From the NCBI GenBank assembly GCA_937920555.1, contig CAKZTM010000010.1:1790-65789 (forward strand): a stretch of DNA of 64,000 bases. The letters run 5' to 3'. The position numbers and the translations under genes were made by a program. Positions 1 to 64,000 of this stretch are shown here, piece by piece. This DNA is from an uncultured Rhodobacteraceae bacterium. Lineage in GTDB: Bacteria > Pseudomonadota > Alphaproteobacteria > Rhodobacterales > Rhodobacteraceae. The notes beneath the pieces are model-generated. The model was not told where the DNA came from. It made no database searches and worked only from the letters and a program-made list of their open reading frames with translations. The number at the start of each line of letters is the position of its first letter. Position 1 is the stretch's first letter.

Positions 1-332
1 CCAAAGGCATCACACCGACGATTGCAGATGCACGTTTTGCCAAGCCGCTTGACGAGGCGATGATCCTCGACTTGGCCGCAAACCATGAGGCGTTGATCAC
101 CGTAGAAGAAGGCGCCATTGGCGGCTTTGGCTCTCATGTAGCCCAGCTTTTGGCCGAGCATGAGGTCTTTGATGCCGGGATCAAATACCGCTCAATGGTT
201 TTTCCCGACACGTTTATCGATCAGGCAAGCCCGGCGGCGATGTACGCCTCAGCAGCGATGAGTGCGGCGGATATTGAGGCCAAAGTGCTCAGAACTTTGG
301 GCGTTGCCAGCATAGGCACCAAACGCGCCTAA
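1..332 (+). CDS. dxs: 1-deoxy-D-xylulose-5-phosphate synthase, C-terminal fragment (5' end outside the window; in frame from nt 3)
   Basis: Translation [46 protein letters not shown]... matches the conserved C-terminal end of Dxs. TAA stop at 330-332. Confidence 0.85.
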
Positions 333-341
333 GCGGCACAT

Positions 342-363
342 GACCGCGCCTGAGAGCGCGGCC
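342..363. terminator. GC-rich hairpin between the convergent dxs and OMP genes (possible bidirectional terminator, no U-tract)
   Basis: gaCCGCGC-ctgaga-GCGCGGcc: stem of about 6-8 bp with a 6-nt loop, lying in the 40-bp gap between two convergent stop codons. Confidence 0.3.
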
Positions 364-372
364 ACATGGCCT

Positions 373-3300
373 TTAGTACTTGCCGATCAGGTTCACAAAC
401 CAACCCTCGGACGAATAACTTTGATTGGTTAGATCGTCGGAAAAATCGGTCATGTTGTAGCCGGCGCCCAGCTTCACATTCTCATCAAAGCGCCGGTAGA
501 CACCAACAAGCGCGCCTGCTTGGCTGGCATTGGCCGCTTGTGTGTCAAGAACGCGGTATTCGCCCAAAACATCCCATGACTGGCTGACACGGTAGTCAAC
601 ACGGGCAATGGCCAGGGTCGCATCGCTATCGATCCAAGGGCCGTTTAGAGCCGTGTCCCTGATTGAACCAAAACGCCCACCAATCTTGCCGCCAACCGAC
701 AATTTCGGGGTCACATCGTAAATCGCATCGACGGAGACAACATGGCTAATCTGCTCATAATCCAGCGCAGAGGCCGCAGCACCCACCTGACCGGGCGTGC
801 CGGTGTCGTAAAGATACGTGTATTTGAACAGCATATTGAGCCGGTCATTGTCGACCGGACGGTAAGCGGCACCTGTGATCACCTCGACAAATTCGGCATC
901 GCCCGTGGCCGCTGTGGTATTGGAAACAGAGGCACTCAACCGGCCCAAAACACGCCAGTCCTCAGACACTTGGTATGAAGCTGTATTGCGCGTCGTCCAT
1001 GTCTCGCGCGTATCAGCGCCTCGGTCAGTCCGGTACTCCAACACCGACGAGTATCGGGCGCTTTCTGTCGAATAATTAGCATTGAAACTCACCGAACGGC
1101 GGGTCAGATCACCGCTCACCGGATCGCTCAGATTACCGGCTTCACCCTTCAGGCCCAGCGTCCACGATCCTTCGGGCGCGTAATCAATCCCGAAGGCGTT
1201 GGTAACACCAGTCGGCCCATCACCATGCTGATAATTTTGTTCCGCCAACAGGGTCACGTTTTCGGTCACTCGGGTCGATCCGCCAAGCGTAAATTGACCA
1301 AGACGGCCCTGATAATCCGCAGCCTCCCGCTCATTGGTCAAATCGTAGCTGGAATAGATCTGGGAGCGCTCATTGACTTGGTAGCTGCCCGTCAGGCGCG
1401 CGCCGAAACCCCCGTCTCCATCAGACACTTCCCCACTCAAAGCGAGACGCTCAGTCGGGGTCCAAGTGGTGCCAAGACCGACGCGGTTATTGTCCACACG
1501 ACTGCCGGATTTGTCCAAAGTGCCTTGAATATAACCGTAAACATCGACGCGGGGCCCAAGCCCGTAGTCAAGCCGCAGCACACCATCAAGCCGCGAGCCG
1601 TTGGTCGACAGCGTTGTGCTGGCACTGGCCGTTCTTGTGGTGATATCGTCTTGCCGCAGACCCGCACTGATCGCCAAACGCGGCGAGATCGTGTAGCTGA
1701 TCGCCCCCTCAATCGCTGTGGAGGTCTGGCTTGCGGCGTCTTTCTCATCGTATTTTAAACGCAGCTTTGAGCGCGCCGAGACGATAAGATTGCCGTCTGC
1801 CGTCAGCTGGGTCACGTCCTCATTGGTCTGCTCACCGGGGCCGGAAAATCCAGCGTCCCGCCGTTGCCAGACGATGCGAATATCGCCGTCGCCGCGGCCC
1901 AGCTCGCCAAGATCAGCGGCCAGCTCAATACGCGCAGCGCCCGCGCTGTCACCGGCAGCGGCGCCGGGCACGGTTGTGAAGGTGAAACCACCATCGATAG
2001 ACCGCAAGGTGGGCGAGCCGTTATCTTCGGACTGGGCGCCCTCAACACGCAAATATGTGTTGGGCGTGGCAAAGATCGTCGCATCCACACCGGTCAGCGA
2101 TTGCGCCTCCACATTGCCGTCCTGTTGGAGCGTGGCCGCCCCGAGTTTGATCCGGTCGGTGATCCAGTAAGAGCCGGACGCCCCCAAAACCAAGTCATTG
2201 GTGGAGGTGAGGCCGGGCGAATATTCGTAAGTGATCACAAGGAACTGCTGGGTATTTCCCGTAGAGCCAGAGACCAGCGCCCCGTCCGAGCCCGAAGACA
2301 AAAGCGGGTTGAGCAACTGAATGCGGCCCTGAATGGCGTTCATCTCATAGTCGGCGCCGGCAGCCAGCTCTTGGCGGGCCAGAACAAGACCCGTTACAGG
2401 GTCGCGGGTTTCGATATGGGCGCGCTCCGAGCCGCGCAAAAGGTCACGGTTGCGCAGGTAGTAGAGCGACCCGCCTGTGCCGCGAAATTCCTCGCGCGAC
2501 TGCACTGTGCCGGGCTCTGCTGCAAACACCTCAATCTCGCCACGCGGCGCACCGTTACTGGTGGTTGTGGTGGTTCCAGTCCGAAGCCGTGCGCCATAAA
2601 GCGAGCGGGAGAAATCCGTAAATGTGGTGTCAGGTCTGCGGGTTTTGAAATTGCCCCAAAGAACCTCCGAGGGGCCCTTTTCCAGTCTGACGAACAGCTT
2701 TCCGTCTGTGGGCGCATCGTTAAAGGCGGTCGAGTCGTCGCCGTAAACCGGGTAGAATTGATCGGGGTCCAACCGACGCAGGACCGAGCGTGGATCTTTG
2801 TCCAGGAAGTTGTCGAACAGGTCTGAAATCGGGCCTTCGCCGGTATCAGCAGCCGCCGTCAAAAGCCAATCGCCGCGGACCTTGCCTTTGAGGTAAAACG
2901 CCAGCCGCCCATCCACAAAAATATTCTCGTCAAACTGATCGTCCCCGGTCACCGCTTGAATTGGGCCGGTGGTGTCGTTTTGGCCCACGGTGATGTCCGC
3001 AAGGCCCACATAGAACCAGTCTTCATCGGCAATTGCTACGTCTTGGGACGTGCGGCGCAAGATGCGTCCGTCGCCATTGACCACCTCAACACCCACAATC
3101 CTCGGCCCTTTGGGCAGAATTTGGGTCGTAGAAAAGCGGCCATTGGCATCTACAGGCACTTCCTGACCCATGAAGCGCACGCGCTCCAGACGCCCAACGC
3201 CGGAGCCATCTGCCGTGACCGCGCCACCACTGACCGGAATACGGCGCTGCTGCACGGAGTTTTCTTGAGCATAAAACAACAGCTCGCCGCGTGTTGGCGC

Positions 3301-3759
3301 TTCACCCACGCCAAGCCCCAAACGTTTGGGCGCTGTCTGATCAAAGCGCCCACGGGCATCATAGACACGCAAGACGTAATCGACCTCACCCTCGGCATCG
3401 GCACCCAAGGACCATGTGGCAATGCCGCCGGGTTTTATCGGCAGAATGCCCAACGGCTCGCCATTGGGATCACCACCGGGCAACAGGACACGGACCTCCG
3501 CCCGGTCAAAAAATGAGGTGTAGTTGGACCACGCACGGAATTCGACCGGCGTTCCCGGCCCCCTGCGCACCCAACCTTGAACATTGAGCTGTGGCTCGCG
3601 CGCCTCGGGGGCATAGCGTAGGTTCAGCGCCCCCGCTTGTTGCGCCGCAACCGCCTGTGGCTCTTCAACGCTGATCGTAAACGGCACGCTTTGCCCGTAG
3701 GCGCTTAGCGTTGTCGTCAGCAAAAGCGCCCCTGCGCAGCCTAGAATAGCCCCCCTCAT
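373..3759 (-). CDS. Large outer-membrane beta-barrel protein, uncharacterised (1128 aa)
   Basis: N-terminal signal peptide MRGAILGCAGALLLTTTLSAYG|Q. The C-terminal half shows a regular amphipathic beta-hairpin pattern and ends ...GWFVNLIGKY (aromatic terminal residue typical of OMPs). No hydrophobic helices. The ATG at 3757-3759 overlaps the TGA of the upstream giant gene. Confidence 0.75.
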   Translation of the reverse strand: MRGAILGCAGALLLTTTLSAYGQSVPFTISVEEPQAVAAQQAGALNLRYAPEAREPQLNVQGWVRRGPGTPVEFRAWSNYTSFFDRAEVRVLLPGGDPNGEPLGILPIKPGGIATWSLGADAEGEVDYVLRVYDARGRFDQTAPKRLGLGVGEAPTRGELLFYAQENSVQQRRIPVSGGAVTADGSGVGRLERVRFMGQEVPVDANGRFSTTQILPKGPRIVGVEVVNGDGRILRRTSQDVAIADEDWFYVGLADITVGQNDTTGPIQAVTGDDQFDENIFVDGRLAFYLKGKVRGDWLLTAAADTGEGPISDLFDNFLDKDPRSVLRRLDPDQFYPVYGDDSTAFNDAPTDGKLFVRLEKGPSEVLWGNFKTRRPDTTFTDFSRSLYGARLRTGTTTTTSNGAPRGEIEVFAAEPGTVQSREEFRGTGGSLYYLRNRDLLRGSERAHIETRDPVTGLVLARQELAAGADYEMNAIQGRIQLLNPLLSSGSDGALVSGSTGNTQQFLVITYEYSPGLTSTNDLVLGASGSYWITDRIKLGAATLQQDGNVEAQSLTGVDATIFATPNTYLRVEGAQSEDNGSPTLRSIDGGFTFTTVPGAAAGDSAGAARIELAADLGELGRGDGDIRIVWQRRDAGFSGPGEQTNEDVTQLTADGNLIVSARSKLRLKYDEKDAASQTSTAIEGAISYTISPRLAISAGLRQDDITTRTASASTTLSTNGSRLDGVLRLDYGLGPRVDVYGYIQGTLDKSGSRVDNNRVGLGTTWTPTERLALSGEVSDGDGGFGARLTGSYQVNERSQIYSSYDLTNEREAADYQGRLGQFTLGGSTRVTENVTLLAEQNYQHGDGPTGVTNAFGIDYAPEGSWTLGLKGEAGNLSDPVSGDLTRRSVSFNANYSTESARYSSVLEYRTDRGADTRETWTTRNTASYQVSEDWRVLGRLSASVSNTTAATGDAEFVEVITGAAYRPVDNDRLNMLFKYTYLYDTGTPGQVGAAASALDYEQISHVVSVDAIYDVTPKLSVGGKIGGRFGSIRDTALNGPWIDSDATLAIARVDYRVSQSWDVLGEYRVLDTQAANASQAGALVGVYRRFDENVKLGAGYNMTDFSDDLTNQSYSSEGWFVNLIGKY

Positions 3760-6700
3760 TTGATCGATCCCTTCACTGTGGCCGGTAAGGCTCTTATTTC
3801 TGATTGTACGTTAAGCGGATAACAGGCTGAGCCTTCGCGGTCCCAGCCATTTCGCAATGCGTTTGCGACATTGGCGAGACGTTGCTGAGCCAAGGGCGAT
3901 TGACCCATATGCTGGATCAGCACCGATGACGGCGCATCCGACAGAACCCCGCCTGGCATGTTTTCGATAGCGCTCGAAAGCTGCGGTCCAAGACCTGTTC
4001 CACCGGCCTCAAAGGCATCGTCGAACAACTCCATGCGAACAACCCGGAACGGCGCCGCGCCGAAGTTCAGCTTGGCCAATTTACCGCGTGTCACACGCAC
4101 TGTTTTGGGATTGCCGCATGTCATCCGGTAGCCCATCGGCAATGTACGCTCATCGACCTTGGCAATGAAGTTGGAGCCGCGATACGCATTTGGCACTTCA
4201 GCGCATGGCACGCTGTAGCGACCGGCTTGATCAGTGGTGATCAACGTTCCGCGCACAGTGGCGATTGTGACGCCTGAGATACCAGCCTCGCCCGCGTCCT
4301 GCACACCATTGCCGTTGCTGTCTGTGAAGACCCGACCAATGATGTCGGAGCAATCAAACAGCGGGTCAGTGCCAAGGCGCACCGCAGCGCTTGCGATATT
4401 GGACACGATGGTGGAGGCGGCCGCGTTCTCGGTCCATGTCTCATTGACATATTCACCGTCGCCCACACCTGCACTCACCACCAGCATCAATTTGAGCGTC
4501 TTTGTCTCGCCCGCAGCGAAGTCCTGCCCGGTCCAAGTCAGCGTGCGGCCTGAAACCGTGGGCTCAATCGCCACACCGTCAATGCTTGCGGTGCCTGCGC
4601 GGTACACAAAGCCCGGCGGCATTCGGTCCACCAGATCAAGGTTCGGAAGCGCATTGCCCAGACTGTTTCGCGCCGTGATCGTGTAAGGCACTACCGCGCC
4701 GCGTGTCACATCGACCCGAGGCGTGGTTTTGGTCATCGCAATCACACCGGTCAAAATCGGATCGAGCGGGATGTGATTGTTCACGATGTTCGAGGACACG
4801 CCGATGGTGATATCAAAGTCGAAATAATACTGCGTGCTGCCCTGATTGCTGGCGTTGAACCCGGCAGAGCTTGCAGGACAAGTCGCAGGATCATGGATCG
4901 TGGAGCCTTGCACCGGCGCTGCATTATCGTCCTGCACCAAAGATGGGTCAGGCACCGCAGACACAATGATCGGGTTTGAACAGGCCGGAATGACCTGAGA
5001 GGGCGCTGGCTGATAGCCACCCGGTTGGCCCACAGTCAGCGTGTAAGTCCCGCTTGGTGCCGTGGCATTCAACAAGAACTGATAGAACCCGTCCGCACCG
5101 GTTGTGACCGTCGTAGAGCCGCCCACAACGTCAGCCGCGACAAACCCCGCAGGACCGCTGATCGTGACGACCGCGCCGGATACCGGCTGACGGGTCACAC
5201 TGTCATAGACCACACCTGCCGGATCAAGCGGCAAGCTCTGCTCGATAGTGTTGGTTCCAGCGGACAGTGAAAGTCCTGTCAGAGTACCGCTTGAGTTATC
5301 AGCACCGGCCGGGTTGGTCGTTGGATCGACCGCACCATTGGTAAAGGCCGCGCCGCTCTCATTGGGCACAGGACGCCCGAAGATCGCACCATTTGTCGGC
5401 TCTCTAAACTGGATTTGATAGCCCGTTCCCGGAATGATGTTAGAGATCAGATACGCCCCGGAGCTATCGGTGATGGCCGAACCAACAACCGTATCGGTGC
5501 TGTCCAACAGCTCCACGGTCCAACCGGGGACGCGAGTTTCGCCCGCATCCAGAGCGCGGTCATGATCTGTATCCTCCCAAATCGTACCGGCAACTGAGGC
5601 ACTGAGCGAAACCGCAACAGGATCGGTGTCCGTGTTGTTGCCTTGCACGCCCAAAGGCTCTGCCCCGCCAGAGATCACAGAGCTGGCCGTCAGAATGGAG
5701 CCCGAGATGCCTGTACCGGTGAGGGTCGAAACCATGATTTGAGGCGCGCTGCCGCCCGACGTGATCACATCGCTGCTTGTACATGTCACATCTTGACCAG
5801 AGACCGAACAGGTCCAGCCCGTGCCCATACCACCCGTCGGCGTGATGCCTGCGGGAAGCGTGGTGACAATCGTAACTGGACCAGAACTGTCAACCGAGCC
5901 CACATTTGAACCGGTGACAAGGAACTTACCCTGATCATTACCTTCCGCGAAGCTCGCAGGCGTGTGGGTGATGGTCACCGTCAGATCGGGCGCGGGTCCG
6001 GGGACTTCCGCAAAATCATTATTGGCCGAAACCGTATTAGCGCCGGTCAGATCAATACCTGCGATCTGGCTTGAGGTCGCAGTTGGATTGCTGGCCGTTC
6101 CACCTGTCGACCCGGCGGTCGTGATACCGTTGGTGGTGCTGGCAGGCTGGGCCGGTTGATCGATCGTATATGTCCCCGCAGGCAGGCTCAGGAAAGCATA
6201 TGTGCCATCTGTCGCTGTCGTCGTTGACGCAGTGACCGACGTGCCGTTGATGTCCAATCCGGTAAGATTGATCGTCTCACCCCCCAACCCATAGTCGGAG
6301 CCGTTGACGGTGCCGCTATTGTCAAAGTCGAAGAATACCAGCCCCGAGAGGGTCCGCGCATTGGGAACTTCGGCAAAATTATTGGCCGTCGATGCCGCGT
6401 TGGGCGGCAAGATAATCGTGGAGATTTGGCTAGGTGTTGTACCCGCAGCCGTACCAGTGCCCGGTGTGCCGCCATTGGGCACAGCACCCGGCGTCACAAT
6501 CCCGTCGGACGTATTGGCCGCCTGATTGGGCTGACGCACGGAATATGTGTCAGGCGACAGACTCGTGAAACTATAGTCGCCATTCGCATCGGTGGTCGTG
6601 TTGGTGATGAAACTGCCGCCGCTGTCCAAAAGCTCGATCGTCTCACCGACCAAAGCGGTATCCGCGCCATTGCGAACGCCGTTGTTGTTGAGGTCGAGGA

Positions 6701-9700
6701 ATACGTTACCCGCAATTGAAGACAAGGTAACCTCGGCAAAGTCATTGCCCGGTGAGCCCGACACATCGCTGCCGCTGCTGCCGAGGATGATATTGACGAT
6801 CTCCGAAGACGTGGCCGTGGGATTGGAGGCCGCACCGGCCGTGCCTGTGCTGGCTCCCACTGTGGCGATGGTTCCCGCCGTGGTGATGCCGTTTTCGGTT
6901 CCGCTTGGCTGGGTCGGCTCACAGACCGAATACGTGCCTGCGGTGAGCGGGAAGAACAGATAGTTGCCAAGACTGTCAGTGGTGGTTGTCTGTGTGGCGG
7001 CACCCGAACAATTGGCCGCCGTATGAAGCTCGATCGTCACCCCGCCAAGGGCCGTATCGGTGCCACTGTCAAACGCACCGTTTGGTGTCGTGTCATTATC
7101 TGCCCACACCTGACCAGAGATATAACCCTCGGTGCTGATCGCAAGATCGGCAGATGCAGGCGCCGGATTTGGCCCCACATTGGTCTGCAAATCGCCGGTT
7201 GGAATGACGCCTGTATAATCACCCGGAACTGTGCCTGTGATATTGACGGTGATCTTACACCCACCTGCCGGGATCGTATCACCACTATCGTAACTGATCG
7301 TGGCGGAGCCTGCGACGGCGGTCACCGTACCGGGGCATGTGGTCGTGATCCCCGGCGTGCCATCGACCAGAATACTCCCCGGAGAGATGGGCAGGTTGTG
7401 ATCAAACTGAGATGTCAGCGTAATGGCTTGCGGGTTTGGATTGCCAAGCGTGATCATAGCCATGGACGTGCCGCCCGGTGCAATAACCGGGGGCGTATAT
7501 GATAGATCGATGCTGGGGGGATCGGCGATGATGATCTCCGCGCGGGTTTCTTCTGCGTTGGTGACGCCTTCAATCGAGGTCACGCCGCCAACGGGAATGT
7601 CGTCAATATAGCTACCGGACACATTCGACAGAACATCAACCGTCACCGTACAAGCACTATTGGCTGCAAGACTGGCACCGGTGAGCTGAATGCTTGTACC
7701 GGACACGGCCGCACCCACCGCGCCGCCTGTACAGGTCGTGGACGCATTGGGCGACGTGGACAGAACAAGCCCGCTTGGCAGGGCATTGTCGAACGCAACA
7801 CCGGTCAAACCGGAGGTGTTGGTGTTGCGCAGCCGGATGGTCAAAGTCTCTGGCGTGCCGGCAGTGGTAAACGCAGAGCCGGTCGTGAAGCCCGAGCCTG
7901 ATTGGATCGCCGTATCAAGGGTCTCGCCATCAATGGCGATTTGAACCTCCAAAGCGGCCTTGGAGCGCAATGTATCCGTTGCAGGTGCCGTATTCGACAC
8001 CGGCGCACCGCTTGCGGTTGCGCTCACTTCGCCGGGGTTGATCGTGTTGATGAAGTCCCCTTGCGTGGACGTGATGACATCCACTTCAAGCACACATGTG
8101 GCAGGTGTCGCACCGGAGGCTGCGGCCAATACACCGCCTGTAAGGGAAACTTGATTGGACCCAGCCGTGCTGATGGTTCCGCCAGAACATGTGGTTGTTG
8201 GATTGGCGCCGGGCGGAATTGTAATGCCGGCCGGGAAATTGTCGTTGATTGACAGCCCCGTCAACGGGCTGTTGGCCGGGTTAAACAATGTGATTTGAAG
8301 CCGCGACCGCTCGCCAATTCCCACGGTTTGCGGCGAGAACTGTTTGGTCACGCCGATATTGGACTGGGTGGTGATGCTGGTGGTGGCCTGATTGCCGTTG
8401 GTATAACCCTCGGCAGTGGTGATCGAGCTTACTGGGATGAAATTCGTTATCCCGCCCGCCTGAACCGACGTGATATTCACCGAATACTGACAGACCTCGC
8501 TTGCGGTCATGGATGCACCGCTCAACGTCACAGAATTACCACCAGGTGTTGCTGAGACAGAGCCGCCGGTACATGTGGTCGCAACAGACGGTGTGCCTGC
8601 AATGACGATGCCGTTATCGGCTGAACCCGACAGGCCGTCTGTGGTGAAGAAATCCGTCAGGGTCAGATCACTTACGGCATTTGCGCCATTGGTGATCTCG
8701 ATGGTCAGACGGGAAATCTCACCGGGGAAACTCAAGGTCGACGGGCTTGTGAACTCGGACACGAGAATGCTCTGGGACGGAAGAAGTCCCAGCGTGGCCG
8801 AGAATGAATTGACGTTAATCACGCCACCATCTGCTGTAAGATTGCCTGTGGGGACCGTGTTCACCCAAGGCGCACCGCCGGTCGCGGTGACATCAAAGAC
8901 CAGATCACATGTGCCGCCCCCTGCAACTGTCGCACCGCTCATGGAGATCGAGCTGGCCCCGCCTGCACCCGTGATCACAGGTGATCCGGCACAGGTTGTG
9001 TACGCATTTGGTGTGGCTGCCAAAGTCATGCCAGCCGGAAACGGGTCCGTGACGGCAACGCCTGTTAGCGCACCTGTGCCCGCATTTGCGAACCGGATGA
9101 TGACCGTGGAAATACCACCCGAAAAGATGCTGGTGGGCGTGAAGCTCTTTGAGGCGGACAGCGCCGACGCATAGGTCAGGCTGGCGGCGTTGCTGGTCGC
9201 AGCAACCCCCACAGCGGGCCCGCCATTGGCAGGTGTTGCATCCGCAGTACCGCTCACGGTGTTGGAGTAAACGCCAGCGGCACCCACAACACGGAACTGC
9301 AATACGCACGAGCCCGACGAGCCAAGTCCGCTGGAGGCTCTGGCGGGAACACTACCACCGGTGAGGGTCACAGACGTGTCACCCGGATTGGCTGTGATGA
9401 TACCACCGCAGGTGCTTGTCGCTGCAGGTGTGCTGGCCACAAAAAGCTGTTGGCCCAGTGATCCAATGGGAAGAGCATCGCTCAGTGACAGGTTGGCCAG
9501 CGCTTGGGCAGACCAGTTCGAAACGGTGATCGTCAGAAGAGAATCAGTACCCTCAAAGGTCGAAGACGGCGCAAAGCTGTTCACAATCGCCATCGTTGGA
9601 ATTTCGCTAACAGTGACGTTGTTGGAGGCAACTTGATTGGACCCGCCACTGAATGTGACACTACCAACGGGCAGATTGTTGGTGTCGCCGCCCCCGGCTG

Positions 9701-11465
9701 GATCGGATTGCACCCAATAGGTGATCACGCACGAAGATGTGGTGTTCACATCCGCACGGCCCGGCAACGACCCAATCGTAAAGCTAGGATTGGTCTCACC
9801 CAGCGTATTGCTTTCGGTCAAACCACCACAACCGGACATGGACGGCGTAAAGTTAATTCCGCCGATCGTTCCGGTCAGAAGCGATTGGCCCGCAGGAAGT
9901 GCATCCAGAACGTTGACATTGGGAATGGCTGCGGCGCCAAAGTTTTCAACGGTCGCTTGATATCGGATCGGATTACCAGCGGCCGCTGAAGACGGGCTGG
10001 CTGCAATCGAGACACGGATATTATCGCCAACCAAGATGCTGTCATTGGCATCGTCATTGATGATGGTCTCGCCGGCAATGGCCCCAGCGCTGACATCGCC
10101 CTCGTTAATTGTGTTGGAAAAGGTGATCGGTACACCCGCGGTTTGAACAACACCTGTAAAGTTCGTGGTAATCGTACAAGTGGAGCCCGGCGCAATCACG
10201 CCGCCAGTCCAAGTGAACCCTTCGGACGCGCCTGTCACCGAGATCGAGCCGTTGGTGCCACCCCCGGTACAACTGACCGCCGGGGTGCCATTGATGGTCA
10301 GCCCGTATGCGGCGGCTGTGTTATCGTCAATCTGCGCATCACTAAAAGAACTCACGGTGATCGCCGACAGCGCATTGTTGATAAACACGATCTCCATGTC
10401 ATCGGACTGACCTGTCGCCAGCTCCGCATTCAGAAAGTTGACAGTGGTATCGAGCGGGGACCGCAATGTGATCGTACGGTTTGAGTTTGAGCTCAGAGGC
10501 ACGCCGATATCATTGGTGAAGGACGAGGCCAAAATCTGGTTGCTGACGCTGGTTTGGTAGACGCCGCCGGTTCTCAGACCCTCAATACGGACAGTGAATG
10601 TACAAGATCCGTTGGTCGCACCGGAACGCGCAGGAAGTGTACCTGACATGGTCAGGGTTGTATCTCCGGCGGAGGGTGTGAAAGTCGGTGCGGCCCCGCC
10701 ATTGTTACAGGTTGCGGTGGCCCCCGGCGTCGAGAACACGTGAAACGCCGGATTGCCCGAAATGAGAGGGAAAATATCGCTAAACGAGAAATTGGGGATC
10801 TCAAACGCGTTTGTGTTGGTCACCCGAATTGTGAGCGTCTCATCGGACCCACCAAGAATGAGCCGACTGCTGCCCGAGACCGTATGTGTCGTAATGCTTG
10901 GAAGATTGAGCGAATTGACCACGATCGACTGGCTCACCGCGCCCGAGTTAAGCAGCGTGCTTGCACCGTCATTGCCGCTGACAGCACTGTCGGGGATGGT
11001 GTACACGTAGGTCGCCACGTTGCCGGTGGAGGTTCCGGCCGTCACAGGAACGGTAATTTGACACTCACCGTTAATGCCGCCGGATCCCGCCGGAATAGTG
11101 CCGCCCGACAGGCTCAAAGTTTGCCCGGTTGCCGTCAAAGTTCCTGATCCCGCCGTCGTGGTCGGGCCTGCGGGGTCGGTACACTGATAGGTCGGGGCCC
11201 CATTTACGAACAAACCATCGGGCAAAGTTCCCGGAAGCGTTGTTGAGAATGCGACCGAATTCAGAGCATTCACCTGATCGCTGTTGGACAGCGTAATGAC
11301 CAAATCTTTGTTTTCGAGAGGGTCGATATTCCCGGTTGCGCCGACAGTGACCGAGGCACCTAAATCGGCGCGCGCCTGTGTGGCTAAGGTCGTCAGGAAG
11401 AAAATTGAAAGAAGAGTGATAATGGTCTTAAGGCGGGCGGTCGTCCGGGTTTTTGGGGCTCGCAA
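3756..11465 (-). CDS. Giant secreted repeat protein / putative surface adhesin (2569 aa; DUF11-like conserved-repeat modules plus SdrD/Cna B-like domains)
   Basis: TTG start at 11463-11465 with AGGA about 10 nt upstream. Sec-type signal ...LATQARA|DL. Ten modules of about 140 aa, three tandem 124-aa SdrD-B-like repeats each ending N(D/N)FAEV, further DUF11-like and Cna-B-like domains, and a unique C-terminal ~97 aa. Confidence 0.85.
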   Translation of the reverse strand: MRAPKTRTTARLKTIITLLSIFFLTTLATQARADLGASVTVGATGNIDPLENKDLVITLSNSDQVNALNSVAFSTTLPGTLPDGLFVNGAPTYQCTDPAGPTTTAGSGTLTATGQTLSLSGGTIPAGSGGINGECQITVPVTAGTSTGNVATYVYTIPDSAVSGNDGASTLLNSGAVSQSIVVNSLNLPSITTHTVSGSSRLILGGSDETLTIRVTNTNAFEIPNFSFSDIFPLISGNPAFHVFSTPGATATCNNGGAAPTFTPSAGDTTLTMSGTLPARSGATNGSCTFTVRIEGLRTGGVYQTSVSNQILASSFTNDIGVPLSSNSNRTITLRSPLDTTVNFLNAELATGQSDDMEIVFINNALSAITVSSFSDAQIDDNTAAAYGLTINGTPAVSCTGGGTNGSISVTGASEGFTWTGGVIAPGSTCTITTNFTGVVQTAGVPITFSNTINEGDVSAGAIAGETIINDDANDSILVGDNIRVSIAASPSSAAAGNPIRYQATVENFGAAAIPNVNVLDALPAGQSLLTGTIGGINFTPSMSGCGGLTESNTLGETNPSFTIGSLPGRADVNTTSSCVITYWVQSDPAGGGDTNNLPVGSVTFSGGSNQVASNNVTVSEIPTMAIVNSFAPSSTFEGTDSLLTITVSNWSAQALANLSLSDALPIGSLGQQLFVASTPAATSTCGGIITANPGDTSVTLTGGSVPARASSGLGSSGSCVLQFRVVGAAGVYSNTVSGTADATPANGGPAVGVAATSNAASLTYASALSASKSFTPTSIFSGGISTVIIRFANAGTGALTGVAVTDPFPAGMTLAATPNAYTTCAGSPVITGAGGASSISMSGATVAGGGTCDLVFDVTATGGAPWVNTVPTGNLTADGGVINVNSFSATLGLLPSQSILVSEFTSPSTLSFPGEISRLTIEITNGANAVSDLTLTDFFTTDGLSGSADNGIVIAGTPSVATTCTGGSVSATPGGNSVTLSGASMTASEVCQYSVNITSVQAGGITNFIPVSSITTAEGYTNGNQATTSITTQSNIGVTKQFSPQTVGIGERSRLQITLFNPANSPLTGLSINDNFPAGITIPPGANPTTTCSGGTISTAGSNQVSLTGGVLAAASGATPATCVLEVDVITSTQGDFINTINPGEVSATASGAPVSNTAPATDTLRSKAALEVQIAIDGETLDTAIQSGSGFTTGSAFTTAGTPETLTIRLRNTNTSGLTGVAFDNALPSGLVLSTSPNASTTCTGGAVGAAVSGTSIQLTGASLAANSACTVTVDVLSNVSGSYIDDIPVGGVTSIEGVTNAEETRAEIIIADPPSIDLSYTPPVIAPGGTSMAMITLGNPNPQAITLTSQFDHNLPISPGSILVDGTPGITTTCPGTVTAVAGSATISYDSGDTIPAGGCKITVNITGTVPGDYTGVIPTGDLQTNVGPNPAPASADLAISTEGYISGQVWADNDTTPNGAFDSGTDTALGGVTIELHTAANCSGAATQTTTTDSLGNYLFFPLTAGTYSVCEPTQPSGTENGITTAGTIATVGASTGTAGAASNPTATSSEIVNIILGSSGSDVSGSPGNDFAEVTLSSIAGNVFLDLNNNGVRNGADTALVGETIELLDSGGSFITNTTTDANGDYSFTSLSPDTYSVRQPNQAANTSDGIVTPGAVPNGGTPGTGTAAGTTPSQISTIILPPNAASTANNFAEVPNARTLSGLVFFDFDNSGTVNGSDYGLGGETINLTGLDINGTSVTASTTTATDGTYAFLSLPAGTYTIDQPAQPASTTNGITTAGSTGGTASNPTATSSQIAGIDLTGANTVSANNDFAEVPGPAPDLTVTITHTPASFAEGNDQGKFLVTGSNVGSVDSSGPVTIVTTLPAGITPTGGMGTGWTCSVSGQDVTCTSSDVITSGGSAPQIMVSTLTGTGISGSILTASSVISGGAEPLGVQGNNTDTDPVAVSLSASVAGTIWEDTDHDRALDAGETRVPGWTVELLDSTDTVVGSAITDSSGAYLISNIIPGTGYQIQFREPTNGAIFGRPVPNESGAAFTNGAVDPTTNPAGADNSSGTLTGLSLSAGTNTIEQSLPLDPAGVVYDSVTRQPVSGAVVTISGPAGFVAADVVGGSTTVTTGADGFYQFLLNATAPSGTYTLTVGQPGGYQPAPSQVIPACSNPIIVSAVPDPSLVQDDNAAPVQGSTIHDPATCPASSAGFNASNQGSTQYYFDFDITIGVSSNIVNNHIPLDPILTGVIAMTKTTPRVDVTRGAVVPYTITARNSLGNALPNLDLVDRMPPGFVYRAGTASIDGVAIEPTVSGRTLTWTGQDFAAGETKTLKLMLVVSAGVGDGEYVNETWTENAAASTIVSNIASAAVRLGTDPLFDCSDIIGRVFTDSNGNGVQDAGEAGISGVTIATVRGTLITTDQAGRYSVPCAEVPNAYRGSNFIAKVDERTLPMGYRMTCGNPKTVRVTRGKLAKLNFGAAPFRVVRMELFDDAFEAGGTGLGPQLSSAIENMPGGVLSDAPSSVLIQHMGQSPLAQQRLANVANALRNGWDREGSACYPLNVQSEIRALPATVKGSIK
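6003..7115 (-). repeat. Three tandem ~124-aa SdrD B-like / Cna-B-type coding repeats inside the giant gene
   Basis: GQVWADNDTTPNGAFDSGTD...NDFAEV; GNVFLDLNNNGVRNGADT...NNFAEV; GLVFFDFDNSGTVNGSDY...NDFAEV. Codons 1451-1821 by frame arithmetic. Confidence 0.7.
7116..11366 (-). repeat. Array of 10 divergent ~140-aa coding repeats (DUF11-like, two conserved Cys each) inside the giant gene
   Basis: Recurrent motifs of the type ..L.I.V.N.....L.....D.LP.G.., then T(T/S)C.GG, then G.C...V.V. Ten copies were counted by the second-Cys motif (GECQITV ... GGCKITV). Confidence 0.7.
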
Positions 11466-11523
11466 CTTACTTTGATCCTTTTCGGACAGCCGGTTTTTAC
11501 GTCTCGACGTTGAATTCCGCTTG

Positions 11524-11574
11524 AGGGCGGTTTGGGGGTGTCAGGGCGTTTGGGGTCTCGGCTGTTGGTGGGGG
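11524..11574 (+). repeat. G-tract tandem repeat in the leader region of the giant gene (AGGGCG(G)TTTGGGG x2 plus GGTGGGGG)
   Basis: AGGGCGGTTTGGGGG (11524-11538) and AGGGCGTTTGGGG (11543-11555), then GGGGG at 11570-11574. It fits the G3+N1-7 x4 quadruplex pattern on the + strand, which is the template strand for the minus-strand gene. Confidence 0.5.
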
Positions 11575-11733
11575 TTCCGTAGCGGGAACATTGCACAAAT
11601 CTTTAATGGTAAATCAAATATATCTTTCCAAAACACATGCAAATGTCGCCATCAAAGTCCTGAATGTTGCAAAATTGTAATACTGAATCCCAGGGGCTAC
11701 TGGAAAAATCAAACAAGTTTTAATGAAGTTCAC

Positions 11734-11747
11734 GCGCGACGTCGCGC
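11734..11747 (-). terminator. Perfect 14-bp GC palindrome about 40 nt downstream of the small OMP gene (possible terminator hairpin or operator)
   Basis: GCGCGACGTCGCGC. On the minus sense it is followed by a T-rich stretch (..TTGTTTGATTTTT..). Confidence 0.3.
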
Positions 11748-11784
11748 CGATTACTATAGACTTCGGGAAAAAACGGGGGCGAGC

Positions 11785-12450
11785 TTAGAACGAAAAGCCT
11801 GCCCCGACAGTCACCGAATTGGTAACAACGCCGGTGGACAGATTGCCACCACCATCAAGATCGACATCAAGATCGATCAGATTCATCTGGTACTGGCCAA
11901 AAACTGACCAGTTCTCTGTAACTTCGTATTCCACACCGCCCTGGAATTGCGCGACAATGCCGCCGTACTGATACTCCGTCGTGCGTTGACCAGAGCTGGA
12001 TGTCTGAATATCGACCCCGGGTACGGCTACGCCAACACCACCCGCAACAAACGGGGTCCAACGACTTCCCATCGGAAATTTGCGCCGTGCATTTACAGTG
12101 ACGGTGTTAATGCCGTCATCGAATTCCAAAACCGAAAAGCCGGACGCGGCCAGACCCGCATCATCCGCCGATGCCTGCAATCTGGTAAAATCAAGCGAAT
12201 ATCCGGTCGTATCCGATTGCCACCATGTGCCGCGAATACCAAAAACCGGCGGTAGCGAGGATGAATTTGCCGTCCAACCGGTGTTGAAATCAAACGATCC
12301 TGCGCCTGTTGGATCATTTCCTGATACATCGGATCGGCCCAAATTAAACAAGCCACCATAAACGGACAGCTGAAAATCGTCCGCGCTTGCCGGGCTCGAA
12401 AGCACCAACATTGCACAGAAAACCAGCGATTTTCGCATCACGTAAGCCAT
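11785..12450 (-). CDS. Small outer-membrane beta-barrel protein (OmpW/OmpA-TM/opacity-type, 221 aa)
   Basis: Signal peptide ...VLSSPASA|DD, alternating beta-strand pattern, C-terminal ...VTVGAGFSF. Confidence 0.7.
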   Translation of the reverse strand: MAYVMRKSLVFCAMLVLSSPASADDFQLSVYGGLFNLGRSDVSGNDPTGAGSFDFNTGWTANSSSLPPVFGIRGTWWQSDTTGYSLDFTRLQASADDAGLAASGFSVLEFDDGINTVTVNARRKFPMGSRWTPFVAGGVGVAVPGVDIQTSSSGQRTTEYQYGGIVAQFQGGVEYEVTENWSVFGQYQMNLIDLDVDLDGGGNLSTGVVTNSVTVGAGFSF

Positions 12451-12480
12451 TACATTCCCAGCACGAACACAGTTGTTGTA

Positions 12481-12936
12481 CTACGTTTCATTCCAAAACC
12501 CAACCTGCCGCATCGCCTCGCCGAGCGCGATACCCGCGCTCATAGCCACATTCATCGACCGACCGCCACCTGGCATCGGCAATAAAAGCATCTCATCCGA
12601 ATTGTTTGCAACTTTGGTTGGCACGCCAGCCGACTCCCGACCGACGAGTAATATATCATCACTTTCGAAGTTAAAATTCCATAACGACTTGGGCGCTTTG
12701 GTTGTTAACAAAACGATTCGTGACGCATCGTGGCATTTGAGAAACGCTTCCCAGTCATTGTGACGCGTAATGTCCGCAATATCAGCGTAATCCATCGCAG
12801 ATCGGCGCAACGCCTTGACGGAAAACGGGAATCCGCAAGGCTCGATCACATCAATTGGCACCCCAAAACACGCGCAAAGCCGGATCATAGCCCCGAGATT
12901 CTGCGCAATATCGGGTTGATAGACGGCCAATCTCAC
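12481..12936 (-). CDS. trmL: tRNA (cytidine/uridine-2'-O)-methyltransferase, SpoU/TrmL family
   Basis: RLAVYQPDIAQNLGAMIRLCACFG...LLVGRESAGVP...IPM.GGGRSMNVAMSAGIALGE are typical TrmL motifs. The GTG at 12936 has AAGGGA 7 nt upstream. The ORF could extend to the ATG at 12975. Confidence 0.8.
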   Translation of the reverse strand: MRLAVYQPDIAQNLGAMIRLCACFGVPIDVIEPCGFPFSVKALRRSAMDYADIADITRHNDWEAFLKCHDASRIVLLTTKAPKSLWNFNFESDDILLVGRESAGVPTKVANNSDEMLLLPMPGGGRSMNVAMSAGIALGEAMRQVGFWNET

Positions 12937-13086
12937 AAATTTATCCCTTTTTAATGTCCTGCGGCGCAAAGTCATCTGGACCAGCCTGCGCTGTCAGTAT
13001 ATCTGCCTAACGGAAGAGTGCACCTGTGCTCAATCATGTTTCTAAGAGCCGCCTCAGAATGGGGCCAGACTTTAACGGAGGACCCT

Positions 13087-13644
13087 TTGTCCCACGCTGA
13101 AGAAGACACCGGCAACCGCCGAGATTTCCTTTATGTCGCAACTGCTGCAGCTGGCGCTGTTACTGCGGGTGCGGCCATTTGGCCGTTGGTCAATCAAATG
13201 AACCCTTCTGCGGATGTGCAGGCGCTCTCATCGATCGAGGTTGATGTGGACGGTCTGGAACCGGGATCCCAGATCACGGTGAAGTGGCTCGGCAAGCCCG
13301 TATTCATTCGCCGCCGGACGGAACAAGAGATTGCCGACGCGCGCGATGTCCCACTGGCGGACTTGCCCGATCAGGGCGCGGAAAACGAAAACAGACGCGA
13401 CGCGGACGCGGCCGACGCGAACCGAACGCTGGATGAGGCCGGGGAATGGCTGGTCATGATTGGCGTTTGCACCCATCTGGGTTGTGTTCCTTTGGGCGAT
13501 GCGGGTGATTTTGGCGGCTGGTTCTGCCCATGCCACGGCTCACATTACGATACGTCTGGCCGGATCCGCAAAGGCCCAGCACCCAAGAACCTTCCGGTTC
13601 CAATTGCGGAGTTCATCTCCGATACAGTCATTAAACTAGGTTAA
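13087..13644 (+). CDS. petA: Ubiquinol-cytochrome c reductase Rieske iron-sulfur subunit
   Basis: Rieske boxes CTHLGC and CPCHGS, and a Tat-like RRDFLY. The TTG at 13087 aligns with the Rhodobacter PetA N-terminus (M)SHAE..RRDFLY and follows GGAGGA. The ORF track extends to 13018. Confidence 0.9.
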
Positions 13645-13656
13645 GGGAGAACACTC

Positions 13657-14976
13657 ATGGGCGGTATCCCACACGACCACTATGTTCCTAAGTCGAATTT
13701 CGAGAAGTGGCTTGATGCGCGGCTTCCAATTGTAGGCCTTCTTTATGGCACATTGATGATCCCGACGCCAAAGAACCTCAACTGGATGTGGATTTGGGGG
13801 ATTGTTCTTACCTTCTGTCTCGTTCTGCAAATTATCACCGGCATCGTTCTGGTCATGCACTACACGCCGCATGTGGATCAGGCTTTTGCCTCGATCGAGC
13901 ATATCATGCGCAATGTGGAAGGTGGCTGGGCCATCCGGTATATCCACATGAACGGCGCTTCGCTGTTCTTCATTGCCGTCTATGCGCACATGTTCCGGGG
14001 CCTTTACTATGGCTCCTACAAGGCACCACGGGAGATTACGTGGATCATCGGCATGCTTATTTATCTAGCGATGATGGCAACGGGCTTTTTGGGCTACGTG
14101 CTACCATGGGGGCAGATGTCCTTTTGGGGTGCGACGGTGATTACCGGCCTGTTTGGCGCGATCCCCGGCATTGGTGAGCCTATTCAGACATGGCTTCTTG
14201 GCGGCCCTGCGGTCGATAACGCCACGCTGAACCGTTTCTTCTCGCTCCATTATCTTCTGCCCTTCGTAATTGCCGGTCTGGTGATCGTCCATATCTGGGC
14301 GTTCCACACAACCGGTAACAACAACCCCACCGGCGTTGAAGTGCGTCGCGGATCGAAAGAGGAAGCAGCCAAAGACACAGTGCCGTTTTGGCCCTATTTT
14401 GTGATCAAAGATCTTTTTGCGCTCGTGGTCATTCTGGCGGTTTTTGCGGCTATCGTAGGCTTTATGCCGAATTATCTGGGTCACCCGGACAACTATATCG
14501 AAGCCAACCCGCTGGCCACACCAGCCCATATTGTACCGGAATGGTACTACTTGCCATTCTACGCGATCTTGCGGGCGATCACTTTTGATGTGCTCTTCCT
14601 GGATGCGAAATTCCTGGGCGTGCTTTGCATGTTCGGTGCAATCTTCGTGATGGTATTGGCGCCCTGGCTTGATACATCCTCGGTGCGCTCAGGTCGGTTC
14701 CGGCCAATGTTCAAGTGGTGGTTCGCCATTCTTGTCATCGACTTCTTTGTTTTGATGTGGTGTGGCGCGAGACCTGCTGAGGGCATGGTGCCAACGATCT
14801 CGCTGATCGGGACAATCTACTGGTTCGGCTATTTCTTGATTATTCTGCCAATCTTGGGCGTGATAGAGAAGCCGCTGCCGCAGCCTGCCACAATCGAAGA
14901 AGACTTCGACGCCCACTACCCGCCGAAAGCTGGTGTCGCTGATGGCACAGCAACAGCCACCCAACCGGCAGAATGA
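13657..14976 (+). CDS. petB: Cytochrome b
   Basis: [28 protein letters not shown]... is highly similar to the Rhodobacter cytochrome b N-terminus. Multiple TM helices; AAGGGAGA Shine-Dalgarno site. Confidence 0.95.
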
Positions 14977-14992
14977 GCTGAGGGATAGAAAA

Positions 14993-15778
14993 ATGATAAA
15001 ACAAACACTTCTCAGCTTGGGCCTTGCTTTGGGTCTTGCCACGGGTGCGAATGCAGCTGGTGGCGAGAGCCATATCGAAGACTTCGACTTCTCGTTCGAA
15101 GGCCCTTTTGGCAAGTTTGACCAGTTCCAGCTTCAACGCGGGCTTCAAGTCTTCACCGAGGCATGTTCCGCGTGTCACGGCTTGCAATATCTGTACTTCC
15201 GCAATCTTCACGATGAAGGTGGTCCGGGCCTACCCGAAGATCAGGTTAAGGCCTATGCCAAAGACTTCTTTGTCTACGACGCCGAAATTGATGAGGATCG
15301 CGAGGCGAAGCTGTCAGATCGGTTTCCCCCTGTTGTAGACTCGACAGCGCCAGATCTGACGTTGATGGCAAAAGCCCGCGCAGGATTTCATGGACCCGCC
15401 GGTCTGGGCATCAACCAGATCGTCAAAGGCATGGGTGGGCCTGAGTATATCGCCTCTATCCTGACCGGCTACACCGGTGAAGAGAAAGAAGAAGCAGGCC
15501 AGGTATTTTACGAAAACACCGCGTTTCCCGGTGGCTGGATCGCAATGCCACCGCCGCCCATTTATGATGGCGAGCTGGAATTTGCAGATGGTCACGCCAA
15601 CGACGCGCATCATGTGTCAGAAGATGTAGCCGCATTTCTAATGTGGACAGCAGAGCCGAAGATGATGGCCCGCAAGCAGGCAGGCCTGACCGCTGTAATC
15701 TTCCTGTCGGTCCTTGCAGCGCTGTTGTACCTGACAAACAAGAAGCTTTGGGCGCCGATCAAACGCAAGTCACAATAA
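14993..15778 (+). CDS. petC: Cytochrome c1
   Basis: Signal peptide [21 protein letters not shown], haem motif CSACHG, C-terminal TM anchor. The ATG at 14993 has GAGGGA upstream. The ORF track extends to 14933, overlapping petB. Confidence 0.9.
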
Positions 15779-15805
15779 GGCCAAAGCCTATCTAACAAGT
15801 TTTAT

Positions 15806-15833
15806 GGGGCGGGCCGAGGGGTCCGCCCTTTTC
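15806..15833 (+). terminator. Rho-independent terminator after petC
   Basis: GGGCGG-gccgaggggt-CCGCCC followed by TTTTCG. Confidence 0.6.
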
Positions 15834-15850
15834 GTATTAAGGGGGGAAAC

Positions 15851-16330
15851 ATGTCTGCAAAAATCCATACCTATATGCTCCGTCTGAATTGGGTCGGCAA
15901 TTTGGGAACTGGCACTAAAATCTATACTGGGTATTCCCGCAATCACGAGTACCACGCCCCGGGCAAACCGATGATCGCCGGTTCTTCTGATCCAGCCTTT
16001 CGGGGTGACCCATCGCGCTGGAACCCTGAGGAGCTTTTATTGGCCTCCGTCGCGTCCTGCCACAAACTGGTGTATCTACATCTTTGTCACGACAATGGCA
16101 TCAACGTCACCGCCTATGAGGACGACGCAACCGGCACAATGGTCGAGACGGATAATGGCGGCGGACATTTCACGGAAGTTACATTGCATCCACGCGTGAC
16201 CATATCAGCAACATCAGACACCCAGAGCGCCCATGACCTGCATCACAAAGTCTCGGAGCTTTGCTTCATCGCACAGTCCGTGAATTTCCCGGTTCACCAC
16301 AAACCAATTATCGGCAAAGAAAAGCCTTGA
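15851..16330 (+). CDS. OsmC/Ohr-family protein
   Basis: Motifs ...NPEELLLASVASCH... and a later ...ELCFIAQSV... are typical of the OsmC fold; 159 aa. Confidence 0.65.
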   Translation: MSAKIHTYMLRLNWVGNLGTGTKIYTGYSRNHEYHAPGKPMIAGSSDPAFRGDPSRWNPEELLLASVASCHKLVYLHLCHDNGINVTAYEDDATGTMVETDNGGGHFTEVTLHPRVTISATSDTQSAHDLHHKVSELCFIAQSVNFPVHHKPIIGKEKP

Positions 16331-16388
16331 TCTCAAGTGAGCTTGAGGAATTATCAAGGATGCATGACGACAACCAAAGGAGAGTATC

Positions 16389-16769
16389 ATGCAAAAAGCC
16401 GCACTTGAGCACGTGAATTTTACCGTCACCGATCCAAAGGAAACCGCGACCCGCCTCTGCACATTGTTTGGGTGGCATATCCGTTGGGAGGGAGAGGCGA
16501 TCAACAAAGGCTACACCGTCCATGTTGGAAGCGACACCAGCTATCTGGCGATCTATTCGCGTGGGACCCCGGCAGCCCCCTCCAACAGTTATGAGACACG
16601 CGGTGGGCTTAATCACATCGGGATTGTGGTGGACGATTTGGAGGCCACAGAGGCGCGGATCAAAGCGGCGGGCTATGAGACCCATTCACATGCGGCATAT
16701 GAACCCGGCAGACGCTTCTACTTCCACGACGCTGACGACATCGAGTTTGAGGTCATCAGCTACGATTAA
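16389..16769 (+). CDS. VOC (glyoxalase/bleomycin-resistance/dioxygenase) family protein
   Basis: LEHVNFTV.D......LF.W.I...G....GLNHIGIVVDDLEA...R..A.G pattern; 126 aa. Confidence 0.65.
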   Translation: MQKAALEHVNFTVTDPKETATRLCTLFGWHIRWEGEAINKGYTVHVGSDTSYLAIYSRGTPAAPSNSYETRGGLNHIGIVVDDLEATEARIKAAGYETHSHAAYEPGRRFYFHDADDIEFEVISYD

Positions 16770-16773
16770 CGTC

Positions 16774-17370
16774 TTAGGACAATTCAATCTGATAAAGGTC
16801 AAATCCGGCGCATTGCGTTCTTACAAGTGCTATCTGCCGACCCTCGAGATACCCATCATAAGTGGTTTCACCGGCAATTTCACGGGCCACCTGAGACAGA
16901 AAAGTAGTGTCCGTGAGATAGGATTGAACGTCACCCAACTCCATCCGCGTGATCAGATACATTTTGTATCTGGTATTTCGAAGCGACTTATTTTGCGGAT
17001 ACCACGCCCAATGAAAACTATCATAGCCGGCGATCCTGCCGAAACGCTCCATCTGGCGGTCAGCGACATCAGTCGCGCAGGGGTCATCCTGATTGAGCAG
17101 AACGCCATAAGGCAGCAAGTGATCCGCGGCCTCCCGTGAGGTTCCATTGCCAAGGTCAATCTCGGGATTTTCGATCTGGAAAATGCGTCGGAACGTGCGG
17201 ATAAGGAAGTTTTTGCGGTTCTCATGAAGCCCCGCTGTCGCCTCCAAAACCGGAGGTTGTACGACAACCGGAGGAATATCATTGGTCAACGCCACATTCG
17301 TGACAAGGGCAAACGGCAAAGCCTGAATGAATGAAGACAGTCCCATGCAATCCTTCCATCTCAACGACAT
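16774..17370 (-). CDS. Hypothetical protein (198 aa), no family recognised
   Basis: Intact ORF with an ATG start and lower GC than its neighbours (hand-counted 60-nt lines 45-50 percent). Possible N-terminal hydrophobic segment. Confidence 0.45.
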   Translation of the reverse strand: MSLRWKDCMGLSSFIQALPFALVTNVALTNDIPPVVVQPPVLEATAGLHENRKNFLIRTFRRIFQIENPEIDLGNGTSREAADHLLPYGVLLNQDDPCATDVADRQMERFGRIAGYDSFHWAWYPQNKSLRNTRYKMYLITRMELGDVQSYLTDTTFLSQVAREIAGETTYDGYLEGRQIALVRTQCAGFDLYQIELS

Positions 17371-17469
17371 GCGCCCCCACGACAGCGACGCACAACAAAA
17401 ACAGAACTAATGATGAGGGGTATTCATAAGCGGAACTTTGCCGAAAAATGTGGCGAAATCGCCTAAGTT

Positions 17470-18159
17470 CTACAAATATTCCTGTAGTGTTGCCGGTGGG
17501 TCATCAAAAAGCGCCTGTGCGGCGACAGGTTTCGCGACACTTCCATCGTGAACAAAGGAGACAAAATCAGCGGTTTTGGCGTCCTCGGGGGAATGGGTCA
17601 CAAATATCAAAGTACAGTTTTGTTGACCCCGGATCGTCTCAACCAGTGCCAACATTTCCCGGCGCAGGCCCGGCCCAAGCGCGGAGAACGGTTCATCCAG
17701 TAGGAGCAGCGGCCGTCTTCGGATCAATGCGCGGGCCAATGCAACCCGACTTTGCTGGCCCCCCGACAGCTCGGACGGGTAGCGCGCACTCATGTCGGGC
17801 AGTTCCACTTGCGCCAGCGCCGCGGTCACTTCAGCCTTGGCGGCATCGTTCAACCGCAGCCCCGGATCAACACCGAGCGCCACATTTTGAAAGGCTGACA
17901 AATGGGGAAACAGGTTGTGATCCTGAAACATGAGCGTCAATGGCCTGTCCTGAGGCGCGGCATCTGTCACGTCTGCGCCGTCAATGCGCAATTGCCCCCC
18001 ATGCCGGACATCAAAACCTGCCAACCCGCCTAGAAACAGCGATTTTCCAGCACCAGATGGCCCAATCAGCGCCAAAGACGCACCACTGGGCAATGACCAA
18101 TCTGCGGCCAACCGGAAGGTGCCACGCCCAAAGATCAAATTTTCACAGGTGACGGCCAA
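17470..18159 (-). CDS. thiQ: Thiamine ABC transporter ATP-binding protein
   Basis: Walker A GPSGAGKS, signature LSGGQQSRVALAR, Walker B LLLDEP; last gene of thiBPQ. The TTG at 18159 is chosen by N-terminal length; the ORF could extend to 18207. Confidence 0.8.
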   Translation of the reverse strand: MAVTCENLIFGRGTFRLAADWSLPSGASLALIGPSGAGKSLFLGGLAGFDVRHGGQLRIDGADVTDAAPQDRPLTLMFQDHNLFPHLSAFQNVALGVDPGLRLNDAAKAEVTAALAQVELPDMSARYPSELSGGQQSRVALARALIRRRPLLLLDEPFSALGPGLRREMLALVETIRGQQNCTLIFVTHSPEDAKTADFVSFVHDGSVAKPVAAQALFDDPPATLQEYL

Positions 18160-19693
18160 GTTGTCCCCCCCGGTCAAACGCCGCAAATAGTCCAAAACTG
18201 ACCGCAACCAAGACCAAAGCTACCCCTGCGGCGGCGTCCATCTGATATGCGCCCATCAATCTATACATCAAAAGCGGTAGGGTGGCGCCATCCACCGGAG
18301 CAAACAGCGCGATCACTCCAAGATCGCCCATGCTCAGGGCCGCTGACAACCCGGTGGCAAACCCCAAGGGCCGGCGTAGCGCAGGCCAAAGCATTAACCG
18401 GGTGCGGTCCCAACCCGAAAGGCCCAAACTTGTTCCCAAACGCCCGTAATTGCGTTCGACCTGTTGCAAAGCTGGCACGAGAACCCGCACACAAAACGGC
18501 AGGGACAGGGCCGCGTTGACCACCGCTGTGACTGGCAAAGCCATCGCAAATGGGTCCAGCCACGGGTTAATGATGATAAAAAGCCCGGTTCCCAACACAA
18601 ACGGCGAGACCACCAACACCATGGTCGATGTGACCTCTATCAGCCATCCACGGCTCGACCGCGCGGCCAGCGAAGCAATCCCAATGGCGCCGCCGACGGC
18701 CAAAAGAGTAGATAGGGCCGTGATTTGCAGGCTCATCCACAAGGCCTCCATCAGGCGAACATCCAAAATACCAACCAACCCGCCAACACCGCGCAGCACG
18801 ATGGCACCCATCGGCATCAATAAAAACAACGCCGCTGTACAAATGACGAAGCTATCTATGCCGCGTCCGCCTTGGCGCCACACGCGTCGGGCCCCGCCAA
18901 GACCTTGCCCCAAGTCCACGGGCCGCCCGGCAGATAGTAACAGGATCGCCGCTCCACCGCTTAAAATGACCTGCACCAGCGCAAGAACGGCCGCACGCCC
19001 CAGATCAAAATCGAAGCGCAACGCGGCGTAAATCGCCAACTCAACACTGGTGGCTTTGGGTCCCCCGCCTAGCGCCAAAACCGTCGCAAAACTGGTCATA
19101 CAGAGGATGAAAACCAAAACAAGTGCGCCGGGGATCACTTGCCGAAGCATGGGTATTTCCAAGCACCTGAATTCATCCCAAGCAGAGAAGCCAAGCTGCG
19201 CTGACAATCTGAAATGTTCTGCGGGGATCGATACCCAGCCTTGCAAGATTAACCGTGTGGCCAAAGGCAGGTTAAAGAAGACATGAGCCAGAACCACGCC
19301 GGGAAACCCGTAAATATCAACCCGCCCCAGTCCCACTAGCCCAAGAACGTCGCTGAAAAGCCCGGACCGTCCCCAAATCGCTAGTAATCCGAAGACAGCG
19401 ACGATAACCGGCAAAATGAAGGGCGCACCCAAGGCAACCATCAAAAACCCACGCCCAAAGAACTGACGCCGCGAAAGCGCGCGGGCAACGGGGATCGCAA
19501 GAACCACGCTTAGGAGCGCCGAGATCACCGATTGTAGCAGAGTAAACCGAACGGCGGCCCAGTCACCCGGACCTAGGGCGATCGGCCAATCCGCCCGGCT
19601 GATCACCGCGATCAATGACCCAAAGACGAGAAGTGCAAGGCAAGCCAGCACCCCTCGTCCAAACGCGTTCACTTGGAGAGAACCCGGATCCAT
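18143..19693 (-). CDS. thiP: Thiamine ABC transporter permease (duplicated MalFG-type domain)
   Basis: 516-aa polytopic membrane protein lying between thiB and thiQ. Confidence 0.8.
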   Translation of the reverse strand: MDPGSLQVNAFGRGVLACLALLVFGSLIAVISRADWPIALGPGDWAAVRFTLLQSVISALLSVVLAIPVARALSRRQFFGRGFLMVALGAPFILPVIVAVFGLLAIWGRSGLFSDVLGLVGLGRVDIYGFPGVVLAHVFFNLPLATRLILQGWVSIPAEHFRLSAQLGFSAWDEFRCLEIPMLRQVIPGALVLVFILCMTSFATVLALGGGPKATSVELAIYAALRFDFDLGRAAVLALVQVILSGGAAILLLSAGRPVDLGQGLGGARRVWRQGGRGIDSFVICTAALFLLMPMGAIVLRGVGGLVGILDVRLMEALWMSLQITALSTLLAVGGAIGIASLAARSSRGWLIEVTSTMVLVVSPFVLGTGLFIIINPWLDPFAMALPVTAVVNAALSLPFCVRVLVPALQQVERNYGRLGTSLGLSGWDRTRLMLWPALRRPLGFATGLSAALSMGDLGVIALFAPVDGATLPLLMYRLMGAYQMDAAAGVALVLVAVSFGLFAAFDRGGQLGRHL

Positions 19694-20658
19694 TCCGCCA
19701 GAGCCGCGTCACGTATGCCGCTCGCTTCGTTTGCTGGTATCAAAAGCGCCTTGTCATCGGCCACCGGTTTGGCAAAGGCATCTGGCAAGCCGCCCTCAGG
19801 CTGCACAACCGGATACATCCAGTTGGTTGTTGGAATAATCGACTGAAATCCATCCGAAATCATGAACTCCAGAAACGATTTTGCCAATTCCGGCTGATCA
19901 CTGCCCTCGACCATACCGGCCACTTCAACCTGCATGTAATGACCTTCATCAAAAGCCGCCGCTTTCTTAGAGAGATCTTCCTCGGCAATGATGTGATAAG
20001 ATGGCGAGGTCGTGTAGGACAGGACCATATCAACCTCACCCTCAAGGAACATGCCGTAAGCCTCGTCCCATCCTTTGGTGACGGTCGCAATTTTTGGGGA
20101 TAATCCTTCCCAAATTCGCGCCGCGTCAGCCCCGTAAGCGGCCTCAACCCACATCAAAAGGCCAAGTCCCGGCGTGGATGAGCGCGGGTCTTGAATGACA
20201 ATCTCCAAATCACTGGTGATCAATTCCTCAAACGATGACGGAACATCCGCGACCTTGGTCTCGTCATAAACAAAGGCGAAATACCCCCAATCATAGGGCA
20301 AGAAGTTTGGATCATCCCAAGCGATCGGCATGTCAAACGCACCTGTGATCCCATGGGGCGCAATTAACCCAGAGGCCGCCGCATCTGCGGTCAAATTTGT
20401 GTCGAGACCTAGCACCACATCAGCGTCAGTCCGACCGCCTTCAAGCTTGAGCCGGGACAAAATTCCGGCCCCATCTCCTACGGCAATCAATTTAAGATCA
20501 CAGCCGCAATTCTCTTCAAAAGCCGCTTCAACGCCGGGTCCAGGGCCCCAATCAGAGACGAAACTGTCGTAGGTGTACACAATAAGCTCTGGCTTGTCCT
20601 GCGCGTGTGCCGCAACAGAACCCAAAAGAGCTACAGCAAAAGAAAGGGTGGTCTTCAT
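19669..20658 (-). CDS. thiB: Thiamine/TPP ABC transporter periplasmic binding protein
   Basis: Signal peptide MKTTLSFAVALLGSVAAHA. The ATG at 20656-20658 is preceded by GGAGGA and sits directly downstream of a TPP riboswitch. The ORF-track extension to 20829 is rejected. Confidence 0.85.
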   Translation of the reverse strand: MKTTLSFAVALLGSVAAHAQDKPELIVYTYDSFVSDWGPGPGVEAAFEENCGCDLKLIAVGDGAGILSRLKLEGGRTDADVVLGLDTNLTADAAASGLIAPHGITGAFDMPIAWDDPNFLPYDWGYFAFVYDETKVADVPSSFEELITSDLEIVIQDPRSSTPGLGLLMWVEAAYGADAARIWEGLSPKIATVTKGWDEAYGMFLEGEVDMVLSYTTSPSYHIIAEEDLSKKAAAFDEGHYMQVEVAGMVEGSDQPELAKSFLEFMISDGFQSIIPTTNWMYPVVQPEGGLPDAFAKPVADDKALLIPANEASGIRDAALAEWIRVLSK

Positions 20659-20659
20659 G

Positions 20660-20800
20660 TCTTCCTCCAAGCCATAGCATAGAAGAAGGGAGTTGGGCCA
20701 AGCCCGTCTTACCTTCCCTACGCCGGCATTATCCGGTTCAGGTTCAGCGGGTTCGCCTATTGGCATCTCAGCTCTGTTATGAGCCCCCCGAGGTGAGCCG
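20660..20800 (-). promoter_or_regulatory. TPP (THI-box) riboswitch controlling thiBPQ
   Basis: Minus-strand RNA reads ACCTCGGGGGGCTC..GCTGAGA..ACCCGCTGAACCTGAACCGGATAATGCCGGCGTAGGGAAGGT (aptamer about 20711-20796). The downstream CTTCTTC can pair with the GAGGAAG Shine-Dalgarno site, giving a translational OFF helix. Confidence 0.9.
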
Positions 20801-20992
20801 TCATTATAAGTGGCGCTCGCCCGTCCCACAATGGCAAATACTGCCTTCTATGTTTCACCGGTAATTCGCCCCACGCGTCAATGCATCTGGCATGGCCAGA
20901 TGCCGATATCTCGTGATGCGCGGATGCGCATCTCAATTTGACAGGAGCCTTGAAAACTTGCGCCACCCGCCAATTGCACTTACCTAAATCCA

Positions 20993-21814
20993 ATGAACCA
21001 AATAAAATCGATCCCAAGACGTGAAGTGAAAAAGCCAAAACCGCCCCTGAAATGCGCGGTGGTCATCTCTTCGACCCGTCTCACACCCAACATGCAAAGA
21101 GTTGTTCTGGGCGGCCCGGATGTCGCCGGTTTCACGCCGGACCGCGCGGGGGCGAACCTTAAGATTTGTGTACCACCCGCCGCGCTGACCCCCAATGCAT
21201 TTCGCGCCAGCTTAAGTGATAATTCAGCCGCAAAAATTTTGCGCACCTTTACCGTGCAATCCTCCGATCCGGTTCGTGGCACCTTAACTGTAGATTTTGC
21301 CTTGCACGAGCCGGTGGGCCACGCGCCCGCCGGTGATTGGGCAAGGACCGCAAAACCCGGGGACTTTCTGGGCTACCGGGGCCCATCAGACAAAAAGATG
21401 ACCAACTTTACGGCCGGCACCTATATCCTTCATGCCGATATGACGGCCCTTCCAGCCATTGGTGCGATCCTCGCCGACATGCCGCGCACAGCCGCCGGTC
21501 ACGCCTTTATTGAAATCACACACAAAGATGACGTCCAAAATTTGGATGCCCCCGAAGGCATCAAAATTAACTGGCTCGTGCACCCGGACCCCTCAAAACC
21601 TTCAACACAGGCCATCCAGGCAATCAAAGCGCTCAGCTTGCCCGACAGTCTACAGGTTGCGGTGATTGGCGAGCACACGGTCGTGGCCGATCTGAGAGAT
21701 TACTTTCTCAAACAGGTTGGCCTTGATCCGCTGCAAAATTATATCTCCCCGTATTGGAAAATTGGCCTCAAGGAGGACGAACATCAGATCCTCAAGAAAT
21801 CGGAGCGTGACTGA
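20993..21814 (+). CDS. Siderophore-interacting protein (FAD-binding ferric-siderophore reductase family)
   Basis: LRTFTV (RxYT/S-type FAD motif), GDWARTAKPGDFLGYRGP, and a C-terminal ...YWK.G... motif typical of the SIP/ViuB family. Confidence 0.7.
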   Translation: MNQIKSIPRREVKKPKPPLKCAVVISSTRLTPNMQRVVLGGPDVAGFTPDRAGANLKICVPPAALTPNAFRASLSDNSAAKILRTFTVQSSDPVRGTLTVDFALHEPVGHAPAGDWARTAKPGDFLGYRGPSDKKMTNFTAGTYILHADMTALPAIGAILADMPRTAAGHAFIEITHKDDVQNLDAPEGIKINWLVHPDPSKPSTQAIQAIKALSLPDSLQVAVIGEHTVVADLRDYFLKQVGLDPLQNYISPYWKIGLKEDEHQILKKSERD

Positions 21815-22110
21815 TGTTCGGCCTACTTCGCATTGCCCTCCTCTACCTGATCGTTGTTAACGTGATCACCCTGATATTGTTTATTTGGGACAAAGCGCGC
21901 GCCAAGCAGGGCCAGTGGCGGGTGGCTGAAAGTACTCTTTTGTTATTCAGTGCCATTGGCGGTACGCCAGCGGCTTTTGTGGGCCGCGAGATATTTCGCC
22001 ACAAAACCCGCAAGCAACCTTTCGGATATATCCTGATTGCCATTGCTGTGCTTCAAGTTGTCATGGTTGCGGGCATCGTCATTTACCGCACATCCTCTCA
22101 GGTTTTGTGA
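21814..22110 (+). CDS. DUF1294 membrane protein
   Basis: DKARAKQGQWRVAESTLLLFSAIGGTPAAFVGREIFRHKTRKQPF matches the DUF1294 signature. The start overlaps the SIP stop (TGATG). Confidence 0.7.
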   Translation: MFGLLRIALLYLIVVNVITLILFIWDKARAKQGQWRVAESTLLLFSAIGGTPAAFVGREIFRHKTRKQPFGYILIAIAVLQVVMVAGIVIYRTSSQVL

Positions 22111-22239
22111 AGCGCAAACCCGGCTGGTTGGTTGGGCCATCCCGCCTTTGGGCCGACACCTCCCTATTTTGCGTATAGCTATGCCTCGTTGCACCGCCGC
22201 GTCCCTTAGGCTAATTCTCCGCCAACAGGAGCTTGGCAT

Positions 22240-23343
22240 ATGTCTTTCAATACGTTCGGTCACATCTTCCGCGTCACTACATGGGGCGAAAGCCATGGCC
22301 CCGCTCTAGGCGCAACCGTCGACGGCTGCCCGCCGAATGTGCCTATAAGCGAGGTCGATATTCAGCACTGGCTCGACCGACGCAAGCCGGGACAAAACAA
22401 ATATACCACCCAAAGGCAGGAGCCTGATCAGGTTGAGATCTTGTCGGGCACGTTTGAGGGCCACACCACGGGTCATCCGGTTCAGCTTTTGATCCGAAAT
22501 ACCGATCAGCGCTCCAAAGATTATTCTGAAATCATGGATAAATTTCGGCCCGGTCATGCGGACATTACCTATTGGCAAAAATACGGGATCCGCGATTATC
22601 GTGGCGGCGGCCGCTCCTCGGCCCGTGAAACCGCGGCCCGGGTTGCCGCAGGCGGTTTGGCCCGTGCGGCTCTTGCGCATCTGGTCCCAGAGATCAAAAT
22701 CACGGGCTACATGGTTCAGATGGGTCCTCACAAAATTGACCGTGATAATATGGATATGGCTCAGATCGAGAAAAATCCGTTTTGGACCCCTGACGCTCGG
22801 GCGGCAAGTGACTGGGCCGCCTATCTTGATGATCTGCGCAAATCTGGCAATTCTGTGGGTGCGGTGATTGAAGTTGCGGCCACTGGAGTGCCTGCCGGGT
22901 TGGGTGCCCCCGTTTATGCCAAAATCGATACGGATATTGCCAGCGGGCTTATGTCGATTAACGCAGTAAAAGGAGTGGAAATTGGTGCTGGGATGGATGC
23001 GGCCTCACTTACGGGCACACAAAACGCCGATGAGATTTTCATGGGTAATGATGGAAGACCGGTCTTTAATTCCAACCATGCCGGGGGCGTTCTGGGTGGT
23101 ATCTCGACGGGCCAGGACATTGTTGCGAGATTCGCGGTCAAGCCAACCTCGTCGATCTTGTCTGCCAGGCAGACGATTAACAAGTTGGGTCAGCCTTCCG
23201 AGATTGTAACCAAAGGGCGTCATGACCCCTGCGTAGGCATTCGTGCCGTTCCAGTGGGCGAGGCTATGATGGCGTGTACGATCCTGGACCACCTGCTCTT
23301 GCACCGCGCCCATGTCGGGGAAAATCAAGGCAAAATTGGCTAA
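22240..23343 (+). CDS. aroC: Chorismate synthase
   Basis: [32 protein letters not shown]..., [17 protein letters not shown] and [14 protein letters not shown] are canonical AroC motifs. Confidence 0.95.
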
Positions 23344-23703
23344 TTCGGGGCCGGGAATATTGCGGTTGGATTGGCTGGGACTACAAAGGTTTCGGGGGAT
23401 TAACCTTAGGTCTTAGCCAATTTCGTGTCGGAACTGATCCATTCAGCAGCCCACGAATTCCATCAAAAATTCCGAGACGATTGTTGTCTGCTGTCCAGCA
23501 AAACCTTTGGGACCAGATTACCAGACATTGAAGGAAAGTTGCACAGTACAGCCTTGTTCTTTGGCACCAGTAGGCAGGCACACCGGTCAGTTTAAATAGC
23601 ACAACGGAATTGCGGACAGCGCCAGATGTACACCAATACTTATTGGATGGTTCCAGCAAGTGGCACAGATTTCGATTGGCTTTTCTAGAACGTCACATGC
23701 GGC

Positions 23704-24084
23704 TCATGACAAAGGCCCCAAATGCGTTTCCAGCGCCTCCCTGACATCCGCCACCGAGAACGGCTTTGATACGAAATGGTCGATGGACGACCCCGAGGCC
23801 TGATCACGATAGGCATCCGAAGTGGCCAAGAAAATTGGGGTGGAATTCAACGCCGGATGCGCCTTTATCTTCTCCGCTAAATCTACGCCGCTCATTCCCG
23901 GCATATTGAGATCTGAAATGACCGCATCGAACTTTTTGGTTTGCATTAACTCAAAAGCTGCATCTCCCGACGCCGCAAGGGCGACATCAATAACACCGAG
24001 CTTTTTCAAGCACTGACGCGCCAAACCACGCATGGTTTGTTGATCGTCTACGACGAGTACCGTTACTGTTTTCGCAGCTGGCAT
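23704..24084 (-). CDS. cheY: CheY-like single-domain response regulator (second CheY of the operon)
   Basis: VLVVDDQQTMR...DAVISDLNMPGMSG...TPIFLATS...KPF: receiver-domain acidic pocket, T and K residues. Confidence 0.85.
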   Translation of the reverse strand: MPAAKTVTVLVVDDQQTMRGLARQCLKKLGVIDVALAASGDAAFELMQTKKFDAVISDLNMPGMSGVDLAEKIKAHPALNSTPIFLATSDAYRDQASGSSIDHFVSKPFSVADVREALETHLGPLS

Positions 24085-24174
24085 GTTTCGAACCTCTCAG
24101 CATGGATATCTTCTGTTTCACTACCAAAGGAATAGATCAAAACCGTTATCAGAAGGTGTTTATGTAGGAATTTT

Positions 24175-24768
24175 CTAAAATAGCTCTACTCCGCCATTAC
24201 TATGTTTGGCCAAAGCTCGTTTTCTCATTTCGATCTCTTTTTCTTTGATGTCATCATTTCCGAGGGAAACTATTCTGAGAACCGAGACCCGTCCATCTGC
24301 CGGAAAAAAGTAGACCCGGCGAGCCTTGCTGCCCCCAAGATCCTCGGCCAGCACCGGAATACCCTCAGACCTCAGGTACTCTTTCACAAACTCACTGTTT
24401 TGCGCGCCGACTGTTTCCATGGATGAGGTTTGTATTACATTCGCCCCACCAAAGACTTTGGCTTCGAGATTTTCTTTTTGAGCCCCAATTTTCAATAAAT
24501 CGTTGATCAGTACTTCCATAGCGTGAACACCATATCGGGAGGATTGATCAGCATCAGGAGCTTCGCTTTTTTCCGGCAACAAGAAGTGATTTAAACCGCC
24601 AGCGCCAGTTACCGTGTCTCGAATACAGGCAGAAACGCACGAGCCCAAAAGTGTAGAAATCGGCGTTGCCTCGTTCGCCTGAACGAAGTGATGACCCGGC
24701 AATACAAAAACCGTGTCGCCACTTATACGTTGATCAAAGTACCTTTGTGATTTGAGTCCTGCATTCAT
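24175..24768 (-). CDS. cheD: Chemoreceptor glutamine deamidase CheD
   Basis: TLLGSCVSACIRD (catalytic Cys), GLNHFLLP (His), FGGANV, C-terminal ...GGVELF. The ATG overlaps the cheR stop (ATGA). Confidence 0.85.
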   Translation of the reverse strand: MNAGLKSQRYFDQRISGDTVFVLPGHHFVQANEATPISTLLGSCVSACIRDTVTGAGGLNHFLLPEKSEAPDADQSSRYGVHAMEVLINDLLKIGAQKENLEAKVFGGANVIQTSSMETVGAQNSEFVKEYLRSEGIPVLAEDLGGSKARRVYFFPADGRVSVLRIVSLGNDDIKEKEIEMRKRALAKHSNGGVELF

Positions 24769-25610
24769 CCGCTTGCCACCTTACGATAAGTCGTTAGTCC
24801 TTCATTGATCAAAAGCGGATGATCACCTAAAACAGTTTCTGAATGGCCCAGATACAAAACACCGCCGGGCCGAAGCATTCTAGCAAATCGGTTAATAAGC
24901 TCTGCCTTAATATCAGCCGAGAAGTAGATAAGAACATTTCGGCAAAATATAATATCGAATGGGCCTTTCATCGGCCAGTTTTGAAGTAAGTTTAATTGCT
25001 TAAACGAGATAAGATCGATGACATTTTTGTGGAATTCAAATTTTGAAGAATCTATTTCATCAACCATTTTTCCTATGTTTTGGCCCTCGATTTGATCCAG
25101 TAAGTCCCGCTCATACTGGGCCTTCTTGGCGAGTTCCAAAACGTCAGTATCAATGTCCGTAGCCAGTATTTTTGTATCTGATATTCCACTCCTTTGGCCA
25201 TTCAACAACAAAGTAAGTGCAATTGAATAGGGCTCTTCTCCAGTCGAGCAGCCAGCGGACCATATCCTTAGGCGCTCCGAACCCAATTTGGCCATTTCGC
25301 CTACTTCAGCTGAAAAATGATCGAAATGGTGCATTTCGCGGAAAAAGGAGGTCAGGTTCGTTGTTAGTGCATTGCAAAAATTTTGATGTTCGGAGTTACC
25401 CTCATTCCTTTCCAGATGATCAAGATATGTTGGGAAATTATCGAAACCCAATGCCCTGACCCGATTGACTATCCTCGTCCGGACCATCGCCTTCTTGTGG
25501 TCCGGTATCAAAATGCCAGATAGTTTCTGAAAACGCAGCACGATCCTTTGGAAGTCAGAATCACTCATTTCAAGTGACTGGACTTCTCTGACTGATATAG
25601 TCATGCTCAA
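24765..25610 (-). CDS. cheR: Chemotaxis protein methyltransferase CheR
   Basis: FFRE..HF, RIWSAGCSTGEEPYSIA, ATDID, FDIIFCRNVLIYF. Start is either TTG at 25610 (overlapping the cheW stop) or ATG at 25604. Confidence 0.9.
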   Translation of the reverse strand: MSMTISVREVQSLEMSDSDFQRIVLRFQKLSGILIPDHKKAMVRTRIVNRVRALGFDNFPTYLDHLERNEGNSEHQNFCNALTTNLTSFFREMHHFDHFSAEVGEMAKLGSERLRIWSAGCSTGEEPYSIALTLLLNGQRSGISDTKILATDIDTDVLELAKKAQYERDLLDQIEGQNIGKMVDEIDSSKFEFHKNVIDLISFKQLNLLQNWPMKGPFDIIFCRNVLIYFSADIKAELINRFARMLRPGGVLYLGHSETVLGDHPLLINEGLTTYRKVASG

Positions 25611-26116
25611 TTGACTACGAGTTCATCGGTCAGCTCTTCTTTCAAGAACATCGATTCAAGATCAAGTAAAGCGACCAATTCGTCTCCATTGCTAACTAAC
25701 CCGCTAATGCAGTTGTCGCCTACATTGCCACCGGTGGAGGGAACCGGTCGAATATCGTCCGCCAAAACCGTTACAATGTCAGATACGGCATCAACCAATA
25801 TTCCTATTGTCTGATCTTTGATCGCGGCTATTACCACCACATGGTTTTCCGTGGCGGAGGTCAGGGGACCGCCAAATCTGGCTCTAAGGTCATGGACAGG
25901 AACTATAGTACCACGTAGGTTCAGAACCCCCCGCATGTACGGCTTCTGATTGGGCAACGATGTGGTAGGAGACCACTGCTTTATCTCCCGAACCATAACG
26001 ATGACAATTCCAAAGGTCTTTTCACCTACCAAAAATGTAACGTATTGGGCAGACTCTTGATGTTTGACCGGTTGGTCAGCCGTGGGAGCTGAAAGCGTTT
26101 GAGATTGATCCGTCAA
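25607..26116 (-). CDS. cheW: Chemotaxis coupling protein CheW
   Basis: YVTFLVGEKTFGIVIVMVREI...MRGVLNLRGTIVPVHDLR...IGILVDAVSDIV is the CheW fold pattern. The TTG start overlaps the cheA stop. Confidence 0.85.
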   Translation of the reverse strand: MTDQSQTLSAPTADQPVKHQESAQYVTFLVGEKTFGIVIVMVREIKQWSPTTSLPNQKPYMRGVLNLRGTIVPVHDLRARFGGPLTSATENHVVVIAAIKDQTIGILVDAVSDIVTVLADDIRPVPSTGGNVGDNCISGLVSNGDELVALLDLESMFLKEELTDELVVN

Positions 26117-28227
26117 TGGAGAGCCTCCGCAATTTGATTGCTTGTGGTGTTGTTGAGAGTGATGAGATTGGGGATATCTAGGATAAGAGCGACGCGGCCA
26201 TCACCTAATATTGTTGCTCCGGAAACCCCATCGACCCGGTGATAATTGGCTTCAAGACTTTTCAAAACGACCTGTCTTTGACCAATTAACTCGTCGATCA
26301 AAAGAGCGACATGACCGTCGGATTCCGTATCCACAATGATTGCCAAATCCTCCTTTAGAGGATCACCTGTGACCTTAAGCGCGTGTCGTATCGAAAGAAC
26401 CGGCAAGTACTCGCCCCGGCGGGTCAGGACCTTTGAGCTATCTGGCATTTCATGAAGCTCAACGGAATCGAGGCGTAGAGCCTCGACAACATTTGACAGT
26501 GGAAGAATGTACCGCTCATCGCCAACTGCAATGGTCATACCCTCAAGGACCGCAAGCGTCAGCGGCAATGCGATGGTGAACTTGCACCCCAGGCCAGGCT
26601 CACTCTTAAGCCAACAACGTCCACCCAACTCTTGGATTTTGCGCTTAACTACATCCATGCCAACGCCACGACCCGAAACAGATGAAACAGATTCCGCGGT
26701 CGAAAAGCCTGCATGAAAGATCAATTGATCAATCTCATCAGGGGTAAGATTGTCGTCTTCAGCAACCAAGCCCTTTTCTATAGCTTTTCGAAGTACAACT
26801 TCCCGGTTGATACCACGCCCGTCATCGGAAATTGTGATGATCACTCTTTCTCCGCGGTGTTCCGCCGCCAGTTTTATAATCCCGGTCCCCGATTTACCCG
26901 CCTCAATCCGTTCCTCAGGACCCTCAAGACCATGGTCCATCGAATTGCGCAGCATATGGGTGAGAGGCTCAGCGAGTTCTTCGATCACCGTCGTATCGAC
27001 TTCGGTTTGCTCTCCCGAAAGCTCTAGCCTGACGTCCTTGCCCAGCTTATCAGCCAGATCCCGAACCACCCGAGGCATCCGGCTAAAAACGGACTTAACG
27101 GGTTGGGCACGGATCGCCATGACACTTTCTTGCAAATCTCGGGTTTGCCGTGACATCGCCTCGACCGAATGCTCCACCTCTAAGTCAACGCTTGGTCCTG
27201 CTTCGCTTAGTTTTTGCGCCAGCGCCGCCTGAGTTATGACAATCTCACCAACGAGATTTACCAATCGGTCAACGCGCGCCAATTCGACACGAAGAGACTT
27301 CGAAATGCCTGGTTTTTTCGAGCTGGCAGCCGCTGGTTCCGATGGTTTCGACGCCGATTTGGCTGGCGCTTCCGCCTTGGCATCTGGCTTTGCTACTTCA
27401 GGGGGCGCAGCTGGGGCCGGTTTTTCTTCTACAACTGCGGGCGCGGCGGCAACCTCAACCGGTTCCTCTTCCGCATCGTCACTAGACAAAATATCCCAGG
27501 TTGCAGCGGCTTCATAAGCGAGGAAAAAGCTCTCAATTTTCGCATTGTCGAGCTCAGTTTCGAAATGCAGTCGCCAAGAGACCGTGCAATCATCCAAATT
27601 GAAATCTGGTAGAGGTTGTATTTCCCCTTCCACGACGGTTTTACAAAGGCCCATCGCCTTGGCTGAGGATATCAGCTTAAGCGCGTCATGACCCGAACGG
27701 AAAAATCCTGCATCGGGTTGAAAATGAACCTCGACAGATCGCAGAGCGGGGACGTCATCCTCTTCAACTTCGGGCTCTGGGGCTTCGGTAGCGCTCACTT
27801 CCTCGACCACTTCCTCGGCTGGGCTTTCATCGGCGGCATTTGGATCGGCGAGGACTGCAAGTTCCGCCAGAACCTTATTCATAGTCTCCGAAGGTGAAGT
27901 GTCGCGCTCACGGGCCTTTTCAATCAGCGATTCCATAACATCGCCAGAGCGAAGAAGAACCTGACACACATCAGGCGTCAGCTCCAGCTCGTCAGACCTT
28001 GCCAAGTCCATAACGGACTCAAATTTATGCGCGAATGATATGAGATCATCAAAACCAAATGCAGCAGCACCACCCTTTACCGAGTGGACAGCCCGAAAGG
28101 CCGCGTTCAGCGTTTCTTGGTCACCATTGCCGGAGTAAAGAACATCCAAATGTTCCTGTAGATCTGAGAGAAGCTCTTCGCATTCTGTAAAGAATAGGGC
28201 CTCAAAATCCTCATCATCATCATCCAT
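26113..28227 (-). CDS. cheA: Chemotaxis histidine kinase CheA
   Basis: Hpt domain with HSVKGGAAAFGF, a long acidic and Ala/Pro/Lys-rich linker, dimerisation domain, HATPase (HMLRNSMDHG, DDGRGI, GRGVGMDVV) and a C-terminal CheW-like domain. Confidence 0.9.
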   Translation of the reverse strand: MDDDDEDFEALFFTECEELLSDLQEHLDVLYSGNGDQETLNAAFRAVHSVKGGAAAFGFDDLISFAHKFESVMDLARSDELELTPDVCQVLLRSGDVMESLIEKARERDTSPSETMNKVLAELAVLADPNAADESPAEEVVEEVSATEAPEPEVEEDDVPALRSVEVHFQPDAGFFRSGHDALKLISSAKAMGLCKTVVEGEIQPLPDFNLDDCTVSWRLHFETELDNAKIESFFLAYEAAATWDILSSDDAEEEPVEVAAAPAVVEEKPAPAAPPEVAKPDAKAEAPAKSASKPSEPAAASSKKPGISKSLRVELARVDRLVNLVGEIVITQAALAQKLSEAGPSVDLEVEHSVEAMSRQTRDLQESVMAIRAQPVKSVFSRMPRVVRDLADKLGKDVRLELSGEQTEVDTTVIEELAEPLTHMLRNSMDHGLEGPEERIEAGKSGTGIIKLAAEHRGERVIITISDDGRGINREVVLRKAIEKGLVAEDDNLTPDEIDQLIFHAGFSTAESVSSVSGRGVGMDVVKRKIQELGGRCWLKSEPGLGCKFTIALPLTLAVLEGMTIAVGDERYILPLSNVVEALRLDSVELHEMPDSSKVLTRRGEYLPVLSIRHALKVTGDPLKEDLAIIVDTESDGHVALLIDELIGQRQVVLKSLEANYHRVDGVSGATILGDGRVALILDIPNLITLNNTTSNQIAEALH

Positions 28228-28241
28228 GTCTTATCCTTAAC

Positions 28242-28601
28242 TCAAGAAAGCTGATCAACGAGACCGAGTATCTGGTCGGGATCAAAAGGTTTGGTCAGCC
28301 AGCCTGTAGCCCGCACCTCACGGGCGCGATCTTTCAATGCTTGCGCTGTTTCCGTCGTCAGCAGCAAAATCGGGACTGCGTTTCCGGCAGGATCTTTCCG
28401 GGCGGCCTCAATAAATTCCAGCCCGTCCATGTTCGGCATGTTGAGGTCGGTGATGACCATGTCTGGTTGATGCTCTTTGAGTTGAGCAAGTGCCTGGACG
28501 CCATCGACAGCTTGAATAACCTCGTGACCTCCCTTTTTTAGACAACTCGACAACATCGCAAGCATTGGCTTGGAATCATCCACAGCAAGAATTCTACTCA
28601 T
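28242..28601 (-). CDS. cheY: CheY-like single-domain response regulator (first CheY of the operon)
   Basis: MSRILAVDDSKPM...DMVITDLNMPNMDG...VPILLLTTE...KPF. The ATG at 28599-28601 overlaps the STAS gene stop (ATGA). The ORF-track extension to 28847 is rejected. Confidence 0.85.
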   Translation of the reverse strand: MSRILAVDDSKPMLAMLSSCLKKGGHEVIQAVDGVQALAQLKEHQPDMVITDLNMPNMDGLEFIEAARKDPAGNAVPILLLTTETAQALKDRAREVRATGWLTKPFDPDQILGLVDQLS

Positions 28602-28915
28602 TGACGAAACTCCATCTTCATGAGGTCTTGAAATAGGCCCAGTTCGGAGAACGCATCCACAAACGGCGGGGCAGGAGAGATTACGGCGACCTTGGCATCG
28701 CTGGCGTCGGCGTGGCGCAGCAAGCTGACCACAGCCAAAGCGCAAGGAGCGCTCATTTTTTCGACTTGGGAGGCATCCAGAACGATTGACTGAACGTCTG
28801 CCGTATTCAAAGCATCTATAAGATCTTCTGTTTCTGGTAGTCCGCAATCAGGTGGCAACAGTATTGGCGTTACAATGTCAGCTTCTACTTGCGAGGTTTC
28901 TTCTGCGTCTGACAA
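28598..28915 (-). CDS. STAS-domain protein, first gene of the che operon (CheS-like position)
   Basis: 105-aa acidic protein with STAS-like pattern ...SIVLDASQVEKMSAPCALAVVSLLRHA...VAVISPAPPFVDAFSELGL. Same position as the small orf2/CheS gene upstream of cheY1 in rhizobial che operons. Confidence 0.6.
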   Translation of the reverse strand: MSDAEETSQVEADIVTPILLPPDCGLPETEDLIDALNTADVQSIVLDASQVEKMSAPCALAVVSLLRHADASDAKVAVISPAPPFVDAFSELGLFQDLMKMEFRQ

Positions 28916-29046
28916 TCGATTCTCCCACTGCGGTGTCCGCTACAAATTGAGAGTCTCTGCACATTCATCTGCATCGACCCTCTGAGTGGTAGCCTTTTAG
29001 GGGAGCTATTCTTAATCAGCGTTTAACCGCCGCGATATTTTTCAAA

Positions 29047-30861
29047 TCAAAATACCAGCAAGTCCTCGATTGGATCATGCTCAGCCACGAAATGTCCGGG
29101 TTTGGGTTGCTCAAGTTTAGGCAAATACGGCCCCGTCCCAAGCTTCGATGGCAAAAACCGCAAGGCCGCATCGGGATCAAGCGGAGAAGGTAGCTCGCCT
29201 GCAAGCTTGATCCGCTTGCGGGTGCGCTCAACCTTTGGATCGGGGATGGGCACCGCAGAAATCAGGGCTTTCGTATAGGGATGCAGCGGATCTTGATAAA
29301 TGTCATCGCGGTCTGCAAGCTCAACAATACGGCCAAGATAGAGCACCAGAATGCGGTGGGAGACCTCGCGGACCACACTCAGATCATGGCTGATAAACAT
29401 CATCGAAACGCCAAATTCACGCTGCAATTCAAGCAAAAGCTCCAAGATTTGCGCCTGTATGGATACATCCAGCGCCGACACCGCTTCGTCGCATACAATC
29501 AGTTTAGGGCGACAAATCATCGCGCGTGCAATCCCGACCCGCTGGTTCTGCCCACCCGACAGTTCATGGGGGTAGCGGTTGATCATGTTCTGATCCAAGC
29601 CCACCTTCTCCATCATCGCGGCTACTTCGAGCCTCATCTCGCTGCGCGACAAATCCCGTCTGAACGTTTTGAGCGGCTCCATAATGGATGCGGAAATAGT
29701 CATACGCGGATCAAGGCTGGCTAGCGGATCTTGAAATACGATCTGTAAATCGCGTCGCTTTTTATTCAATTCATTTCGAGAAATACCGGTAAGCGGTGAT
29801 CCAAGCCATGTCACCGTACCCTCGGTGGGGGGAATCAGTTGCAAAACTGCCCGCGCTAAAGTGGACTTTCCGCAGCCACTTTCACCGACCACGCCCAACG
29901 TCTCACCGGGGTGAAGATTAAAGCTCACCCCATCCACCGCTTTGAGCGGTATGGTTCTGGGTAAGATGCCTGCTGTGACCTTGATCGGGAAATGCACTTT
30001 AACATCCTGGACCGCCAGAAAATTCGGATCGCGGTCGCCCAGTTGATAGGCCTCCACCTTGCGCGCAGATTTGTCCGGTTGATCAATGCGCGGCATCGCA
30101 TCGAGCAACATCTGGGTATATTCGTGCTGGGGTGCGTAAAACACCTGCTCCGCCGTTCCCTCTTCCACATAGCGACCCAACCGCATGACCTGAATGCGGT
30201 CGCACATCCGCGCCACCACGCCCATATCATGGGTAATCAGAGCGATCGCTGTATTTTGTTCCCGTTGGAGATCATGCATGAGGTCCAGAATTTCCGCCTG
30301 AACTGTTACATCAAGCGCGGTTGTCGGCTCATCGGCAATCAGCAACTCTGGATCACATAGCATCGCCATCGCGATCATCACCCGTTGTCGCATCCCTCCC
30401 GACAGCTCGTGAGGGAACTGATCAAGTCGCCTTTTGGCTTCGGGTATTTGCACGCGCTGCAACCATTCCAGACACCGGGTCTCCGCTTCCTTGCCTTTCA
30501 TGTTCTTGTGAAAGGCCAGAACCTCCTCCATCTGCTGACCCACGCGCAAATGCGGCGTCAAAGCGGTCAGCGGGTCTTGAAAGATCATCGACATCTTTTC
30601 ACCGCGAATGCGGTTGTGGCGACCCTCACCGATGCCCAAAAGCTCTGTGCCCTGAAACATGACCGAGCCCTCGGCCCGTCCGTTATCCGCCAGAAGGCCC
30701 ATGGCCGCCATAAAGGTCTGGGATTTGCCTGATCCACTTTCGCCCACAATGCCAAGGCATTCGCCCGGTTTGATGTGGAAGGAGACACCCTTTACCGCGT
30801 CCACCTGTCCATCGGGCGTAGAAAAGCTCACATGAAGATCACGTACATCAAACAAAGCCAT
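29047..30861 (-). CDS. Peptide/nickel-type ABC transporter, fused double ATP-binding protein (DppD-DppF-like)
   Basis: Two Walker A sites ([16 protein letters not shown]), two LSGG signatures ([16 protein letters not shown]) and two Walker B sites. Confidence 0.85.
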
Positions 30862-31791
30862 TCAGCGATCTTTCGGATCAAGAGCATCGCGCAAACCATC
30901 GCCGATAAAAAACAGGCTCATGAGCGACACAACAAAAAAGAAAAGCGGGATGAGGAGCTGCCACAAAGTGCCGTAGATAATTGTACCGGCCCCTTCTGAG
31001 ATTAACGCACCAAGAGAGGTGTTGGGCTCTTGGACACCAAGGCCCAAAAAGGAGATGAAGCTCTCTGTCAGGATCATCAAAGGCACCAGCAAGGACGCAT
31101 AGACTGCGACAATCCCCAAGAGGTTGGGTATGATGTGCCGGGTGATGATCGTGAACGAGCCGACACCGGCCGCATGTGCCGCCTCTACGAACTCTTTGTG
31201 TTTGAGCGACAATGTCTGACCACGCACGATACGGCTCATATCAAGCCAACTCACAACCCCAATGCCCACAAAGAGCATGAAGAAGGACCGCTCAAACATC
31301 ACCATCAACAAGATGATGATAAACATGTAGGGAATGGCGATCAAAATATCGACGGTACGCATCATCAGGTTATCGACCCAACCGCCCACAAATCCCGCAG
31401 TGGCCCCATAAAGCGTGCCGATAAATACCGCCACCAGCGCGCCTATGACGCCCACAATGAGCGAGGTCTGGGTCGCCTGAATAGTCCGACTATAAAGATC
31501 ACGCCCCAAGTCATCGACACCGAAATAGTGGCCGTTCTCGATAGACGGCTGACCCGCAGTCGCGGCATTGCCCATCAGATTCCAGTCAATCTCTTCGTTG
31601 GACCAAACCGCAAAATAGGGCCCGATGATCGTAAATAGCACAATCAGGCTCAAAACGACCAAACTCACCACGGCCGCCTTGTTACGGAAAAACCGCCCCC
31701 ATGCGTCTTGCCAAAGCGAGCGACCCTTGACGGCTTCCGCCTCGACCATGTCATCGGAGATGCGCGTCATGCGATCTGTGTCAAACACCAT
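30862..31791 (-). CDS. Peptide ABC transporter permease (DppC/OppC-like)
   Basis: Polytopic protein with the BPD-transporter EAA-type loop ...EFVEAAHAAGVGSFTIITRHIIPN... Confidence 0.8.
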   Translation of the reverse strand: MVFDTDRMTRISDDMVEAEAVKGRSLWQDAWGRFFRNKAAVVSLVVLSLIVLFTIIGPYFAVWSNEEIDWNLMGNAATAGQPSIENGHYFGVDDLGRDLYSRTIQATQTSLIVGVIGALVAVFIGTLYGATAGFVGGWVDNLMMRTVDILIAIPYMFIIILLMVMFERSFFMLFVGIGVVSWLDMSRIVRGQTLSLKHKEFVEAAHAAGVGSFTIITRHIIPNLLGIVAVYASLLVPLMILTESFISFLGLGVQEPNTSLGALISEGAGTIIYGTLWQLLIPLFFFVVSLMSLFFIGDGLRDALDPKDR

Positions 31792-31794
31792 CGC

Positions 31795-32718
31795 TTAGTA
31801 CCTGATCTTTGGGTCAAGCCATGCGTAAAGCACGTCCACAACCAGATTGAAAAGGATGGTCAGCACACCAAACAGGATGGTGACACCCAGCATGACCGAA
31901 TAGTCGCGGTTCAAAGCAGCATTCACAAAGTGCAGGCCGATCCCGCCAGTGGAGAAATACATATCAATCACGACCGACCCGGTGATCATCGCCACAAATG
32001 ACGGACCAAGGTAGGAAATCACAGGAAGCATTGCGGGCTTCATGGCGTGCCGCCAAATGATCGTGCGGGTGGGCAGGCCCTTTGCCTTAGCGGTGCGTAT
32101 GAAGTTGGAGTTGAGCACTTCAAGCATGGAGGACCGCGTAATCCGCGCAATCGACGCCATATAAGATGTGCTCAGCGCAATCACCGGCATTACCAGAAAC
32201 GGCCATTTGCCGCCTTCCCAACCGCCGCCCGGCAGCCAGCCCAACTGCCATGTGAAGATGATGACCAAGATCGGTGCCATCACAAAATTGGGCAGCACTT
32301 GAGCAGAAAACGCGACGCCCACCGCAATATAATCTAGAAGCGTATTATGCTTCAAAGCCGCAGCAACCCCCAGCGAGACACCCACAACAGTGGCCAGCAC
32401 AAACGAGATCGAACCGTATGTCAGCGTCACCGGAAAACCCGCTGCAATCAGATCGTTGACCGAGCGGTCTTTATACTGGAAGGACGGACCAAAATCGAAG
32501 TTGGTTACGATCCCGACCACATAATTCCACATTTGCACGATCATCGGTTGATCAAGGCCGTATTTCGCCTGAATGTTTGCCAGCACTTGTGGCGGCAAGG
32601 GACGCTCAGAGGTAAACGGACCACCGGGGGCCGAATGCATCAGCAAAAAGCATAAGACAATAAGGATCAGGAGTGTCGGGATCGCGACAAACACGCGCCT
32701 AAGAATGTAATTGAGCAT
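31795..32718 (-). CDS. Peptide ABC transporter permease (DppB/OppB-like)
   Basis: MLNYILRRVFVAIPTLLILIVL is a typical N-terminus; ...NFIRTAKAKGLP... is the conserved loop. The ORF track extends to 32757. Confidence 0.8.
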   Translation of the reverse strand: MLNYILRRVFVAIPTLLILIVLCFLLMHSAPGGPFTSERPLPPQVLANIQAKYGLDQPMIVQMWNYVVGIVTNFDFGPSFQYKDRSVNDLIAAGFPVTLTYGSISFVLATVVGVSLGVAAALKHNTLLDYIAVGVAFSAQVLPNFVMAPILVIIFTWQLGWLPGGGWEGGKWPFLVMPVIALSTSYMASIARITRSSMLEVLNSNFIRTAKAKGLPTRTIIWRHAMKPAMLPVISYLGPSFVAMITGSVVIDMYFSTGGIGLHFVNAALNRDYSVMLGVTILFGVLTILFNLVVDVLYAWLDPKIRY

Positions 32719-32795
32719 TCCCCAATTTCCTTGAATGAGAGAAACCCCGCACGCCATTTAAGGCGCACGGGACATCACATTTCAGATCAATTGGA

Positions 32796-34427
32796 TCATT
32801 CAGCGATTTTGTAGAGCTGGCGGGAATACCAGCGCTGCTGAACGTTATCGACGGGCCAGCCGCCAAGATCAGTGTCGAGCATGTAGACACCCGCATAGTG
32901 ATAGATTGGGATCACCGGCATCTCTGATGCGAGGATTTCCTCCACCTCTTTATAAAGCGGCTGCGGGTCATTGCTTGACCGCGCTTCGATCATCAGCTCG
33001 TCGACCTTCGGATTGGAGTACTTTCCGTCGTTATACCCCGATGGGCCAGTCAGCAAATCCAAGAAGGTAGAGGCCTCATTATAGTCGCCACACCAAGCAC
33101 CACGGGCCAGCTGGAAGTCCTGATTGCCCCGCGTTTCGAGGAATGTCTTCCACTCCTGATTGGCCAGATTGACCTGCACGCCCAGCTTTTGCTTCCACAT
33201 CTGGGACATGGCGACCGCAACCTTGTTATGGGCCTCTGAGGTGTTGAACAAAACATCAAAGCTCAGCGGGTTGCTTGCGTCATAGCCAGCCTCGGCAAGC
33301 AGCTCCTTGGCCTTCATATCGCGATCCGATTGAGACATGGTGGCTATCTCAACTTCTGGGATCTCGAACCCTGCTGTGGCACCGGGCGTGAACGTGTAGG
33401 CCTCTGGCTGGCCGCCGGCCAACACCTTCTCCGTGATGATCTTGCGATCTACGGCCAAGGCCAGCGCTTGGCGCACCCGAACGTCCTTGAACGCCTCAGG
33501 GCCGCTGTCGCTGAGATTGAATGTGTAATAATAGTTACACAGGCGCGGGAAGCTGACCGCTTCATCGGGGAACTCCGCTTTGAGTGCCGGATATTGACCG
33601 GATGGAACCTCTGTGCGGTCCAACTCGCCAGCCAGATAACGGGTATAGGCTTGGTTCTCATCGTTGATCACAAGCGCGATTGTCTTGTCGAGGATCGTAT
33701 TGGCATTGTCCCAATAGGTCTCGTTGCGCTCGCGCACCACACGCTCACCGGGGACATATTCGACAAGTTTGAAAGCACCATTGCCGATGATGTTCTCCGG
33801 CTTGGTCCAATCAGAACCATGTGCCTCGACAACGGATTGAAGCACAGGGAAGGTCGTGGCCTGTGTCACCATCTGAGGGAAATATGACAAGGAGGCCGTC
33901 AGTCGCACCTCCAAGGTTTGATCGTCAATTGCTGTCACACCCAGATCATCGAGCGGCTTCTCACCGGCGATAATCTCCTTGGCGTTCTCAATCGACATCA
34001 GCTCCATGAACCATGAATAGGGCGACGCCAACTCAGGATCGACAGCACGCTTCCATGCATAAACGAAGTCGCCAGCGGTAACCTGCTCGCCATTGGACCA
34101 AACCGCCTCGGGGCGCAGCGTAAACGTATATACCGTCTTGTCGTCATTGGTCGTGAAGCCGGTTGCGACGCCGGGGATTAGGTTTCCGTCCGTATCCTGG
34201 TTCATCAAGCCTTCAAACAAGTCGCGGGCAATCGCGGAGCCATCTACATCTTCAAGCACTTGCGGGTCAAAAGACGGAATGTCATCGAGCAAACGGTAAG
34301 TGAATGTCTGATCACTGGCCAAGGCTTGGCCGGTCACCGGATGCGTCGCATGGCTATCTGCAAAGGCAGCGCCTGCCAAGAATGTGGAGGTCAAAAGCCC
34401 CGCAAATAGATTTTGGGCAATTTTCAT
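32796..34427 (-). CDS. Peptide ABC transporter substrate-binding protein (family 5, OppA/DppA-like)
   Basis: Signal peptide MKIAQNLFAGLLTSTFLAGAAFA, about 540 aa, SBP-5-type motifs. The ATG at 34427 has AGGA 6 nt upstream. Confidence 0.8.
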   Translation of the reverse strand: MKIAQNLFAGLLTSTFLAGAAFADSHATHPVTGQALASDQTFTYRLLDDIPSFDPQVLEDVDGSAIARDLFEGLMNQDTDGNLIPGVATGFTTNDDKTVYTFTLRPEAVWSNGEQVTAGDFVYAWKRAVDPELASPYSWFMELMSIENAKEIIAGEKPLDDLGVTAIDDQTLEVRLTASLSYFPQMVTQATTFPVLQSVVEAHGSDWTKPENIIGNGAFKLVEYVPGERVVRERNETYWDNANTILDKTIALVINDENQAYTRYLAGELDRTEVPSGQYPALKAEFPDEAVSFPRLCNYYYTFNLSDSGPEAFKDVRVRQALALAVDRKIITEKVLAGGQPEAYTFTPGATAGFEIPEVEIATMSQSDRDMKAKELLAEAGYDASNPLSFDVLFNTSEAHNKVAVAMSQMWKQKLGVQVNLANQEWKTFLETRGNQDFQLARGAWCGDYNEASTFLDLLTGPSGYNDGKYSNPKVDELMIEARSSNDPQPLYKEVEEILASEMPVIPIYHYAGVYMLDTDLGGWPVDNVQQRWYSRQLYKIAE

Positions 34428-34650
34428 AATCAATCCTTTCCTGTGTGTGGTCGCGGTTCCTGAGCTGACCGCTATTGTCAGTTAGAACTGTGAGAGTGGC
34501 TGGAATCGCACACTCTTTTACCGGGTAAGGCTTGCATAGAGCCAAAACGCGCGCAACGGCTTTCGCTATTTACCTAAAGGAACGACCGGACACGCGAGGA
34601 ATCCGGCCAAAATTGATACTTGTGGTCGCGCACAGCCCAGATCTGGCGGT

Positions 34651-35430
34651 CTAGCTGCTTTTCTCACCGTACCAACCGCCCTGCACAACAGTGGATGCAT
34701 CGCCCACAAGGGCCGCAAAGGCCTCTGGATCACTGTCCTTGTAGTGATAGGGATAGACCACTTTGGGCGCGAATTCCTTCACCGCATCCGCCGCCTTTTC
34801 CACTTCCATCGTAAACGGCAGGTTCATCGGCACAAATGCGATGTCGATATTCTCAAGCGCCCGCATCTCAGGAATGTCTTCCGTATCACCAGCGATATAA
34901 ACGCGCATGCCGTCGATGGTCATGACATAGCCGTTGTCGCGTCCCTTCGGGTGATATTTCAGGCGGTCTTCGGTGAGGTTATAGGCAGGAATTGCGTCCA
35001 CCGTGATATCGCCCAGCACGCTGCTTTCACCATTGCCGATCGCGGTCGCCTTCGCTTTCATCTCCGCAGACAACATTCCCATCACTTCCGGGTTCACCAG
35101 AAGTTTAGTGTCAGCGCCGACAATCGCGGCCAATGTATCAGCGTTGTAATGGTCGCCGTGGTGGTGGGTAATCACAACAAAATCCGCAGGTGGCATGCCT
35201 TCATAAAGCGCACCACCGCCAACCGGATCATTATAAATCACCGCACTGGGCGTCTCCATCACAAAGGAAGCGTGCTGTACGGGGTGAATGGTGATCGCAC
35301 CATTGGCGGTCTTGTACATGTCGCCTCCGTGACCGGCGGCACGCGCCGCAAAAGGCATTATCGTTGATGTGCCCAGCGTGCCGATAGCAGCGGCACCGGT
35401 GATCAAAAAATCTCTGCGCAAAAGCGTCAT
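34651..35430 (-). CDS. MBL-fold metallo-hydrolase with Tat signal
   Basis: RRDFLITGAAAIG twin-arginine signal and the ITHHHGDHY metal-binding motif. Confidence 0.75.
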   Translation of the reverse strand: MTLLRRDFLITGAAAIGTLGTSTIMPFAARAAGHGGDMYKTANGAITIHPVQHASFVMETPSAVIYNDPVGGGALYEGMPPADFVVITHHHGDHYNADTLAAIVGADTKLLVNPEVMGMLSAEMKAKATAIGNGESSVLGDITVDAIPAYNLTEDRLKYHPKGRDNGYVMTIDGMRVYIAGDTEDIPEMRALENIDIAFVPMNLPFTMEVEKAADAVKEFAPKVVYPYHYKDSDPEAFAALVGDASTVVQGGWYGEKSS

Positions 35431-35523
35431 ATCTCAGCTCCCTGTTCAAGAAAATATTGAGGCATATGCTTTTAACATAGCGCGCCTGTGATTTCCGTCG
35501 ATATTTGGCCGATCAACTTGTGG

Positions 35524-36750
35524 TCAGATGCGGTGGCCCGTCAGCAAACGCGGCATGTCACCGGAAAGGCCTGCCGCCTCGCGCATCAGGCCACGACGGA
35601 GTTGCGGCAGGCTGTTCACCAGCCCCAGACCCGCATCGCGAACCGTTCGCAAGATCGGGTTATCATTGGAAAAGAGCCGGTTAATCCCATCAGTCGCCAC
35701 CGCCAGAGCAGCCGTGTCAAACCGCCGCCAGCGCTGAAAGCGCTCCAGCACATCCAGGGTGCCGATATCCTCGCCTCGGCGGTTCGCCTCCACCAGCACT
35801 TGAGCCAGTGCGGCGGCGTCGCGCACGCCCAAGTTAAAGCCCTGACCTGCCAAAGGGTGAATGCCATGTGCCGCATCTCCGGCCAACGCCACACGGTCTG
35901 CAACAAAGGCGTCGGCCAAGGACAGCCCAAGAGGATAGGTGAAGCGCTTGCCGGTGAGTGTGATATCGCCCAGAAAATCGCCAAAGACAGGGCGCAGCGC
36001 ATCAAGATATCCGGCGTCTGTTCGCGTTTGTATCTCTTCGGCCACCGCTGTGGTCTCTGTCCAGACAATCGAACTGCGATTGCCGGTCAAAGGCAAAATC
36101 GCCAGCGGACCGGAGGGTGTGAAAAACTGATGCGCCACGCCATTATGGGGCAATTCATGCTCGACAGCGCACACAAGCGAGGTCTGATCATAGGCCCAAC
36201 CGGTACGACCGATACCGGACCATTCGGCAACCTTTGACCGCCGTCCGTCGCAGCCGATGATCACCCGTCCGTTCACGCTGCGGTCCGCAACCTTACGCGC
36301 GTTTGTGGTTACCGTGGCGTCACTGAGGCCGGTGACCTGAACCCCCGGAATATGATGGATCAACGGATCGTCGGTGATGCGGTCTAGCAGGACGCGGCGC
36401 AGATGCCGGTCCTCGATCAAATGCCCGAACGGGCCTTCTTCGATCTCGCGATGATCAAAATGGAGGAACAAGGGCGATGCACCTTGCCCGGCACGCCCAT
36501 CGCTGACCTTTATGTCAAGAATGGGCTGGGCATGTTCCGCCAATGGCTCCCACAGGCCCAAAACCTTTAGCATCCGAATAGTGGTCAACGTCAAAGCGTA
36601 GGCCCGTCCGTCAAAATCTGCCGCTTTGTGTTTGGCCACTTTCTGGGCGTCCAGCACGACCGTACGCAGGCCCTCGCTGGACAGCGCCAGAGCGATCAAG
36701 GGGCCCACCAGCCCACCGCCGACAATCACTGCATCATTTCGATCTGTCAT
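35524..36750 (-). CDS. UbiH/UbiF/VisC/COQ6-family FAD-dependent ubiquinone-biosynthesis hydroxylase
   Basis: N-terminal VIVGGGLVGPLIALAL (GxGxxG), internal LAGDAAHGIHPLAGQG.N.G..D motif. Confidence 0.8.
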   Translation of the reverse strand: MTDRNDAVIVGGGLVGPLIALALSSEGLRTVVLDAQKVAKHKAADFDGRAYALTLTTIRMLKVLGLWEPLAEHAQPILDIKVSDGRAGQGASPLFLHFDHREIEEGPFGHLIEDRHLRRVLLDRITDDPLIHHIPGVQVTGLSDATVTTNARKVADRSVNGRVIIGCDGRRSKVAEWSGIGRTGWAYDQTSLVCAVEHELPHNGVAHQFFTPSGPLAILPLTGNRSSIVWTETTAVAEEIQTRTDAGYLDALRPVFGDFLGDITLTGKRFTYPLGLSLADAFVADRVALAGDAAHGIHPLAGQGFNLGVRDAAALAQVLVEANRRGEDIGTLDVLERFQRWRRFDTAALAVATDGINRLFSNDNPILRTVRDAGLGLVNSLPQLRRGLMREAAGLSGDMPRLLTGHRI

Positions 36751-36834
36751 AGCTCAGATATGGCGCGAGAATGACAGATTGTCCAATGAAGCTGCGACCG
36801 TTAACCTGCGACGTATTGGCAAGCCGGAGCGTAT

Positions 36835-38169
36835 ATGTCTGACAACTGGACGGAAATGACAGCCTGCGATCTTGGGCGCGGTATCGAGCGTGGAAAGATT
36901 GATCCGGTCGAGTTGGCCGATACGTATTTCACGGCCATCAAATCTCATGGCAGCCGGGATGCGATCTATGCGCGGTTGACCGAAGACCGCGCAATGGCTG
37001 AGGCAAAAGCAGCTGCTGGTCGGGCCAAGACCAAAACCCGGCGGAGCCTTCTGGACGGTGTGCCGATCTCGTGGAAAGACCTCTACGACACAAGCGGTGT
37101 TGCGACCGAAAGCGGCTCTGCGCTGCTGAAAGGGCGCGTGCCTAATGCTGATGCGGATGTGTTGGTGGCAGCCAATGACGCAGGGCTGGTTTGCTTGGGC
37201 AAAACCCACCAGACGGAGCTTGCATTTTCCGGCCTTGGGGTGAACCCGGTCACCCAGACCCCACCCAATGCGATCACGCCTGCCTTGGCGCCGGGTGGAT
37301 CGTCATCGGGCGCTGCGGTGTCCACGGCTTTGGGGCTGGCTGCGGCTGGTATCGGGTCTGACACAGGTGGATCGGTGCGCATTCCGTCCGCATGGAACGA
37401 TCTTGTTGGGCTCAAGACCACCTCTGGCCTGTTATCGCTCAAAGGCGTTGTGCCGCTTTGCGCCCGGTTTGATACGGTTGGGCCGCTTTGCAGGTCCGTC
37501 GAGGACGCGGTCCATTTGCTGGCAGCGATGGGCGGATCAAAACCTGCCGATTTGAAAAATGCCGACGTCAAAGACAAGCGGTTTTTGGTTTGCGAAAGTG
37601 TCGCATTGGATGATTGCGACGTCGAGGTGCTGGAGGCGTTCGAGACATCCTTAGAGCGGCTCAAAAGCGCGGGGGCCAAAATTGACCGCCAACCTATTGA
37701 AGAGGTGGCGCGTTCTATGCCTCTTTCAGGATGTCTTTTCGCATCCGAGGCATATGGCACTTGGCGCAATGAGATTGAGGCCAATCCGGACGCCATGTTT
37801 GCACCTGTGCGGGACCGTTTCCGCGCTGGCGCGGACTTCTCGGCTGCTGAATATGTGCAAAGCTGGCAGCAGCTCGATACGCTCAGGGCGGGATATCTGG
37901 CGCGAACTGCGGGCTATGATGCGGTCCTGCTTCCAACCGGCCCAACGCTGCCGCCCGAGACCCAGCGGCTTTTGTCTGATGAGGCCTATTTTGCTGAGCG
38001 GAACCTGCTTGCGCTGCGCAACACGCGGATCGCGAACTTGATGGGGCTGTGCGCCATCACACTGCCCACAGAGCGGCATCACTGCGGGTTTATGATGATG
38101 GGCAAACCGTTTGGTGAAACTGCTCTGCTAAGATTGGCCGCTGCTGCGGCACCCCTAATAAAAACATAA
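36835..38169 (+). CDS. Amidase (amidase-signature family)
   Basis: PGGSSSGAAVSTALG, GSDTGGSVRIPSA and an upstream conserved K (WKDLYDT). Confidence 0.8.
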   Translation: MSDNWTEMTACDLGRGIERGKIDPVELADTYFTAIKSHGSRDAIYARLTEDRAMAEAKAAAGRAKTKTRRSLLDGVPISWKDLYDTSGVATESGSALLKGRVPNADADVLVAANDAGLVCLGKTHQTELAFSGLGVNPVTQTPPNAITPALAPGGSSSGAAVSTALGLAAAGIGSDTGGSVRIPSAWNDLVGLKTTSGLLSLKGVVPLCARFDTVGPLCRSVEDAVHLLAAMGGSKPADLKNADVKDKRFLVCESVALDDCDVEVLEAFETSLERLKSAGAKIDRQPIEEVARSMPLSGCLFASEAYGTWRNEIEANPDAMFAPVRDRFRAGADFSAAEYVQSWQQLDTLRAGYLARTAGYDAVLLPTGPTLPPETQRLLSDEAYFAERNLLALRNTRIANLMGLCAITLPTERHHCGFMMMGKPFGETALLRLAAAAAPLIKT

Positions 38170-38180
38170 CTCTGACCCGT

Positions 38181-38933
38181 CTAAGGGCTTGGAACCGGCT
38201 TCACTTCAATCCGTCCTTCGCCGTCCAAGAGCCATACATCTGAGCCCTCAATCACCACGGTGGACAGCTTGTGACCCCAAGCGGCGCCCGTATCAATATT
38301 GATCCGGTTTCCATAATGCATCACCTCGTCCACCGGGGTATGGCCATGCACGATGATTTTTGGGTGTGGATCGGTAAAATCCAGAAAATCAGCGCGAATC
38401 CACAGCAGGTCATCCTCGGCTTGGGCATCAAGGGGAACAGCGGGCCGAATGCCTGCATGTACAAAGAAAAACCGCTCTGTGGCAAAAAACAACGGTAGTT
38501 CTGCGAGATATTCCCGATGGGCCTGCGGCACCGCTTGGCGTGCCTGAGCCTCCACTGCTTTGAGGTCGTGATCATCGGCAACCTCGACCCCGTAAGAGCG
38601 CAACGTATCCCGCCCGCCCATGCGCGGATGGAGCCAATTGTAATCCGGGCGCAGTGATGGATCTTTGCGCTCCGCATCCTCCAAAAACCACTCGAAAAGA
38701 CGATCGTGATTGCCTTTGACCGTGATCCAAGGCGCACCGCGCACCGCACCGTCTATCATGAAATCCAGCACACCCCGGCTATCTGGCCTGCGGTCCACCA
38801 AGTCGCCCACATGAACCACAAGATAGTCTGAAATCCCACGAAAGGCTCTGTCCGCGTCGATACGGCGATGGGCCTCTAGAAGTTGTTCGAGGTCACCGTG
38901 GACATCACCAATTGCGTAAATCGTTTGTGTCAT
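38181..38933 (-). CDS. Metallophosphoesterase (PrpA/ApaH-like Ser/Thr phosphatase family)
   Basis: IGDVHGD, VGDLVDRRPDS, GNHD, VHGHTP motifs. Confidence 0.8.
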   Translation of the reverse strand: MTQTIYAIGDVHGDLEQLLEAHRRIDADRAFRGISDYLVVHVGDLVDRRPDSRGVLDFMIDGAVRGAPWITVKGNHDRLFEWFLEDAERKDPSLRPDYNWLHPRMGGRDTLRSYGVEVADDHDLKAVEAQARQAVPQAHREYLAELPLFFATERFFFVHAGIRPAVPLDAQAEDDLLWIRADFLDFTDPHPKIIVHGHTPVDEVMHYGNRINIDTGAAWGHKLSTVVIEGSDVWLLDGEGRIEVKPVPSP

Positions 38934-38999
38934 CCGATCCAGCTATCAAACCCGCGCGGGATTTGTTAGCCTCAAAACACCCACTCAAAGAAGATATCA

Positions 39000-39587
39000 A
39001 TGACCGCATTTGCCCTTGCCATTTTCTTCCTGCTGATCACGCCTGGGCCGGGGGTTCTTTCAACCGCAGGGGTCGGATCAGCTTTTGGATATCGCCCCGG
39101 TATCGCCTATATGACAGGACTTTGCATAGGCTCCAATCTGGTGGCTCTTGCGGTGGTCACCGGGCTTGCGGCGGTGATTTTCAGTATACCCGGACTACGG
39201 CAAGTGTTGCTGATCGCGTCGATTGGCTACCTGACTTATTTGGCCTCTAAGATCGCGTTCTCAGGCTCCAACATCGCGTTTATCGAGGCCGACAGCCCGC
39301 CCACGCTGATCAACGGAATTACGCTGCAATTCATCAACCCGAAAGCTTACGTAGTTGCAACGACGCTGTTTTCCGGCTTTGGGTTCATGCCGGAAAATCT
39401 GTTTCTGGAGACCATCTTAAAGTTCATAATAATCAATGCGGTATGGATACCCATCCACATTGGTTGGCTTTGGGCAGGTGTCGAAATCAGACGTCTCAAC
39501 CTGCCGCCAAAAACCCAGCGGGCCATCAATATGGGCATGGCGGCGTCTATGCTGATTGTGGTTGGTCTGGCGCTTTTCGCCAGTTAA
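39000..39587 (+). CDS. LysE-family amino-acid efflux translocator
   Basis: N-terminal ...LLITPGPGVLSTAG... motif; six predicted TM segments; 195 aa. Confidence 0.7.
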   Translation: MTAFALAIFFLLITPGPGVLSTAGVGSAFGYRPGIAYMTGLCIGSNLVALAVVTGLAAVIFSIPGLRQVLLIASIGYLTYLASKIAFSGSNIAFIEADSPPTLINGITLQFINPKAYVVATTLFSGFGFMPENLFLETILKFIIINAVWIPIHIGWLWAGVEIRRLNLPPKTQRAINMGMAASMLIVVGLALFAS

Positions 39588-40570
39588 TCCCGTAGACCTT
39601 CGGCGCTTTCGGTCAGCTCAGTATACTGACCATAGGGCCTGAAACTGTAGAGATAAGTTTCCAATATTCCGTCGCTTGAGCGTGGCTCGATGCCCAATTC
39701 CGCAAACCCGTTGGCGCCCTCTGCCACAACGTTGTCCACCGCCAGATTTTTGATCTGGTCGCGGGTGATCATCACATTGGGTATCCAGCCAAAGGAGACG
39801 AACTGAACGAAGTCCAAAACATTGGCCATCAGTTTCGCAATTGGCATTGGCAAATTGAGGATCAAACGTCGTCGCCGCGTGACCGCCAGCATGTCTTTCA
39901 TCATCGCGCGGAAGGTTTGCACCTCGGGGCCGCCCAGCTCGAACGTTCCAGTTTTATTGCCTTCAATAACCGTCTGAACTGCCGCGGCCACATCATCTAC
40001 AAAAACCGGCTGGAACTTCGTTTCAGCCCCCACAAGTGGCAGGATCGGCATGAACCGCGCCATGTTGGCAAAGCGGTTGTAAAACTTGTCTTCATTGCCA
40101 AACACGATCGAGGGGCGCAGGATGGCAGCGCTTGGAAAGTGTTCTAAAACAGCAGCTTCGCCGGTTCCTTTGGTGGAGGAATAGTAGCTGTCACTGTCCT
40201 TATCCGCACCAATCGCCGAGATATGCACTAGCTGCTTGACGCCAAGCTCGGAGGACAAGCGCGCGATGCGTTCCGCGCCGTCTTCCTGCACCTCGACCAC
40301 ACGTCCGCGGGTGTCTTCAAAGCCAATAGCCACACAATTGATGACCACTGACGCGCCTTCGATGGCGCGGCGGGTAGACGCCTCGTCCCGGATGTTTGCC
40401 TGCACGGGCTCCACCTGACCCACAACACCGTAGGGGCGGACAAAATGAGCCTCATTGGGTCTGCGGACCGCAACCCGGATGCGCCACCCTGCGCGCGCAA
40501 ACCGTTGCGTCACGTAGCGGCCCACAAATCCAGAGCCGCCAAAAATGGTAATGATCGGTGCACTGGTCAT
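39584..40570 (-). CDS. NAD(P)H-binding complex I NDUFA9-like / NmrA-like protein
   Basis: ITIFGGSGFVGRYV Rossmann motif, about 328 aa, atypical-SDR pattern. The ATG at 40570 has GGAG upstream. Confidence 0.7.
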   Translation of the reverse strand: MTSAPIITIFGGSGFVGRYVTQRFARAGWRIRVAVRRPNEAHFVRPYGVVGQVEPVQANIRDEASTRRAIEGASVVINCVAIGFEDTRGRVVEVQEDGAERIARLSSELGVKQLVHISAIGADKDSDSYYSSTKGTGEAAVLEHFPSAAILRPSIVFGNEDKFYNRFANMARFMPILPLVGAETKFQPVFVDDVAAAVQTVIEGNKTGTFELGGPEVQTFRAMMKDMLAVTRRRRLILNLPMPIAKLMANVLDFVQFVSFGWIPNVMITRDQIKNLAVDNVVAEGANGFAELGIEPRSSDGILETYLYSFRPYGQYTELTESAEGLRD

Positions 40571-41097
40571 AAGCAAATCTCCGGTGTTTTGGGCGTTTGG
40601 AAACGTCTACCTGCCTCCATGCCCCAAAACAAGTCAAAGGAGTCTTAAGGCGCGACCAAAGGCTTTTCGCAACTGCCGCAAATTAACGTTTCAGTAACAA
40701 TTGCAAAATTACCGAGGTTTGTGCGGCGGCGTTTCTCTAAGGCGCTGAAATAAAAGGTTAATGCGGCCAAATGGGCCAGAAATTTGGAGTCATCAATGTG
40801 TATGACTCCTGTATGACATCGATATGACAAAATGTCGGACTTTGCCGGTTTAACGCAGCGCACGGCGTGTTAGAGCGTTCCGCATTAAACCCCAGAATCA
40901 CCCAGAGCCTTCTGAACTCTAAGATTTCAACGCGTTAGGTTAGCCTTATGTCTCAGTTCAAAAGCAAAACGCCTTAGGTTGGTGTTATAGATCAAAATGA
41001 CAAAACCGGCTGGGCAAGACACGGCGCGCTAAGGCAATTGTTAGCCCCCAAAGCGCGGCGATGCGACCGCACATGTCCGGCGCGGCCAATCCACCCG

Positions 41098-41127
41098 TTG
41101 ACAGCTTAAGGGTGCATATATAAATGC
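41098..41127 (+). promoter_or_regulatory. Sigma70-like promoter for tRNA-Leu
   Basis: TTGACA (41098-41103), 15-17 nt spacer, TATATAAAT, about 15-20 nt upstream of the mature tRNA 5' end. Confidence 0.55.
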
Positions 41128-41142
41128 CCCTAGACGACACCT

Positions 41143-41228
<86 letters not shown>

Positions 41229-41311
41229 CTTATACTATGCGCTAACGCTTCGCTGGCTGCGTGCTATCTTCTTAAAGCGCCGAAGCGGATCGGCAGGAAG
41301 GCAAGCGGCTC

Positions 41312-41923
41312 GTGACAAACACTCTTTACCAAAACGATCTACCAGATGATCTTGATCTTGGGCCTGTTGTGGCCATTGATTGCGAGACCATGGGGCTGTT
41401 GCCGCATCGGGACCGGTTGTGTTTGATCCAATTGTCATCGGGCGACGGCAATGCGCATTTGGTTCAAATCTCTCAGGACCAGACGGAGGCGCCCAATTTG
41501 GTGCGCATGTTGGTTGATCCTGATGTGTTGAAGCTGTTCCATTTCGGGCGGTTTGACATCGCGGTAATGCTGCACCGGTTTGGTGCGCTCACAGCGCCGG
41601 TTTATTGCACCAAGATCGCCTCCAAGCTGGTGCGGACCTACACGGACCGGCACGGGCTGAAGAACCTTCTGGATGAAATGCTGAAGGTGGATATTTCCAA
41701 GTTCCAGCAATCCTCTGATTGGGGGGCCAAAGAGCTGACAGAGGCGCAATTGGCCTATGCGGCGTCCGATGTTCTGTATCTGCACGAACTTCGTGAGAAG
41801 CTGGACCTGCGTTTGGACCGCGAAGGGCGCACCGAGCTTGCGCAGGCCGCGTTCCGGTTCTTGCCGCACCGGGCCGCTTTGGATTTGGCCGGTTGGCCCG
41901 AGACTGATATTTTCGCGCATTAG
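41312..41923 (+). CDS. rnd: Ribonuclease D-like 3'-5' exonuclease (short form)
   Basis: VAIDCETMGL (ExoI DxE), LKLFHFGRFD (ExoII), YAASDVLYL (ExoIII); GTG start. Confidence 0.8.
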   Translation: MTNTLYQNDLPDDLDLGPVVAIDCETMGLLPHRDRLCLIQLSSGDGNAHLVQISQDQTEAPNLVRMLVDPDVLKLFHFGRFDIAVMLHRFGALTAPVYCTKIASKLVRTYTDRHGLKNLLDEMLKVDISKFQQSSDWGAKELTEAQLAYAASDVLYLHELREKLDLRLDREGRTELAQAAFRFLPHRAALDLAGWPETDIFAH

Positions 41924-42886
41924 ATGGGCTCCCCTGATCTCATAGAAACGGGTCGCACGGTTCTTCGCACCGAAGGAGAGGCGATTTTGCGCATGGCCGA
42001 TGAGTTGGGCGCGGGTTTTGCTCAGGCGGTCGAGATGATGTTTGCCGCCAAAGGGCGGATCATCGTGTCGGGCATGGGCAAGTCGGGGCATGTTGGCACC
42101 AAGATCGCGGCCACTTTGGCCTCTACGGGCACGCCTGCGCAATTTGTGCATCCCGGCGAGGCGTCGCACGGGGATTTGGGGATGATCACCCCTCAGGATG
42201 TTCTGCTGGTTTTGTCCAATTCCGGTGAAACAGCAGAGCTGGCCGATATTATTGCCCATGCGCGCATCAACGGCATCAAGATGATCGGTGTGGCGGGGAA
42301 CCCGGCCAGCACGCTGCTCAAGAAGGCTGATATTGCGCTTGTTTTGCCTGCCGCCAAGGAGGCCTGTATTGCCGGTCTGGCCCCCACCACGTCCACGACC
42401 ATGACGCTGGCTTTGGGCGATGCTTTGGCGGTTACATTGATGGACAAACGGGATTTTACCCAGGAGAATTACAAGTCCTTTCATCCCGGCGGTAAGCTGG
42501 GGGCGCGTCTGGCCCGTGTTGAAGAGCTGATGCATATGGGGGCGGAGCTTCCCTTGGTGGCGGAGGGCGATCCCATGAGCGACGTTCTGATCACCGTCAG
42601 CCAAAAGGGGTTCGGGGTGGCTGCTGTCACCGATGCGGCAGGGAATTTGACCGGCATTATCACCGATGGTGACCTGCGGCGGAACATGGAGGGGCTGTTG
42701 GCGCGAAAGGCCATCGACGTGATGACCCGCGATCCCATGACCATTACGCCAAGGTCGCGGGCGTCGGCAGCGCTTTTGGCCATGAACGAGCGCAAAATCA
42801 CCTGTTTATTCGTGTGCGAGGATGACACGAAAAACCCCATTGGCATTCTGCATATCCATGATTGCCTGCGCGCTGGCGTTGACTGA
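41924..42886 (+). CDS. kpsF: KpsF/GutQ-family arabinose-5-phosphate isomerase (SIS plus tandem CBS)
   Basis: GRIIVSGMGKSGHVGTKIAATLASTG, HPGEASHGDLGM, SNSGET, then CBS repeats. Confidence 0.9.
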   Translation: MGSPDLIETGRTVLRTEGEAILRMADELGAGFAQAVEMMFAAKGRIIVSGMGKSGHVGTKIAATLASTGTPAQFVHPGEASHGDLGMITPQDVLLVLSNSGETAELADIIAHARINGIKMIGVAGNPASTLLKKADIALVLPAAKEACIAGLAPTTSTTMTLALGDALAVTLMDKRDFTQENYKSFHPGGKLGARLARVEELMHMGAELPLVAEGDPMSDVLITVSQKGFGVAAVTDAAGNLTGIITDGDLRRNMEGLLARKAIDVMTRDPMTITPRSRASAALLAMNERKITCLFVCEDDTKNPIGILHIHDCLRAGVD

Positions 42887-43512
42887 TGGCTGCGCCCAGC
42901 TATCCGCGCGGCCTTTATTCTAGATTTGTGGGCTACCTGAAAATTGCGCTGCCATTGTTGGCCGTCGGGCTGTTATCGACGGTTTTTCTGCTACAGGAAG
43001 AGGACACCATACGCGGCGGGATCACGTTCTCGGCGGATGATCGCGACACGATACGTGACGGTTTGACGGTGTATGAGCCGAAATTTGCGGGCGTGAACCT
43101 GAACGGTGACCGGTTTTACATGGAGGCGGCCAAGGCCACGCCGGATTCGGCTGATCCCGACGAGATCGTCTTGGTCGATCTTGACGGCCGCACCGATTAC
43201 ACCGACGGAGCATCGGTTTATCTAACCGCCGCACGCGCCATCGCCCGGATACCTGAGCAGGTTTTGGAGCTGAGCGGCGGGGTGCGCATCCGCACATCTG
43301 ACGGCTTTGAGGGTCTGACCAATTCCGGCGTGGCTGCGTTGGATACCGGCACATTCATCACGGACGGGCCAGTGACACTTGAGGGCGCTATGGGGATTTT
43401 GGAGGCTGGATCGATGCGTCTAGACCGCTTGGCCGGTAATGCCACGACCGCGGCGCAAAATCAGGTGTTCACATTCGAAAATGGCGTTAAACTAACGCTG
43501 GATCCAAAATGA
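42886..43512 (+). CDS. lptC: LPS export system protein LptC-like
   Basis: N-terminal TM anchor, about 200 aa, positioned between kpsF and lptA as in the canonical locus. Confidence 0.65.
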   Translation: MAAPSYPRGLYSRFVGYLKIALPLLAVGLLSTVFLLQEEDTIRGGITFSADDRDTIRDGLTVYEPKFAGVNLNGDRFYMEAAKATPDSADPDEIVLVDLDGRTDYTDGASVYLTAARAIARIPEQVLELSGGVRIRTSDGFEGLTNSGVAALDTGTFITDGPVTLEGAMGILEAGSMRLDRLAGNATTAAQNQVFTFENGVKLTLDPK

Positions 43513-44027
43513 CCGGGATGTTGATGTTTAAGCCTTTGACTATATCGATCTTTGCTGCGGCCGCGTTCTGTGCGCCTTTGGCCGCTCAAGAAACGCAAGT
43601 GCCGTTTGGCGGGCTGAAGCATGATGCGTCGGAGAAGATCGAGATTGCAGCCGACAGTCTTGTGGTCAGCCAAGGCAATGCCAACGCCGAGTTTAAGGGC
43701 GGTGTCACGGCTGGACAGGGGAGTTTGAAGATCGAGGCCGACCGGTTGCTGGTGGAATACGGAACTGACGGGTCCGGGTCGGTGACCGGGCAAATCCACA
43801 CCATGTCTGCCTTTGGACGCGTGGTTTTGACCAATGGCGCCGAGGCCGCGCAGGCGCAGGAGGCGATATACGTCGTCGCGGACGGGCGGGTGCGGATGAC
43901 TGGCGATGTGATCCTGACCCAAGGCAATAACGCGATTGCGGGCAATGTTCTGAACATCGATCTCAACAGTGGTGACGCGGTTTTTGAAGGCCGGGTGCGC
44001 ACGATTTTGGAGCCAAGCGAAAACTGA
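43509..44027 (+). CDS. lptA: LPS transport periplasmic protein LptA (OstA-like)
   Basis: Signal peptide. I.I.AD.L.V......A.F.G.V...QG...I.AD.L.V.Y pattern; position before lptB. Confidence 0.75.
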   Translation: MTGMLMFKPLTISIFAAAAFCAPLAAQETQVPFGGLKHDASEKIEIAADSLVVSQGNANAEFKGGVTAGQGSLKIEADRLLVEYGTDGSGSVTGQIHTMSAFGRVVLTNGAEAAQAQEAIYVVADGRVRMTGDVILTQGNNAIAGNVLNIDLNSGDAVFEGRVRTILEPSEN

Positions 44028-44782
44028 TGGCAAAACCTGATCTCCAGATCGAGCACGGCTCAGGCGGATTGCGGGTCAACGGCCTTGGCAAAAGCTACAA
44101 GAAGCGGCCTGTGCTGCGAGATGTCTCAATGGCGTTGAACCGGGGCGAGGTCGTGGCATTGCTGGGGCCAAACGGGGCGGGCAAGACCACCTGTTTTTAT
44201 GCGGTTGCGGGTCTGGTGACGCCGGAAAAAGGTACGGTGACCATTGACGGGCAGGACGTCACGTATTTGCCCATGTATCGACGGGCGCAAATGGGCATCG
44301 GATATCTGCCTCAGGAGGCCTCCATCTTTCGAGGGCTGACCGTGGAAAAGAACATTCGCGCGGTGGTGGAATTGGTGGTCAAGGAACGCACTGAGCGGCA
44401 GAATTTTGTCGATGAACTGCTGGCCGAGTTCTCCATCGAGCATTTGCGGCGCGCCCCGGCGATTTCACTGTCGGGCGGTGAGCGGCGACGGGTGGAAATC
44501 GCCCGCTGTCTGGCCAGCAAACCACGATATGTTTTGCTGGATGAGCCCTTTGCCGGGGTGGACCCGATTGCGGTGGGCGAGATCCGCGAATTGGTGTCTC
44601 ATCTCAAGAACCGGGAGATCGGCGTCCTGATCACAGATCACAATGTCAGGGAAACCTTGGAAATTGTGGACAGAGCGTATATTCTTCACGACGGGAAGGT
44701 GTTGATGAGCGGTACACCGCAGGAAGTTGTCAAAGACGACAACGTTCGACGTGTTTACCTCGGGGAAAAGTTTCGGATTTAG
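44027..44782 (+). CDS. lptB: LPS export ABC transporter ATP-binding protein
   Basis: GPNGAGKTT, LSGGERRRVEIAR, LLDEPFAGVDP, and the typical ...VRRVYLGE.F end. Confidence 0.9.
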   Translation: MAKPDLQIEHGSGGLRVNGLGKSYKKRPVLRDVSMALNRGEVVALLGPNGAGKTTCFYAVAGLVTPEKGTVTIDGQDVTYLPMYRRAQMGIGYLPQEASIFRGLTVEKNIRAVVELVVKERTERQNFVDELLAEFSIEHLRRAPAISLSGGERRRVEIARCLASKPRYVLLDEPFAGVDPIAVGEIRELVSHLKNREIGVLITDHNVRETLEIVDRAYILHDGKVLMSGTPQEVVKDDNVRRVYLGEKFRI

Positions 44783-44821
44783 TCCGGCGCTGTTTACTAT
44801 TGTGTCCCAACAGGCAGACTT

Positions 44822-46207
44822 ATGGCCCTATCGACCCGGCTAACGGCCCGACAAACGCAACAATTGACCATGACGCCGCAACTGCGTCAGGCCATTGAGC
44901 TGTTGCAAATGTCATCGGGTGAGCTTCAGCGGTTTATCGAGGAGGAGGTTCAAAAGAACCCTCTGTTGGAGACTGATTCTGTCTCCGAGACCGCGGCGGC
45001 GATCCCCGAGGCAAAAGCCGTCGATGTGGACAGAAGTTTGCAACAGGGGTCGCAAATGCTGCCCTCGGGTCGCGAATATCGCGATGATATGGCCAATCCC
45101 ACCGAAAATCTTGCCGGTGAAACCACACTTCGCGACCATCTCTTGAGCCAGATCAACCTGATGGACACGGCGCCTGATATCACCGTTTTGGCGCAAGTCC
45201 TTGTGCATGAGCTGGATGATGACGGGTATTTGCGAACCCCTTTGGGTGAGATTGCCAAACGGCTGGGCGCTAAGATGACCCACCTCAAACGCGCCCTTGG
45301 TCTGTTGCAGGAATGCGATCCCACCGGCGTTGCCGCCCGGGACTTGGCGGAGTGTTTTACGCTACAGTTGCGCGAGCGGGGCGAATTGACCAATGTGATG
45401 GGCGATTTTCTGGCGGTTATTGATCAAATCGCCTCCCAACCCAACAAAAACCACTGGAAAGAGCTTGGCACAGATCCCGAAACATATGCGGATCTTTTGA
45501 GCCAAATCAAAGCGTTGAACCCTGCGCCGGGCAAAGGATTTGAGCGCGGCTTTGTGCAATATGCGGTGCCCGATGTTACGGTGTTTCGCAACAATCTTGG
45601 CGGCTGGAGCGTGGAGCTAAACAAATCCACCCTGCCGGCCATTACGATCAATGATGCGCTGGCCGAAGAGGCCAAAGCAGCCGGAGAAGAGGCCACCAAA
45701 TTTATCACCGGATGCGCCAAGCGCGCCGATTGGCTGATGAGGTCGATCGATCAACGATCCTCAACCATTCTCAAGGTGGCTGCCGAAATTGTCCGGGTTC
45801 AGGAGGGGTTTTTCTCTGCCGGGGTGTCCCAATTGCGGCCTCTGACCATGCGGGATGTGGCGGAGAAGGTTCAGATAAACGAATCTACCGTCAGTCGGGT
45901 GGCCAATTCGAAGTATTTAACCTGTGAGCGGGGCACTTTTGAGCTGAAATTCTTTTTCACCAAGGCCATCCGCTCCACAAATGGGACCGCTGACATGTCC
46001 AGCACCAGCATTCAGGCGGCAATTCGCAAATTGATCGAGGCCGAAAGCCCGAAAAAAGTACTTTCCGACGATAAAATCGTTAAAATCTTAAATGAAGACG
46101 GCGTCGACATTGCGCGACGGACGGTCACCAAGTATCGTGAGGGAATGGACATTCCATCATCTGTCGAACGGCGGCGTTTTAAGTCCAATTTGGACAAAAT
46201 CCGGTGA
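44822..46207 (+). CDS. rpoN: RNA polymerase sigma-54 factor
   Basis: N-terminal QQLTMTPQLRQAIELLQMS; C-terminal HTH plus RpoN box ARRTVTKYRE. Confidence 0.95.
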   Translation: MALSTRLTARQTQQLTMTPQLRQAIELLQMSSGELQRFIEEEVQKNPLLETDSVSETAAAIPEAKAVDVDRSLQQGSQMLPSGREYRDDMANPTENLAGETTLRDHLLSQINLMDTAPDITVLAQVLVHELDDDGYLRTPLGEIAKRLGAKMTHLKRALGLLQECDPTGVAARDLAECFTLQLRERGELTNVMGDFLAVIDQIASQPNKNHWKELGTDPETYADLLSQIKALNPAPGKGFERGFVQYAVPDVTVFRNNLGGWSVELNKSTLPAITINDALAEEAKAAGEEATKFITGCAKRADWLMRSIDQRSSTILKVAAEIVRVQEGFFSAGVSQLRPLTMRDVAEKVQINESTVSRVANSKYLTCERGTFELKFFFTKAIRSTNGTADMSSTSIQAAIRKLIEAESPKKVLSDDKIVKILNEDGVDIARRTVTKYREGMDIPSSVERRRFKSNLDKIR

Positions 46208-46242
46208 CGACTGGCGTGGTTTGAAAATTTTTTGCCAACGCG

Positions 46243-46271
46243 TTGACTTCACGTTGATACGTCCCTAGGTA
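46243..46271 (+). promoter_or_regulatory. Sigma70-like promoter upstream of hpf
   Basis: TTGACT (46243-46248), 17-nt spacer, TAGGTA (46266-46271). Confidence 0.4.
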
Positions 46272-46334
46272 TCGCGCTCTGTTGAAGGCGGCCTTGGTCA
46301 AACAGGCTACTTAACTCCTTAGTTCGGAGGACAA

Positions 46335-46907
46335 ATGCGCATTCAGGTCAATGGAAAACACATAGATGTGGGCGAATCCCTGACATCTCATGTGGAAGGA
46401 AGACTCAACGAATCTGTCATTAAATACTCAGAGCGCGCGGTCGAGGCGGTTGTGACTTTCTCCAAGGACCGACATGAGTTTGTTTCAGACGCGACTGTGC
46501 ATCTTTCGACAGGTTTGACCACAAAGGCGCAAGCGCGGGCAACGGACATTTACGATGCGTTTGAAGGATGCCTTGAGCGCATGGAGAAGCAGCTGCGTCG
46601 CTACAAGCGGCGGCTGAAAGACCACCACAAGGAGCGGACGAACCCGATTGAGGCTTTTGAGGCTCAGTATCATATTATTGATCGCCCTGTGGAAGAAGAT
46701 GAACCGGAATCACTTAAACCTGTGATAGTCGCCGAAATGCCCACGGAGGTGAAAACCTTGTCCGTAGGCGAAGCTGTGATGCAATTGGAACTGGACGGAG
46801 CCAATTTACTGGTGTTCCGGAACGAGTCCCACGGCGCAATAAATGTTGTTTACCAACGCGAAGACGGAAATATCGGCTGGATAGATCCGCGGAATATCGC
46901 GTCCTAG
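46335..46907 (+). CDS. hpf: Ribosome hibernation promoting factor (long HPF)
   Basis: MRIQVNGKHIDVGESLTSHVE..., 190 aa with a C-terminal dimerisation domain (...VVYQREDGNIGWIDP), canonical position after rpoN, GGAGG Shine-Dalgarno site. Confidence 0.9.
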   Translation: MRIQVNGKHIDVGESLTSHVEGRLNESVIKYSERAVEAVVTFSKDRHEFVSDATVHLSTGLTTKAQARATDIYDAFEGCLERMEKQLRRYKRRLKDHHKERTNPIEAFEAQYHIIDRPVEEDEPESLKPVIVAEMPTEVKTLSVGEAVMQLELDGANLLVFRNESHGAINVVYQREDGNIGWIDPRNIAS

Positions 46908-46935
46908 CCCTAGGTGAATGTAAGGAATTCTGTTA

Positions 46936-47400
46936 ATGGAACTTGCCGATATATTGGTTGCTAATGCTGTTTCTACTTTCCAAAATGTATCAAGTAAGAA
47001 GCGCCTGCTCCAAGGGATTGCTGAACAGGCCGAAACACTCAACGGTCTGTCTCAACAGCGTGTTTTTGAAGCGTTGCAAGAGCGTGAACTTCTGGGTGCA
47101 ACCGGAATGGGTAAGGGCATAGCGGTTCCACATGCGCGTATGGCTGAGGTTGACCGCGTCATCGGGTTTTTCACCCGTCTTGACGAAGCCATCGATTTTG
47201 ACAGTGTTGATCGCCAGCCGGTTGATCTGATTTTCACGCTGTTGGCCCCGGAAGATGCGGGCGCTGATCATCTGAAAGCCTTGGCGCGTGTGTCTCGGAC
47301 CCTTCGCGACGAGGCTACCTGTCGCAAATTGCGTTCAACGGATGATGCCTCAGCGCTTTATGCGATTTTGACAGATACGGCTGCGTCTCAAGCCGCTTAG
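46936..47400 (+). CDS. ptsN: PTS IIA-like nitrogen regulatory protein PtsN
   Basis: GMGKGIAVPHAR (phosphorylatable His), 154 aa, follows hpf. Confidence 0.9.
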   Translation: MELADILVANAVSTFQNVSSKKRLLQGIAEQAETLNGLSQQRVFEALQERELLGATGMGKGIAVPHARMAEVDRVIGFFTRLDEAIDFDSVDRQPVDLIFTLLAPEDAGADHLKALARVSRTLRDEATCRKLRSTDDASALYAILTDTAASQAA

Positions 47401-47453
47401 CCTCATTCTGGTTGGCTGAATTCATGTGATGTTTGGAGGAGGGTTTTGGTCAA

Positions 47454-48872
47454 TCAAGACCAGTCCTTAAACCCAAACATTCGGTAGTCTTTGGCATATG
47501 CGGACCGGGCAAGATTTTCCAATCTTCGGGAATAAACTTCGCCCAGCAAGATGTGGTGCTTGCTACGCAGATCCTCCACGGGTGGGACGGTCTTGCCCAA
47601 ACGCGCCGCTATCTCAGGCGCCTGATCTTTGAACTCAGTTGCCCGAATAATCCGGGCAATTGGCTGAACCGAAGACATCGCCGACAGAAGTTTGTGCTGC
47701 GCCTCCCAAGTTCCATCGATCCGAATGCTGGTTTGGCCCGCCAGATTTGATTTCAGGAAGACCAGGAAAGCCTCAAAGGCAGTACCGTGTTGCGCCGCGG
47801 TCCAGCCATCTAAGTGATCCGGTACGCCCACATCAAAATGGGCTTTGAGCCGCCGCCTGATTTTTGGAAATGCGGCACCACCGGGTGGGAAAATACCCGT
47901 CATGAAAGCGCTGTATGCCCGGTCCAACGGGTGATCCACCACCGTGAACGAGGCATGATCCGGTGCCTCATCGAGCCACGCGGACAACGCCTTCTGGTTC
48001 ATCCCGGTTTTGAGCTGACCCGGCGCGCAATCATCAACATTCGCCATAAACGCCTGCACAGACGTCGTATTGACCCCCGGCAGGGGCGCAAAAAGCAGCG
48101 GCGCCGCACGGCACACGACGATATCGCGCACGCCCAAACCACGGTTGAGCACAGGTGCGGGGCCGGTCGCAATATCGCTGCCCAAAGACTGCACATCCGC
48201 CATCATATCGGCGTAGTTGCTCACTTTCTCCGACACAGGTTCTGGGTTCTGCCGCTTGATCTTTTCCTCAAAAGCGTTCCGGCGATCGGGCACCCCCAAA
48301 TAGGCGGCCAGCCCGTTCATCATCTCCACCGACTTCAGATCTTCATATCTGATTTCAAAGGCCGTTTGGCCTGCATTCTGCAAACCACGGCGCAGGTCCG
48401 CGTCATACTCTGCCAACCGAGCCAGATAATCCCGGTACTCCGCGCCATCATAGGTAATGACGGCTGTTTTGCGTTTGGGTGCATTGCCCAAAATCCATTG
48501 ATCCGTCGCGCGGGCAATTTTGAGCGAAATGAAGCTGTCCAAGGGCGTGCGCCGCAAAATGATCTTGGCGCAGTTCGGATCGGCCAAACTGGCACGAAAC
48601 ACACGAGGGTCGTGGCCCTGAAATATTCGAAAGCCCGGTAAATCGTCCCCGGATTTATTCACGATTTTACGGATCAAACGATCCGGGTCCGCTTCACGCA
48701 AGGAAAGATCAACGTCCAGATAGTCCTCCTGCCCGGCCTTCCCGATAAAGGCCGGATTGAACAATTCGCCGTGGCAGTTGATGCCTTCAAACTGGTTGAG
48801 ATTACGTTCCAACAGGTTAGAGCCGGTTCGCATGGCACCAAAAATCGCAAAATACTTGAAGCGGGACGTCAT
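47454..48872 (-). CDS. Sulfotransferase family protein (NodH/Stf0-like N-terminal domain plus a second sulfotransferase-like C-terminal domain)
   Basis: FAIFGAMRTGSNLLE (PAPS 5'-phosphosulfate loop), ILRRTPLDSFISLKIA (3'-phosphate motif); C-terminal half has ...VVDHPLDRAYSAF.... The ATG overlaps the upstream gene stop. Confidence 0.6.
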   Translation of the reverse strand: MTSRFKYFAIFGAMRTGSNLLERNLNQFEGINCHGELFNPAFIGKAGQEDYLDVDLSLREADPDRLIRKIVNKSGDDLPGFRIFQGHDPRVFRASLADPNCAKIILRRTPLDSFISLKIARATDQWILGNAPKRKTAVITYDGAEYRDYLARLAEYDADLRRGLQNAGQTAFEIRYEDLKSVEMMNGLAAYLGVPDRRNAFEEKIKRQNPEPVSEKVSNYADMMADVQSLGSDIATGPAPVLNRGLGVRDIVVCRAAPLLFAPLPGVNTTSVQAFMANVDDCAPGQLKTGMNQKALSAWLDEAPDHASFTVVDHPLDRAYSAFMTGIFPPGGAAFPKIRRRLKAHFDVGVPDHLDGWTAAQHGTAFEAFLVFLKSNLAGQTSIRIDGTWEAQHKLLSAMSSVQPIARIIRATEFKDQAPEIAARLGKTVPPVEDLRSKHHILLGEVYSRRLENLARSAYAKDYRMFGFKDWS

Positions 48873-50569
48873 CCGAGTGCTGCTGTCTCGGGCGTTGCAA
48901 CCAGAGGAACTTCGCCCGGCAGTACATGCGGGATGGTCCCCAGAACGCTTGTGTCCACGCCGATGGATTGTAGTGCGATCAGATAGTCGCGCAGGCCGGA
49001 AAGGTCACGGAACGCAAGAGAAGCACCGGGCCGCAGGTCCACTTCCGGGCGCAAGGTTTTTTGGATGTCCAACAACACGCGGTCAGGATCAGTTACGATG
49101 TCAAACAGGGAAATATAAGTGAGGTTGCCTCGCGCGCTTTTCTCCACTTCCCGCTCGAAGGCAGCTTCGGCTTTGGCCAAGCGCCTTACCTGGTTTTTCA
49201 ACAATTTCAGGTCTTTGATATTGCGCGCGAAAAGTTCCAAAATCCACCCGCCGCGCATCACAAAAAGCTGTGCGTTAGGGTCGTTTATCACAAACTCACA
49301 CATCCGGGTGCTATCGCTCAGCTCCAACATCAAGGACTGGTGACGGTCTTGAATGTTCCAAAGCAAATTGCACAAAAACTGTTCTGGATTGTGGTCGCGA
49401 ATGCGCGGGTTCGCTGAGATGCCGCCGCACATCACCTGCTGTTCTTGGGCAAAATGAACCGCGTTTTTCTTGAACAACCTGCCATGGGCGACAGTTCCGG
49501 TGGTCTTGGACAACCAGCCCTCAAAGCCGTCAAACAGATGACCAAACCCTACAAACGAGCCGTATCTGCCGACTGTGGACGGCTGCCGCTCATGGGCCGC
49601 CGCGGGAAAGCGCCCGACGGTAAGGCGGCCTTTGCGACCACCGCAACGCCTTGCGCGCGCCTCTTCAAACAGCAGATCGAGGCCAAATTCGGTTTCCAGA
49701 GGTCGATCGGTTTTGGATCGTTTTTTGCCAAGGAAGTGATGGTAAAGTTTATCGGCCCCATGCCAGATTTTGCGGGCAAAAAAGTGATCAGTTTGCTCCA
49801 GCATATCCCTGTGATCGTCATAAAACAGGTGTGGTTTGCCCTGATCATCGAAACGGGAGAGGGTTAGCGACCGGCACACCATGTCTTTGGAGTGTTTTTG
49901 CGCCAATGTCGGCAGGTAACCTTCATCCGGTATCCAGCATTTTGAGAAATAGCGGTCATATTCCGGCAATGCTGGATCTGCGAAAATGGCCTTCAAAGTG
50001 CGTTTTGACAGGCACCACCACTGCGAACCCAAATGTGGTTTGATGCCACTTGGAATGCGGCGCGAAAAGCCCAGACGCCGTTGGAGTTCAACGGCTGCAT
50101 CAAACAACATACGTTGGCGTTTGAAGCTGAACGGGAAATAAAGCGTAAATCGCTCAGAACACAGGCCATCCACAACCCAATTGCCCTCATGAGCGGGGAC
50201 GCTTTCGACAAAATCCCGACCCGGATGACGTTCCAGAAATTCGACCAGCTCGCCGATTGGGCGAACCGGTAGGCACGAGCCGCTAATCTGCATGACATGG
50301 GACACGTTGGGCCAGCGCGACATCAAGGCGTCTGCGGCATTCATGCCGGCACGCACCAGCGAAAACCGTCCCCATTCGCAGGGCAACCGGGCGCAAAAGT
50401 CGATATGGGCATTTTTCTCTAAACCACGGCGAAGATCATCAAAGGCCGCGTCATTGGTGCCCGCATCCACATGAATCATCACCTTCACTTTGCGCGAGGC
50501 AATCGCTTTTGCCAAAGCACGCGTCCGGTGCAGATGCTCATGTGCCAAAATAATGATACCGACGGTCAC
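48869..50569 (-). CDS. GT14-like (core-2/I-branching type) glycosyltransferase with a long C-terminal extension
   Basis: IIILAHEH......IHVDAGT..., CEWGRFSLVRAGMNA, ISGSCLPVRP resemble the Branch/GT14 domain; 566 aa; GTG start. Confidence 0.55.
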   Translation of the reverse strand: MTVGIIILAHEHLHRTRALAKAIASRKVKVMIHVDAGTNDAAFDDLRRGLEKNAHIDFCARLPCEWGRFSLVRAGMNAADALMSRWPNVSHVMQISGSCLPVRPIGELVEFLERHPGRDFVESVPAHEGNWVVDGLCSERFTLYFPFSFKRQRMLFDAAVELQRRLGFSRRIPSGIKPHLGSQWWCLSKRTLKAIFADPALPEYDRYFSKCWIPDEGYLPTLAQKHSKDMVCRSLTLSRFDDQGKPHLFYDDHRDMLEQTDHFFARKIWHGADKLYHHFLGKKRSKTDRPLETEFGLDLLFEEARARRCGGRKGRLTVGRFPAAAHERQPSTVGRYGSFVGFGHLFDGFEGWLSKTTGTVAHGRLFKKNAVHFAQEQQVMCGGISANPRIRDHNPEQFLCNLLWNIQDRHQSLMLELSDSTRMCEFVINDPNAQLFVMRGGWILELFARNIKDLKLLKNQVRRLAKAEAAFEREVEKSARGNLTYISLFDIVTDPDRVLLDIQKTLRPEVDLRPGASLAFRDLSGLRDYLIALQSIGVDTSVLGTIPHVLPGEVPLVATPETAALG

Positions 50570-50582
50570 GCCTGTATGGTCC

Positions 50583-51617
50583 TCATATCCAGTTGCCCGA
50601 TGACATCAGCCCAAGTTCCTCAAGCTGGCGCCATCCCTCATATTTCACCGACGTTTCCGACCATAAACGCGTGCCGGTGCCGATCTTTTTGGAATACGCT
50701 TCATACTCACGACTGGCAGCGTAGTGCTGCTTACGATCAAGCTCTTCTAGAGCCTTATTCCTTAATATATCGAGAAATTTGGCATGAAGGAGGCAACCAG
50801 ATGCCTTTTCACCGCCCCACTCGTCGTAGACAAGATTGAGGCCCCTGGGCAACAAATTATGGGTCGACGAGACGTAAACGTAGCCCTTTTGCCACTTAAC
50901 CAGTGGTATTTTATTCAAAGCCGGGGCTTTTTCAGGCATGTCCTCAAAGAAAATGCGCTGACGCGGGCCGCCCTGCACCCATAAATTGCCATATTTTTTA
51001 TTGCGTTTCATGGTGTAGTTGCCGGGGTCAAAATACTCCAACTTATTGATTGGGTCGGTGCCCGACCGGTAGGGCGTTTTCTCCACCGGGCGTTGGGAAT
51101 ACATGTCCAGCAACATCGCGCCAAATGACTTAACAGATGACGCATCCAGCCAGTCGGTCAGTGCCCTCAGGTTGCGGGTATCAGAATGCGGGAACACGAA
51201 AAATTCGTCCACATCCACGACCACGACCCAGTGGCCAGACCCGTATCTGCGCAACAGATCGTTGAGCCAATCGACCCCAAAGTGCGCCCTTTTATAGCTG
51301 GCATCGGTCACCCAGATGGACGTGTCTGGTTGCGCCTCCAGATATTCCCGGGTGCCGTCATCGCTGTCATTATCGACAAAAATGAACTTGGAGACGCCCA
51401 GTTTGCGGTAGTATTTGAGGAAATATGAGAGCCGCGGTTTTTCATTGCGCACAACCGTAAACAGGATGATATCGCGAGGTTTGATTTTGGCCGTCCGGTC
51501 CGTATGAGGACGCAGCTCACGGCCTTTTCGAAACGCGCGTAATCGTCGTCTGCGCCGCTCCATGCGGAGCTGGTAAGATCGAAACACGCCCATATTTATC
51601 AGTCTCACCCTGAACAA
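50583..51617 (-). CDS. Glycosyltransferase family 2-like protein
   Basis: IILFTVVRNEKPRLSYFLKYYRKLGVSKFIFVDNDSDDGTREYL (GT-A fold with DxD-type DNDSDD). Start uncertain. Confidence 0.6.
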   Translation of the reverse strand: MFRVRLINMGVFRSYQLRMERRRRRLRAFRKGRELRPHTDRTAKIKPRDIILFTVVRNEKPRLSYFLKYYRKLGVSKFIFVDNDSDDGTREYLEAQPDTSIWVTDASYKRAHFGVDWLNDLLRRYGSGHWVVVVDVDEFFVFPHSDTRNLRALTDWLDASSVKSFGAMLLDMYSQRPVEKTPYRSGTDPINKLEYFDPGNYTMKRNKKYGNLWVQGGPRQRIFFEDMPEKAPALNKIPLVKWQKGYVYVSSTHNLLPRGLNLVYDEWGGEKASGCLLHAKFLDILRNKALEELDRKQHYAASREYEAYSKKIGTGTRLWSETSVKYEGWRQLEELGLMSSGNWI

Positions 51618-51635
51618 GTATTGCCCGAAAAGCTG

Positions 51636-52784
51636 CTACAAGTGCTGCTCAAGTAACGCGAAATGATCTGACCATACCGGCACTCTGAGTTGCCTTTGGA
51701 GTGTAGTTTTCGCGCGGGAATGACCCTGTTGTGTCTGCTTTATTATTTCTTTGCGCCAAACAGTAGCATCAAAAGGGTTTAAGTAAAGTGAAAGGGGTCC
51801 GCCCAATTCCCGAAACACGGGAATGTCCGAGACGAGTGTGGGTACGCCCAGCGCCTGTGCCTCTAGCATCGGCAGGCCGTAGCCTTCGGTCAACGATGGG
51901 AACAGAAGTGCGCACGCGCCTTTCAGAATGGCTGCGACCTGGTCATCAGGCAAAGAGCCATGTTCAATTATGTCTTTGCCCATCATCGGCGACGTATCGA
52001 GGGTTTTGAAGACGCCCTCGTTCATCCAACCGCGTCGTCCGATGATATGGAGTTGGGGTCGGTCCTTTTGGGGTATGTCGCGCAAGGAATCCCAAGCGCG
52101 CAGCAAAACCGCGTGGTTTTTGCGCGGTTCAATCGTCCCTAGAATGACAAAGGCGGGTCGGGTGAATTGCCGTGCGGATACGTCCAGTGCGGGATCAATG
52201 CCCAGATGATTGACCATGATTTTTGGCGTGCTGCCCCATGTGCCGAACCAATGAGCCACCCGCGCGCCCGTATGGGCGGAGTTTACGGCTATAAGATCAG
52301 CCCGGCTTGCCAACGCCTTCATTCGCGCCGCAAAGCGCATTGTGGACGCGGGTGTTTGCAGCTCTGGGTGGTCCAGCGGGATCATATCATGCACAAGCGC
52401 TATGGTTTTTCGGGCGCCGGTGTTTTGGAGGGTCCGGAGCTTGTCTGGGTCAAGATTGGTATGGCCAACATTGAGATAGGTGAAGTTTTGGGTCATTTGG
52501 TGGGTTGAGACGCGCCTGATGTCAGCCTCGATCTGGCCCGTTAGGCCGCGACCTATGCCTCTTAGATCGGACCGACCCCATGGCGCGCGACCCTCTACCC
52601 GGTCCAAAAGGAGGGTCATCGCATTTTGGTCCAGCATGGTGGTCCGGTATAAAAATCCGGTGCCGTCCTTGCGCTGAAGGAAGTGGCGGATATAGGCCCG
52701 CTCCACCCGGTCGATGCCCGTTGGCGTCTCAACGGATTTGGCGGAAAGGGTTCGGGTGACGTCTAGAAGGACGGGGTGAGCCAT
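51636..52784 (-). CDS. Glycosyltransferase family 4/1 (GT-B) protein
   Basis: LLDVTR....TGIDRVERAY N-terminus; C-terminal ...LLFPSLTEGYGLPMLEAQALGVPTLVSD (E-x7-E region). The ATG at 52784 is preferred; the ORF extends to 52892. Confidence 0.7.
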   Translation of the reverse strand: MAHPVLLDVTRTLSAKSVETPTGIDRVERAYIRHFLQRKDGTGFLYRTTMLDQNAMTLLLDRVEGRAPWGRSDLRGIGRGLTGQIEADIRRVSTHQMTQNFTYLNVGHTNLDPDKLRTLQNTGARKTIALVHDMIPLDHPELQTPASTMRFAARMKALASRADLIAVNSAHTGARVAHWFGTWGSTPKIMVNHLGIDPALDVSARQFTRPAFVILGTIEPRKNHAVLLRAWDSLRDIPQKDRPQLHIIGRRGWMNEGVFKTLDTSPMMGKDIIEHGSLPDDQVAAILKGACALLFPSLTEGYGLPMLEAQALGVPTLVSDIPVFRELGGPLSLYLNPFDATVWRKEIIKQTQQGHSRAKTTLQRQLRVPVWSDHFALLEQHL

Positions 52785-53060
52785 TGGGACGTGATAGACT
52801 GAAACTGCATTTGCTCCAAGCCAAGTTTGAGCGGCCCTTCGGCGGCAGAGATGGTCATTTTGGCAAGCTTTCCTTGGGGTCGAAACGGGCATGATTTCGT
52901 TAACAGATCTCTATTTAACCCAAAAAAATCAGTGGATTAAGAGGTTAACAACTATGCTACTCTGCTAGCACAGTAGTACAGCAGGCCTGCGCAAAGAGCT
53001 GTTCCCGACGGAAGAAAATTCCGTTGATGAAAAGATACTGATCAGGTGATGGGTTCGGCT

Positions 53061-54044
53061 TTAAGCGTCGTAATGACCCTGCTGATGCCATCTGTAAGCA
53101 TCTTCAATCATTCGCTTGAGATTGGAGCGATCCGGGGTCCAGCCCAGTTCCTGAGCGGCCAGTTTTGAGCCGCACACCAACGATGCCGGATCGCCGGCCC
53201 GCCTTGGCGCGTCAAATGCCGGCACCGGTTTTCCGGTCGCTTCTGCGGCGGCTTGCATGACCTCGCGAACTGTGAAGCCTTCACCAGTTCCCAAGGTCAA
53301 CACTGGCACGCGTGTGTCCTTGTCCAGATATGCCAAGCCCTTTATGTGAGCATCCGCCAAATCTTCCACATGAACATAATCGCGAACACATGTACCGTCA
53401 CGGGTCGGATAGTCCTGACCGAACACACTAAGCGCCTCGCGCTTGCCTTCAATCGCGTCCAAAATCAGAGGAATCAAGTGGGTTTCGGGCCGGTGATGCT
53501 CGCCAATGCGGGCCTGATCATCGGCACCGGCCACGTTAAAGTACCGAAATGCCAAGTGGCGAATACCAAAGGCGACGCCATAATCATGCAGCATATGTTC
53601 AACCGCAAACTTCGACGCTGCATAGGGCGAGGCGGGCGCAAAGCCGGAGGATTCGTCCAGCATCACCCCGTCTTGGTCCCCATTCACCGCGCAGGTCGAG
53701 GAAAAGACGATCTTGCGCACGCCCGTGGCAACCATTGCGTCGAGCAATGACAATGTGCCCGAGACATTGTTGCGCCAGAACGCATCCGGTTCGCTGACGG
53801 ACACACCAACCTCAATCAGTGCAGCAAAATGCATAACCGCTTCGGGTTTATGTTCCTTCATGACCTCAATCAGACGTTCGGTGTCGAGAAGGTCACCCTC
53901 CTCCAACGGTCCAAACTGGACCGCATCACGCCAACCGTTTCTGAGATTGTCATAGGTCACGGGCGTATGGCCTGCCGCCGCCAGTGCCTTACAGGCGTGC
54001 GACCCTATATAGCCCGCACCGCCCGTAACCAAAATTACCGCCAA
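53061..54044 (-). CDS. galE: UDP-glucose 4-epimerase
   Basis: ILVTGGAGYIGSH, YAASK (YxxxK), FRYFNVAGA; TTG start with AAGG upstream. Confidence 0.9.
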   Translation of the reverse strand: MAVILVTGGAGYIGSHACKALAAAGHTPVTYDNLRNGWRDAVQFGPLEEGDLLDTERLIEVMKEHKPEAVMHFAALIEVGVSVSEPDAFWRNNVSGTLSLLDAMVATGVRKIVFSSTCAVNGDQDGVMLDESSGFAPASPYAASKFAVEHMLHDYGVAFGIRHLAFRYFNVAGADDQARIGEHHRPETHLIPLILDAIEGKREALSVFGQDYPTRDGTCVRDYVHVEDLADAHIKGLAYLDKDTRVPVLTLGTGEGFTVREVMQAAAEATGKPVPAFDAPRRAGDPASLVCGSKLAAQELGWTPDRSNLKRMIEDAYRWHQQGHYDA

Positions 54045-54083
54045 AATGAACCTTACTGTAAGTTGTGAAACTTAAGGACGAGG

Positions 54084-54980
54084 TTACTCCGCAGCTTTGC
54101 CCAGGGCAACAATGTCATTGAGAAAGCTCAAGAACTCGTCGCGCAGCTCATCACGAGCCAGACCAAAGGCAACCGTGGCCTGCAGGTAGCCAGATTTGGA
54201 GCCACAATCGTAGCGCTGGCCTTCAAAACGGAAACCGTAAACGCCGGAACGATCAATCTCTTTGGCGATGGCGTCGGTCAACTGGATCTCTCCACCGGCG
54301 CCTTTTGAGTGATCATCAAGATTTTTGAGCACATCGGGTGTCAGAATATAGCGGCCAATCACAGCCAGGTTCGAGGGCGCATCTTCCGCCTTCGGCTTCT
54401 CAACCATGCCTTTGACCGAAACCAATGCGCCCATGTCTTCCTGAATATCCAAAACGCCGTAAGACGAGGTCATCTCTTTTGGCACTTCCATCGCCGCAAC
54501 AACGTTGCCGCCTGTGTTCTCATACGCCTCAACCATCTGCTGAAGGCACGGCTTTTTACCCGCAATCACATCATCGGGCAAAATCACCGCGAATGGCTCA
54601 TTCCCCAAAAGGCGGCGTGCGCACCAGACCGCATGGCCAAGACCTAGGGCCTCTCTTTGGCGGATATAAGCAATCGCGCCACTATCCATGTCCGTATCTT
54701 GCAGAACGTTCAAAAGGTCAGTTTTGTTCTTCGCCTTAAGTGTGGCTTCCAGAACCGGGGCGCTGTCGAAATAATCTTCCAAAGCGCCTTTGCCGCGTGA
54801 GGTGACAAAGATGAACTCTTCGATACCTGCCGCGCGGGCTTCATCAATCGCGTATTGGATCAAAGGGCGGTCCACCAGAGACATAATCTCTTTTGGAATA
54901 GACTTTGTAGCCGGCAAAAACCGAGTACCCAGACCAGCGACGGGAAATACCGCCTTGGTTACTTTTCGTGACATCGCCAT
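54084..54980 (-). CDS. galU: UTP--glucose-1-phosphate uridylyltransferase
   Basis: KAVFPVAGLGTRFLPATKSIPKEI, LGLGHAVWCA, VEKP motif. The ATG at 54980 has GAAGGGG upstream. Confidence 0.9.
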   Translation of the reverse strand: MAMSRKVTKAVFPVAGLGTRFLPATKSIPKEIMSLVDRPLIQYAIDEARAAGIEEFIFVTSRGKGALEDYFDSAPVLEATLKAKNKTDLLNVLQDTDMDSGAIAYIRQREALGLGHAVWCARRLLGNEPFAVILPDDVIAGKKPCLQQMVEAYENTGGNVVAAMEVPKEMTSSYGVLDIQEDMGALVSVKGMVEKPKAEDAPSNLAVIGRYILTPDVLKNLDDHSKGAGGEIQLTDAIAKEIDRSGVYGFRFEGQRYDCGSKSGYLQATVAFGLARDELRDEFLSFLNDIVALGKAAE

Positions 54981-55178
54981 GTTAAACACCCCTTCAAATC
55001 ATTTTACGCAACACTACCCGAGGAGCTTTAGCATAGTTTCCCCAGAAAGTTTTAGTAAGATTTTAAACCGAGAACTCTCTGCATCGCTCAAGTGTGAAAT
55101 TCGCAACAAATACATTAAGCTATTAACCGGCTCTACCTTGCGCATTCCTTAAATTCTTAACCGAAAGTCATCGCAAAT

Positions 55179-56411
55179 TTAGGTTATCTCAAATCTACGT
55201 TGCGGCGCAATACGAATCATTTCCTTTTGGGTGCGGTGCAAAAATCCGCGTGCCGTCAAAAGTTGTTCCGATCGTGCCCCTCGGCCAAAAATACCGCCCT
55301 TGTGCAACCAGTACCCTTCTTCGGTAAATCTCACTGTTAGCATCCGAGCCGTAACGGAAAAATCAAACACCGTAACGGGGAAGTTTTGCTCAACCATCTC
55401 AAAAACGCGACCGTAATCTGCCTTTCGGCGTCCCAGTCTGGTGGTGATCAGCACCGGCTCTTTGGGCTCGGACGCATCAAGGTAGGCGCTGTGCTTGCGC
55501 GCAGCGGTGCCAATCGGTTTATGAATTGGTGTTCGGCCAGCCCCAGTCACAAATCCTTCTTCCAGACTATCAATCAGCGCACTCACCGAACCGGGCGCCA
55601 AAAGACCAAGCTCCATCGCCCGGATCAATCGGTTGCGCTGACCGCGTCTGAACCCGTCCAGCTCTTCAGGAACCTCAGACGGATCACCAAAGCGTTTGCA
55701 AAAGTAAGCCTTGGATGCGCCGATCTCTAGCAGAGATTTCGGAACTCTTTGGGAGTTGCGATAGAAGCTGGCGGCATATCCGTGGTGAACTTCGGCGTCG
55801 GTCACAATCGCGGACTTCCATCCTTTTTGAGAAAGCCGCCAATTCACGTCCGTCTCATCGAGATAGAAGACATAACAGGGGTCAAACCCACCAATGTCGC
55901 GCAAGCTCTGAGCGCGAAACGCACAATTTGTACCGACAGTTTTCAGAACCCGGTCGGCACGCGACGGTTGCGCAATAATCCGATCGCCCATATCCAGCGG
56001 CCAATCATTGCCAAAACAATCCACTTCCTGCGGACCCCATTGGTAGGAGACACCATTTCGGCCCCTGACCAGACCGCCCACCGCAGCAATCTCTGGGTCA
56101 TCAAACGGCGCAATCAGACGTTCGAGCCATTTGGGCTCGGGCACAGCGTCATCATCCAAAAAGGCCACGATCTGACCGGCGGCATTGCACAGGCCTAGAT
56201 TTCTGACCGCAGAGATATTGCGGTTCTGACAATCGACCACATGAGCCCGCTTGGCCGCATCAAATCTGGCGACGGCATCAGGCTGGTTGCTGACCACGAT
56301 CAACTCGAAGTCGCGAAATGTTTGGAATTGCAGAGCCCTCAGGGCGCGACCCAGTTCCGTGATCCTGTCCCGGTTTGGAATTACGACACTAACGGTGGGG
56401 GACCGTGTCAA
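55179..56411 (-). CDS. Glycosyltransferase family 2 protein (410 aa)
   Basis: VSVVIPNRDR...ELIVVSN...FLDDDAVP (GT-A DxD). The TTG start overlaps the kdsB stop. Confidence 0.75.
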   Translation of the reverse strand: MTRSPTVSVVIPNRDRITELGRALRALQFQTFRDFELIVVSNQPDAVARFDAAKRAHVVDCQNRNISAVRNLGLCNAAGQIVAFLDDDAVPEPKWLERLIAPFDDPEIAAVGGLVRGRNGVSYQWGPQEVDCFGNDWPLDMGDRIIAQPSRADRVLKTVGTNCAFRAQSLRDIGGFDPCYVFYLDETDVNWRLSQKGWKSAIVTDAEVHHGYAASFYRNSQRVPKSLLEIGASKAYFCKRFGDPSEVPEELDGFRRGQRNRLIRAMELGLLAPGSVSALIDSLEEGFVTGAGRTPIHKPIGTAARKHSAYLDASEPKEPVLITTRLGRRKADYGRVFEMVEQNFPVTVFDFSVTARMLTVRFTEEGYWLHKGGIFGRGARSEQLLTARGFLHRTQKEMIRIAPQRRFEIT

Positions 56412-57202
56412 TCGATACCCTGCTCTTTCATGATGGTTTCTATTCGTGCCACATCAACCGGGTTGTTCAGCTCCCAAAAGTCGCGGCCTTTTGCATCAAC
56501 TTCGACGCATTGCACTGGGATGCCGCGCTCCATGAAGCGGAGTTGCTCCAGCCCTTCCCAAGTCTCCAACTTGCCCTCACCCCAACCGGCATATTGCGCC
56601 AATGCGGCAGGCCGGTATGCGTAGACCCCGACATGGTGGAACACCGGGCAGGTTTCAGTGTTGTCAAATGTGCGGCCCGTATACGGGATCACTTCTTTGG
56701 AGAAATACATGGCGCGGCCCGACAGATCAAAAACCGCCGTTGTGCCGCCAACACGACCGTTCGCGCGGTCTTCCATGAACCCTGCATGGGCTTTGGCGTC
56801 GCACCGCAAAACGGGTGTGGCCACTTGGACGTCCGGGGTCATCGCGCCAATTAGCGCGTCCACGAACCACGGCGGGGTCAAGGGTGCGTCCCCTTGCAGG
56901 TTCACGACAACATCCGCGTCCGAGCCCAGAACTTGGTAGGCCTCCGCGCAGCGCTCGGTTCCATTGCGGCACTCACTTGAGGTCATCACAACCTCTGCGC
57001 CGAACGCCTCGCACGCGGATCTGATTTGATCGTCATCGGTGGCCACGACCACATGATGCCCGCCTGGCACCGAACAGGCCGCGTCCCAAGATCGCCGGAT
57101 CAGCGATTTCGCGACACCGGACGCGCCGGTCAATTCAACCAGCGGTTTGCCGGGGTAACGGGTGGAGGCGAAGCGCGCCGGGATGACGATCAGTGTCTTC
57201 AT
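56408..57202 (-). CDS. kdsB: 3-deoxy-manno-octulosonate cytidylyltransferase (CMP-Kdo synthetase)
   Basis: MKTLIVIPARFASTRYPGKPL, VVNLQGDAP, LEQLRFME. The ATG overlaps the cysQ stop (ATGA). Confidence 0.9.
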   Translation of the reverse strand: MKTLIVIPARFASTRYPGKPLVELTGASGVAKSLIRRSWDAACSVPGGHHVVVATDDDQIRSACEAFGAEVVMTSSECRNGTERCAEAYQVLGSDADVVVNLQGDAPLTPPWFVDALIGAMTPDVQVATPVLRCDAKAHAGFMEDRANGRVGGTTAVFDLSGRAMYFSKEVIPYTGRTFDNTETCPVFHHVGVYAYRPAALAQYAGWGEGKLETWEGLEQLRFMERGIPVQCVEVDAKGRDFWELNNPVDVARIETIMKEQGID

Positions 57203-57993
57203 GCGGGTTTGAGATCAACGCCGGGTGCATATGCGATAAAGAACGGGTTGGCGTAGTCAGTCTTGCCGTAGGTCAAAGGCGTGTGGTCGTCGAACCGCAC
57301 CACAGACCCGCCGGCGCCGTTGAGCACCGCGTGTCCGGCGGCTGTGTCCCATTCCATCGTTCGGCCAACACGCGGGTAGAGGTCTGCTTCTCCGGTGGCG
57401 ACCAGACAAAACTTCAGGGACGAGCCTGCGGATTGAAACGCGCCAACAGGGTATTTCGCGATATAGTCATCGGTGGCTTGATCACGGTGAGATTTGGAGG
57501 CCACAACGGTCAACTCCGCCCCGGGCGCTGCCACGTTCATCGGCGTGGTTGGCCCGACAGTGCCCACATCAAACGCGCCTGTTTCTTCGACCGACTGGCC
57601 GGAGGCATCTGTCCAGAACATCCGCTCGCGGGCGGGTGCATAGACGACACCGCGCGTTGGCACGCCATTTTCCACCAATGCGATATTGACTGTAAAATCA
57701 CCGCGACGATTGATGAACTCCTTGGTGCCATCCAAAGGATCAACGATGATAAACGTGTCCGCATCCACCGCATGAGAGGCAGATTGCTCTTCCGTCACCA
57801 AGGCAATATCCGGGAAGGTGGCGCGAATGCCCGCAGAGATGACTTTATCAGCCCGCTCATCGGCTTCCGTCACCGGGGAGGCGTCATCTTTTGACCGAAC
57901 CCCGAAATCATCTTGGCCGTAAACCTCCATAATCTCGTGGGCCGCTTGAATGGCCAGATTACGAAATGTCGTGCTGATTAAGTCATAGTTCAT
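57199..57993 (-). CDS. cysQ: 3'(2'),5'-bisphosphate nucleotidase (PAP phosphatase)
   Basis: SPVTEADERAD, VDPLDGTKEF, WDTAAGHAVL: inositol-monophosphatase fold with CysQ-type motifs. The ATG at 57993 is preferred; the ORF extends to 58038. Confidence 0.8.
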   Translation of the reverse strand: MNYDLISTTFRNLAIQAAHEIMEVYGQDDFGVRSKDDASPVTEADERADKVISAGIRATFPDIALVTEEQSASHAVDADTFIIVDPLDGTKEFINRRGDFTVNIALVENGVPTRGVVYAPARERMFWTDASGQSVEETGAFDVGTVGPTTPMNVAAPGAELTVVASKSHRDQATDDYIAKYPVGAFQSAGSSLKFCLVATGEADLYPRVGRTMEWDTAAGHAVLNGAGGSVVRFDDHTPLTYGKTDYANPFFIAYAPGVDLKPA

Positions 57994-58124
57994 TCTATTC
58001 ACCGAAAATATCTTACATTTTGCCATAAATCGGGGCACAAGTTGTGCGATGTGCTTTGCGGCGAGAGGCGTTCATTGTCAATTTTTATTTGGCAAACCGG
58101 TAAAAGGTATTCGGAACCTGATGC

Positions 58125-58949
58125 ATGATTGAGTCGAGACGCAACAAGAACTTGATACAGGCATTTCTGTCGCTGACGGCGCTTGTCTATCATTCCACGG
58201 TGCGCGATGTTCGTAAATCTTCGGGCAATAACGCCATACTTGGTCTTTTGAACGAGATCGGCACCTCGCTGCTGATGGTTGGCATGTTTTGGATCATGTA
58301 CACGTTTCTGGGGATCAAGGGACTGGCCATACGCGGCGATTTCATGATCTTCCTGATGACCGGGATTTTCCTGTTTTTGACCCATAACAAGGCAATCGGG
58401 TCGGTTATGGGCGCGGCCAATGTGAGCAACCCGATTTTGCGGCACAGCCCGATGACAACCATTGTCACGATCCTGTCTGCATCGTTTGCCGCGCTATATT
58501 TGCAGGTTTTAGCCTTCGTGGTCATTTTGACCATCCTTCATGTGGCACGCGGCAATCTCGACATTTATTATCCGGCGGGGCTTTTGCTGCCGTTTTTCCT
58601 GTCATGGGCAAGCGGGTGTACGATCGGGTTGTTGTTTATGAACCTCAAGCCGTTCGCGCCGAAGCTGGTCGGTCTGGTGGTCACCATCTACAAGCGGGCC
58701 AATATGATCACATCGGGCAAGATGATCCCCGCCAACATGATGTCCGCAAAGATGGTGGCGTTTTTTGATTGGAACCCGATTTTTCACACTATTGATCAGG
58801 CACGGGGTGCCGCTTTTGTGAATTATCTGCCGCGCAATTCCAACATTGATTACACCATATGGTTCGTCATTATCACCTTGGTCATTGGACTGATGGGGGA
58901 ACGTTGGATGAGTAATAACATGTCGGCATCCTGGGGGAAGGGTAGATGA
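58125..58949 (+). CDS. ABC-2 type polysaccharide export permease (KpsM-like)
   Basis: 274 aa with six TM segments. The N-terminal ...ALVYHSTVRDVRKS... is typical of the KpsM/ABC-2 family. Confidence 0.65.
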   Translation: MIESRRNKNLIQAFLSLTALVYHSTVRDVRKSSGNNAILGLLNEIGTSLLMVGMFWIMYTFLGIKGLAIRGDFMIFLMTGIFLFLTHNKAIGSVMGAANVSNPILRHSPMTTIVTILSASFAALYLQVLAFVVILTILHVARGNLDIYYPAGLLLPFFLSWASGCTIGLLFMNLKPFAPKLVGLVVTIYKRANMITSGKMIPANMMSAKMVAFFDWNPIFHTIDQARGAAFVNYLPRNSNIDYTIWFVIITLVIGLMGERWMSNNMSASWGKGR

Positions 58950-59344
58950 GTGCTGGTCCCACCGGCGAGTTGGTGTTGCAGACCATCGCAATGCCCGCAG
59001 ATACCAATGCCAATGGCGACATCTTCGGCGGTTGGCTCATGAGCCAGATGGATTTGGGATCCTCGGTTGTGTCGCGGCAACGGGCACGGGGCCGGGTGGC
59101 CACTGTCGCGGTGGAGGCGATGACGTTTTATAAGCCCGTTTGGGTAGGTGATGTTGTGTCGATCCACGCGGAGATGGCGCGTGAGGGGACGACCTCCATG
59201 ACTGTTCACACGGAAGTTTGGGTGACCCGCCAACCCAGTGGCGAGCGCTCCAAGATGACCGAAGCCGAGTTTGTGTTTGTGGCGGTCGACGAGAACGGCA
59301 ACAAGCGCAAACTGCCCGCGTCAGTCGACCACCCGCAAGGTTAG
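58946..59344 (+). CDS. Acyl-CoA thioesterase (hotdog fold, YciA-like)
   Basis: ...MPADTNANGDIFGGWLMSQMD... and ...MTFYKPVWVGDVV.... The ATG overlaps the permease stop (ATGA). Confidence 0.75.
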   Translation: MSAGPTGELVLQTIAMPADTNANGDIFGGWLMSQMDLGSSVVSRQRARGRVATVAVEAMTFYKPVWVGDVVSIHAEMAREGTTSMTVHTEVWVTRQPSGERSKMTEAEFVFVAVDENGNKRKLPASVDHPQG

Positions 59345-59923
59345 ATTGAGACGCCCACCGCCGTTGAGCAAGGTTGATGATCCGAACTTGATCCGGTCAA
59401 TTCCGTGATAGGCCAAACGCGCGTTACCGCCCAGAATGGCCACGTCGCCACTTTCGAGGTTAACGCTTTGCGTCGGGTTTTTGCGCGATGTGCCACCCAC
59501 CCGAAAAACACCGGTATCACCCAGCGAAATGGACAGCACCGGCCAGCTAAAGTCCTGCTCGTCCTTATCTTGGTGCAGGCCCATTTTGGCGGCTTTCTTA
59601 TAGTAATTGATCAAGCAGCAATCGGGCAGACGCAGGTTAGTCACCACGCTTGACCACACCTCAATAACGGAGGCCGGAATGTCCGGCCACGGGCTGCCAT
59701 TGGGATGTTTGGCTTCATAACGATAGCCGGTTTTGTCAGTGTACCAGCCGTATTTCCCGGCCGAGGACATGCCCACGCTCATGGGTTTGCCCCAAGGTGT
59801 CAAAGGTGAGAAAAGCGGCGCTGTCTCAACGACCCGACGGATATCTGCGACAATCATTTGTTGCGCCTTCAGGTCCAAAAAGCCTTTGAGCACCCGGCAT
59901 CCGTTTACGTCCATTTCAACCAT
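59321..59923 (-). CDS. alkB: Alpha-ketoglutarate-dependent dioxygenase AlkB
   Basis: CLINYY....MGLHQDKDE (HxD), ...LAYHGIDRI (second His), RLNLTLR (2OG-binding Arg). Confidence 0.85.
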   Translation of the reverse strand: MVEMDVNGCRVLKGFLDLKAQQMIVADIRRVVETAPLFSPLTPWGKPMSVGMSSAGKYGWYTDKTGYRYEAKHPNGSPWPDIPASVIEVWSSVVTNLRLPDCCLINYYKKAAKMGLHQDKDEQDFSWPVLSISLGDTGVFRVGGTSRKNPTQSVNLESGDVAILGGNARLAYHGIDRIKFGSSTLLNGGGRLNLTLRVVD

Positions 59924-59957
59924 GCGCAGACATTGGCCAGCAACGGTGCGAATGGCA

Positions 59958-59989
59958 ACAAAAAACCCGGCAAGCGCAAGGCCTGCCGG
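59958..59989 (-). terminator. Rho-independent terminator after amtB
   Basis: Minus sense: CCCGGCA-ggccttgcgct-TGCCGGG followed by TTTTTTG. Confidence 0.7.
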
Positions 59990-60030
59990 GTGAAGGTGTT
60001 AAGGCTCACGGCCTCACGGGGAAAACTCTT

Positions 60031-61410
60031 TTAGGAGGTCGCCTTCATGAAGTCGGGGTAGGCTTCCATACCCAGTTCCGATTGATCAAGGCCGCTGATC
60101 TCGTCCTCTTCGGAGACCCGGATACCAACCGTGGCTTTCAAGATGAGCCAAACGATTGTCGATACAACGAAGACGAATACACCCACGATGATAATCGGCA
60201 CGACCTGGCCCGAGACTGTTGCGTCACCGTTGGACAGAAGGACCGCCAACGTGCCCCAGATACCGGCAAACAGGTGAACAGGGATCGCGCCTACAACGTC
60301 GTCGATCTTCATTCTGTCGAGCATGGGCACCGCAAAGACAACGATAACGCCGCCGATTGCACCGATGATGGTCGCCAGACCGATCCCCGGTGTCAGAGGC
60401 TCGGCGGTGATCGACACCAGACCTGCCAAGGCACCGTTGAGGACCATGGTAAGATCAACCTTTTTGTAGAGCAGTTGGGTCAGGATCATGGCTGCGATGG
60501 ACCCACCGGCAGCGGCCGCATTGGTGTTGGCGAAGATCCGGGAGATATCTGCAACATCGCCCACGGAACCCAGCGCAAGCTGTGAGCCGCCGTTAAATCC
60601 GAACCAACCCATCCACAGGATGAACGTGCCCAAAGTGGCCAGTGTCATGTTCGAGCCCAAGATTGGCCGAACTGATCCGTCTTTGGCGTATTTGCCGATG
60701 CGTGGTCCAAGGATGATGGCGCCCGCAAGAGCCGCCCAGCCACCGACCGAGTGCACAACTGTGGAGCCTGCAAAGTCAAGGAAACCCCACTGGCTGTCGA
60801 GGAACCCGCCGCCCCATTTCCAGGATGCCTGGATTGGGTAGATGATACCGGTCAGGATGATTGTGAAGATCAGGAACGGCCAAAGCTTGATACGCTCGGC
60901 GAGTGCGCCTGATACGATGGATGCAGTGGCGGCACAGAACATCAGCTGGAAGAAGAAATCCGAGCCGGTTGTGGCGTAGCTTAGATCGTCGGCTTGGTCG
61001 GCGGTGATGCCCACGGCCTCCATCACGGCGACACCGAAGGCGCCAAGGTAGCCGCCGGTTTCATCAGAGCCGATGGACCAATTGCCAAGTGGGTACATGA
61101 TATTGTAGCCGATCAGGTAGTACATGATCGCGGCGAACCCAAAGAGCCCCATGTTTTTGGTCAGCTGGGTGGTCACGTTTTTGGAGCGGACGAGGCCAGC
61201 CTCCAACATGGAGAAGCCGGCGGCCATCCAGAACACCAAAAAGCCCATGACCAGGAACATGAACGAATTTAGGATGAAGTTCAGGTCAGCGTTGACTGTG
61301 ACCGCCTCCGCGTCCTGACCAAATGCCGGAACGGCTGCCAACGCGGCGCACCCAGCAAGAATATATTTTGCGTTTTTCATTTTTCCCTCGGATCTTAGTA
61401 CGTAGCTCAT
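60031..61410 (-). CDS. amtB: Ammonium transporter
   Basis: Signal peptide. Motifs FAGSTVVHSVGGWAALAGAIILGPR and VGAIPVHLFAGIWGTL (twin His). The start overlaps the glnK stop. Confidence 0.95.
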   Translation of the reverse strand: MSYVLRSEGKMKNAKYILAGCAALAAVPAFGQDAEAVTVNADLNFILNSFMFLVMGFLVFWMAAGFSMLEAGLVRSKNVTTQLTKNMGLFGFAAIMYYLIGYNIMYPLGNWSIGSDETGGYLGAFGVAVMEAVGITADQADDLSYATTGSDFFFQLMFCAATASIVSGALAERIKLWPFLIFTIILTGIIYPIQASWKWGGGFLDSQWGFLDFAGSTVVHSVGGWAALAGAIILGPRIGKYAKDGSVRPILGSNMTLATLGTFILWMGWFGFNGGSQLALGSVGDVADISRIFANTNAAAAGGSIAAMILTQLLYKKVDLTMVLNGALAGLVSITAEPLTPGIGLATIIGAIGGVIVVFAVPMLDRMKIDDVVGAIPVHLFAGIWGTLAVLLSNGDATVSGQVVPIIIVGVFVFVVSTIVWLILKATVGIRVSEEDEISGLDQSELGMEAYPDFMKATS

Positions 61411-61745
61411 AACGCTTCCTCGTTTTGCTCACCGGTTCTCACCCGAACGGCGGATTGCAAATCAAGGACGAAGATTTTGCCATCTCCGATTTTTCCGGTG
61501 CGCGCAGCTTCGGTGACCGCCGCGATCGCGGCTTCCTCCATGTCTGCGTTCACGGCAATTTCTATGCGGATTTTTGGGACATACTGAACGGTATATTCGG
61601 CACCCCGATAAACCTCTGTATGTCCGGATTGACGCCCAAAGCCTTTGACCTCGCTGACGGTCATCCCGAGGATACCGACGTCGGTTAACGCCATACGGAC
61701 CTCTTCGAGCTTAAAGGGTTTAATTATTGCAACGATTAATTTCAC
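61407..61745 (-). CDS. glnK: Nitrogen regulatory protein P-II (GlnK)
   Basis: (M)KLIVAIIKPFKLEEV...GFGRQSGHTEVYRGAEY (T-loop Tyr)...TGKIGDGKIFV. The GTG at 61743-61745 has GGAGGA upstream; 112 aa. The ORF-track extension to 61850 is rejected. Confidence 0.95.
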   Translation of the reverse strand: MKLIVAIIKPFKLEEVRMALTDVGILGMTVSEVKGFGRQSGHTEVYRGAEYTVQYVPKIRIEIAVNADMEEAAIAAVTEAARTGKIGDGKIFVLDLQSAVRVRTGEQNEEAL

Positions 61746-62011
61746 ACTTTCCTCCTCATCATCTTTGGATGACGGTTTCCCAAGCCGTAAAAAGGCCCAA
61801 AGGATGCGGGGTGGCCATATTATTGGGTGATTTTTAATCGTGATGATCAAAATTGCCTAAATTTTAGACAATATTTCGAAGTGCTGGTTAGAATATTAGC
61901 AAATCAAAAACGGTGTCGTCCGGTCGTTAAGATCGTTGGTGCCAACCAAGCCGATTCACAACGCGACTCCGTAAAATTGTTGTTTTTAGTGCTTTAAGGG
62001 GGTGTCGTGAG

Positions 62012-62040
62012 GTTGCAGAGGCATTTTTCCACTCCTATAT
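62012..62040 (+). promoter_or_regulatory. Candidate RpoH (sigma-32)-type heat-shock promoter for dnaK
   Basis: gTTG (62012-62015), 18-nt spacer, CCTATAT (62034-62040). This resembles the alphaproteobacterial CTTG-N17/18-CYTATNT consensus and lies about 115 nt upstream of dnaK. Confidence 0.45.
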
Positions 62041-62154
62041 ACCCCCAGAAATCTCGCAATCGCGGGAATGTGAAGTTCAATGATGATGTGGAATGGCGAT
62101 GACGGTGCCGAAATCACGGGCCTTCATCCAGATTGCCGAATGAAAGGACTATTC

Positions 62155-64000
62155 AATGGCTAAAGTAATCGGAATTGATTTGGGGACCACCAACTCCTGT
62201 GTCGCAATCATGGACGGTACTGCTGCTCGCGTGATCGAGAATGCGGAAGGTGCGCGCACGACGCCATCGATTGTCGCATTTACGGATGACGAGCGTTTGG
62301 TTGGACAAGCCGCAAAACGGCAGGCTGTCACCAACCCGGAAAACACATTGTTCGCGATTAAGCGTCTTATTGGTCGCCGGACCGATGATCCGATGGTCAA
62401 AAAAGACAAAGACATGGTGCCATACAACATCGTTGATGGCGGCAATGGCGATGCATGGGTTGAGGTCAATGGTGAGAAATACTCGCCCTCCCAGATCTCT
62501 GCGTTCACGTTGCAAAAGATGAAAGAGACCGCCGAGGCTTATCTTGGCGAAGACGTGACCCAAGCGGTGATCACGGTACCTGCCTATTTCAACGACGCTC
62601 AGCGTCAGGCCACCAAAGATGCCGGTAAAATCGCCGGTCTTGAAGTGCTGCGGATCATCAACGAGCCGACTGCGGCGGCGCTCGCCTACGGTTTGGACAA
62701 AAAGGGCACCAAGACGATTGCGGTTTATGACCTTGGTGGCGGTACATTCGACATTTCGATCCTTGAGATTGACGATGGGCTCTTTGAGGTGAAATCCACT
62801 AATGGCGACACCTTCCTTGGTGGTGAAGATTTCGACATGCGCATCGTCGATTATCTTGCGACCGAATTCAAAAAGGAAAACGGCGTCGATCTGAAGAAAG
62901 ACAAGATGGCGCTTCAGCGGCTTAAAGAAGCAGCTGAGAAGGCCAAGATCGAGCTGTCGTCTTCATCCCAGACAGAGATCAACCAACCGTTTATCTCTAT
63001 GGACCCGAAGACCAGCCAGCCTTTGCACCTTGTGCTCAAGCTGACCCGTGCGAAGCTCGAAAGCCTCGTAAGCGACCTGATCACACGCTCCATGAAGCCG
63101 GTGGCGGCTGCATTGAAAGATGCGGGCCTGTCCAAAGGTGACATCGACGAGATCGTGATGGTCGGCGGTATGACCCGCATGCCCAAAGTAATTGATGAGG
63201 TCTCCAAGTTCTTTGGCAAGGAGCCGAACAAGGGTGTGAACCCGGACGAGGTTGTGGCCATGGGTGCCGCCATTCAGGCCGGTGTTTTGCAGGGCGATGT
63301 GAAGGACGTTGTTCTTCTGGACGTCACGCCATTGTCGCTTGGCATTGAGACACTTGGTGGTGTGTTCACACGCCTGATTGATCGGAACACAACTATTCCG
63401 ACCAAGAAGAGCCAGATTTTCTCCACCGCTGAGGACAATCAGAACGCTGTGACGCTTCGGGTGTTCCAAGGTGAGCGCGAAATGGCCGCAGACAACAAGA
63501 TGCTTGGTCAGTTCAATCTGGAGGAAATTCCACCAGCGCCGCGCGGCATGCCGCAGATCGAGGTAACTTTCGATATTGATGCCAACGGTATCGTATCGGT
63601 TGGTGCTAAAGATAAGGGGACTGGCAAAGAGCAGTCGATCACTATTCAGGCCTCTGGCGGTCTGTCTGATGACGACATTGATGCAATGGTTCGCGAGGCG
63701 GAAGAGAACGCGGAAGCCGATAAAGAGCGTCGCGGTCTTGTGGAAGCCAAGAACCAGGCGGAAAGCCTGATCCACGGCACAGCCAAGTCGCTTGAAGAGC
63801 ATGGTGACAAGGTTGACGAGAAGACCGTCGCGGCCATCGAGGAAGCATCCGAGGCGCTGAAAGAAGCAGCCGAAGGTGATGATCTTGAGGACATCAAGGC
63901 CAAGACACAGACCTTGACCGAAGCGGCTATGAAGCTGGGTGAGGCGATTTACGCCGCCTCTGAGAACACCGAAGGCTCCATGCCGCATGCGGATGATCTT
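62155..64000 (+). CDS. dnaK: Molecular chaperone DnaK (Hsp70), 3' end outside the window
   Basis: [21 protein letters not shown]..., [24 protein letters not shown]. Open to the window end; absent from the ORF track only because it has no stop. Confidence 0.97.

Follow-up and report, generated by a model that had tools for sequence, protein, structure and literature searches.

A two-gene locus in a Rhodobacteraceae bacterium that looks like an undescribed way to export and anchor giant adhesins

The window analysed here is a stretch of 64,000 nucleotides from an uncultured Rhodobacteraceae bacterium (contig CAKZTM010000010.1), and it carries on its minus strand two genes, confirmed from the open reading frame list and the translations, which encode a giant protein and a large outer-membrane protein, its partner (Table 1). 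The two reading frames overlap by an ATGA motif, just as the first-pass annotation had proposed, and the junction on the minus strand reads ...atcaaATGAgggg. Its further statement that ABC, MFP and TolC genes are absent near the pair also holds, as the neighbours in the window are a 221-aa outer-membrane protein of the 8-strand type, a SpoU methylase, petABC and the convergent dxs gene. The 221-aa outer-membrane protein is encoded upstream and was considered as a member of the module, but it does not recur with the pair in other loci and is set off from it by a spacer of 319 bp. A palindrome at 11765-11816 follows the gene of this small protein. The spacer has a G+C content of 47% as opposed to 58%; no Rfam family, riboswitch or RNA element was found there, it has no strong sigma-70 match, and a promoter and terminator scan did not rise above shuffled sequences. 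An AAGGA motif is located 11 nt 5' of the TTG start codon of the giant protein.

Table 1. Features of the overlapping gene pair and its upstream region (positions in the window).
Feature	Position	Strand	Basis
Gene, giant fibrillar-adhesin-type protein, 2569 aa, TTG start	3756..11465	-	ORF list, translation
Predicted Sec signal peptide of the giant, aa 1-33, ...ATQARA followed by DLG	11367..11465	-	Read from translation
Variable N-terminal stalk, ~10 tandem ~140-aa DUF7933-type modules, one Cys pair each	7206..11366	-	Pfam
Middle stalk: prealbumin/SpaA-like, SdrD_B and CarboxypepD_reg-like domains	4851..7205	-	Pfam
Conserved C-terminal module of the giant, aa 2206-2569: CLIPPER, SdrD_B and terminal beta-alpha-beta-alpha-beta domain	3759..4850	-	AF2, homologues
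Terminal beta-alpha-beta-alpha-beta domain, aa 2474-2558, weakly OmpA-like, without peptidoglycan-binding motif	3792..4046	-	AF2 secondary structure
ATGA stop/start overlap, translational coupling	3756..3759	-	Giant TGA 3758-3756 and partner ATG 3759-3757, 4 bases in common
Gene, outer-membrane barrel partner, 1128 aa, ATG start	373..3759	-	ORF list, translation
Predicted signal peptide of the partner, aa 1-22	3694..3759	-	Read from translation; model helix residues 2-16
Two beta-sandwich domains, aa 44-242, inferred periplasmic	3034..3630	-	AF2 pLDDT ~78-84
Most conserved core of the partner, aa 246-520	2200..3024	-	Motifs YPVYGDDST, DAPTxGK, FRGTGGSLYYL
High-confidence transmembrane beta-hairpin region, aa 523-1128, 33 strands, aromatic beta-signal ...GWFVNLIGKY	376..2193	-	DSSP of AF2 model
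Spacer upstream of the giant, presumed promoter/regulatory region	11466..11784	-	319 bp, sequence and composition

The giant protein begins with the Sec-type signal LRAPKTRTTARLKTIITLLSIFFLTTLATQARA, followed by DLG, which is the classical Sec signal described in the first-pass annotation, and continues into about 22 tandem Ig-like domains. Pfam identifies DUF7933 eight times (7.8e-99), SdrD_B five times (1.3e-55), DUF11/CLIPPER four times and SpaA, while TIGR01451 is matched among the NCBIfam models; together with the AF2 model of the C-terminal module these place a tandem array of stalk domains (CLIPPER, DUF7933 and SdrD_B) behind the signal peptide. The N-terminal ~100 residues of the mature protein match no family. 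A sequence scan found neither GGxGxD/RTX repeats nor LPxTG, and with the Pfam results this bears out the observation that the protein also lacks a TPS-like N-terminal domain and a C-terminal barrel of its own. The protein is rich in Thr, Gly, Ser and Ala and contains only 17 Lys in 2569 aa (0.7%), and it has 15 regularly spaced Cys pairs (in the N-terminal stalk at 95/135, 253/288 ... 1377/1403), each paired-cysteine module being consistent with one predicted intradomain disulfide. Taken together, the Cys pairs and the low Lys content are consistent with the formation of disulfides in the periplasm prior to export, which would call for a wide channel.

The same families of stalk domains are found in the CLIPPER/DUF11 fibrillar adhesins, including that of Acinetobacter silvestris (B9T28_05395, PDB 9IFR), and Foldseek superposes the CLIPPER domain of the giant protein on 9ifr with a TM of 0.75. 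Unlike these adhesins, the giant protein depends chiefly on Cys pairs and has few candidate isopeptide lysines: Lys 773, 1041 and 2246 occupy a position at the start of a domain like that of known isopeptide Lys, but most modules have a Cys pair instead. The stalk is taken to be surface-exposed on the grounds of its domain types, and its function is presumed to be adhesive. A different, quite improbable role of the giant protein would be that of a structural, S-layer-like or sheath component that is organised by the barrel and lies in or lines the periplasm or the outer-membrane surface, with no part in attachment. The composition described above, with its paired cysteines and scarcity of Lys, resembles that of many structural surface proteins. 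However, the tandem Ig-like domains would span several widths of the periplasm, the domain families in question also build the stalks of fibrillar adhesins (PMC12617251), the strong variability of the N-terminal region is what exposed tips would show, and a Sinorhizobium copy of the pair adjoins GGDEF and AraC regulator genes.

The variability of the giant protein is unevenly distributed. Compared with distant homologues, the N-terminal stalk reaches only ~16-26% best-HSP identity (with uncovered positions counted as zero), and conservation climbs to ~44% from about residue 1900 onwards, so that the C-terminal ~650 residues constitute the conserved part (~44% versus ~20% in the N-terminal stalk). 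An anchor or secretion determinant would be expected to show such a pattern, and the C-terminal module is proposed to be the docking, plug or anchor part of the protein. The AF2 model of this module has a pLDDT of 88.6 and matches SdrD, pilins and CLIPPER 9ifr in Foldseek; two of its cysteines, Cys2372 and Cys2421, are invariant. The three best hits of the terminal domain in a profile search of the PDB are OmpA-like domains (3td3, 5u1h and 3wpw), albeit with E-values of 0.7-1.2, and an hhalign comparison with the OmpA domains of the partner family gives a probability of 48% and an E-value of 1.8e-4 over 37 columns. The Foldseek search with the whole C-terminal model was swamped by Ig-like domains and did not pick out an OmpA-like terminal domain; the profile comparisons point only weakly to an OmpA-like fold.

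The partner starts with the signal MRGAILGCAGALLLTTTLSAYG, followed by Q. Its translation and AF2 model agree with the architecture given in the first-pass annotation, i.e. a signal peptide, roughly 230 aa of beta-sandwich (here about residues 44-242) and a long array of beta-hairpins ending in GWFVNLIGKY. The model of the whole protein is only moderate (pLDDT 72, pTM 0.51) and its quality varies along the chain, with a pLDDT of mostly 76-93 in the beta-hairpin region. The barrel is predicted to contain ~34-42 strands, a figure which is estimated from the DSSP string of the AF2 model, as are the size of the lumen and the presence of a plug. The C-terminal Y/F is conserved in the family and takes the form of a BAM-type ...GKY signal in the window copy. 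In distant homologues, identity within the conserved core peaks at 65-71% in 40-residue bins (281-360 and 401-440) and amounts to 43-55% in the other bins; the fold of this core is poorly predicted (pLDDT 42-76, mean ~56) and it may serve as a gate, as a plug or in docking. In most homologues of the partner an OmpA domain, with or without SPOR, is found at the N-terminus, directly before the beta-sandwich region. The window copy has no PF00691 OmpA domain according to Pfam; RefSeq names many homologues after this domain, which is accessory rather than family-defining.

The partner resists assignment to any characterised family. Pfam yields only a sub-threshold match to the generic OMP_b-brl model, neither NCBIfam nor sequence and profile searches of the PDB yield a match, and Foldseek against the PDB retrieves only generic large barrels with TM values of 0.09-0.27 at 7-13% identity, led by MtrB, LptD, BtuB and FimD (the latter with TMq 0.14 and TMt 0.19) and including the SlpA tether of Deinococcus. 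It is very improbable that the protein has nevertheless diverged from a known outer-membrane family, for instance the TonB-dependent transporters, fimbrial ushers, LptD-like proteins, MtrB-like sheaths or Omp85/autotransporter barrels. These Foldseek matches, together with RefSeq names given to some plasmid homologues ('TonB-dependent receptor', 'OmpA family protein' and 'outer membrane protein transport protein'), would favour such a descent, but similarity at this level is what barrels share in general, homologues of the window protein match none of the Pfam or NCBIfam models of those families even at E<=1, and the PDB searches find none of them either. A plug, a TonB box, a POTRA domain and a chaperone gene are all absent, and the window protein matches no Pfam or NCBIfam model of a TonB-dependent transporter with its plug, TonB box and 22-strand TonB_dep_Rec barrel. 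The label 'TonB-dependent receptor' was rejected, since the Sulfitobacter protein which bears it matches no plug or barrel model (Pfam and NCBIfam, E<=1). MtrCAB and LptDE resemble the pair in that large 26-strand barrels enclose a partner polypeptide spanning the membrane, but the TM to MtrB and LptD is only 0.15-0.27, no HMM of either family is matched, and the barrel here is accompanied by an adhesin stalk, not by a cytochrome or lipoprotein. The earlier failure to place the protein among ushers, Omp85/TpsB, LptD, TonB receptors or porins is thus upheld.

The partner belongs to a large unnamed family with more than 3281 homologues (4833 cluster representatives in an exhaustive profile search), which is present in at least 590 species genomes from several phyla as well as on plasmids. 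The window protein shows full-length homology to this family, including the conserved core, together with the C-terminal G(K/T)(F/Y) signal and the DUF11/SdrD_B giant, which in this family is either encoded directly upstream or fused. In every locus that includes upstream DNA (79 of 79) the C-terminal module of the giant protein is encoded directly upstream of the partner, and the two genes overlap in 50 of the 77 related loci that were scored, by 4 bp in 38 and by 1 bp in 12. The recurrence of both pairing and overlap across loci indicates that the arrangement is not due to chance, and the co-occurrence that the first-pass annotation had proposed to look for across Rhodobacterales extends well beyond this order: paired loci are found in Alpha-, Beta- and Gammaproteobacteria, Desulfuromonadota, Nitrospiraceae, Elusimicrobia and Acidobacteriota. 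The pair also occurs on plasmids of Sinorhizobium and Sulfitobacter, a Sinorhizobium copy being the one located next to GGDEF and AraC regulator genes; carriers include Sinorhizobium meliloti T073 (plasmid), Pseudomonas kuykendallii, Marinobacter salexigens and Methylobacillus. A third component of the module was looked for by clustering all ORFs of at least 80 aa from 81 loci and was rejected, as no further conserved gene emerged: apart from the two genes and their shadow ORFs, the clusters yielded only a generic response regulator, present in 18 of the loci.

In some genomes the two proteins are combined in a single polypeptide. Among the 150 best family representatives, 28 are natural fusions of adhesin and barrel of 2000-6900 aa, a proportion which is not to be read as a frequency because cluster representatives may favour long fused sequences. 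Most fusions have an N-terminal signal peptide, which is followed by a DUF11/SdrD_B stalk and a barrel ending in ...GKF or similar, with OmpA in between in some; this layout is based on Pfam analysis of two fusions and on the termini and junctions of 17-19. In the fusions the N-terminal end of the partner is contiguous with the C-terminus of the giant, and no internal signal peptide is found at the junctions. Frameshift or assembly artefacts were rejected for the fusions examined, as the junctions lack the signal peptide of the partner, the linkers are diverse, and three are uninterrupted ORFs in independent assemblies. With the stalk joined to OmpA and the barrel in one chain, a surface-exposed stalk must cross the outer membrane in cis, most simply via its own barrel.

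Several features of the pair are reminiscent of type Va and Vb secretion: delivery to the periplasm is Sec-dependent, a single outer-membrane barrel is dedicated to one passenger, which is repetitive and very large, the pair comes without genes for an ATPase or an inner-membrane component, and the family exists either as one polypeptide (passenger N-terminal, barrel C-terminal) or as two adjacent genes. The two differ in the predicted size of the barrel, with ~34-42 strands here as opposed to the 12-strand autotransporter domain or the 16-strand Omp85 protein with POTRA, in the conserved recognition region of the cargo, which is C-terminal here and not an N-terminal TPS domain as in type Vb, in the passenger, where Ig-like domains with paired cysteines take the place of a beta-helix, and in the periplasmic beta-sandwich and OmpA/SPOR domains which precede the barrel. 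Pfam detects no Omp85, ShlB or POTRA match in the window partner and two homologues (E<=0.01 to 1), no TPS (haemagglutination activity) domain in the giant, and no 12-strand Autotransporter/IAT_beta domain in either protein, the fused relatives carrying the large barrel instead. Judged from sequence, the barrel is unrelated to those of type V, and it is predicted to be far larger. Like the intimins and invasins of type Ve, the family combines an N-terminal periplasmic peptidoglycan-binding domain and a barrel with a chain of Ig-like domains that would be exposed, but type Ve proteins have a 12-strand barrel with the passenger C-terminal to it on the same chain, whereas here the passenger is N-terminal or a separate protein, IAT_beta is not matched, and peptidoglycan binding falls to OmpA/SPOR domains instead of LysM.

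Other pathways were compared with the pair by their components. A type I system of the RTX or LapA kind is not indicated, given the absence of GGxGxD, the presence of a Sec signal, the lack of ABC/MFP/TolC neighbours and the lack of a conserved third gene. The SprA translocon of type IX secretion is likewise a very large single-chain barrel, of 36 strands, whose cargo requires Sec, attains its fold in the periplasm and ends in a conserved C-terminal signal or anchor domain. The pair, however, comes without Por/Gld motor or accessory genes and without a Por_Secre_tail or CHU_C domain, and it occurs in Proteobacteria and other phyla outside the Bacteroidota; no type IX Pfam or NCBIfam model is matched, no accessory genes are conserved in the 81 loci, and SprA is not among the top Foldseek matches of the partner. 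In chaperone-usher pili a large barrel with periplasmic beta-sandwich domains also handles Ig-like modules, but the fibre is polymerised from subunits whereas here it is one covalent polypeptide; no Usher, PapC_N or PapC_C match is found by Pfam, and no neighbouring gene, including a chaperone, is conserved. The CLIPPER adhesins of Bacteroidota use the type IX route (PMC12617251). The Acinetobacter silvestris adhesin is described in the same paper as ending in an 'OmpA-like anchoring domain', and neither its export nor a barrel partner is treated there.

The two genes probably form a self-contained, stoichiometric module for the export and anchoring of the giant adhesin, and the dedicated surface-display or secretion module envisaged in the first-pass annotation gains support, at the level of sequence comparison, from the lack of a known family for the outer-membrane protein, the conservation of the pair and the natural fusions. 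According to the proposed mechanism, both proteins would reach the periplasm via Sec and BAM would insert the 1128-aa protein as a very large barrel of ~34-42 strands. The N-terminal beta-sandwiches of the partner would remain periplasmic and are joined in most homologues to OmpA/SPOR peptidoglycan-binding domains; the position of these domains at the N-terminus of split homologues implies that this end is fixed in the periplasm, an argument on topology that comes from the homologues, the window partner being without an OmpA domain. The C-terminal module of the giant (CLIPPER, SdrD_B and the domain of OmpA-like fold) would dock at or inside the barrel and remain on the periplasmic side, while the variable N-terminal stalk of ~2200 residues of Ig-like domains would thread through the barrel to the cell surface. 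The size of the barrel would let domains pass that are already folded and disulfide-bonded. No energy source or chaperone is evident for the module. The OmpA-like elements on the peptidoglycan side and the conserved C-terminal module of the giant are additions to the earlier picture which leave its reading unchanged.

Alternatively, the barrel, with OmpA/SPOR in most species, might do no more than tether the peptidoglycan to the outer membrane and hold the C-terminal module of the giant, which would itself cross the outer membrane by type II secretion or another pathway. The peptidoglycan-binding domains on most homologues of the partner, the weakly OmpA-like terminal domain of the giant and the SlpA tether among the generic Foldseek barrels are all in keeping with this, but it is unlikely, as the surroundings of the pair in 81 loci contain no other conserved secretion genes, the stalk of the fusions is covalently upstream of the periplasmic OmpA domains and the barrel, and a barrel of more than 34 strands far exceeds the need of an anchor. 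More tentatively, export and retention by the barrel itself could quite plausibly represent an undescribed and widespread outer-membrane export and display system, in which a single-chain barrel of ~40 strands passes and then retains a pre-folded, disulfide-bonded giant of Ig-like domains, with fused and split forms that parallel type Va and Vb and an origin independent of the Omp85/autotransporter lineage. A barrel of this size would equal or exceed that of SprA, the largest known.

In the open-access full text no description of the giant-barrel pair was found; a mention of DUF11 in a Brucella review in fact concerns DUF1134, and the DUF11 proteins in a Syntrophobacterium paper are archaeal. 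How the giant DUF11/CLIPPER adhesins of Proteobacteria with a Sec signal but no type I, V or IX signature are exported has no described answer, the CLIPPER survey included, and the locus offers a concrete, testable one: a very large barrel protein dedicated to the task, beside which nothing else is conserved. The barrel family has thousands of members in several phyla and on plasmids, for which there is no curated model and the RefSeq names are inconsistent or wrong. If the proposed mechanism is true, it would add a new route of outer-membrane secretion and anchoring, provide a new extreme case of BAM-dependent barrel assembly, and constitute a minimal display system of two genes, or even one, for very large folded proteins on Gram-negative cells.

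The pair of genes in the window, encoding a giant stalk protein and its outer-membrane partner, belongs to a large family of modules, as yet unnamed, in which a giant adhesin is combined with a barrel dedicated to it. An ORF scan and the junction sequence uphold the two-ORF arrangement of the first-pass annotation, the giant stop and the partner start having four bases in common (ATGA). AAGGA is located 11 nt 5' of the TTG start of the giant, and a 319-bp spacer of lower G+C content and a palindrome lie between the giant gene and a gene for a small OMP, which in other loci is not conserved beside the pair. Further upstream, the SpoU gene and petABC (Rieske, cytochrome b, cytochrome c1) are an ordinary housekeeping context, so that no mobile island is obvious around the adhesin pair in this genome; dxs is downstream and convergent. 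No type I secretion components are found among the window neighbours of the pair (small OMP, SpoU, petABC and dxs), as had been noted from the sequence.

Features of the adhesin-barrel locus in the window
Feature	Position	Strand	Remarks
Partner gene, 1128 aa, ATG start	373..3759	-	ORF list
Partner segment 246-520	2200-3024	-	
Partner residues 401-440	2440-2559	-	inside segment 246-520
Partner residues 281-360	2680-2919	-	inside segment 246-520
Giant gene, 2569 aa, TTG start	3756..11465	-	ORF list
Palindrome	11765-11816		
Small OMP gene, 221 aa	11785-12450	-	Pfam OMP_b-brl 3e-12; same strand, upstream of giant gene
SpoU-family methylase gene and complete petABC operon	12481-15778		upstream neighbours of giant

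The giant protein carries a Sec-type signal at its N-terminus (translated as ...ATQARA↓DLG) and contains neither GGxGxD (RTX) nor LPxTG motifs, both as first described; the earlier description was correct in all details checked. Pfam recognises DUF7933 in eight stretches (7.8e-99), SdrD_B in five and DUF11/CLIPPER in four, along with SpaA-type prealbumin domains, and NCBIfam the TIGR01451 repeat. These are stalk domains of the CnaA/CnaB type that fibrillar adhesins have, and the giant is an unremarkable example of the CLIPPER/SdrD_B class. CLIPPER is the new name of DUF11, and its structure has been solved from a Gram-negative adhesin in a study that does not address the passage of such adhesins across the proteobacterial outer membrane (PMC12617251). 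That the giant is a structural scaffold of the envelope rather than an adhesin is quite unlikely, a reading against which its length, its variability and the domains it contains all speak. Its amino-acid composition is extreme (Thr 13.9%, Gly 12.0%, Ser 10.8%, Ala 10.7%), with just 17 Lys (0.7%), three of them at a domain-start position resembling the known isopeptide Lys, and most of the 'isopeptide-type' domains therefore probably cannot form a canonical Lys isopeptide. The 30 Cys make up 15 intradomain pairs, one per module, and the giant is presumably stabilised mainly by disulfides. Compared with distant homologues, the N-terminal stalk shares ~16-26% identity and the last ~650 residues ~44%. 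AF2 models the last 364 residues with confidence (pLDDT 88.6), first as CLIPPER, next as SdrD_B, in which a pair of Cys is invariant, and lastly as a domain of beta-alpha-beta-alpha-beta topology. Foldseek pairs the modelled CLIPPER and SdrD_B domains with SdrD, with Gram-positive pilins and with CLIPPER 9ifr; the final domain has no family match. The top three PDB matches to its profile are OmpA-like (Omp38, OprF, PomB) at non-significant E values of 0.7-1.2, and hhalign aligned it to OmpA domains from the partner family over 37 columns at a probability of 48%, which makes a degenerate OmpA-like fold a lead, not a result.

In translation the partner has a signal peptide at its start and ...GWFVNLIGKY as its last residues, as first read, an aromatic C-terminus of the kind carried by BAM substrates. 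Pfam yields a single sub-threshold generic OMP_b-brl match and nothing else, NCBIfam and a PDB profile search no match, and a PDB sequence search no meaningful match. The partner thus matches no described OMP family, nor had it been assigned to one from the sequence alone, and since all family tests failed it is very unlikely to be a diverged member of a known one. Its AF2 model, built from 35 homologues and of moderate quality (pLDDT 72, pTM 0.51), consists of two beta-sandwiches at ~44-242 followed by beta-strands up to the C-terminus, with 33 confident strands in 523-1126 and up to 42 strands of at least seven residues from 248 on; the barrel is estimated at ~34-42 strands. Foldseek matches of the model in the PDB (MtrB, LptD, BtuB, SlpA, FimD; TM 0.09-0.27, 7-13% identity) are generic large barrels only. 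Conservation in the family is highest at residues 281-360 and 401-440 (65-71% identity to distant homologues; motifs YPVYGDDST, DAPTxGK and FRGTGGSLYYL). Both stretches fall within the segment of lowest AF2 confidence, 246-520 (pLDDT 42-76), which may be a gate, plug or partner-binding element.

Homologues of the partner number more than 3281 in a word-indexed search, an exhaustive profile search returned 4833 representatives of 50%-identity clusters (2095 at E<=1e-30), and a species-level scan detected the partner in at least 590 genomes. Carriers include Alpha-, Beta- and Gammaproteobacteria (Paracoccaceae, Thiobacillus, Methylobacillus, Polaromonas, Pseudomonas, Marinobacter, Microbulbifer) and, outside the Proteobacteria, Desulfuromonadota, Nitrospiraceae, Elusimicrobia and Acidobacteriota. 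In Microbulbifer sediminum (NZ_JAJSAP010000001.1), two matches ~16 kb apart with identical ORF coordinates and context (L060/L061) suggest that this one genome has the whole module in tandem or in duplicate. Most of the homologues reach 1380-1790 aa because OmpA (PF00691), with or without SPOR, stands N-terminal of the sandwiches; the window partner and its Rhodobacterales relatives are without these domains. RefSeq names are inconsistent ('OmpA family', 'TonB-dependent receptor', 'outer membrane protein transport protein', 'MotB', 'hypothetical'), and no current model backs the TonB label.

The pairing is real and non-random. The C-terminal module of the giant is encoded immediately upstream of the partner in all 79 fetched loci having upstream DNA, and the genes overlap in 50 of the 77 scored (by 4 bp in 38 and 1 bp in 12), so the pair is conserved as neighbours; no third gene is conserved with them across the fetched loci. 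The partner also occurs on 26 plasmid records (PLSDB), and in both of those examined, an accessory plasmid of Sinorhizobium meliloti T073 and Sulfitobacter guttiformis pSG53, a giant DUF11 gene is directly upstream. On pSG53 the giant reaches ~6195 aa, and the partner is annotated 'TonB-dependent receptor' with no model match behind the label. On the S. meliloti plasmid (accessoryA) genes of the AraC family and for GGDEF proteins adjoin the pair, a hint that its regulation is linked to c-di-GMP. Giant and partner very probably form an obligate functional pair.

Of the best 150 cluster representatives, 28 have lengths of 2000-6889 aa and a C-terminal barrel module, a count that is not a frequency since representatives may favour long sequences. 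The fusions examined consist of a signal peptide (evident in most), a DUF11/SdrD_B stalk, the conserved C-terminal module, a linker or one to several OmpA domains, and finally the sandwiches and a barrel ending in ...GKF; no signal-peptide-like hydrophobic stretch is present at the junctions. Three are uninterrupted ORFs on contigs of three independent assemblies, one a 243 kb contig of an NCBI MAG. The fusions are real and have arisen with different linkers. Long family members with at least three tandem OmpA domains before the barrel module include P0254, P0272 and P0283; P0339, P0341, P0355, P0364 and P0386 are without the terminal beta-alpha-beta-alpha-beta domain and have a different stretch (motif ...WITEDP..DPRLDV) before the barrel-profile match. 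Such varied layouts suggest several architectural subfamilies. The fusions, and the lack of another conserved gene, weaken the alternative that the barrel serves only as an anchor while the giant is exported by another route, which is unlikely.

More likely than not, the partner is both translocon and anchor. OmpA and SPOR domains have peptidoglycan as their ligand, which would place the partner N-terminus in the periplasm, and because this is contiguous with the giant C-terminus in the fusions, the C-terminal module of the giant would be on the periplasmic side or inside the barrel. The stalk has ~22 adhesin-type Ig-like domains and a variable N-terminal end, and its most plausible place is outside the cell. 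The chain would then pass through the outer membrane either immediately before the conserved C-terminal module or inside it, and the barrel, as the sole conserved candidate, would be the conduit. This topology would be that of a classical autotransporter, in which the passenger is external, one segment spans the pore and the barrel begins at the periplasmic face. Translational coupling would fit a 1:1 complex, and the paired Cys are consistent with domains oxidised and folded in the periplasm, the passage of which would explain the large barrel. In type IX secretion, a 36-strand barrel passes folded cargo.

The likeness to type IX is a very large barrel and the proposed passage of folded cargo, although the defining features of that system are absent, as are those of the type I, chaperone-usher, TonB-dependent and LptD systems. 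Type V secretion has a similar working logic, its Va and Vb forms being paralleled by the fused and split modules, but Omp85/POTRA, an autotransporter or IAT barrel and a TPS domain are all lacking. The 50 open-access papers mentioning DUF11 contain no pair of a proteobacterial DUF11 protein and a barrel, and no description of the pair was found in open-access full text; the subscription literature may hold an earlier one. What is new is the barrel family and the pairing, the class of the giant being already known. The dedicated two-gene module for surface display or secretion proposed at first is supported and extended by the conserved pairing, the fusions and the failed family tests. The module makes a strong candidate for a so far undescribed route of export and anchoring at the outer membrane and, if this reading is true, giant adhesins would have a way to the cell surface not yet described.
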